The position numbers and the translations under genes were made by a program. 58,190 bases of DNA, taken from NCBI RefSeq assembly GCF_030028105.1, contig NC_092376.1, forward strand, positions 175,648,143 through 175,706,332, written 5' to 3'. Shown piece after piece: positions 1-58,190 of this stretch. This DNA comes from Mobula birostris (lineage: Eukaryota). The notes beneath the pieces are model-generated. The model was not told the DNA's origin, did not search any database, and saw only the letters and a program-made list of their open reading frames with translations. Positions within the stretch are counted from its first letter, which is position 1. The number at the start of each line of letters is the position of its first letter.

Positions 1-1510
1 CAATTCATTCAAAACCTGCATAATGAAATCACCCATGACTACCATAACATTACCCTTTTGACACATATTTTCTACCTCGCATTGTAATTTGTAGACTACA
101 TCCTGCCTACTGTTTGGATGTCTGTATATATCTCCTGTACACCTTCAGTCCTGTATCCATTACCCTTGCACCTTTGTCTCCGTTACACTGCAATTCATTC
201 CACTGACTACGATTTTGCCTCATCATCTTCCCATCCTTGCTGACAGTCTCACTACATACCGCATCGACTTGTAAACCAACTGCCCCATCTCCAGCCTTAA
301 AACTACAGGTCCCATCCCCTTGCTAAATTAGTTTAAACCCTCCCCAACACCAGCCCACAAGGACACTGGAACCCCTTGGGTTCAGGTGTAAGCCGTCCCT
401 TTTGTACAGGTCATACCTTCCCCAGAAGAGATCCCAATGATCCATAAATCTGAACACCTGCCCCCTCCTACACCAGTTTCTCACCCTCACATTCACCTGC
501 TAAATCATCCTATTCTTCCCCTCACTGGTGCATGGCACAGGCAGCAAGCCAGAGATTACTATCCTGGAGGTCTTGCTTTTCAGCTTTCTACCTTGCTGCC
601 AAAATTCTCTCTTCAGGACCCCCTCCCTTTTGCAAGCTATGTCATTGGTGCTAGTACGCACCAAGACTCCTGGCTGCTCACACTTTCCCTTTATAATGCC
701 ATGGACAGGATCTGAGACATCCCTGACCCTGGCCCTGGGAGGCAACGTGCTACATAAGGGTCTCTATCACATCTACAGAGTCTCGTGTTTACTCTTCTAG
801 CTATGGAATCCCTTATCACTACTGCAGTCCACTTCTCCCTGTTCCTTTCTGAGCCACAGAGCTGGATCCAGTAGCAGAGACGCGGTCGCTGCAGCTTTCC
901 CCTGGTTGGCCAGCACCCTCCACCACCATCAACAGTATTCAAAAGAGTCTACTTATTATTGAGGGAAATGGCCACTGGGCCACTCTGCACCAGTTGCCCA
1001 TTTCCATTCCCTTTCCTGACATTCACCCAAGTACCTGCCTCCTGCGACTCCTGACTACCCCCCCCCGTAGCTCCTATCTCTCACCTGCTCAATCTCTCCT
1101 CTGAGCCAAAGTTCATCGAGCTACAGCTCCAGTTCCTTAACACGTTCTCAGAGCAGCTGTGGCTTGGTGCACCTGTGCAGATTGGTTATCCGGGAGGCTG
1201 GAGATCTCCCAGAATCCCCACATCTCACACAAAGAACACAACACAGCCCTTGGAACCATTCTCACTGCTCTAACTATGCGCTAACAGTTAAAGAATGAAG
1301 AATGAAGAAGAAAAAAAACTTCTTGTACATCACCCAAGCCTGTTCTCACTGAAGCCTGATGAGCCAAAGCCTCCTCACTCTAACAGTGCTCCACTCCAAT
1401 AATGGCCACTCCACTTGCTGCTGCCTGATTTTTATTTGCTCTTGGTAATAAATTGCTGTTTGATTGGGCCGCTGGAAATGCCAAAAACTCGCGAACACGC
1501 CTTTTTAAAA
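1..1510 (-). mobile_element. CR1 LINE 5' part (ORF1 esterase region and endonuclease fragment), decayed
   Basis: ORF1 motifs PRARVRDV..TNDI..ISGLLPVP and the APE motif VMGDF on the minus strand. Confidence 0.85.
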
Positions 1511-2871
1511 TCTCACTCAGGGATTTGAGTGTTGACTCCTATTTCTCTCTTGATTTGATTGAGTCACCACAAAAAAATAATTTGTTGCTGTTAAATGGCA
1601 GTTTATCTTTTTATATCTGGGGCAGCCATTTAATTGGACCCAAATGTACCTGACCTGATGTGCTCCAATTAACCGGAATTCCCTGTATTTGAAAAGACAC
1701 TTGGATAGAAAAGGTTTGGGCAGGCGTCCCAACCTTTCATTTGCCATGGACCAATACCATTAAGCAAGGAGTCCAGATTGGGAACCCCCGGTTTAGAGGG
1801 ATGTGGGCCAAACATGAGCAAGTGGGACTACCTTAACTAGGCATCTTGGTCAGCATGGGTGAGTTGGGCTGAAGGGCCTTTTTCTGAGACTGAATTACTC
1901 CTAATGTCACTATGTTACTGCTTCAGAGCTCGTGAACTGCCATAGCATCATACTCTAGAACAACCCGCATTCCCTACATGACGGCTCCTATTCTGGTGTT
2001 ATCAGACTCTTGAGCAGAACTCTAAGATAGACTCTTAGCCTCACAGTCTACCACGCCATGACCTTGCATCTTATTGTCTGCCTGCACTGCACTTTCTCTG
2101 TAACCTGTAACACTTTATCCTTCATTCTGTTATTGTTTTACCTTGTACTGATCTGTGTGGATGGTATGAAATGTCTTCACTCTACCCAAGTACATGTGGC
2201 AATAAGAAACCATTTACCACTCATGAGACCATAGGAACATAAGCCATGGGAGCAGAACTAGGCTATTCAGCCCATCAAGTCACCCCCCCCATTCCAAGGA
2301 TGATTTATTATCCCTCTCAACACCATTCTCATGTCTTTTTTCAATTACTTTTGACACCCTGATTAATCAAGAACCTACCAACTTCCTCTTTAAATATACT
2401 CAACGACCTGGCCTCCACAGATTCACCACCCTCTGGCTAAAGAAATTCCTCCTCATCTCTGATCTAAATGGACGTACCTCTATTCTGAGGCTTTGCCATC
2501 TGGTCCTAGACTCCTCCACTATCGGAAACATTCTCTCTGTGTCCACTCTGTCCAGGCCTTTCAATTAGTTTTGTGATTTGCACAATGGAATTATTTCTGC
2601 AGATTGCTCTACAGGGCACCATATAACTGTAGCTGAGATTTCCTTTGTCAGACATTGTTCATTTAAAAAAAACAAGAACAAAAATGATTTTGACCAGTTT
2701 TATTTCACCATTTAGCCATTTGGATCATTTTAACTTCCCCGATATAAAGAGCCACCCTGATCTTTAACAGTGCAGGACTCAACAGCACTCCTGAAGATGA
2801 AGCCAACAATGGCCGACTGCAGTCCTCGACGTCTTATCATCGCACTCTTCACAGAGCCCTGCCCCCATCCC

Positions 2872-3028
2872 CCCAGCAACTGATTACACAACATGCTCAA
2901 CCTTCAACCTATTGGTGAAAAAAATAGATGCCTAACTTCTGATTGGTTGACATTGGAGACACTGATTACACAACATGCTCACTCTTGAACCTATTGGTGA
3001 AAAAAAAGGGCTCCTAACTCCTGATTGG
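2872..3028 (+). promoter_or_regulatory. X-box-like site plus five ATTGG (CCAAT) boxes in an 82-bp tandem duplication
   Basis: CCCAGCAACTGATT at 2872-2885; ATTGG at 2911, 2942, 2952, 2993 and 3024; the unit starting at 2880 recurs at 2962. Confidence 0.5.
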
Positions 3029-3548
3029 GTGACACTTGCACCAAAGAGCCATGACAGCAGGGATTTATTTTTGAGTTTGGCTGGTGATGCATGAAGTTAT
3101 CAGCTCTGACTGTTGGAACTTGAGGTGAAATGCCAGGTCGCCCAATCTTGAAGCTGCACGCATCTGTCCAAAGTAGACTTGTTCAATGCCACAGCACTTT
3201 GCCTTACACAGACACAAACACATATCACACACACAACCTGTACACTTAACAACTGATACCAAGTTTAATAGTCCTTTGTGATAAGCTGGATGTTCAATTC
3301 TCAGCCAATTTCAACTGTCTCCACAACCCAAAGAAAATCAAAATTAAAGCCATTTCCTTTATTGCAAAATAATCTCCCCAAGCGGTAGTTAGCGATTACC
3401 AGATATTAAATGAGATCTAGAAGCAATATTACTATTTAGCAAATTAATTATAGGTAGTTCTAACTTCAAACAAAATGGTAAGTAATAACACCAACGCAGT
3501 TGTTTTGTAGAGAATCTTAAACTGTTCCCCTATGATTTACTCTGCCCC

Positions 3549-3960
3549 TCATGAGAAGCCACCAAAGGGAGGTGATGAGCAGGTGAGGAAAAGAGAAGGG
3601 TGGGTGGGGGAAGGGGGGGTGAAGTAAGAAGCTGGGAGGTGATAGGTAGAAGAGGTAAAGAGCTGAAGAAGGAATCTGATAGGAGAGGAGAGAGGACCAT
3701 GTGAAAAAGGGAGGGAAAAGGGGAACCAGAGGGAGATGATGGTCAGGGCATGTGAGGAGAAGGGAAGGGGTGAGAGGAATCCAGTATGGGGAATGGAAAA
3801 AAAACAGAAGGGGAAGCAGAGAGAAATCAATGGAATTTGGAGAAATCGATGTTCATGCCATCAGGTTGGAGGCATTTCAATCACTGAGGCACAGTCTGAC
3901 TCTTCTACTTCTAAGAGAAAAAAATTCTTGTGGATGAATCTTAAGCAAATAAGGAAATGA
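3549..3960 (-). mobile_element. Penelope-derived dispersed repeat fragment
   Basis: gaagtaagaagctgggaggtgatagg-type block, seen in many copies and associated with the Penelope RT fragment and hammerhead motifs. Confidence 0.6.
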
Positions 3961-4382
3961 ATCTACTGGCTACAAGTCAGATATCAACAGTTATCAGTCA
4001 AATCTGATGTTAATAAAAGAATCAATCTATGCAATTAATGTTTGTCTGGGGAGTAAAGCTGGTCTAGATGACCCCATCCAACGCTGCGGCTTCCTTAAGC
4101 TTTAAAAACTGTAAGAGATGAGAAAAACACGTTTCAGTTTGGAAATTATCATGAGGAATTTGGTTCTACAATTCCTTTATCTTTGAATATTTGCAATACA
4201 GAGCTGGACAGGTTCTTAATAAGCAAAGAGCTCAGGAGGTTACTGGACACAGGCAAGAATTTTTTACGTTTAGATTTAGGTTATGCAGGGTGATTTGATC
4301 AGCCAGTATATCACAAGCACACAGAACAGGAGCAAGAGCCAGCCATTCGGCCCCACTGCCCTGCTCCTCTCCAGAGTGTTTG

Positions 4383-4388
4383 TTTAAT
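4383..4388 (-). terminator. Candidate polyadenylation signal ATTAAA
   Basis: Plus-strand TTTAAT downstream of the putative last exon, just before repeat sequence resumes. Confidence 0.4.
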
Positions 4389-4520
4389 CAATATTGGTTC
4401 TCCCTGCAACGCCACATCTGGAAGCAGCAGTTGTGAGAGACAAGGAGCGCAGGCACACGTAACATTACACTGGTGGATGTCCGCCAAACACTTAAGAGAC
4501 TTTTGACAATCCATCCACGC

Positions 4521-4575
4521 TCAGGAGAGCAGCAAGCACGGAGAGCTTGCTGCTTTAAGCTCAAGAAACATTTGG
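4521..4575 (-). CDS. CD74: Probable CD74 terminal coding exon (S)QMFLELKAASSPCLLLS*
   Basis: Strong acceptor tttgcctgtccttcctcag and an ATTAAA signal ~130 nt past the stop. The frame depends on the uncertain previous exon. Confidence 0.45.
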
Positions 4576-4720
4576 CTGAGGAAGGACAGGCAAATTTAAT
4601 TAGAGGATTAGGGAAGCGAGAGGCTGGGTAGTTTAGTCAGACAAAGCAGCTATTTCTGTACTGGACATCAAAGGACACTCCATGTTACTCATGTGTCCAA
4701 GCCTAAAGTGCTTGACTCAC

Positions 4721-4754
4721 CTGGGTTTAGGAAGCCGAAAGGTGGAAAGAGAGT
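4721..4754 (-). CDS. CD74: Probable CD74 penultimate exon (Y/D)SLSTFRLPKP
   Basis: Perfect donor CAG|gtgagt at 4720. The acceptor at 4755 gives an open phase-1 frame starting xSL, like human exon 7 (ESL). The alternative acceptor at 4765 has a better pyrimidine tract but gives an immediate stop. Confidence 0.5.
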
Positions 4755-5359
4755 CTAATTTAAGCTAAGAGACAGGAAAGAACACACTGAAGGATCCAAT
4801 GACTTAGAAAACTGGTCCAGAATGAATGAATCGAGCTACGAGATGACTCACGGAGAACCCTTCAGGTCAGAGAGGAGGGCAGAGCAGAGGGAACTGTCCG
4901 TGTGTGGTGGGTGAGAGTGAGTGAGGGAGGGGGTTTGTTTTGCTGCTGTTTTGTTTTGTTGCTGGTTGTGTTCTCTGTTGTTCCGCCGAACGTTGTGGAC
5001 TCGCCGTGTGGGTGCCGGAATGTGTGCTGACACTTGCCGGCTGCCCCCAGCACAGCGTTAGGTTGCGATGGTTGTTGGCACAAACCATAAGACACAGGAG
5101 CTGAATTAGGCCATTTGGCCTAACCACTACATCCTGGCTGATTTATCATCCCTCTGAACCCCACCCTCCTGCCTTCTCCCCGTAACCTTCGACACCCCGA
5201 CTAATCAAATACCCGTCAGCCTCTGCTTTAAAGATACCCAAATAACACAGCCGTCCATGGCAATGAATTCCACAGATTCACCCCCCCCCCAGGCTAAAGG
5301 AATTCCTCCTCACCTCTGCTCTGTGTGGATGTCTCTCTATCCCGAGGCTGTGCCCCCTA

Positions 5360-6640
5360 ATGCCAGAATCTATTGATTCTTGAAAGATCATCGTTAATGC
5401 CTCTGCAATCTCTCCAGCTACTTCCTTCCAAACCCATCAAATCCAGGAGATGCATCCACCCTCAGACCATTCAGCTTCCTGAGCACCTTCTCAGTGGTAA
5501 TTTTCACCGCACAAACTTCACTTCCCTGACACTCTTGAATGTCCGGTATACTGCAGATGTCTTCCATTGTGAAGACTGATGCAAAATACACATTCAGTTC
5601 CTCTGCCAACTCTGCATCTCTCATTACAATATCTCCAGCGTTATTTTGTATTGGTCCTATATCTACCCTTGACTCTCTTTTATATACTTAAAAAGGCTTT
5701 TAGTCTCTTCTTTGATATTAGTCACCTGCTTCCTCTCATAATTCATCTTTTCCTTCCGAATGACCTTCTTAGTCTCCTTCTGCACATTTTTAAAAGCTCC
5801 CCAATCCTCTGTTTCCCACTAGCTTTGGCTTCCTTGTATGCCCTCTCTTTTGCTTTTACTTTGGCTCTGACTTCACTTGTCAGCCACGGTAGTGTCCTTC
5901 TTCCCTTTGAAAATTTCTTCTTATTTGGAATATATATTTTCAGCAGAAACTCCAGCCATTGCTGCTCTGCTGCCTTTCCTGCAAATGTCCCTTTCCAGTC
6001 AACTTCGGCCAGTTCCCCTCTCAAGCCATTGTCATTTCCTTTATTCCACTGAAATACCAACACATTGGATTTTATTTTTGCCCTCTCAAATTTCAATGTA
6101 AACTCGCTCATATTGTGATCAGTATTCCCTAAGGGTTCCGTAACCTTAAGCTCTCTTATCACCTCCAGATCATTGCACAACACCCAGTCAAACACAGCTG
6201 ATCCCCTAGTGGGCTCAACAACAAGCTGTTCTAAAAAAGCCATCCCTTAGACATTCTACAAATTCTCTCTCGAGATCCAGTACTGATCTGGTTTTCCCAA
6301 TCCATTTTCATGTTAAAATCCCCAACGATTATCATAACATTGTCTTTCTGACACGCCTTTTCTATCTCCTGCTGTAATTTGTAATCCTCATCACGTGTAT
6401 GTATAATTCTGGATTTCCAGCATCTGCATAATCTCTTGTGTTTATAAGTCTCTATAAGGTCACACCTTGGGCTCATACAGTCCAGGGTATCTGGTTTCTT
6501 CTTATAACTCAAAACCTTCCATCCAGATAACATCCCTGAGTGAAGGTTGGTGGTGTGGACAGTGTTGATACGGGACATTGATACGATGCAGAGCTGGACT
6601 GAAAAGTGGCAGATGGAGATCAGCCTGGAAAAAGTGTGTA
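5360..6640 (-). mobile_element. CR1 LINE ORF2 fragments
   Basis: FLEQLVVEPTRG..DHNM endonuclease end, IIVGDFNM, and the DLIETYK C-terminal motif. Confidence 0.88.
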
Positions 6641-6809
6641 ATGTTGGTTGTTGATGCAAACAACACATTTCACTCTATGTTTCGTTGTCCGTGTGTTAAA
6701 TAAATGAACCTGAATCTGAAAGAATCCGATACATTTGGAGGTCAAAGATAATTTAAATAGCGTTCCGCAGAGTGATATATGATAGGTCAATTGGGTGATG
6801 GGAAAGAGA

Positions 6810-7075
6810 GTCCATGGGCTATGGGAGGGTTTCAGCTGGTAGGGAGAGGATTCAGTTGGTGGGGAATGTCCTGGGCTTAGGAAGGGGATTCAGTGGGTGG
6901 AGAGAGTCTGTGATGAGGAAGGGTTTCCATGGGATGTGGGAGGTGATTCAGTGGGTGGGGGGGGGGGCGGGAGAGTGTCTGTGGACTGTGACAGGGGATG
7001 CAGTGGGTGGAAAGAGTCTGTGATGGGGAAGGGTTTCCATGGGCTGTGGGAGGGATTCAGTCACTGGGTTGAGGG
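6810..7075. repeat. Imperfect GT/purine-rich minisatellite in the intron after the Tg exon
   Basis: Recurrent blocks attcagtgggtgg, gagagtctgtgatg and aagggtttccatggg. Confidence 0.6.
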
Positions 7076-7146
7076 TTGAAGGGTGAAGCAGGGTCTTGGG
7101 GACCACATCCATACTGAACAAGCAGATGAAGAAAGCTGAAGCCTAC

Positions 7147-7344
7147 ATTTGCAACTATCCAGGGGTTTTCGAGTTGCGGTTCCCTCAATCTTAGTCCCAT
7201 TTGGATAGGTGCACCAGCAGAATCCCGTACTGGGCCAACACTGCTTCGGTTCAAAGTCCCCATCCTGGTCACAGCTGGGACGGAAACTGCCAGGAATCAT
7301 CTTCTCCCTGCGCTGCCTCTCACAGTCAGTCTCTGGTCTCTTGG
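7147..7344 (-). CDS. CD74: CD74 thyroglobulin type-1 exon (p41-type): KRPETDCERQRREKMIPGSFRPSCDQDGDFEPKQCWPSTGFCWCTYPNGTKIEGTATRKPLDSCK
   Basis: 198 nt, symmetrical phase 1-1; acceptor ttttcccctgcgcag, donor gtaggc. Six Cys, PGSFRP, QC and CWC motifs and an NGT sequon, as in human exon 6b. Confidence 0.96.
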
Positions 7345-7486
7345 CTGCGCAGGGGAAAATAACGATGGCATCAAAGGGCGTCCTTTGTCAGGCAGCTCTG
7401 TCTGTACCTTTGCCACCCTCAGCACCTCAACGTCCTCAGCCTCCTTCCTAACAGTCAGAAGAACAGACAGCAGATTCCACGGACAT

Positions 7487-10160
7487 GAATGGGACACCTG
7501 AATGATATGCTGTCTCCCAGGTGCCAGGGTCAGGGATGTCTCGGATCACATCCACAGCATTTTGGAGGGGGTAGGAAAGCAGCCAGATGCCTTGGTACAT
7601 ACTGGTACCAATGACATAAGAAGGAAAAGCAATGAGGTCCTGAAGAGAGAATTTAGAGAGTGAGGAAGAAAGCTGAGAAGCAGGACCTCCAGGGTAGTGA
7701 TTTCTGGATTGTTACCTGTGCCACGTGCCAGTGAGGGTAGAAACAGGATGGTTTGGCAGATTAATGCATGGCTGAGAAGCTGGTGCAGGGGGCAGGGCTT
7801 CAGGTTCTTGGATCATTGGGATCTTTCCTAGGGGAGGTAGGACCTGTTCAAAAGGGATGGGTTGCACCTGAACTCGAGAGGGATCAATATTCCTCTGCAC
7901 AGATTTGTTAGAGCTGTTGGGAAGGTTTTAAACTAATTTGGCAGGGGGTTGGGAACCGGAGTGAAGGGACTCAGGATAGGACGGATGGTAAAAAAGCAAA
8001 GATAGCGTGCAACCAGACTGTCAGGAAGGGCAGGCAGATGATAGGACAAAACTGCAGTCAGCAGGGTATCAGTGTGTTAAGGATGCAGAATCAAAAAGGA
8101 TAGCAAATACGCTACTTGAAGTGTTATAACTCAATGCCCGGAGAATAAGAAATAAAGTGGATGATCTTCTCGCACTTTCACAGATTGCCAGGTATGATGT
8201 TGCGGCCATCACTGAATCACGGCTGAAGGATGGTTGTAGCTGGGAGTTGAATGTCCAAGGTTGCATGATACATTGGAGGCACAGGAAGGTAGGCAGAGGT
8301 AGTGGTGTGGCTCTGCTAGTAAAGAATGGCGTCAAATCATTAGAAAGATGTGACATAGGATCAGAAGATGTTGAATCCTTGTGGTTGAGTTAAGAAACTG
8401 TAAGGGTAAAAGGACCCTGATGGTAGTTATATACAAGCATTCCAACAGTAGATGGGATGTGAACCAGAAATTACAATAGCAAATAGAAAAGGTGTGTCAA
8501 AAGGGCAAGGTTATGATAGTCATGGAAGATTGGAACATGCAGGTCGATTAGGAAAATTAGGCTGGTAATGAATTTCAAGAGAGTGAATTTGTTCAATGCC
8601 TATGAGGTGGCTTTTTAGAGCAGTTTGTTGATCCCCAACTAGGGGATCAGCTATACTGGATTGGGTGTTATGCAATGAACCAGAGGTGATTTGGGAGCTT
8701 AAGGTAAAGGAAGCCTTAGGAGACAGTGATCACAATAAGATTAAGTTCAATTTGAAATTTGATAGGGAGAAGGCAAAGTCTGACGTAGCAGTATTTCAGT
8801 GGAGTAAAGGACATTACAGTGGTATGAGAGAGGAATTGGCCAAAGTAAATTGGAAGGAGATGCTGGCAGGGATGACAGCAGAGCAGCAATGGTGTGAGTT
8901 TCTGGGAAAAATGAGGAAGGTGCAGGATAGATGTATTCCAAAAACAAAGAAATACTCAATTGGCAAAATAGTACAACCATGGCTGACAAGGGAAGTCAAA
9001 GCCAATGTAAAAGCAAAAGAGAGGCAATACAACAATGCAAAAATTAGTGGGAAGATAGAGGATTGGGGAGCTTTTAAAACCCTACAGAAAGGAACTAAAA
9101 GAATCATTAGGAGGGAAAAGATGAAATATGAAAGCAAGCAATAGCAAACAATAACAAGGTGGATCAAAAAAGCTTTATCAAAACATAAAAGAGACATGAG
9201 AGTGGATATAGGACTGCTAGAAAATGAGGCAGGAGAAATAATAACAGGGGACAAGAAGATGGCTGGTAAACTAAATGAGTATTTTGCATCAGTCTTCACT
9301 GTGGAAGATACTAGCAGTGTGACAGGTGTTGAAGGGTGTGAGGGAAGAGAAGTGAGTGTAGTTACTATCACAAGGGAAAAGGTGATCAAAAAGCTGAAAG
9401 ACCTAAAGATACATAAGTCACCTGGACTAGATGAACTGCACCCTAGGGTTTTGAAATAGGTAATGGTAGAGATTGTGGAGGCATTAGTGATGATCTATCA
9501 AGAATCATTGGACTCTGGCATGGTTCCAGAGGATTGAAAAAATTGCAAAGGTCACTCCACTCTTTAAGAAAGGATGGAGGCAGCAGAAAGGAACTTATAG
9601 ACCAGTTATCCTGACCTCAGTGGTTGGGAAGATGCTGGAGTCAATTTTTAAGGATTAGATTATGGAGTACCTAGTGACACAGGACAAGATAGGAAAAGTC
9701 AGCATGGTTTCTTTAAGGGAAAATCTTGCCTGACAAAACCGTTGTAATTCTTTGAGAAGATTACAAGTAGAATAGATAAGGGGGATACAGTGGATGTTGT
9801 CTATTTGGATTTTCAGAAAGCCTTTGACAAGGTGCCACACGAGGCTGCTTGCCAAGTTATGAGCCCATGGTATTACAGGAAAGTTACTAGTATGGTTAGA
9901 ATATTGGCTGATTAGTAAGAGGTAATGAGTGGGATTAAAATGATCCTTTTCTGGTTGGTTTTCTGGAATTTGTTACCACAAGCAGTGTGGAGGACAAATC
10001 ATTGGGAGCATTTAAGGCGGAGATTGAAAATTTCTTTATTGGCCACAGCATCAAAGGTTATGAGGAGAAGGCTGAGGAGGGAAAATAATGAATCAGCTAT
10101 GACTGAATGGTACAGCAGACCTGATGGGCCAAATAGCCTAATTCTGCTCCTATGTTATGG
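7487..10160 (+). mobile_element. CR1 LINE, decayed, internally deleted (ORF1 esterase, APE, RT, 3' tail)
   Basis: CLPGARVRDV, AITESRLK, YFASVFT and YLDFQKAFDKVP equivalents with stops and frameshifts; CR1 3' tail. Confidence 0.92.
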
Positions 10161-11229
10161 TCTTCTGGTCTAATCCCCCATCCAATGAACCATCGCCACC
10201 CAGCCTTGTGTTCTTTTCATTGCTACCATCAGGGAGGAGGTACAGGAGACCGAATTCACACACTCAGTGTTTTAGGAACAGCTTCTTCCCTTCCGCCATC
10301 AGAGTTCTGAATGGACAATAAACTCTGCCTGACTAATTTTCTCTCCTTTTCACTTCTTATTTTTTTATTTTTCTGATTGGAACTTATAGTAATTATTGTA
10401 ATTATGGTAATGTATAATTGTGTTATGTATTGCGCTGCACTGCTGCCCCAAATCCCCAAATTTCGCAACATATGTCAGTGATATTAAACCTGATTCTGAT
10501 TCTGACACACGATCCTGCGAAGTAGGAGCAGAGGTCGATCACTAGGACCACAATACTCTAAGATACAGGAGCAGAATTAAGCCATTTGGCCCATTGCGTA
10601 TGCTCTTCGGTTCCATTAGGCTGATTTATTATTCCTCACAACCCTTTTACCCTGCCTTCTCCTTGTAACCTCTGATGCCCCTACCAGATAAGAGTGAGTC
10701 TGAGTTGATTGTCACCCCAGTTCACCAATTCGGTACATCCATGGTAACCTTTCACCTCCTTGCTTATCAAGAATTTACCTACTTTCACCTTGCAAATATG
10801 CAAAGACTCTCTTTCCACTGCCCTTTGACAAAGGGAGTTCCAACGATTTGCGACACAGAGAAAGCATCTCTCCTCAATCCCTTCGACAGGCCAACCCTCA
10901 TTAATTATATCTTCCCGTATCAAGCGTTTATTTATTTCTATTATTTATTTACTTACAGATACAACGTGGAAAGGCCCCTCCAGCCCCATTCCCGCACAGC
11001 CCCCAACAACCCCAATTTAACCCTAACCTTATCACAGGACCATTTCAATGACCAATTAACCAACCCGGTACCGGTACGTCTTTCCACTGTGGGAGGAAAC
11101 CAGAGCACACAGGGACAACCCCACATTCCACTGGGAGGACGTACAGAGACTCCCTACAGAGGACACCAGGACTGAACTCTGAACTCTGGCATGCTAACCA
11201 CTATATTACCATTTCAATTCTAATCCAAG

Positions 11230-11700
11230 AATTTCTCACATCATTTCTTAATGCATATACCTCTTAGATTCCAGTTTCCCCTTTCCCAATCCCATGGTTT
11301 CACAATGCCCTTCCCAATCCTTTTCCAAGTTGAATATGTGTTGCCATAGTATTGTGCTCTGGCTGTTTAATTCTTAGATCAGACTGTTTAAATTATTTTC
11401 TTTGATATTTAACAATTAATTATGTGTTTGTATTTTTAGTTCTTGTAGTGGTTATAGGGATACAAGTCTGGAAACTTCTCTCGGTACTACATTATTTGAA
11501 TAAGTATTATCTCATTGGTTAACTCTTATCTGCAAATTTGATTGAAATGTTCCTTATCTTTGGTTATAAAAATAGCTGACCATGAGGCCAGCACCATCTT
11601 CTTACTCTTAATCTCAGCATTTTAGACCTTAACTTCTGCTCCTGTCACCGCCCATTTCATATTTCCTTAATTCAACTACCGTGAAGATTTGTGCCTCATT
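11230..11700 (-). mobile_element. Possible highly decayed L1/Tx1 fragment
   Basis: Weak resemblance to the L1/Tx1 C-terminal region (EKDWEG-like); many stops. Confidence 0.3.
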
Positions 11701-11754
11701 CCTGACTTCTAAAAGAACCTTGAATGTAAAACGTTAGAATCCATCAATAGCTAC

Positions 11755-11862
11755 CCCTTGTTACAGGCACCAGTTCGGGCATTTCGGTTGCCTTGGGTTG
11801 GTCTGCGGAGAATGGCAGAAGGTGGAGCATTGGCCTCATCGCCATGCTGGACATCTTCCTAC
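11755..11862 (-). CDS. CD74: CD74 extra exon: second CLIP-like segment (G)RKMSSMAMRPMLHLLPFSADQPKATEMPELVP(VTR)
   Basis: Acceptor gtttttgcttcaacag, phase-1 entry in frame with exon 6, gapless similarity to exon 3. The donor is ambiguous: CCT|gtaaca (end 11765, phase 0) or GGG|gtagct (end 11755, phase 1, in frame with the Tg exon). Confidence 0.75.
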
Positions 11863-12199
11863 CTGTTGAAGCAAAAACAGTTTGATTACTTTCAAGACAG
11901 GTAACAATATCTCCTCGTAATACAGATCCGTTCATGTATTCACCATCCTCTGTATGAAAAGATGTTGCCCCTTAGATCCCTTTTTAAACGTTTCCATCTC
12001 ATCCTAAATCCATTCTCCCAACCTTTCGTCTGTCCTGGAGTGGACTACCATTCTAAATTCACCTTTGCACCTTGTCCAGGGCAGAGAAGTGGGCAGAAAA
12101 ATTATTGCAGACACTACCCACCCTGCACCCATCCACTGCCACCAAACCCATAGTTCCCTTACCCTGCACTGCTCATTTCTACCTCCTACTTAAGATCCA

Positions 12200-13290
12200 C
12201 AAACATGACTATCCAGGTAAGCCCATTGTCTCTGCCTGATCCGGCCACACTGAACTTGTCTTCATACTTGACTCTACTTTATCCCCCTTGGTTCAGTCCG
12301 TTCCCAGCTACATCCGTGACACTTCTCATGTTCTCAATCTCCTCACTGTTTCTCAATTCCCTGACCCTGACCACCTCATTTTCACTCTGGACATCTAATC
12401 CCTATACACTTCTATCCCCCAACAAGAAAGCCTTAAAGCTCTCTGCTTCTTTCTCAACAAAAGACTCATCCAGTTCTCCTCTTCCAACTGGCAGAACTGG
12501 TCCTCACTCGCAATAATTTCTCCTTCAGCTCCTCCTACTTTCTCCAGACTCGAGGGGTAGCCATGGGTACCCACATGGGCCACAGCTATGTCTGCCTTTT
12601 TGTTGGCTATGTGGACCAGTCTGTGTTCCAAGCCTTCCCCAGTAATGTTCCCCAACTCTTCCTCCACTACATTGACAACTGCATTGGTGCTGCTTCCTGA
12701 ACCCATGCTGAGCTCATCAACTTCATCAACTTTGCTTCCAACTTCCACCCTGCCCTTAAATTCATTTAGTCCATTTCTGATACTGTACCAGTCTTCGTTT
12801 TCTCTCAATCTCTCTATCTCCACCTCTGGAGACAAGCTGTCTACCAACATGTTTTCAAACCTACCAATTCCCATGGTTATCTTGACTAAAGCTCTTCCCA
12901 TCCAATTGTTCCCTTTCTCAGTACCTTCATCTCTGCCATGTCGGTTACAAGGATGAGGTTTTCCTTTCCTGGACATCAGAGATGTCCTCTTTCCTCAAAG
13001 AGCAGCGTTTCCCTTCCTCCACTATTGATACTGCCTTCCTCCATGTCCTGAACATCCATGCCCACCCCATCTTCCTGCCGCCTTAACAGTGATAGAGTTC
13101 CTCTTCTCCTTACCTACCACCCCAGCAGCCTCCACATCCAACACATCACTCTCCAAAACTTCCGCCACCTCCAAAGGGATGCTACCACCTTAATCTTAAT
13201 CACCTCCCTTCCACTTTCCACAGGGATCGCTTCCTCCATGATTCCCCTCGTCCATTTGTCCCTTCCCACTAATCTCTCCCCAGGCGCATA
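12200..13290 (+). mobile_element. Penelope-like element, RT fragment
   Basis: Reads QTRGVAMGTHMGHSYVCLFVGY and LFLHYIDNCIG, the PLE RT motifs GxAMGT and YIDD; DRVPLLLTYHP downstream. Confidence 0.85.
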
Positions 13291-13489
13291 CCCCTGAAAA
13301 TGGCCAAATAAATTAACCTCTTCTATATCCTTCTACTTTCCTCACAAGGGAGCAGAATTGGGCCATTTGGCCCATCGTGTTTGCTCCGCCATTCCATCAT
13401 GGATGACTTAATACTTCTCTCAACCTTATTCTCCTGCCTTCTTCCCGTAAACTGTGATACCCCGATTAATCAAGAACCTATCATCTCTG

Positions 13490-14990
13490 ATATTTAGGTA
13501 TTAATCTTCCCCCTCAACTGAAGGATTTAGTAAAGGTAAATTTTGATCCATTATTGCAGAGAATTTCATGTGATGTGTAGACAGATGGTCATCGTTGTAT
13601 TTGTCAATGTCGGGAAAAGTAAATGCCTTGAAGATGAATAGCATTCCAAAAGTTAATTATCTGTTCCAGTCATTACCAGTTCAAATCCCATTAACATATT
13701 TTAAGCAAATTGATAAAATAATTAAGGCTTTTATTTGGCATGGTAAATGTCCACACTTAAACTTTAACAAATTACAATTGCCAGTTGAAAGGGGCGGGGG
13801 GCTTAGGTTTGCCAAAGTTAATATATTATTACTATGCCTTTACTCTTAAGCATTTAGCACATTGGTCTCTCCCTCTGGAGAGCGTGCCTCCTTGGTATCG
13901 TATTGAGTGTTCTGCTCTTCCTCCCATCCCTCCATTACAATGTTTGTTTATCAAGTTACTTCCTGAGGCAAGTTCACCCAATTATATCGCATATGCATTT
14001 GTTTTGGAATAAACTAGCCAGATTATTTAAATTTAATCCATATTTGAATGAAGCCTCAAGTATGTGGATGAATCCAAAGTTGTGTATTGATAAGTCCCCT
14101 TTCTTCTGGAGGGAATGGCAAGGGAAAGGTATAATTAAATTGGGAGACCTTTATAATGGTGACAGTTTAAAAATCTTTTAATCAATTAACCCAACAGTAC
14201 GATATCTCTATGTCACAATTTTGGAGATATCTTCAACTGCGTCATTTACTACATACAACTTTTGGTTCTACACAGTGACCCTACAAGTTGCTATGATATT
14301 GTCTACTGTACTGGCTGCATATGGTAAAGGTCATGAAGCCTCAACTTATTATTCAGCTTTAACACAAATCTCCGGGGAAAAATTTCTGTTGGGTTTTAAA
14401 AGAGCATGGGAAAAAGACCTGAGTGTGACTTTTGAGACAAAGGAGTGGGACAAAATTTGCAAAAATGTCAAAACAATGTCAAGAGACCTGAGGGTGCGCC
14501 TTATTCAGTTTAAGATCCTACACCGTTTCTATTGGACTGCAGCAGGGTTACATACATTAGGGCTGAAAAACACCCCTGAATACTGGCACTGTCAGTTGGA
14601 TAAAGGGACTTAGTACATGCGCTCTGGTCCTGTCCCAGAGTTCAAGAATTTTGGATTATGATACATAAGTATATTGGTGAAGTTTCGGGTATTCAACTCC
14701 CTTTCTGCCCCAGACTTTTTGTCTTGAGAGACACCCTTGGGTTACTTGGGGATAAACACTCTCAAGATTGGACCCAGACAAGTATAATGGTGGGAAGACA
14801 AATTATGCTTAGAGGCTGGAGGACCTGGGGGGGGGGGGCCAATCATTTCAGGAGTGGGTCACAGAAATAGCCAAAGTGGCAGCTTTTGAATGCACATCTT
14901 ACAAACAGTTTGATAGATTGGACATCCATACACAAAAATGGGGCAAATATTTAGGTTTCCTGGGGGAGGAAATAGTGGTGAATGTGTGGT
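13490..14990 (+). mobile_element. L1/Tx1-clade LINE, C-terminal fragment
   Basis: YLGINL, KMNSIPKVNYLFQSLP, FIWHGK, GGLGLP, IQFKILHRFYWT and a Cys/His knuckle (WHCQLDKGT..HALWSCP). Confidence 0.88.
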
Positions 14991-15189
14991 GAAGCATATT
15001 GCTGAATGGCAGCCTTTTCTGTTATTAGAAGTCTAAATAGACACACATGGTTATTATATTGATATTTATTTCTGCCATGTTTGTTTTTTATTTTATGGAT
15101 AATTCTATGTTTTGTAAGCTATGATTTACATAATTTCAACACTGACTCAAGGGTTCAGGGAAAAATTTGCACAAGGACTCCCAAGTCTC

Positions 15190-16420
15190 TTTGCACCTTT
15201 GATTTTTTAAGAATGCTCTCCCCATTTAGAAACTAGTCTACACCTTTATTCCTTCAGCCGAAGTGCATGATCATACACTTCCGACACTGCATTCCATTTG
15301 CCACTTCTTTGCCGATTCTCCAAGTCCTTCTGCAGACACTCTGCTGCCTCAAAATTATTTGCCCCTCCACCTATCTTCATATTGTCCGCAAACTTGGCCA
15401 CAAAGGCACCAATTCCTTCATCTAAATCATTGACATATAACGTGAAAAGAAGCGGTCCCAACACAGTCCCCTGTGGAACACCGCTAGTCACTGGAAGCCA
15501 ACCAGAAAAGGCTCCCTTTATTCCCACTCTCTGCCTCCTGCCAGTCAGCCACTCTTCTACCTATACTAGTATCTTTCCTGTAATACCATGGGCTGTATCC
15601 TGTACCTATCTAAACATCTGTTAAAAGTCTCTAATGTATCTGCCTCTACCCCCACCCCAATCTGCACATTCCAGGCACCCACCACTCTCTGTGTAAAAAA
15701 AACTTTCCCTTCAGTCCTCCTTTGAGATTACCGCCTCTCACCTTCAATGCATTCCCTCTGGTATTAGACATTTCAACCCTTGGAAAAAAATATTGTCTTT
15801 CTACTCCATCTGCGTCTCATAATCTTATAAACTTCTATCAGATCTCCCCTCAGCCTCCACTGCGCCAGAGGAAACAACCCACATTTGTCCAGCCTCTCAA
15901 GGGAGTGTGATAGTACTATACTCTCAATACATTGTTTTTTGACCAGAAGTTGGTGAGGCCTGTGTGCAGTTTTGGTCGCCTACTTACAGGAGAGATGTAA
16001 ATAAGATTGAAAGAGTGCAGAGAAAATTTACAACAATGTTGTAACCTGAGTCGTAGGGAAAGGTTGAAAGAGTTAGAACTTTATTCTCTAGAACATAGAA
16101 GACTGAGGGGAGAGCTGATTAGAGGTGTACAGATAGGGTTAATGCAAGCAAGTTTTTCCCACTGAGGTTGAGTGAGACTAGAACTGGGTTAAAGGTGAAA
16201 GGTGAAAAGTTTAAAGGGAATGTGAGGGAAAACTTCTTCACTCAGAGGGTGGTGAGAGCATGCAATGAGCTGCCAGTGGAAGTGGTGATGCAGATTCAAT
16301 CGCAATATTTAACAGAAATTTGGATAATTACTTGGATGGGAGGGCTATGGTCTGGGTGCAGGCCGGTGGGACTAGACAGATTAATGGTTTGCCATAGACT
16401 AGACGGGCTGAAGGGGTCTG
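15190..16420. mobile_element. Cluster of CR1 RT and 3' fragments in both orientations
   Basis: GVPQGTVLGP..KFADN on minus; FFTQRVV and the 3' tail on plus. Confidence 0.8.
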
Positions 16421-16592
16421 ACTCTCGTTACACCACAAGCAAACTCTAGCTTCTAGAAGAGATGACGGAAGAGGTGGGCTGGAGTGGGAGGAATGGTCGA
16501 ATATAGTGTCAATTAGACAGCCAACAACTGCTACATACCCTGAGGCTGGGGTTGGATCCTGGGTGCTCTGGTCGGAGCAGGTTTCTTCTCAC

Positions 16593-16641
16593 CCTGAACA
16601 AGTTGGAAGAGAAGCCAGTTCTGAAGCCAAGATTCAAATTC
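16593..16641 (-). CDS. CD74: CD74 exon 6: trimerization domain end EFESWLQNWLLFQLVQ(G)
   Basis: Acceptor tttctgtgttttccag, donor CAGG|gtgaga, 49 nt, phase 0 to 1. Matches human VFESWMHHWLLFEM. Confidence 0.95.
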
Positions 16642-16691
16642 CTGGAAAACACAGAAACGAGTGAGTAGTTAGGGGTTATTTCCAATAGTCC

Positions 16692-17039
16692 CAGTAATTC
16701 TCCTTTTCAGCTGCACGCACCAACCATTGCTCTGAGCAAGAAATTTTTACACGGCCGAATACCGATGGCACTTTAACCGTTATTTTTTGTAATATGAATA
16801 CTCTGAATATTTAGAATGAAAATTGAAAAATCACATTTTTAAAATTTTTATTTATTAATTTAGGGTAAAATTAAATACCTTGAATATAGTTTATGTTAAA
16901 TGTATATTAAAATATAATTTCAAAATTATGTAACATTAGATAAAAGAAAATTCCAGCTGCAAGGCAACAAAGGCTATGTGCGTGGGAGCATTTCTGTTAC
17001 TGTGCAGCCACGCACCTGCGTAGCTTAGAGGGAACAGTG
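16692..17039. mobile_element. Possible hAT-type MITE remnant
   Basis: Right end gcttagagggaacagtg resembles a CAGTGTTCCCTCTAAG-type TIR; the left end is degenerate; the interior is AT-rich. Confidence 0.35.
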
Positions 17040-17659
17040 GTCTTGGCCCGAATAGTCAACTGTTTATTCCCCTCAGTTGCCTGAGCCACTGAGTTGGTCC
17101 AGCATTTTGTGCTCTAGAGAGGCTGGGGACTCTTTTCCCAGGAATGATATAGGCTGAGTGTTGCCCTTTATAAGGGGCGGGGGGGGGGGGAGGGCAGAGA
17201 AAGTCACATTCTTAATCCCAGGGCAGGGGAGTCAAAGATGAGAGTGAATGGCTTCCAAATGAGAGGGGAAAGAGTTAAAGCAGATCTGAGGGGCAATGTT
17301 TTCCACCCACAGGCTGAAGGATATGTGGAAGTGGCAGAGGGCAGGGTGGATACAGTTAGAGCTTTTGAGAAACTTGAGTGGGTACATGGATAGAAGGAGG
17401 TGCAAGGAACGAACGGGGCTTATTTTGCTGATGATGTTTCTTAGTTTGTTGTCTCCTGTGTTGTTCTACTGAACGTTATGGACATGCTGTGTTGGTGCCG
17501 GAATGTGTGGCAACTCTTGCCAGCTGCCCCCTGCACACTTTTGGGTGTGTTGGTTGTTAACATGAACGATGCATTTCATTGTACATACCATACGTGTGAT
17601 AAATAAATCTGAACAGAGACAAGCCAACTGCAGGCAAATGGGATTAGCTCAGACAGGAA

Positions 17660-18100
17660 CAGGCAGCACGATATCGTAGTGGTTAGCATAATGCTTTACA
17701 CACCAGTGATCGGGGTTCAATTCCCACCGCTGTCTGCAAGGAGTTTGTGTGCTCTTCAGATAGGAATCCCAGATAGGAACACACGGCGTGGTAGCATAGA
17801 GGTTAACGTAATGCTTTACAGCACAAGTAATAGGGGTTCAATTCTGCTGCTCTCTATAAGGAGTTTGTACGTTCTCCCCGTGACCATGGGAGTTTCCTCC
17901 GGGTGCTCCGGTTTCCACCAACTTTACAAAAACGTACAGTTTGGCTTAGTGAGTTATGGGCATTCATTCTATGTTGGCACTGGAAGGGTGGCAACACGTG
18001 CGGGCTGCCCCCAGCACATCATTGGATTACGTTGGTCGTTGACACAAATGACACACTTCACTGTATGTTTTGACGTTTCGATGTACACTTGACAAATAAT
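17660..18100 (+). mobile_element. tRNA-derived SINE cluster (further copies e.g. 18790-18960, 19660-19840, 24370-24660, 26820-27060, 28700-29420)
   Basis: A box TAGTGGTTAG and B box GGTTCAATTCC followed by the shared core gtaaggagtttgtacgttctccccgtgacc. Confidence 0.85.
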
Positions 18101-19092
18101 CTTTAATCTTGGTCAGCACGGGTGAGTTGGGCCAAAGGAGCCTGTTTTCATACTGTGATTGTATGGAGCACAAAGGCCAAATAGACCAAATGATTCTTCC
18201 TATAGTGTAGCTTGCAGAGGTAGTTACTTTAACGGAGTTGTGGCGCATAGAACACCCTGCTGGACTGTGGTGGTGGAGGCACGCACCTTGGGGACATTTA
18301 AAAGACTCTTAGGTGGGCACCTGGGTGATAGAAAAATGGAGGGCTATGTGGAAGGGAAGGGTTAAATTGATCTTAGAGCAGGGTAAAATGACGGCACAAC
18401 ATCATGGACAAAAGGACCTGCACTGTGTTATAATGTTATATGTTCATGTTCTATATTCTGTGTTCTGAAGTCTGTGTTTTGTGGTCCGTGTTCTGTACTC
18501 TAAAACTCTACAATAGGTTTCAATAGGCACATTTAACGTCACAGAAATGTATACAATATACATCCTGAAATTATTTTTCTTCGCAAACATCCATGAAAAC
18601 AGAGAATTACCCCAATGAATGAATGACAGTTAAAATGTTAGAACCCCAAAGCCCCCCCTCAAGTCCCCCTCACACACCCAAGCAGCAACAAGGCAGTGAC
18701 TACCCCCTACCCCCACCAGCAAAAACGCATCAGCACCCTCCACCGAGCACTCAAGCGTGCAGCAGAGCATCAAAAAACAAGACACATTAGGGCAGAATGG
18801 TAGTGGAGTGGTTATCACAACACTTCACAGCCCCAGCGACCCGTGTTCAATTCCTGCCGCTGTCTGTAAGAAGTGTGTACGTTCTACCCGTGACCGCGTG
18901 CCTTTCCTCTGGGTGTACTGGTTCCTCCCTCAGGCCACAGGCGTACGTGTTGGTAGGCGCGTTTGAAACTGAATGGCATGTGCTTGCTGTGCCGGGAGGA
19001 CCGGTTCCCTCAATAAATAAAACAGCTAAAGCACTACAGCTGACAGGAAGAAACCCTCTCCACAACCAAGTGATTTTCCCGCCATCACACAC

Positions 19093-19188
19093 CTGCCAGT
19101 CAGTTTCCTTCAGGTTCTGTTTCAGGAGTTTCAGGTTGTTGGAGAAACCCTCCTTCAGTTCTGGCATCTCCACGCTCTTGTTTCCTTC
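19093..19188 (-). CDS. CD74: CD74 exon 5: trimerization domain EGNKSVEMPELKEGFSNNLKLLKQNLKETDWQ
   Basis: Acceptor caactccag, donor CAG|gtgtgt, 96 nt (same as the human exon), phase 0 to 0. Resembles [25 protein letters not shown]; NKS sequon. Confidence 0.94.
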
Positions 19189-20257
19189 CTGGAGTTGAAC
19201 GGGAAAGAGAATATGACTGTCAAACCAACGCTCCTCCAAAGAAGACAAGAGGTACTCAGCTTCTAGCCTTAAATCTCCTCAATAACGAGAGACACAAGGG
19301 AGCGTAGGTGCTGGAATTTGCAGTGACATACGGCTGCAGGAACTCAGTGCCTATGGGGTGAGGGGAAGGAAGGAAGGAATTGTTGCTGTTTTGTGTTGAA
19401 ACCCTATCTCAGGACCGAGAATGGAGAGGGGAGGTGACTGGTATAGAGCAGGGAGAAGAGGAGAGGATTCCGTGCAGATTGGCAGACTGAGAAGGGGTGT
19501 GGGATGACAGGCCATGGTGACAGGTAGGGAAGTGGGGTTGGGAGACAGTATTAGGTGAGTGATAGATTGAGACAGACAGATGATTCTGGAAGCACAATGG
19601 CACAGTTCACTGAAAGCAGCCACAGGTAGGTGGAGAAGGCATTTAGCCCAGCGGAACAGTAGTGTAGCGGTTAGTGCAATCACTTTACATCACCAGTGAT
19701 CACTGATCGGGGTTCAATTCCCACCGCTGTCTGTAAGGAATTTGTACGTTCTCCCTGTGACGACATGGGTTTCCTCCAAATAATCTGGTTTCTTCCCACG
19801 TTCCAAAGATGTTCTGGTTAAGGTTAGTGAGCTGTGGCCTAGACTGAGTGGATGTGGAGAGATGTTTCCTATAGTGGGGGAGTCTAGGACCAGAGGGCAC
19901 AGCCTCAGAATAGAGGGACGTCCCTTAGAAAACAGAAATGAGGAGGTATTTCTTTAGCCAGAGGATGGTAAATCTGTGGAATTCAGTGACACAGACGGCT
20001 GTGGAGGCCAAGCTATTGGGTATATTTAAAATGTAGGTTGATAGGTTCTTGATTAGTTAGGGCATTAAAGGTTACGGGAGAGAAGGCAGAAGAATGGGGT
20101 TGAGGGGGATAATAAATCAGCCATGATGGAATGGAGGAGCAGGCTCGATGGGCTGAATGGCCTGATGCTGCTCCTGTCTCTCATGGTGTACAATGGGCCA
20201 GATAGACTCTCTTTGTGCTCTGGGAATCAGCGGTTGGACAGCAGATCAGAGACACAC

Positions 20258-20317
20258 CTTCAGTAGCTGTTGCACTTGTTCCAGCATGCTCGTCGGCTGG
20301 GGAGTGGTTGCCGGAGC
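20258..20317 (-). CDS. CD74: CD74 exon 4: APATTPQPTSMLEQVQQLLK
   Basis: Acceptor gtgttttccacag, donor AAG|gtgtgt, 60 nt, phase 0 to 0. The C-terminal half resembles human MTEDHVMHLLQ. Confidence 0.9.
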
Positions 20318-20517
20318 CTGTGGAAAACACAAGGGTGAAGAAGATGACCATCCCAGTGTTCACAACTGTCATCGTGCACTTATTCTCAAACTACGTGTAC
20401 GTCACCATATACCACCTTAAAGTTCATTTTCTTACAGCAAGTCACAGGAAAACTAAGAAATAGAATAGAATTTATAAAGAACAAGATGTAAATAATGACA
20501 GACATTGTGCAAAAGAA

Positions 20518-20781
20518 NNNNNNNNNNNNNNNNNNNNNNNNNNNNNNNNNNNNNNNNNNNNNNNNNNNNNNNNNNNNNNNNNNNNNNNNNNNNNNNNNNN
20601 NNNNNNNNNNNNNNNNNNNNNNNNNNNNNNNNNNNNNNNNNNNNNNNNNNNNNNNNNNNNNNNNNNNNNNNNNNNNNNNNNNNNNNNNNNNNNNNNNNNN
20701 NNNNNNNNNNNNNNNNNNNNNNNNNNNNNNNNNNNNNNNNNNNNNNNNNNNNNNNNNNNNNNNNNNNNNNNNNNNNNNNNN
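20518..20781. other. Assembly gap (264 N) in CD74 intron 3
   Basis: Run of N. Confidence 1.
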
Positions 20782-20902
20782 GGGGGGGAGAGGGGGGGGG
20801 AGAGGGGGGGGGGAGAGGGGGGGGGGAGAGGGGGGGAGAGGGGGGGAGAGGGGGGGGAGAGGGGGGGGAGAGGGGGGGGAGAGGGGGGGGGAGGGGGGGG
20901 GA
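20782..20902 (+). repeat. (G7-10 AGA)n G-rich simple repeat
   Basis: Seen directly; adjoins the gap. Confidence 0.95.
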
Positions 20903-21200
20903 GATAGATAGAGTTCTATTCTGAATCAATGGAAGGTTCTTCAAGTCTCCACTGACCCCCAAGGACTGGCATCTGTTGAAACTAATTTGATGGACTGTGT
21001 CCATCAATGTCATCACAAAGTCACTCTCCCACCCAGTGAGATACTTCCACAGAGCAGTCTATGCACAGTTGTACTGGCAAAACATTCCCCCACCCACATG
21101 AAAACCAGCCAACAATTCATCCCTCTAATTCATGTGCCTTCTCTCCCTTTCACACATTCACTCTATCACAACTTCCTCATTGCCTCCGATGGAAGGTCAC

Positions 21201-21283
21201 CTTTGGAGCCTCGGCCTTGGGGTCTATGTACGACATAGGGAGATCCATGATCATGGGCCGCATATGCATGACTGGTTTCGGTC
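21201..21283 (-). CDS. CD74: CD74 exon 3: CLIP (R)PKPVMHMRPMIMDLPMSYIDPKAEAPK
   Basis: Acceptor ttttacccttcag, donor AAG|gtgacc, 83 nt, phase 1 to 0. Matches human [20 protein letters not shown]. Confidence 0.93.
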
Positions 21284-22101
21284 CTGAAGGGTAAAAAAAT
21301 TGGAATTGCTTTATCACTGTTACATGTATTGAGATACGGTGAAAAGTTTGTCTTGCAGTCTGTTCACACAGATCAGATCATTACACGGGGCATTGAGGTA
21401 GAACAAGGGAAAACAATAACAGGATGCAGAATAGAGTGTCACAGTTACAGAGAAAGTGCAGTGCAGGTAGACAATAACGTGCAAGGTCATAACGAGGTAG
21501 ATTGTGGTGCCAAGAGACCATCTTATCGTACTCTTATTGTTCACCCAGAACAAGGGCATCACAGTAGTCTGGCAGTTAGTATAACATTTTACATTGCCTG
21601 CTGTCTATAAGTTGTCTATAAGGAGTTTGTACGTTCTCCCAGTGACCACGTTGGGTTTCCTCTGGCTGCTCCAGCCTCACACTCCTTTCAAACCTCTCCC
21701 CGCTGACATTAAACTTCTCTCCTCTATTTTTACTTGGGAATACGGCACAATAACAGGCCCCTCCAGTCTGAAGAGTCCGCCACACCCAATTACCCCAAAG
21801 TGACCAATTAACCTACTAGCCCTTACGCTTTTGGAATGTGGAGGAAACCAGGGCAACCAGGGCACCTGGAGGAAACCCACATGGTCACGAAGAGAACGTG
21901 CAAACTCCTTTCAGGGGACAGCAGGAATTGAACCCAAGTCACTGGGGCTGTAGAGTGTTGTACTAACCACCACATTTACCATCCATCTCACTTGTGTGAG
22001 TCGTTTTGCAATCTGATCGGTATCCAGATGTTTGAATACGGAATCCACACAGCTCATTTCAGTGGGATTAGATCTGAACGGAAGTCAGGGAGCGTGCTTA
22101 C

Positions 22102-22280
22102 TGAACGGGCCGCTGCTTGGTTGGCGCTTGCGTTCAATCCGATCCGTCGTCTTCTGCAGGTTCGTTATCTTGTCCTGTTGTTTCAACAGGAACATGACAC
22201 TGACCACCTGCCCAGCGATCAGCATGGCCACCAGGATCGACACGCCGCTGTAGAGGAAGACACGCTTCCAGCTGGTGCCC
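22102..22280 (-). CDS. CD74: CD74 exon 2: TM/membrane-proximal GTSWKRVFLYSGVSILVAMLIAGQVVSVMFLLKQQDKITNLQKTTDRIERKRQPSSGPF
   Basis: Acceptor ctgctttcag, donor gtaagc, 179 nt, phase 2 to 1. Resembles human [26 protein letters not shown]. Confidence 0.96.
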
Positions 22281-22439
22281 CTGAAAGCAGATCACACTGG
22301 TAAGGAGGAGAAAAAAGCTCAAAGGTACGAGGCATTGCCAAACTTACCCAGTGTATGAGTGGACTTAGAGCCATGGACAGATACAACACAGAAGTAGGCC
22401 CTTTGGCCCATCAAATCCATGCTGAACAACACCAGCCAA

Positions 22440-22800
22440 CCCACCAGCAAGGGCATATATACAGAAAGGTGCTGGAAAAGGGCCAGTAACATCATGAAGG
22501 ATCCCACACACCTTGCTCATGGACTGTTTGTCCCACTCCCATCAGGGAAGAGGGTACATAGCATCCACAGCAGGACCACCGAACTCAAAAACAGTTACTT
22601 TCCCCAATCAGTAAGACTGATCAACACCCCCTCCACACCCCCAACCACAACTACTTTATTATTTCCTGTCAGAATCACCTTATGTACAGACGCTCCTGTG
22701 CCTAGTATCACATACAGTCAATCTATAGGCTGTATTATGTATTTATATTTATTGTGTATGTTGTCATTATTATGTTCTTTATCTTATTGTGCTTTTTTGT
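22440..22800 (+). mobile_element. Rex1/Babar LINE 3' fragment
   Basis: RASNIMKDPTHLAHGLFVPLPSGKR..KNSYFPQSVRL. Confidence 0.8.
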
Positions 22801-22999
22801 GCTGAATCAGATCTGGACTAACAATTATTCTGTTCTCCTTGTGTACTGGAAATGGCATTAAACAATCTTCATTCAGCTTCACTGAACTGTTCCCGCAACT
22901 TTGAATCTTGACTCTTGAACTACCCAAAAAAGTTAATTAATCAGTGGAACTAATAGAATTTCATTAACGTCTTCAGACTTATGAGCAACATATGGGAAT

Positions 23000-23420
23000 C
23001 AACCAAGTACAGCTTCCACACCAAGGTGAAGCTGAAGAAGAGCTGTTCTGTCCACACTCTTGTACAAGTCAGAATGCTGGCACGTGACAGAGAGTGACCT
23101 TGACAAGCTGTCTTCATTCTCCTCCATGGGTCTCTGGAAGATCCTCTGTATTTTCTGGCCAAGAAAGATCCCCAACCAACCCTACTCCTTCACTGTCACC
23201 AAGAGGACATGGCCACAGCCATCATGAGGAAATGCTGGAGATGTACTGAGGAGAGAGGCCGACTCCATCATCACTTCATTAGGCTCCTCAATGGTGGAGG
23301 AAACGTCGGAGACCAAAGACAACCTGCCACCATACCATACAGGCAGAAATGAGGACCCTGAACCACAGCTGGGGCATGATAGAGAAGATGGAAAGAACAG
23401 ACAGAGATGGAAGACCTTCA
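23000..23420 (+). mobile_element. RTE-clade LINE 3' fragment, decayed
   Basis: Remnants of RGRPKTTW and ..KNRQRWKTFI, typical of RTE C-termini. Confidence 0.55.
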
Positions 23421-23444
23421 TTGTGAAAAACAAAAAAAAATCTA

Positions 23445-23700
23445 GTGGCCGGCAGTTCTGCAGGTGTTACACCTCTCTTGTTAATGAGAGAGCTCAGAGG
23501 AGAACGGCCAGACTGGCTCAAGCTGACAGGAAGGTGACAGTAACTCAAATACCACGTGTTACAACTGTGGTGTGCAGAAGAACATTCCTGAATGCACAAC
23601 ATGCCAAACCTTGAAGCTAATGGGCTACAGCAGCAGAAGACCATGAGCGTACACTCAGTGGCCACTTTACTAGATACAAGAGGAACCACCTGACTTCCAG
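23445..23700. mobile_element. Tc1/mariner non-autonomous remnant
   Basis: tacactcagtggccacttta TIR-like end and an internal block shared with 52522-52900. Confidence 0.7.
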
Positions 23701-23857
23701 CGCTGTGTGCGTTTCGCATGTTCTGTCTCTCAGCATGTGCCTTCCCCACATGCTGCAGTTTCCTCCTGCATCCCAGAGATGTGCAAGTCAAGTCAGGTGG
23801 AATATTAGGACTATTGAGATTGATGGAAAGGGAACAATTGACAGAGAAGAAGAGAGA

Positions 23858-24037
23858 NNNNNNNNNNNNNNNNNNNNNNNNNNNNNNNNNNNNNNNNNNN
23901 NNNNNNNNNNNNNNNNNNNNNNNNNNNNNNNNNNNNNNNNNNNNNNNNNNNNNNNNNNNNNNNNNNNNNNNNNNNNNNNNNNNNNNNNNNNNNNNNNNNN
24001 NNNNNNNNNNNNNNNNNNNNNNNNNNNNNNNNNNNNN
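23858..24037. other. Assembly gap (180 N) in CD74 intron 1
   Basis: Run of N following an (AG)n tract. Confidence 1.
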
Positions 24038-24163
24038 GGAGTTTCCTAATGAGATCAGTGTCAATTAATATTGAATTGTAACAGGAGGAATTCCCCTGAA
24101 ACTGTTCAGGAAAAATTCCATTGGTTGGCAAGACAAATAATAATGAAGGGAACTTCCAATCAG
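24038..24163. promoter_or_regulatory. Intron-1 kB-site cluster with CCAATCAG
   Basis: GGAATTCCCC 24087-24096 and GGGAACTTCC 24148-24157 fit GGGRNNYYCC; near-matches GGAGTTTCC (24038, abutting the gap) and GGAAAAATTCC; CCAATCAG 24156-24163. Confidence 0.45.
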
Positions 24164-26002
24164 CATAAAAACGCTTGCTAATTTCTCTCTGTCCAAAGTC
24201 TCAGTTCCTCACCAGACAGGAACACAACCCACCTCTCGCCAGCTACAGAATTAAGTTCAGTTCCTCAGCAGATGGAGAACCCATCCCACCTCTCACCAGC
24301 TACAGCACCCACTTTTCAAAGGGAATTAGAGGGCGGAAGGCCTCTGGTGGCAATGTGCTAAAGGGAGAGATTTAAAATTAGTTTATTTATCGCACACACC
24401 ATGAAATGTATTGTTTGTGTCAACAACCAACACAGTCCGAGCATGTGCTGGGGGCAGCCTGCAAGTGTCACCATAGCATGCCCACAATGTATTAACCCAA
24501 ACCGGTACATCTCTGGGGTCTGAGAGGAAACCAGGGCACCCTGAGGAAACACACATGCTCACAGGGAGAACGTAGAAACTCGTTACAGACTGCTGGCGGA
24601 ATTGAATCCTGGACACTAGCACTGTAATAGTGTTACACACTGTGCTACCACAAATACTCCGAACGTCCCTACCCTGGCTGGGGGTCACTGAGAAGTCCGC
24701 AGCAGCACCAACCGCAAATTAATCCTGAGGTAGGGCTTCGCCACAAAACATCAAAAATTCTGTCCCCCACAGAAGCTGCTCAACCTGGCATAGCTCACCC
24801 AAAGACTTTTTCCCAGAGTAGAAGTGGTGAATATGAGGGGGCATAATTTTAAGGTAATTAGAGGGAAGTATAGGGGTCAGAGGTTGGTGTTCTTTTTTAA
24901 AACAGAAAGAGTGGTGGGTGTGTGGAACACCCTGCCAGGGGTGGTGGTAGAGGCAGGTACATTAGGGACATTTAGAAACTGTTAGATGGGCACATGGAGG
25001 GCTATGTGGGAGGGAAGGGTTAGATTGATCTTAGAGTAGGTTTAAAGGTCAGCACAACATGGTAGACTGTGTTGTACTGTTCAGTGTTCTATGCACTGAG
25101 GTACAATGAAAATCTTGTCTTGCACACCGTGCTTACAGATCAGATTATTACCCTGTGCATTGAGGTAGAACAAGTTCTATGCTTTATGCTCTGTGTCCTA
25201 TGAAATGGAGATTAAACCAGTGTCTTAGATCAGGTAACTGTATCGGGAATAATCTACATACCAGACCCCAGACTGGTGAAATCAGGAAGTTGATCAAAGT
25301 CAGAAACTGATCTTTCTCTTTGCTCATGGATCATCAGTGACCTCTGGTGGACAGTGTGTGTTGGTACAGTGAGTCACTCATGAGTGTAACAGACCCTTCT
25401 GCCCATTGTCATCATGCTGACCACCCTCATTCCATTTTCCAGCACTCTGTCAGTAACCTATGACAGGACTTTTCAAGTGAACTACATATTTTACAATTAA
25501 CAATGACCAATTAACCTACTAACTGGTACATATTTGGACTGTGGGAGGAAGCTGGAGCACCCGGTGGAGATCCACATATCCCATGGGGAGGACGTACAAA
25601 CTCCTTACAAAGGGGGCCAGGATTGAAATCCAAAGTCCGTTGCCCCGAGCTGTAATAACATCCAACTAACCACTACGTTGCTGTAGTGAAACGGTGTGCG
25701 AGACACAAGAGGTACAGAATTCTTTTATTTTTATTTGCACAGTTTGCCTTTTTTTGCACATTGGTTGTTTGTCAGTCTTTCGTTGATAAACTTTTTCATA
25801 AAATCTGTTGTATTCTTTAATTTTCCTGTAAATGCCGGAAAGAAAATGAATCTCGAGGTTGTACATGGTGGCATATACACATTTGTACATACTTTCATAA
25901 CAAATTTACTTTCTGACTTTGAGAAGCCTGAAGTCCAGCACCACCAGGTTCAGGAACGGCTGCTTTCCTAGAATGAATCAGGTTCTCGATCGACCTGCAC
26001 AT

Positions 26003-26705
26003 CCTGATTGACCAGTCATTGAAAGTGGGCATGCAGGTACAGCAGGCAGTGAAAAAGGTGAATGGTATGCTGGCATTTATAGCAAGAGGATTCGAGTACA
26101 GGAGCAGGGAGGTACTACTGCAGTTGTACAAGGCCTTGGTGAGACCACACCTGGAGTATTGTGTGCAGTTTTGGTCCCCTAATCTGAGGAAAGACATTCT
26201 TGTCATAGAGGGAGTACAAAGAAGGTTCACCAGATTGATTCCTGGGATGGCAGGACTTTCATATGATGAAAGACTGGATCAACTAGGCTTATACTCGTTG
26301 GAATTTAGAAGATTGAGGGGGGATCTGATTGAAACATATAAAATTCTGAAGGGATTGGACAGCTAGATGCAGGAAGATTGTTCCCGATGTTGGGGAAGTC
26401 CAGAATGAGGGGTCACAGTTTAAGGATAAAGGGGAAGCCTTTTAGGACCGAGATGAGGAAAAACTTCTTCACACAGAGAGTGGTGAATCTGTGGAATTCT
26501 CTGCCACAGGAAACAGTTGAGGCCAATTCATTGGCTATATTTAAGAGGGAGTTAGATATGGCCCTTGTGGCTAAAGGGATCAGGGGGTATGGAGAGAAGG
26601 CAGGTACAGGGTTCTGAGTTGGATGATCAGCCATGGTCGTACTGAATGGCGGTGCAGGCTCGAAGGGCCGAATGGCCTACTCCTGTACCTATTTTCTATG
26701 TTTCT
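26003..26705 (+). mobile_element. Young CR1, 5'-truncated 3' end
   Basis: Highly similar by eye to 34625-35320 and 51490-52200; tail ctattttctatgtttct. Confidence 0.92.
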
Positions 26706-27974
26706 GACCCTCATCCTCACTCAACAGCAGAACACTAGAGACTACCTCTTCCCCTACCATCGACTGTGACATCTTTGCAGAGTCATTTTCTTCTCTCTTC
26801 ACTGTCTTGGATAACTAAGGTGCCATGCTGGAGTAGCGGTTAGCGCGATGCTACGAGAGCGTGGGGCGTCTGAGTTCAATTCCAACGTCATCTGTAAGAA
26901 GTTTTACGTCCTTCCCATCAGCATGTGAGATTCCTCCCTCAGTCCGAGGAGTACCGGATAGTAGGTTAATTGGCCATGGTAAATTGCCCTGTGATTAGAC
27001 TAGGGCCTCGTTGGCCGGAAGGGCCTGTCCCACACTGTATCTTCAAATAAATAAATAATTTGTGTTTCATTTCTGTTCTGTGTGATGTTTGTACCTACGT
27101 GTCTGTGGCACTGCTGAGAGTGTGTGTTTCACTGTACCTGTACCTCTCTGTACTTGGAAATACGGCAATAAACTCGACTTCACTTGCTCTCACCACCCCC
27201 TTCAATTTCCAACACCCTCTGCTTCGGGAAAAAAGTCTTCCTCAGATCCCTCTAACTCAAATACTCCTCACCTCAAACCCCTGTCCATCTCACAGACTCA
27301 TCCGCCGAGGGGCGAGTCTCTAAATGTCGACATTACATTGGGTTACAGTATAAACTGACATTTTTCGTAGAGTTTAACTTCCTTCATAATACCATAAGAC
27401 GTTCCAAGGTCAACTTAAGTTTATTATCAAAGTACATAGATGTCACCATATACAACCCCGAGATTCTTTGTCTTGTGGGCATTTACAGCAGAACAAAAAA
27501 TACAACAGAATTAATGAAAAAATATATACTGTGAAATAGAGAGAGAGAGAAAGAGAGTCATGACAGAGACATAGAATATAGAAATTTACAGCTCATTACA
27601 GGCCTTTCAGCCCACAATGTTGTGCTGACCACGTAACCTACTGCAGAAAATGCCTCGAATAAGACAGAGAGAGTAAGTAAGAGAACACAGGCGCCTGATG
27701 GTTGGTTGAGTATTAATAATAGACCAGAAGGAACTTCTTTACCAGAGAGTGGTGAGTCTGTGGAATTTGTTGCTGCAGGTGGTTGTGTAGGCCAAATATT
27801 GGGTATACTTAAAGCAGAAGGTTGATAGGTTCCTGATTGGTCAGGGCATACAGAGAGAAGGCAGGAGATCAGGGCTGAGAGGGAAAATGGATTGGCCATG
27901 ATGAAATGACAGAGCAGACTTGATGGGCCAAATGGCCTCATTCTGTTCCCATCTCCGCTACCATCAGGCAGTGA

Positions 27975-28520
27975 CGGAGGCCCCCAGTGGAAGTCTCTTT
28001 ACGCAGGGGTCTTTCCCCTGTACTTTGGGGGCCTGGGGTGGAGGGTGTTGCAAAGGGCAGTTCTGTGCAACAGATTCCTGAGCAGGTTCACTGATACCCC
28101 CTCCACCTGTCCATTCCATGGTCAGGAGGGCTCAGTGTACCAGTCTGCATGGTATTTGAGAGGATGCAGGCCCTGTTGGAATATCTGAGGGGGCTGCTTC
28201 TCATTTTCCGGCTGCACGTCAGCCCCGCGCTCCTGTACGTGGGCACCCAGTACGGAGGGGTGGATTGCTCAGAGGACGTCCACTTGGGCTTGCTCCTGGC
28301 CTGCCCAAGATGGCTGTTTGCAGGTCTAGGCACCAGGCTGTTGAGGTCTATGCCCAGGCTGACTGCCTGCCCTTTTTCTGGACATTTGTCCCTAGGTGTC
28401 CTTAGGCAGGGAGTGTGCAGCCATTATGGGTTCAGTGGGGGATTTCTGTGAACTGCGGGCCCCCTGGGGAACTCAGTGTATTATAGATGGTAATAACTAT
28501 TTTAATTTGAAGTTTTGTAC
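27975..28520 (+). mobile_element. Tx1-clade LINE, C-terminal fragment
   Basis: PQWKSLYAGVFPLYFG.LGWRVLQRAVLCNRFL and YLRGLLLIFRLHVSP, typical of Tx1 ORF2 ends. Confidence 0.7.
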
Positions 28521-30654
28521 GTTTATAAAAACAAGGGAGGGGGAGGGAGTTTTAGTGTTTAGAACTGTGGGCACACATGAAACAAGAGAGTGAGTCAGCA
28601 AGTTAAATCACACCGTTTCATTTCCCAAAACTCTCATCTGCTGAAAGAATCAACTGCAGCCCCAGGGAACAGAGATCTGTCATTGGGGGAAGATAAAAGA
28701 TTAGCAGATTAGCTTTATTTGTCACATATACATTAAAACACGCAGTGGAATGTGTTGTTTGCTTCAGCAGCCAACACAGTCTGAGGATGCGCCCACAAGT
28801 GCAGCCACACTTCCAGCACCAACATGGCATATCCACAACCTGCTACCCCTAACCTGCATGCCTTTGGACAGCGAGAGGAAACCTGCGTGGTGACAGGGAG
28901 AACGTACAGACTCCTCACAGAAGCAGTGGGAATTGAACCCAGGTCACTAGCACTATCGTCTTATGCTAACCACTAGGTTACCATGGCACCCGCACCATAC
29001 TCCGGAGTCTGCAGGTGCTGGAATCCGGAGTGACTCACCCAGTGCCGGAGGAACCCAGCAGGTCAGGCGGCATCTGCAGAGGGAAATGGAGAGCCAGCGT
29101 TTCGGGTCAAGACCCTTCATCAGAATTGAAATGGCGACTATGGGCAGCACAGTGGCGTAATGCTATTACAGCGCCAATGACTGGATTCAATTACTGTCAC
29201 TGTCTGTACGTTCTCTCCATGACCGCGTGGGTTTCCTCCGGGTGCTCCGGTTTCCTCCCACATTCCAAAGATGTACGGATTAGGGTTGGTGAGCCGTGAG
29301 CATGCTGTGCTGGCCCAGAACCACGGCAACACTTGCAAGGCTGAGTCTAGCATATCCTCGCACTGTGTTGGTCATCGATGCAAATGACAATTTTCTGTGT
29401 GTGTGTGTGACAAATAAAGAGAATCTCTTCCACCCAAATGAGATATTTAATCAGGAACACTGTGTATGCAGGGTCCTTAGAATTGTCAGTGATCCCTCCC
29501 ATCCACCCCACAATCTCTTTGACCCCCTACCATCAGGCAGCCGGCACTAGGACACGGACTGTTAGGATGGAAAACAGGCTCTTCCCCCAGACTCTGGGAT
29601 TAGTGAACTTCCTGCCACCACCCAGGTCTCATCATCCATAAAGTGCCAGTGGTTTTATACTCTTTACTTTTTAACTTGTGTTGTAAATACTAAATGTCAA
29701 TCTTCTGCAACATATTTTACTATTTGTTAATTTATTTGCGGTAATATTACTTTATGTTGTGTATGCACTTTGGTCTGGAGAGACGTTGGTTTATTTGGCA
29801 GTATACATGTGTGTGTTGAATGACAATAAACTTGAACTTTATAATCTTTCTCCCTCTACCTCCATAGAAGCTGCCTGGCTTGCTGACTTCCTCCAGCAGC
29901 ATTTTTTTTTACAATGCAGAGCCATCCCTGAGTATTTCAGAATTCCACTGCCCGGAATCAGAAAAGGCTGCAGAGGTTGTAAAGTCATCCGGCTCCATCA
30001 CGGGCACGAACCTCCCCAGCATCCAGGACAACTTCAACTGGTGACCCCTCAGAAAGGCGGCGTCCATCATTCAGGGCCCCCATCGCCCAGGACATGCCCC
30101 CTTCTCATTGAGGAGCTACAGGAGCCTGAAGAAACACACTCAACGTTTCAGGAACAGCTTCTTCCCCTCCGCCATCAGATTTCTGAATGGACAATGAGCC
30201 CATGAACACTACCTCAGTACTTTCCGCTCTTTTTGCACTACTTGTAGTAATTCATAGTCTTTATTATCACGAACTGCGCTGTACTGCAGCAGCAAAACAA
30301 TACATTTCGCGACAAGCATTCTGATTCGGATTCAAACAGGCAGTACTACTTGGGCACAATAACCAACCCGGATCTGGCTTCAAGCCCGACCGTAACCCTC
30401 AGATCGGCCTGTCCATCGGAAACTTTCACTTCCCAATGCACGTCTCCCCTCAGAAACTTCATAAATTTATCTCGCGGAGTGTGAGTCACATGGTCGCATG
30501 CATCAACGCACACAAGTCTATCTTTGGTCCCCCTCCGTCTTTTTTTATCTCAACGTGCGAGTGTGTGTGTGTTTCATAGAGTGTACTTTTTTAAAATTTA
30601 TTTTTTATTGAATTTCATCATCAAACATTTCCACAAGATTAGAGAGTACTTTTC

Positions 30655-31050
30655 AAGGGTTGTGGCCCCTCCGTCAGTCGGGACCAACCACGGATGACTA
30701 GCTATCTACATCAAGGTCAACAGGGAACCCAGTACACAAGCCAGGGCAGTACAGTACAACATGGAGAGCGAGCTGTTGCTACCCCTCACCACGCAATCGA
30801 TGAATCCAAACGAACGGCAGGGATCGATTCTGCTTAGCACCAGCAGTGTTGCAGGAGTTGAACTCAACGTCGGGCTGCCTCAGGGACTCTAGAGCTGGAC
30901 CTTTCCTCCAGGTTTACCCCCGAAGCCTTCCCCATGTGTGGGTCTAACCGTAAGGCAGCGGAGGTTTGAGATCAGAGTTTTCCTTCCAGACTAGCTGCCA
31001 GCCACGGCTGGCGAGCCCCATCTGCCCGACGCGACTGGTTTTAAGGCTTT
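30655..31050 (+). mobile_element. Probable RTE-related SINE or LINE 5' fragment
   Basis: CpG-retaining block (tcagagttttccttc..tagctgcca..gagccc) resembling RTE-associated 5' UTRs; family call from memory. Confidence 0.4.
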
Positions 31051-31350
31051 GTCCCTTCTCCCGTCAGCAGAAACGGTTCAAGACACACCTGAAGGCCAGG
31101 AGCTGGACTTGGTTGCCAAAGGCTATTTGATACGCGTGTCATTGGGAGCGTTTAATAGGCAGTGGGAGCTTGTACCCAATATCCCACCTCCCCCGGCTAT
31201 GACAACCTTAAGGAACCTTTTCAAAGGTAATACGGGAAAAAAAAACAGAATTCTGCAAACACTCAGCAAGATCTGCGGAGAGTGAAACACGGTAAAAAAA
31301 AACGGTTCAGATCTGGTTCCTTCGACCCGATGACTGTTAACTGTTTCTAT

Positions 31351-31537
31351 CTCCACAGACGCTGCCTGACCTGCTGAGTGTGAATTCCCTCTCCACAGAG
31401 GCTGCCTGACCTGCTGAGTGTGAATTCCCTCTCCACAGACGCTGCCTGACCTGCTGAGTGTGAATTCCCTCTCCACAGAGGCTGCCTGACCTGCTGAGTG
31501 TGAATTCCTTCTCCACAGACGCTGCCTGACCTGCTGA
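31351..31537 (+). repeat. 40-bp tandem repeat, ~4.7 copies
   Basis: Unit ctccacaga(c/g)gctgcctgacctgctgagtgtgaattccct, contiguous with no spacers. Confidence 0.95.
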
Positions 31538-32664
31538 TTTCCTTCAATAATTTTTTTTGTTTGCTCAGACAATGAAGAGTTGTTCCTGAATATTAAAACA
31601 CTGGGTGGGTATCTCTCTCCCTCCCTCTCCACCAACTTCTTTTCCAAATTCAAGACAATTTATTGTAATTTCCAGTACACATTATACAGGGAAGCAAAAT
31701 AATTGTTACTTCAGATCAGATGCAGCAGAAAACACACAATAAATATAAATACATAAGATAGCTTGTGTGCCCATAAAGTGACGCTAGGCAGAGGAGTGTC
31801 TGTCTATACAAGATGACTGACTGGAAATGCTGAAAGAACGGTGGTTGGACTGGGGAGGGGTGGTCCTGAGGAAGGGTCTCGACGCGAAACATCGACTGTT
31901 TATTCCTCTCCGCAGATGCTGCCTCACCTGCTGAGCTCCTCCAGCATTACTCTGTTTTTATTTCGGATTTCCAATGAGGGTGTGGGTCAACGAATTCCCC
32001 TCCCGGGACAGTAATAAAATCTTTACGGGGGTCGACGGCCCTGCAACCTGATGCTTCCCATATTTGGCATCCCGGACGCCGGTGGGTGGGTGACCTGCTC
32101 TCCGAGGGCTCTGAGAGGAACGGTATCGATGCTCCTGACCTGCAGAGTTTCCCCAGTACAGTATTGTGTGTGTGTGTGTGTGTCTGTGTGTTTACTCTGG
32201 GTTTCCAGTATCTCTCGCGTTTCACGAGTTGAACACCTGCAGCTTAGAAGACATAGGAGCAGAATTAAGCCGTTCGGCCCATCGAGTCTTCTCCGCCATT
32301 TCAACCCCATTCTCCTGCCTTCTCCCTGTGATGTCCTTTCCAATGGAGAACATATCAATATCCAGTTTCAATCTATCAAATAAATTGGTTTCCACTGCAC
32401 CCGTTTGTGTTCATCTGACTCTTTGCACGATCTCTCCTACGCTAAAGATCTTGATCTGCCAGTCTATCTCATATCAGCATCTGCACTTTATAAGACCATA
32501 ATTCACAGCAGCAGAGTTGGGCCATTCGGCCCATTGCGTCTGCTCTGCCATTTCATCAGGGCTGATTTATTTTCCCTCAGTCCCATTCTCCTGCCTTCTC
32601 CCTGCACCCTTTGAATCAAAAACCCGCTTTACACACATCCAGAGATTTGGTCGTGGGGTCTCAC

Positions 32665-32777
32665 CTCTGGGTAGTGACCTGGCTGGGAGCCATCGATCGG
32701 ACCTCCACATCGCTGTGACTGACGATGTCCTGCTGAGAGTTCCTCAGCAAAGCATTCTGCTGTTCGTCCACAGACAT
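32665..32777 (-). CDS. CD74: CD74 exon 1: cytoplasmic tail MSVDEQQNALLRNSQQDIVSHSDVEVRSMAPSQVTTQ(R)
   Basis: Kozak ggcaccATG; acidic-dileucine motif DEQQNALL; 113 nt ending in phase 2 at donor AG|gtgaga, in frame with exon 2. Confidence 0.93.
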
Positions 32778-32863
32778 GGTGCCAATCCTCCACTCAGAAC
32801 AGGTCCGGCTGCAGTGCAATCTATGGGCAGAGCAGAGATGGACACGATTTTTTTAATCTCAAC

Positions 32864-32893
32864 GAGGAAGTTAAAACCTGCTTGGAAAGTCCC
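32864..32893 (-). promoter_or_regulatory. CD74 proximal promoter: kB site GGGACTTTCC (32884-32893) and PU.1/Ets box GAGGAAGT (32864-32871)
   Basis: Exact canonical kB decamer 107-116 nt upstream of the ATG, next to an Ets core. Mammalian CD74 promoters are kB- and PU.1-regulated. Confidence 0.7.
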
Positions 32894-32954
32894 TACCGTA
32901 CTTAAGCGAACATGAGTCCAACCCTGAATATAAGCACCTATAAAGTGGAAATAT

Positions 32955-33320
32955 TTAAAGCGGAAGTTCTTGATTAGTCAGGGCGAGGTGGAGAGGATGT
33001 TTCCTACAGTGGGTGAGTCTAGGACCAGAGGAGACAGCCTCAGAATAGAGGGACGTCCATTTAGAATGGAGGTGATGATTTTTTTTCTTTAGCCAGAGAG
33101 CGGTGAATCGGTGGAATTCACTGCCACAGATAGCTGTGGCGGCCAAGTCATTGGGAGTGTATTTAAAGTGAAGGTTGACAAGTTCTTGATTAATCAGGGA
33201 ATCAAAGGTCACGGGGAGAAGGAAGGAGAATGGGGTTGAGGGGGATAATAAATCAGACATGATAGAATGATGGAACAGGCTCAATGGGCTGAATGGCCTG
33301 ATTCTGCTCCTATGTCTAAA
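32955..33320 (+). mobile_element. CR1 3' fragment immediately upstream of the CD74 promoter
   Basis: tctaggaccagagg..cctcagaatagagggacgtcc..gaattcactgccacag CR1 tail. Confidence 0.85.
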
Positions 33321-33609
33321 GTGGTCTAAAGTGCATTGTGGTCTAAAGTTCTCCTAGACTCATAGGGAACTGAAACACACCTACCATGTCTATCAAGTGC
33401 CTGTCACAAGCACAAGAGATTTTGCAGATGCTGGAAATCCAGAACAACACACATACAATGCTGGAGGAATTCAGCAGGTCAGGCAGCATCTATGGAGAGG
33501 AATAAACAGTTTGAGTTTCAGGGTGAAACCCTTCATCAAGATTAGAAAGGAAGGAGGAAGAAGCCAGAATAAGAAGGTGGGGTTGGAAGGAGGACTAGTT
33601 AGAAGATAA

Positions 33610-34130
33610 TTGGTGAGACCAGGTGAGGGGGAAGGTGGGTGGGTGGGTGGGTGGGGAGGGGGTATGAAGTGAGACACTGGGAGGTGATAGGTGGGACCAG
33701 GTGAGGGGGAAGGTGGGTGGGGGAGGGGGGATGAAGTGAGACACTGGGAGGTGATAGGTGAGACCAGGTGAGGGGGAAGGTGGGTGGGTGGGGAGTGGGG
33801 AGAGGGGAGATGAGGTGATACAGTAGGAGGTGATAGGTGAGACCAGGTGAGGGGGAAGGTGGGTGGGGGAGGGGGATGAAGTGAGACACTGGGAGGTGAT
33901 AGGTGAGACTAGGTGAGGGTGAAGGTGGGTGGGTGGGGGAGCAGGGGGATGAAGTGAGACACTGGGAGGTGATAGGTGAGACCAGGTGAGGGGGAAGGTG
34001 TGTGGGTGGGGGAGGGGGATGAAGTGAGACACTGGGAGGTGATAGGTGAGACCAGGTGAGAGGGGAGGTGGATGGGTGGGGAGGGGGGATGAAGTGAGAC
34101 ACTGGGAGGTGATAGGTGGAAAAGGTCAAC
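33610..34130 (+). repeat. G-rich minisatellite, ~7 units of ~65-80 bp, Penelope-derived
   Basis: Unit gaagtgagacactgggaggtgataggtgagaccaggtgagggggaaggtgggtggg. Confidence 0.92.
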
Positions 34131-34624
34131 AGCTCGAGAAGAAGGAATCTGATAGGAGAGAAGAGTGGACCAAGGGAGAAAGGGAAGGAAGAGATGAACT
34201 GGGGATGTGATAGACAGGTGAGAAGAAGAGAAAGGGTTAAAGAGGAGCCAGAATGGGGAATGGAAAAGGAGAGGAGTTGGGGGGGAGGGGGAAGAAATTG
34301 CCAGAAGTGGCAGAATTCAATGTTCATGCCATTACGCAGAAAGGGAAGGAAGAGGAAGGTGGAAAACAGGTGAGGAGAAGAGGAGGGTTGAGAGGGAAAT
34401 CAAAATGGGGAATTATGTTTCCCCTGTTAGGATGGGAAGAGAGAATGGAGTGCCCCTAGCCACATTAGTCCTTCCGCACCTTGCCGATCTACTCAATCAA
34501 ACATGGAAGAATACAGCAGTGTGACATCCATGATGCTAATTAATGTTTGGACCCATAAGAGTTATACCGCACGCAAACAGACCCATCGGCCCATCTTCAT
34601 CAGGTTGACCAAGATGCACTTAGA

Positions 34625-36597
34625 AAACAAAATAGGTGCAGGAGTAGGCCATTCGGCCCTTCGATCCTGCAACACCATTTATTATGATCATGGCTGATCG
34701 TCCAACTCAGAACCCTGCACCAGCCTTCCCTCCATACCCTCTGATCCCCCTAGCCACAAGGGCCATATCTAACTCCCTCTTAAATATAGCCAATGAACTG
34801 GCCTCAACTGTTTCCTGTGGCAGAGAATTCCACAGATTCACCACTCTCTGTGTGAAGAAGTTTTTCCTAATCTCAGTCCTAAAAGACTTCGCCTTTATCC
34901 TCAAACCGTGACCCCTCGTTCTGGACTTCCCCAACATCGGGAACAACCTTCCTGCATCTAGCCTGTCCAATCCCTTTAGGATTTTATACGTTTCAATCAG
35001 ATCCCCCCTCAATCTTCTAAATTCCAATGAGTACAAGCCTAGTTTATCCAGTCTTTCTTCATATGAAAGTCCTGCCATCCCAGGAATCAATCTGGTGAAC
35101 CTTCTTTGTACTCCCTCTATGGCAAGGATGTCTTTCCTCAGATTAGGGGACCAAAACTGCACACAATACTCCAGGTGTGGGCTCACCAAGGCCTTGTACA
35201 ACTGCAGTAGTACCTCCCTGCTCCTGTACTCAAATCCTCTCGCTATAAATGCCAGCATACCATTCGCCTTTTTCACCCCCTGCTGTACCTGCATGCCCAC
35301 TTTCAATGACTGGTGTATAATGACACCCAGGTCTCGTTGCACCTCCCCTTTTCCTAATCGGCCACCATTCAGATAATAATCTGTTTTCCTATTTTTGCCA
35401 CCAAAGTGGATAACTTCACATTTATCCACATTAAATTGCATCTGCCATGAATTTGCCCACTCACCCAACCTATCCAAGTCACTCTTCATCCTCTTAGCAT
35501 CTTCCTCACAGCTAACACTGCCGCCCAACTTCGTGTCATCCGCAAACTTGGAGATGCTGCATTTAATTCCCTCATCCAAGTCATTAATATATATTGTAAA
35601 CAACTGGGGTCCCAGCACTGAGCCTTGCGGTACCCCACTAGTCACTGCCTGCCATTCTGAAAAGGTCCCGTTTATTCCCACTCTTTGCTTCCTGTCTGCT
35701 AACCAATTCTCTATCCACATCAATACCATACCCCCAATACCATGTGCTTTAAGTTTGCACACTAATCTCCTGTGTGGGACCTTGTCAAAAGCCTTTTGAA
35801 AATCCAAATATACCACATCCACTGGTTCTCCCCTATCCATTCTAATAGTTACATCCTCAAAAAATTCTATGAGATTCGTCAGACATGATTTTCCTTTCAC
35901 AAATCCATGCTGAGTTTGTCCGATCATTTCACCGCTTTCCAAATGTGCTGTTATCACATCTTTGATAACTGACTCCAGCAGTTTCCCCACCACCGACGTT
36001 AGGCTAACCGGTCTATAATTTCCTGGTTTCTCTCTCCCTCCTTTTTTAAAAAGTGGGGTTACATTAGCCACCCTCCAATCCTCAGGAACTAGTCCAGAAT
36101 CTAACAAGTTTTGAAAAATTATCACTAATGCATCCACTATTTCTTGGGCTACTTCCTTAAGCACACTGGGATGCAGAGCATCTGGCCCTGGGGATTTATC
36201 TGCCTTTAATCCCTTCAATTTACCTAACACCACTTCCCTACTAACATGTATTTCCCTCAGTTCCTCCATCTCACTGGACCCTCTGTCCCCTACTATTTCT
36301 GGAAGATTATTTATGTCCTCCTTAGTGAAGACAGAACCAAAGTAATTATTCAATTGGTCTGCCATGTCCTTGTTCCCCATAATCAATTCACCTGTTTCTG
36401 TCTGTAGGGGACCTACATTTGTCTTTACTAGTCTTTTCCTTTTAACATATCTATAAAAGCTTTTACAGTCAGTTTTTATGTTCCCTGCCAGTTTTCTCTC
36501 ATAATCTTTTTTCCCCTTCCTAATTAAGCCCTTTGTCCTCCTCTGCTGAACTCTGAATTTCTCCCAGTCCTCAGGTGAGCCACTTTTTCTGGCTACC
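34625..36597 (-). mobile_element. Young 5'-truncated CR1 with an uninterrupted RT reading frame (ORF 34707-36611, 634 aa)
   Basis: KSPGPD, NYRPVSLTS, YLDFQKAFDKVPH, GVPQGSVLGP and KFADD with no stops; no endonuclease domain; intact 3' tail. Confidence 0.97.
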
Positions 36598-36959
36598 TGC
36601 ATTGGGCCCATTTCCCTCCTTTCCTCTCAGACATTATAATTGTGTCCACCTTGACCACTTGCTCCAACAGCTCGTTTATACACCCACCACCCTTCAGTGT
36701 GGATAACTTCACTCAGCTACTTCCACCACCTACAGACTCTCTCTTATGGACACTACCACACATGTTCTCAGTCTTATTGTATTCATAGTTTGTCTTCTTT
36801 TGCACGTTGATTCTTTGTCAGTCTTTGTTTTTGTATCATTTTTTATAAAATCTACACTATTTCCTCATTTTCCTGTAAATGCCTGCAAGGAAATGAATCT
36901 CAGCTTAGTATATGGTGACATATATGTACTTCAATAATAAATTTATTTTGACTTTGACC

Positions 36960-37500
36960 CAGTGGAGGGGCCACTGCATAGGATCAGAAAACGCTGCAGA
37001 AAGCTGTAAACTCAGCCAGCCCCATCACGGGCACTCGCCTCCCCAGCATACAGGACGTCTTCAAAAGACAGTGCTTCAAAAAGGCAGCATCCATCATTAA
37101 GGACCCCCATCACCCAGGACATGGCCTCTTCTCATCGCTACCATCAGGGAGGAGGTACAGGAGCCTGAAGGCTCACGCTCAATGATTCAGGAACAGCTTC
37201 TTTAGGAATGCCATCAGATTTCTGAATGGACAATGAACCCATGAACAATACCTCACTATAATGTTCTCATTATGACCATCAGGGAGGAGGTACAGGAGCC
37301 TGAAGGCTCACGCTTAATGATTCAGGAACAGCTTCTTCCCTCCGCTAAATGGACAATGAACCCATGCAAATCACATCACTATTTTGCTTTCTTTTTGCAG
37401 TAATTTTTCGATTTTATATTTTTTATTCTGTTTTTATGTCTTGCACTATAATGCTGCCACAAAACAACAAATTTTGTCACATATGATCCTGACCCTGGCT
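36960..37500 (+). mobile_element. Rex1/Babar 3' fragments with a local tandem duplication
   Basis: accatcagggaggaggtacaggagcctgaaggctcacgct block occurs twice (~37140 and ~37277). Confidence 0.75.
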
Positions 37501-37650
37501 CTGATCCAGTCCCGGATTCGAATACAGATTCTGAATGGTAATTATATACTGATTAGTTAAGGTGTTGGGAAGCAAAGGACAAAACCAGTCAAACTACTGT
37601 AGCAAATATTGATGCACCTTCTGAAAAATCACCTCCTGAAACAGCTTTCA

Positions 37651-37688
37651 CCCGGAAACTGGTGACTCAGCAGCCAGAGGCCAATCAG
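37651..37688 (+). promoter_or_regulatory. X-X2-inverted Y module 1 (CCCGGAAACTGGTG / TGACTCA / 11 nt / CCAATCAG)
   Basis: X-box-like 14-mer overlapping an AP-1/CRE-type heptamer, followed by a perfect inverted Y box, in non-repetitive sequence. Confidence 0.6.
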
Positions 37689-38391
37689 GATCGTCTGCTC
37701 GCTGTCTCCCTCAGCCATCCCACCAATCCGTTGCTTCCTTTCCGGGGGAATTGGAGCCTAAGGCTGACCGCTCCAGCAGGAATGGGTGCAGGGTGTTCCA
37801 CCCTAACCCTGAGGACATGCTCCATCACCACAGCAGAGCCGTACTGACCAACTACACTGGGCGGGGGGAGACAGCCATCCTCATGGTCAGAGAGCACACC
37901 AGCACAGAAACCGGCCCTTCAGCCCATCTAGTCTATGTTGAACTGTTATTCTGCCTAGTCCCATAGACATAACCAAAAATGTTGACTATTTATCCCGCTC
38001 CACAGATGCTGCCTGACCTGCTGAGCTTCTCCAGCATTTTGTGTGGACATGCTGTGTTTGTGTGGCGACCCTTGCCGGCTGCCCCCGGCACATCCTCGGA
38101 CTGTGTTGGTTGTTGACGCATACGGCGCAGTTCACTGTATGTTTCGAGATAAATAAAGCTCTCAAATCTCCCTCTTATGATGTATCTTGTGGATGCTGCT
38201 TATCTGATGCAATGCGCCTGTGATGGTGCTGTAGGTAAGTTTTTAATTGCACCTATGTTCAAGGCGTGACAATAAAACTCGACTCTGATTTTGGAGTGAG
38301 CGCCGCGTCGAGGCTACCAAAATGCGGCTATTTAGCGGTAAATTACGGGTCTTGGTTTGAGTCTCCGAAACTCCGTCTCATCCACCATCCT

Positions 38392-38426
38392 CTGCCCAGC
38401 AACTGATGAGTCACCACTCAGCCAAT
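38392..38426 (+). promoter_or_regulatory. X-X2-inverted Y module 2 (CTGCCCAGCAACTGATGAGTCACCACTCAGCCAAT)
   Basis: X box CCCAGCAACTGATG (class II X1 is CCTAGCAACAGATG), TGAGTCA, 8 nt, CCAAT; lies in a CpG-rich unique patch. Confidence 0.78.
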
Positions 38427-38689
38427 GACTGGCGGCTCCCGCTCTCACCGGAGGCTTCACTCAGTAGGTGCGAAAGCGTCCGACCCAAGCCAGGAATTAA
38501 CTCTCGAGTAATACCCGCACACAAATTCAGCAGGTCAGGCAACATCAGTGGAGAGGAATAAATTCAACTTCAAGTTTATTGTCATTCAGTTATATACATG
38601 AACACAGCCAAATAAAGCAGTGTTCCTCCCCGGTCAAGGTGCAAAAGCAACAGTACCAAGTTACACACAACACATAGCACATACAGTTA

Positions 38690-40060
38690 GGAAACTGTCA
38701 AGATAATTATGGGGGATTTTAATATGAAGGTGGATTGGGAAAGTCAGGAAGGTACTGGATCTCAGGAGAGGGCGTTGGTAGAATGCCTACAGGATGGCTT
38801 TTTGGAGCAACTTGTCCATAAGCCCACCAGGGGACCGGCTGTTTTGGATTGGGTGCTGTGTAACGAACCTGAGGCGATTCGGGAGCTGGAGGTAACGGAA
38901 CCCCTTGGAAGTAGGGATCATAATATGACTGAGTTCAGTTTCAAATTTGAAAAGGAGAAGCTGGTATCGGGTGTATCGATATTTCAGTGGAACAAAGGAA
39001 ATTACAGTGATATGAGAGAGGAACTGGGAAAGTAAGCTAGCTGGAGGGACGGTAGAGCAGAATTGGATGAAATTCCTACAAGAAATAAGGAAAGTGCAGG
39101 AAAACTATACTCCAAGAAAAAAGAAAATCGTGAATGGAAAAATGGCACAAATGTGGCTAACGAGAGAGGTTAAGGCTAAAATAAAAGCAGAAGAGACGGC
39201 GTACAAGGAAGCAAAAATTAGTGGGAAAACTGAGGATTGGACGACTTTTAAAAACTTACAGAAGGAAACTAAGAAAGTCATTAGGAAAGAAAAGATGAAT
39301 TAATAAAGGAAGTTGGCAATTAACATAAAAAAGGATACTAACAGTTTTTTCAAATAGGGTCCTCGTGCAGGATACCCTAAAGGTTAACCACCAGGTTGGA
39401 TCGGCGGTAAGGAAAGCGAATGCTATGTTGGCATTCATTTCAAGAGGAATATTGTATAAGAGTAAGGAGGTGGTGATGAGGCTCTATGGGGCACCGGTGA
39501 GACCACATTTGGAATATTGTGTGCAGTTTTGGGCCCCCTATCTTAGAAGGGATGTACTGTGTTGGAGAGAGTTCAGAGAAGATTTACAAGGATGATTCCT
39601 GGAATGCTGGGGCTAACATATGAGGAGCGTTTGTCGGCTCTTGGATTGTATTCATTACAGTATAGAAGAATGAGAGGGGATCTCATAGAAACATTTCGAA
39701 TGTTGAAAAGGTTGGACAGAGTAGATGTGGAAAGGCTGTTTCCCTTGGTGGGTGAGTCCAGGGCAAGAAGCCATAGTCTTAGAATTAGAGGGTACCCATT
39801 TAAAACAGAGATGAGGAGAATTTTTTTTAGCCAGAGAGTCGTGGATTGATGGGATTTGTTGCCACATACAGCTGTGGAAGACAATCATTGAGAGTGTTTA
39901 AGGAGGAGATTGATAGATATCTAATTAGTCAGGGTATCAAGGGGTATTTGGGAAAAAGCCAGAAATTGGAACTAGATGGGAGAATAGTTTAGCTCATGGT
40001 GGAGTGGCGGAGCAGACTTGATGGGCTGAATGGCCTACTTCTGCTCCATTGTCTTGTGAT
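38690..40060 (+). mobile_element. CR1 fragments (APE end and 3' end)
   Basis: MGDFNMKVDW..FLEQLV and RPHLEYCVQFWAP..FFSQRVV. Confidence 0.9.
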
Positions 40061-40439
40061 CTTGTGATTGTGATGATAGCAGGAAACAACATACTGTCAG
40101 AAAATAAATAATAATACAGCCCAAGTTCCTGATTGGTATAAACAGTTGATGTTTCTCAGCCAAGACCCTTCATCAGCACTGGGTAGGGAGGGGGCGGCAG
40201 CCAGAATAAGCAGCGAGAGAGGAAAAAGTACAGTTGCTCTCATCCCTCCCTCCCTTCTTCTATTCCCAATTCTGGTTCTCCATCTCACCCCTTCTTTTCT
40301 CCTTAACTGCCGATCATCTCCATCTAGGGCCCCTCCTCCATCCCTTTCTCCCTTGGTCCACTCTCCTCTCTTATCAGATTCCCTCTTCTCCTGCCTTTTA
40401 CCTTTTCCACCTATCACCTCCCAGCTTCTCACCTCATCC

Positions 40440-40750
40440 GTCTTCCCCACCCACCCCCTCACCTGGTCTCACCTATCACCTCCCAGTGTCTCACTTCATC
40501 CCCCCCACCCACCCACCTTCCCCCTCACCTGGTCTCACCTATCACCTCCCAGTGTCTCACGTCATCCCCCTCTCCCACCCACCAACCTTCCCCCTCACCT
40601 GGTCTCACCTATCACCACCCAGTGTCTCACTTCATCCCCCTCCCCCACTCACCCACCTTCCCCCTCACCTGGTCTCACCTATCACCTCCCAGTGTCTCAC
40701 TTCATCCCCCTCCCCCACCCACCTTCTCCTCACCCGGTCTCACCTGTCCT
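40440..40750 (-). repeat. Second copy of the G-rich minisatellite, ~4-5 units, inverted relative to 33610-34130
   Basis: Unit cctcacctggtctcacctatcacctcccagtgtctcacttcatcccc is the reverse complement of the first array. Confidence 0.92.
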
Positions 40751-43489
40751 CACCTTGTGTGAGTTGCTCTGGATTTCCAGCACCTGCCGAATCTCTTGTG
40801 CTGAGAATTTAAGCCTGGCTCCAGCACTGATTTCTCTTTCCCAATGCAGGCTGGCTTTATCCAAACAGATCAGTTCAGGGTAAGAGGCCATTCAGCCCTT
40901 CGACTGCTATTCTGCCACTCAGTTGTCTGGAATTGGAATTTCAACTAGATTTGTGTTATTGTTGTCACACTATAGGGATATAGTGAAAGGCATCGTGTTG
41001 TAGAGCACTACAGCACAGATACAGGCCCTTCAGCCCATCTAGTCCATGCTAAACTGTCAATTCTGCCTGGTCCCATTGACCTGCACCCAGACCACAGCCC
41101 TCCACTCCCTTCCCATCCATGTACTGATCTAATTTTCTCTTAAACCTTGCAGTCAAAGCCACGTCCACCATTCTTTAAAGCCTCCATCACCCAGGACGTG
41201 CCCTCTTCTCATCGCTACCACCAGGGAGGAGGTACAGGAGCCTGAAGACCCACACTCAATGATTCAGGTACAGTTCATCGCCATCAGATTTCTGAATGGA
41301 CAATGAACCTATAACCTCTGCCCCAGCTTTTTCCCTCACTTTTTGTGCTACTTATTTAATTAAATTTCCAATATATATTTTTATTGTGATTTTCAGATAT
41401 TTTATCATGTACTGCTGCCCCAAAACAACAAGTTTCACAACATATGCCGGTGATATTAAGCCTGGTTCTGATTCGGATTCAGATTCCACTGGCCACTCGT
41501 TCCACACTCTCACCACCCTCTGCGTGAAGGAGATCCCCCTCAGCCTCCCCCCTAAACATTTCACCCTTCACCTTTAACCCATGACCTCGAGTTCTCATCT
41601 CACCTCTCACCAGTTCAGGTGAAAAGTCACATCAGTAGGTGCCTGGTGTTGAATCGGCTTGGTGGCAGGAAGAGGAGCTCTGAGACACAAGGCTTGTAAA
41701 GTTGTGGCAGCATGAAAGCAGGCCACTCAGCCCATCTAGTGCATGGCAAACTACTCCCATCAGCCTGCACCCGGAACATAGCCCACCACACCCCTCGTCT
41801 CCATGTACCTATCTAAATTTCTCTCAAATATTCATACCGTTCACACTGATTGAATCACATCAATTCATGACAGTCAGATGGACTCAGCGGGAGGCCTTGA
41901 CTCTATGAATCAAAATCAGCTTTAATATCACCGACATGTCGTGAGGCCCATCGCCTCCCTCTGGTGCTCCTCCCCCCTTTCTTCCATGGCCTTCTGTCTT
42001 CTATTAGACTCTCCCTTCTCCAGCCCTGTATCCCCTTTCATCAATCAACTTCCCAGCTCTCTACTTCATCCCTCCCCCTCCTGGTTTCACCTATCACCTT
42101 GTGTTTCCCTCTCCCCTCCTTTTAAATCTACCCCTCAGCTTTGTTTTCTCCAGTCCTGCCCAAGGCTTTTGGCCTGAAACATCGACTGTACTCTTTCCAC
42201 AGATGCTGCCTGGCCTGCTGAGTTCCTCTAGCATTTTGTTTGTGTTGCTCGGACTTCCAGCATCTGCAGGTTTTCTCTTGTTTGGCATATGTCGTGAAAT
42301 TTGTTGTTTTGCGGCAGCAGTACATTGGAATACATAATTTAAAAACTATAAATTACAATGAGTATTGTATATGTGCTGTACAAATGCACAAGGCATGTGT
42401 CAACACCTGGAATTATGATATTGTAGCAATTACTGAGACTCGGTTGCAAGAGGGGCAGGACTGACTCTATATTTCAGGTTTCCGTTGTTTTAGACAAAAC
42501 AGTGGGAAGGATTAAAGGAGGAGGGGGTGGTGTTACTTGTCCGGGAAAATGTCACGGCAGTGCTCCATCAGGACAGACTGGAAAACTCGTCTAGTGAGGC
42601 GTTATGGGTCGAAATGAGGAATAAGAAAGGTATGACCATGTTGATGGGGCTCTATTACAGACCACCCAACAGTCAGAGAGACTTAGAGGAACAAATTTGT
42701 AGAGAGATTGCAGACTGTTGCAAGGAACATAAGGTTGTGATAGTAGGTGATTTTAACTTTCCATGTATTGACTGTGACTCCAACATTGTAAAAGGACTAG
42801 AGTTTGTCAAACGTGTTCAGGGAAGTTACCTTAAACAGTACATAGAAGTCCCAACAAGATGCTGGATCTGCTGTTAGGGAACGAGACAGGGCAGGTGACA
42901 CAAGTTTGTGTAGGGAACACTTTGCATCTAATGATTATGATGGCATTAGTTTCAATGTAATTATGGAAAAGGAAAGGTCTGGTCCTTTGGTTGAAGTTCT
43001 AAATTGGACAAAAGGCCAATTCTGATGGTATCAGAAAGGATCTGGCAAGTGTGGATTGGGACGAGCTGTTTTCTGGCAAAGGTGTACTTGGTAAGTGGGA
43101 GGCCATCAAAAGAGGAATTTTGAGAATACAAAGCTTGCATGTGCCTGTCGGGCAAGGATAGGTTTAGGTAACCTTGGTTTTCAAGTGATATTGAGGCCCC
43201 GGTTAAGAAAAAAAAGCAGATGTATAGCAGGTATAGGCATGTAAGGACAAAGGTGGTACTTGAAGAGCATAAGAAATGCAAGAGAACACGTAAGAATGAA
43301 ATAAGGAGGCTACAAGAAGGCATGAGGTTGCCCTAGCAGACAAGGTGAAGGAGAAACTGAGGAACTGTAAGAGCAACAGGATTGCAAGGGACCAAATTGG
43401 TCATCTGGAAGATCAGCATGGTAATGTCTGCATGAAGCCAAAAAGATGGAGGAGATCTTAAATGTATTTTTTGCATCTGTGTTTACTTG

Positions 43490-44269
43490 CTGATGACATC
43501 GTACTAATAGCTGACTCAGAAACAAAACTTCAAGAACTACTCACTATAGTGGCAGCAGAAAGTAATCGCAGAGGCCCCTCAATCAACACCAAGAAGACAG
43601 AAAGCATGGTCATCTCCAGAAAGACAAACATCCCACAATGCGTGATCAAGATCGGAAATACAAACATCAAACAAGTCAATAAATTCAGATATCTTGGCAG
43701 CCTAATAACAAGTGATGGCAGGTGTGACACAGATATCAAATACAGAACAGCAATGGCAAAAGAAGCTTTCCAAAAAATGAAGAGCATATTAACAGACAGA
43801 AAGATGAGCACATACACTAAGAACAGAATACTGCAGCGCTACATTTATTCTATCCTGATTTATGGAAGTGAATGCTGGACCATTTCCCCAGCAATGGAAA
43901 AGAGACTAGAAGCAGCTGAATTATGGTTCTACAGGAGAATGTTAAAAATATCACGGACCACACCACATCAAATGAAGAAGTTCTCAGAAGAACCCAAGCA
44001 GTTCGATCACTCATACCAACAATAAGAGAAAGACAACTCAGATTCCTAGGACACATCATGCGGAAAGATGAACTAGAAAAACTCATACTCTCTGGAAAGA
44101 TTGTGGGGAGCAAAACTAGAGGAAGACCTCGGCTTATGTACATCAAAAGCATAGCCAGGTGGCTACACATCGAGGAAATGGAAGTCATCCAAAGAACGAG
44201 GGATAGATCTATATGGAAAACCATGGTCACTAAAGTCCACATCGGATATGGTACCTAGACAGACAGGCA
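43490..44269 (+). mobile_element. RTE-clade LINE, 5'-truncated, with 8-bp TSD TTTACTTG
   Basis: ADDIVLIAD..FRYLGS..YGSECW..RQLRFLGHIMRK..RGRPR with one frameshift; (CAGA)n tail; TTTACTTG at 43482-43489 and 44270-44277. Confidence 0.93.
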
Positions 44270-44531
44270 TTTACTTGTGAAACAGACGCAGAGTCTACAG
44301 AAGTGAGGCAAAGCAGCAATGAGGTCATGGACCCAATGGAGATTACAGGGGAGGACGTGTTTGCTGTCTTGAGGCAAATTAGGGTGGAAAAATCCCCAGG
44401 CCCTGACAAGGTTTTCCCTTGGACCCTGTGGGAGACAAGAAATTGCCAAAGCCCAGCAGAGATACTCAAACAACACACATCAAATTTGCTGGTGAACGCA
44501 GCAGGCCAGGCAGCATCTATAGGAAGAAGTA

Positions 44532-44568
44532 CAGTCGACATTTCAGGCCAAGACCCTTCGTCAGGACT
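44532..44568 (-). ncRNA. Penelope-type minimal type I hammerhead ribozyme motif (best-preserved copy)
   Basis: AGTC-CTGACGA-AGGGTCTTGGCCT-GAAA-TGTC-GACT: intact CUGANGA and GAAA cores, GUC triplet and stem I pairing AGTC/GACT. Confidence 0.6.
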
Positions 44569-46039
44569 AACGGAAGGAAGAGCTAGCAAGAGATTTGATG
44601 GGGAGCAGTGAGAGATGGTTTCACTGAACTCCCGTCGAAGAGAAGATTTAAACTTCTTCAGTGTAGGCATCACGGAAGAGGCTTCGCAGTAGAGAATTTA
44701 AAAACGCAAACACAAGGAATTCTGCAGATGCTGGAAATTCAATCAACACACATCAAAGTTGCTGGTGAACGCAGCAGGCCAGGCTATTCAAATCATGCTT
44801 AGTGACAGGTGAGGTACCAGAGGATTGGAGGATAGCTAATGTTGTTCCACTGTTTAAGAAAGGCTCTAAGAATAAACCAGGAACTTATAGGCTGGTGAGT
44901 CTGACATTAGTAGTGGGAAAGTTATTGGAAGGTATTCTAAGGGACTGGATATATCAGTGTTTGGATAGGCATGGACTGATTAGGGATAATCAGCATGGCT
45001 TTGTGCTTGGTGCATTGTGTCTAACCACTCTTATAGTGTTTTTCAAGGAAGCTACCAAGAAAGCGGATGAAGGCAAGGCAGTGAATGTTATCTACATGGA
45101 CTCCATTAAGACACTTAACAAGGTCATACATGGGAGGCTGGTCAAGAAGGTTCAGTCATTTCACATTCAAGATGAAGTAGTAAATTGGATTAGACATTGG
45201 TTTGTGGGAGTAGCCAGAGAGTGCTAGTTGAGGGTTACCTCTCTGACTGGAGGCCTGTAACTAGTGAAGTGCCGTAGGGATTGGTGCTGGGTCCTTTGTT
45301 GTTTGTCATCTGTATTAACGATCTGGATGACAATGTGATTAACTGGATCAGCAGATATGGGGATGACACCAAGACTATGGGAATAGTGGAAAGAGAGAAC
45401 GATTTTCGAAGTTTGCAGCAGGATCTAGACCTGCTGTAAAAATGGGCTGAAAATGGGAGATGGAATTCAATGCAGACGAGTGTGAAGTGTTGCACTTCAC
45501 AGCCAGGGTAGGTCTTCCACAGTGAATGGTAGGGCACTGAGGAGTGTGGTAGAACAAGTGGATCTGGGGATACAGGTCTATGATTCATTGAAAGCGGCAT
45601 CACACGTAGATAAGGTTGTGAAGAAAGCTTTTGACACACTGTGTTTCTTAAATCAAAGTACTGAATACAAGAGTTATGTTGAAGTTGTATAAGATGTTAG
45701 TCAGGCTTAATTTGGAGTATTGTGTGTAGTTCTGGTCACCTACCTACAGGAAAGATGCAAATAATGTTGAAAGAGTACAGAGAAAATTTACAAAGATGTT
45801 GCCAGGACTGGAGGACCTGAGGATATAAGGAAAGTTTAAATGGATTAGTACTTCATTCCTTAGAACATCAAAGATTGAGGAGAAATTTGATAGAGGTGCA
45901 CAAAATTATGAGGGATATAGATAGGGTAAATGCAAGAAGTTTTATCTCTAAGATTGGGTGAGACTACAACTAGATGTAATGGGTTAAGGAGGAAAGGTGA
46001 AATGTTGAAGGGGAACATGAGGGGAAACTTTCTAGTGGC

Positions 46040-49000
46040 CCAAATCAGCAGCAGGAGCAGACCACAGCGATGAGGCTTTTGTAGATTGGCAACGCTTGTT
46101 TAAAAGGCCAGTGGTGAGAGTAGGAGTGTCAGGATTTGGCTCACAGGAAGTTTTAGCTCAAAAGAGACGTTGGCTCTGGGTAAGCATTTATTAAGGTTCC
46201 CTTTTCTTTTCTCTCTTACTGTACCTGGTGTAGTAAATGGCTGTCGTGTGTTCTTCATGCCAGATGTTGCAGTCCTGAGAGTCGCGGAGTCTCCCGGGGA
46301 GCTACGTGTGTGTCAGGTGCATCCAGCTGCAGCTCCTTGTAGACCGTGTTAGGGATCTGGAGCAACAGCTGGATGATCTGTGGTTTGTACAGGACAGTGA
46401 GGAGATCATCGATCAGAGTTACAGGGAAGTAGACAACCGAGGTTGCAGGAGGTGAGTAGCTGGGTGACTGTCAGGAGAACTGGAAACAGAGTACCCCTGT
46501 AGCCTCTCAATAATAAGTACACTGTTGTGGGGGATGACCTCCCAGGGAATGCCACGAAGACCGGGTTACTGGCACTGAGCATAGGTACATGGTGCAGAAG
46601 AGAAGAGGGGAGAGGAGGAGAGGAGTAGTGGTAGAGGACTCAGTAGTCAGTGAAACAGACAGGAGATTCTATGCATGTGAACAGGACACCCAAATGGTAT
46701 GTTGTCTCCCAGGTATCAGGGCCAGGGATGTCTTGGACTGTGTCACAGCATTTTGGAGAGGGAGGGGGAGCAGCCAGATGTCTTGGTACATATTGGTACC
46801 AATGACACAGGAAGGAAAAGCAAAGAGGTCCTGAAAAGAGAATTTAGAGAGCTAGGTAGAAAGCTGAAAAGCAGGACATCCTGGGTAGTAATTTCTGGAT
46901 TGCTGCCTGTGCCACGCGTCAGTGAGAGTAGAAACAGGATGATTTGGCAGATGAATGCCTGGCTGAGAAGTTGGTGCAGGGACAGGGCTTCAGGTTCTCG
47001 GATCATTGGCATCTCTTCCAAGGGAGGTATGACCCAATCAAAAGTGACGGCTGCAGCTGAACCGAGGGGCAGCAATATTCTTGTGGGCAAGTCTGTTAGA
47101 GTTGTTGGGGAGGGTTTAAACTAGTCTGGCAGGGGGTGGGAACTGGTGAAGGGACTCAGGGTAGGACGGATGATAAAAAAACCAAAGATAGCGCGCAGTC
47201 AGACTGTCAGGAAGGGCAGACAGATGATAGGACAAAATTGCAGCCAGCAAGGTGAGTATCAGTACATTAGGGATGCAGAAGCAAAAAGGGTAGCAAATAC
47301 GGCTCTCAAAGAAATAACGTGGTTGATCTTGTTGCAGTATTACAGATTGACAGATGTGATATTATGGCTGAAGGATGGAGCTGAATGTCCAAGGTTACAC
47401 ATTGTATCAGAGGGATAGGAAGGTACGTGGAGGGGGTGGTGTGGTTCTGCTGGTAAAGAATGGCATCAAATCAGTAGAAAGATGTGACATAGAATCAGAA
47501 GATGTTGAATCCTTGTGGGTTGAGTTTAGAAACTGCAAGGGTAAAAGGACCCTGATGGCAGTTACATACAGGCCTCCCAACAATGGCTGGGAGGTGGACC
47601 ACAGATTACAGCAGGAAATAGAAAAGTCATGTAAAAAGGACAATGTTATGATAGTCATGGGAGATTTTAACATGCAGGTTGATTGGGAAAATCAGGTTGG
47701 TAATGAATTGAATTGAATTGACTTTATTTCTTACATCCTTCACATACATGAGGAGTAAAAATCTTATGTTATGTCTCTGTTTAAATGTGCAATGTGCAAT
47801 CATAGTAATTCATAATAACTTATAATAAATAGAACAGTCAACATAATATAGAGAAGACTCAAATCAGCGTGAGTTGATCAGTCTGATGGCCTGGTGGAAG
47901 AAGCTGTCTCGGAGCCTGTTGGTCCTGGCTTTTATGCTGTGGTACTATTTCCCAGATGGTAGCAGCTGGAATAGATTGTGGTTGGAGTGATTTGGGTTCC
48001 CAGTGATCCTTCGGGCCCTTGTTACACACCTGTCTTTGTAAATGTCCTGAATAGTGGGAAGTTCACATCTACAGATGCGCTGGGCTGTCCGCACCACTCT
48101 CTGCAGAGTCCTGCGATTGAGGGAAGTACAGTTCCCATACCAGGCAGTGATGCAGCCAGTCAGGATGCTCTCAATTGTGCCCCTGTAGAAGGTCCTTAGG
48201 ATTTGGGGGCACATACCAAACTTCTTCAACCGTCTGAGGTGAAAAAGACGCTGTTGTGCCTTTTTCACCACACAGCTGGTGTGTACAAACCACATGAGGT
48301 CCTCAGTGATGTTTATGCCGAGGAACTTAAAGCTGCTTACCCTCTCGACCCCAGATCCATTGATGTCAATAGAGGTTAGTCCGTCTCCATTCCTCCTGTA
48401 ATCCACAACCAGCTCCTTCGTTTGTGCGACGTTGAGAGAGAGGTTGTTTTCTTGACACCACTGTGACAGAGAGATGAATTCGTCCCTGAAGCTAACCTCA
48501 TTATTGTTTGAGATTAGGCCAATCAATGTAGTATCATCAGCAAATTTAATTAGCAGATTAGAGCCATGGGTGGCAACACAGTCATGGATCTCAAGAGAGT
48601 GAGTTTGTTGAAAGCCTATGAGATGGTTTTTTAGAGCAGTTTGTCATTGAGCCTACTAGGAGATCAGCTATACTGGATTGGGTGTTATGTAATGAATCAA
48701 AGGTGATTAGGGAGCTTAAGGTAAAAGAACCCTTAGGAGACAGTGATCACAATATGATTGCGTTCAACTTGAAATCTGATAGGGAGAAAGTAAAGTCTGA
48801 CATAGCAGCACTTCTGTGGAGTAAAGGAAAATAGTAAAGGAAGTGGTATGAGAGAGGAGTTGGCCAAAGTAAATTGGAAGGAGCTACTGGCAGGGATGAC
48901 AGCAGAGCAGCGATGGTGTGAGTTTCTGGGGAAAATGAGGAAGGTGCAGGACATGTGTATTCCAAAAACAAAGAAATACTCAAATCCCAAAATAGTACAA

Positions 49001-58190: not shown

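Follow-up and report, generated by a model that had tools for sequence, protein, structure and literature searches.

Cartilaginous fish have no DM (PMC8010645), and how class II molecules shed CLIP and gain good peptides without it, in cartilaginous as well as ray-finned fishes, is discussed in the literature and unsettled (PMC8010645, PMC4219347). The CD74 locus of the manta Mobula birostris raises the question of whether the invariant chain (Ii) of such animals carries, in addition to CLIP, a second segment of the same kind. We analyzed a stretch of 58,190 nucleotides of this genome (contig NC_092376.1, positions 175,648,143 to 175,706,332; hereafter the window), and all positions given below are counted from its first letter. 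An earlier note, made from the letters of the window, had described an extra in-frame exon after the trimerization domain and had compared it to CLIP. We find that this exon is real, that it lies between the trimerization domain and the thyroglobulin exon, and that it is significantly CLIP-like.

The CD74 gene of Mobula birostris

The window contains a CD74 gene of nine exons (E1 to E9) on the minus strand, and the mapped exons correspond to the RefSeq protein P0008 (XP_072120227.1, 317 aa). Exons 1 to 8 were placed by exact spliced alignment of this protein; a pattern search then supplied the short last exon. Chondrichthyan CD74 proteins were gathered by querying exon 2 against 1.84 billion representative proteins, followed by a word-indexed search.

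E1 (32665-32777) encodes the start codon and the cytoplasmic tail. E2 (22102-22280), recognized by splice sites and by Pfam MHC2-interact (E=1.7e-13) as well as by mapping, encodes the transmembrane segment and stalk and leaves in phase 1; the Pfam family covers the protein from the transmembrane segment to CLIP. The canonical CLIP exon, E3 (21201-21283), is entered in phase 1 and left in phase 0, and its core, MHMRPMIMDLPMSYIDPKA (21213-21269, minus strand), can be aligned to CLIP in all CD74 proteins. The trimerization region starts in E4 (20258-20317, 60 nt) and continues with the first part of the trimerization domain in E5 (19093-19188; MHCassoc_trimer, E=4.7e-5). E6 (16539-16641; MHCassoc_trimer, E=4.5e-5) encodes its second part together with a Pro/Gln-rich spacer, and leaves in phase 1. 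The exon in question, E7 (11755-11862, 108 nt, phase 1/1), is defined by mapping, by its splice sites and by orthologous exons. It is followed by E8 (7147-7344, 198 nt, phase 1/1), which encodes the thyroglobulin type-1 (Tg) domain (Thyroglobulin_1, E=4.9e-16; also supported by mapping and by AF2), and by the last coding exon, E9 (4095-4108), which was found after ...cttacag, encodes ..FFKA and the stop, and matches the C-terminus of P0008.

The product is a type II membrane protein with an MHC2-interact transmembrane segment and stalk, a trimerization domain (PF08831) and an optional Tg domain (PF00086), and both Tg-plus and Tg-minus isoforms occur in relatives. The "exon 3" of the earlier note is indeed E3. 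The extra exon is E7 and not E6, because the 60-nt exon 4 exists.

Several other features of the locus were recorded. At 4690-4740 (minus strand) lies a remnant of an optional penultimate CD74 exon ending ..GFLNPG/gtgagt, whose read-through is GFLNPGESSTLGLD, compared with SFLNPDDPNISGLG in Pristis X1. Its donor at 4720/4721 is perfect, and tcg replaces the AG acceptor just upstream. The exon is missing from the RefSeq proteins of Mobula and Hemitrygon, and it may therefore be decaying in myliobatiform rays. Inside E6, at 16592 (minus strand), there is a strong alternative donor, CAGG/gtgaga, in phase 1. Its use would remove the Pro/Gln-rich spacer EKKPAPTRAPRIQPQPQ in frame; no isoform using it was seen.

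Three retroelement ORFs were found: an intact-looking ORF of 634 aa with a reverse transcriptase domain (34707-36611, minus strand; RVT_1, 7.7e-34) some 2 kb ahead of the first CD74 exon, a reverse transcriptase fragment (43462-44025, plus strand; 1.1e-7), and an endonuclease-like ORF with no Pfam match (5746-6246, minus strand) in the last CD74 intron. We recognized no second cellular gene at 33-58 kb of the window. A SINE-like repeat family (17704-19819 and 21611-21704), with four copies of 61-88% identity and a box-B-like motif, GGTTCAATTCC, is dispersed over CD74 introns 2, 4 and 5. Intron 3 holds a run of N (20518-20781), either masked sequence or a gap, that is flanked, within the region 20456-21058, by a simple repeat translating as PPSPPLSPP on the minus strand.

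E7 resembles the CLIP exon

Read as its reverse complement in the phase-1 frame, E7 encodes (G)RKMSS-MAMRPMLHLLPFSADQPKA-TEMPELVPVTR, with the CLIP-like core MAMRPMLHLLPFSADQPKA at 11789-11845 on the minus strand. The exon is bordered by a polypyrimidine tract with a ...caacag/GT acceptor and by a GGG/gtagct donor. Its core aligns without gaps to the core of E3 with a BLOSUM62 score of 47, and the two agree at 32/57 nucleotides. The identity of 11/19 residues given in the earlier note (where the first peptide of the pair is exon 3 and the second the extra exon, a point of wording that we clarify here) was reproduced. All six synonymous-codon differences that it listed (CGG/AGG, CCC/CCA, CTC/CTG, CCT/CCA, TCG/TCC, GCC/GCA) are correct, and the splice sites bear out the phase-1 entry of both exons. 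The exits differ, however, E3 being left in phase 0 and E7 in phase 1. The motif is offset from the acceptor by 14 nt in E3 and by 17 nt in E7.

With the window translated in all six frames, the runner-up 19-mer has a score of 29 (versus 47). Second-order Markov simulations of the window, 300 in number, never gave a score above 40 (Gumbel p ~4e-4 for 47). When the DNA of E3 and E7 was aligned together with the flanks, the likeness was confined to the MxMRPM core and the flanks did not align; no direct repeat links the two exons, and this comparison gave no evidence of a recent duplication. Pfam returned no match, even at E<=10, either for the isolated CLIP exon or for E7. Since it is silent on a bona fide CLIP exon too, it cannot judge the CLIP-likeness of such short pieces.

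At the level of the family, the consensus cores are MHLRPMMMDLPIAYIDPKAEAPK for CLIP and MAMKPMMVDLPLAADAKESKAPK for E7. Comparison of two 17-species alignments, one of CLIP and one of E7, with hhalign gave P=5e-6 at a probability of 86%, and when the columns of the E7 alignment were shuffled, which keeps its composition, the observed profile-profile score was reached once in 5000 shuffles. Eight CD74 loci (236 kb), translated in six frames and cut into 9,626 segments free of stops, were searched with HMMs. The CLIP-exon HMM placed the eight CLIP exons on top and then E7 exons at ranks 9-14 and 17, and the E7-exon HMM placed the eight E7 exons on top and then all eight CLIP exons at ranks 9-16. 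CLIP and E7 are thus reciprocal next-best matches at the profile level. Among 119 bony-vertebrate CD74s, the top eight matches of the E7 HMM all fall on the CLIP region, although weakly (iE 0.09-0.9). In sequence, E7 is related to bona fide CLIP.

Identity between the CLIP and E7 cores of one species has a median of 4.5/19 in 22 species. It amounts to 10-11/19 in myliobatiform rays, 3-8/19 in sharks, 2-4/19 in skates and 1-2/19 in chimaeras, and the manta E7 is the most CLIP-like of the species compared. Similarity between CLIP and E7 was not higher within than across species (p=0.66-0.76); nothing therefore points to gene conversion, or suggests that CLIP and E7 both follow the class II groove of their own species.

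The CLIP exon itself is 80 nt long in Scyliorhinus canicula (L007) and 77 nt in S. torazame (L008), compared with 83 nt in six other loci, and the annotated Scyliorhinus proteins have small indels right before the MHLRPM core (RPKQMM-IRP, RP--MMHLRP). The difference may be genuine, or it may stem from wrongly placed acceptors in the models.

E7 is constitutive and predates the split of chimaeras and elasmobranchs

We found E7 in all but one of 44 protein models or transcripts of chondrichthyans (~24 species), whether or not these contain the Tg exon or the penultimate exon. The set spans skates, rays, sawfish and an electric ray, lamniform, carcharhiniform, orectolobiform, heterodontiform and squalomorph sharks, and Callorhinchus with a second chimaera. 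Squalomorphs are counted as covered because the protein tree groups the UniRef entry P0018 with Heptranchias. The sole model that lacks E7 (P0020) is an ab initio "hypothetical protein", and the 43 isoforms from RefSeq or RNA all retain E7. Inclusion of the Tg exon and of the penultimate exon, by contrast, varies within the same species. Given its inclusion in 43/44 regardless of Tg, E7 is constitutive across the chondrichthyans sampled, unlike the Tg exon.

The earlier note had proposed that the exon be looked for in transcripts, and there it is present, in RNA-derived contigs of a skate (two) and a chimaera (one). These Logan contigs (~1 kb) contain uninterrupted CD74 coding sequence including E7, and they must come from spliced RNA because CD74 genes span >20 kb. 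The two skate contigs (L001, L002) stem from independent runs and represent the Tg-minus form; the chimaera contig (L003) represents the Tg-plus form.

In genomic DNA, an E7 orthologue of 84-111 nt, always a multiple of three, lies at the same site in seven other loci, namely those of a second Mobula, Hemitrygon, Amblyraja, two Scyliorhinus, Chiloscyllium and Rhincodon. The exon measures 84 nt in the orectolobiform sharks Chiloscyllium, Hemiscyllium and Rhincodon. Its splice sites are conserved in the seven loci (cag/G ... G/gtaact), and the window's own donor, gtagct, deviates from this by one base. The protein of the second Mobula species (P0033) differs from the window by three residues inside E7.

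Callorhinchus milii (P0049) and the second chimaera (P0002, 75% identical) have GRKMISSMMFKPMAL at the position of E7. The exon thus predates the split between chimaeras and elasmobranchs. It is absent from the CD74 of coelacanth, gar, sterlet and paddlefish, and from every bony-vertebrate CD74 in which the distance from the trimerization domain to the Tg domain was measurable (32/119; the bichir protein, which does not match the measuring pattern, is outside the 32). This distance is 26-37 residues in the 32 bony-vertebrate proteins, compared with 68-78 in chondrichthyans. Scanned with the E7 profile, none of the 119 bony-vertebrate CD74s gave a convincing match downstream of the trimerization motif.

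Selection acts on few positions of E7

We estimated omega by GY94 maximum likelihood from codon alignments of ten sequences, with each region treated separately on a fixed inferred topology. Omega was 0.26 for the N-terminus and transmembrane segment, 0.17 for CLIP (LRT versus 1, p=5e-11), 0.37 for the trimerization domain, 0.55 for the spacer (p=0.067) and 0.39 for Tg (p=4.5e-10). E7 as a whole gave 0.47 (p=5e-4), its core 0.44 (p=0.009), and its tail 0.57, which is not significantly below 1 (p=0.056). Counting by NG86 (Nei-Gojobori), pooled over four independent recent pairs, gave ~1.0 for the E7 core (5 synonymous and 19 non-synonymous differences) and ~1.5 for the tail (4 synonymous differences), both from small counts, and 0.37 for CLIP. 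For E7, the pairwise NG86 values (~1) and the tree-wide GY94 values (0.44-0.47) disagree. E7 is clearly the least constrained part of the CD74 protein, and its constraint is weak and concentrated on few sites.

Two statements of the earlier note have to be qualified in this light. It had named a dN/dS near 1 as speaking against its reading; the tree-wide estimate lies significantly below that value, whereas the pooled recent pairs, with their small counts, come close to it. It had also suggested an old duplication kept under protein-level selection. The age is borne out by the chimaeras, which share E7, and selection by the omega of the whole exon, but selection holds only a handful of sites and is looser than that on CLIP.

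Across 22 species, only the Pro of the E7 core is invariant. The Gly is found in 20/22 and each of two Ser in 21/22 species, a Met two residues before the Pro in 18/22 and a Met right after it in 19/22. The residue before the Pro is K or R in 14/22 species, and S or Q in the other eight, which include skates, Heptranchias, S. torazame, Narcine and a Squalus-like sequence. The expectation that MxMRPM would be conserved in orthologous linkers therefore did not hold, neither its Arg nor its Met residues being fixed. About six positions are strongly conserved, and the core follows the pattern GR[KR]x[FY]SS x x M [KRSQ] P M [ML] x x L P. Taken jointly, the reality of E7, its constitutive inclusion, its taxonomic range, its significant CLIP-likeness and the weak purifying selection on it are results in which we have high confidence.

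Predicted structure and anchor pattern

In an AF2 model of the manta protein, based on the 22-sequence alignment, only the Tg domain folds well (pLDDT 77-88), and the trimerization helices are of moderate quality. The CLIP region and residues 191-246, which comprise the spacer and E7, are coil in this single-chain prediction (pLDDT <50). Like CLIP, E7 is thus predicted to be an extended, unstructured lumenal segment. It does not share the position of CLIP between the transmembrane stalk and the trimerization domain, and instead comes after the trimerization domain and the Pro/Gln-rich spacer of ~15 residues.

Human CLIP binds DR in a register with a hydrophobic residue at P1, a small or hydrophobic one at P4, Pro at P6 and Met at P9. 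We compared anchors by setting the invariant Pro at P6, in the register of human CLIP-DR, which may not be that of fish class II. Chondrichthyan CLIP (CLIP1) has I, V or M at P1, L, M or F at P4, Pro at P6 and Met at P9, and in the human register its sequence fits all four anchors. In E7, P1 is Ser in 21/22 species, P4 is Met in 18/22, P6 is Pro and P9 is variable. If the invariant Pro does occupy P6, two main anchors, P1 and P9, would be missing from E7. Should E7 bind the groove, its sequence would suit a ligand that is weaker than CLIP1 or bound in another register.

Origin and possible function of E7

E7 probably arose from an old duplication of the CLIP exon rather than by convergence. 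The CLIP exon would have been duplicated into the phase-1 intron ahead of the Tg exon before chimaeras and elasmobranchs separated, and the E7 copy would later have recruited a downstream donor, by which phase 1 was restored. As to function, we tentatively favor, at a little short of an even chance, a mechanism in which the core of E7 has kept its contact with the peptide groove of class II and serves as an additional placeholder, weaker than CLIP. Tethered by ~15 flexible spacer residues to the membrane-distal end of every Ii chain, E7 could cover a groove left free by CLIP, or a further class II dimer, or it could compete with CLIP. Against this explanation speak the omega of E7 compared with that of CLIP (0.47 versus 0.17) and the recent-pair values of ~1.0 and ~1.5, the Ser at the P1 equivalent and the variable P9, the S or Q before the Pro in eight species, the low identity to CLIP in most species, the missing excess of within-species similarity, the location of E7 C-terminal to the trimerization domain, and the different exit phases of E3 and E7. 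A role of E7 as a second CLIP is plausible and testable, and would be of interest because cartilaginous fish have no DM.

The main rival, in our judgment only slightly less probable, is that E7 is a diverged duplicate of the CLIP exon that no longer contacts the groove. It would then serve as a flexible hinge and as an entry or recognition site for proteases, positioning or releasing the Tg domain and starting the C-terminal degradation of Ii, and the conserved GR[KR], SS and MxP would form a cleavage or docking motif. Predicted disorder, a length that varies from 84 to 111 nt and the fastest evolution in the protein (a tail not significantly below neutrality, recent pairs at ~1-1.5) all agree with a hinge, as does the name "extended linker" under which the region is reportedly known. 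So do the Ser at the P1 equivalent and a conserved N-terminal GR[KR]..SS that has no counterpart in CLIP. A mere spacer, however, would not be expected to keep the CLIP-like core M-x-P-M-[ML] in all lineages from before chimaeras and elasmobranchs diverged, or to be the reciprocal best match of CLIP profiles, and in bony vertebrates ~30 residues of spacer, without an exon of this kind, suffice for the Tg domain.

Less probable still is a chance likeness, in which two Met/Pro-rich disordered segments converged with no common origin and no CLIP-related function of E7, and the 11/19 of the manta is a lineage-specific high point. The manta and the stingray are indeed outliers from the median over species, with chimaeras at the opposite end, the motif is short, the exit phases differ and the DNA flanks of E3 and E7 do not align. 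The profile comparisons make this unlikely, since both the column shuffles (1/5000) and hhalign (P=5e-6) argue against it and the reciprocal next-best HMM matches recur in essentially every locus among the 9,626 segments. Moreover, the two exons share their entry phase and have a similar offset of the motif from the acceptor (14 versus 17 nt), and the E7 HMM picks out, weakly, the CLIP region of teleost Ii.

That E7 is a cassette exon, optional like the Tg exon and serving mainly isoform diversity, including E7-less or trimerization-less forms, is very improbable and was rejected on the isoform evidence: its symmetric phase 1/1, shared with the Tg exon, the phase-1 exits of exons 2 and 6, which leave several skips in frame, and the deviation of the window's donor gtagct from the gtaact of seven other loci would all allow it, but 0/43 RefSeq or RNA-derived isoforms skip E7 while the Tg and penultimate exons vary in the same species, and the single E7-less model, P0020, is ab initio.

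The earlier note had further suggested that two CLIPs might serve different class II lineages. The DA and DB lineages arose in the ancestor of sharks once rays had branched off, and the main difference between them lies in the Ig domain (PMC8010645). We rejected this idea for DA and DB, because E7 is older than the DA/DB split and is also present in rays and chimaeras.

Comparison with known parts of the invariant chain

E7 and the CLIP region encoded by CD74 exon 3 are both disordered and Met/Pro-rich, with a central Pro followed by Met/Leu and with phase-1 entry. E7 differs in evolving two to three times faster in terms of omega, and in having its own conserved GR[KR]..SS N-terminal flank. 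Its neighbor, the alternatively spliced Tg exon (mammalian exon 6b, p41 isoform), is likewise of phase 1/1. The Tg exon encodes a folded, cysteine-rich domain (Pfam 4.9e-16, pLDDT ~80-88) that is optional in RefSeq isoforms, whereas E7 is unstructured and constitutive.

The Ii of the nurse shark is reported by Criscitiello et al. 2012, a study cited in PMC8010645, to have an "extended linker" preceding its thyroglobulin-like domain. This linker, which is at the same position and specific to cartilaginous fish, is almost certainly the same exon as E7, which orectolobiform sharks possess. A full-text literature search, over sources other than Criscitiello et al. 2012 (Dev Comp Immunol 36:521) and Dijkstra & Yamaguchi 2019, found no description of the Ii linker as CLIP-like or as an exon duplicate. 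The exon itself is known, as the linker of shark Ii.

What E7 may mean for peptide loading in cartilaginous fish

The resemblance of E7 to CLIP suggests that the Ii of these DM-less animals may hold a second element able to bind the groove. A far-reaching version of this idea, which we consider improbable, is that every cartilaginous-fish Ii carries two working groove ligands, with E7, tethered and of low affinity, competing with CLIP or taking part in a hand-over with it, or with one Ii trimer chaperoning six class II dimers. If this were true, E7 would supply part of the role that DM has in tetrapods, and it would represent a previously unrecognized, ancient solution to peptide loading without DM. 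Even if E7 does not bind the groove, it would still document an ancient internal exon duplication in Ii and redefine the "extended linker". As a constitutive second CLIP-like segment, E7 is a concrete and cheaply testable candidate for a part in DM-less peptide loading.
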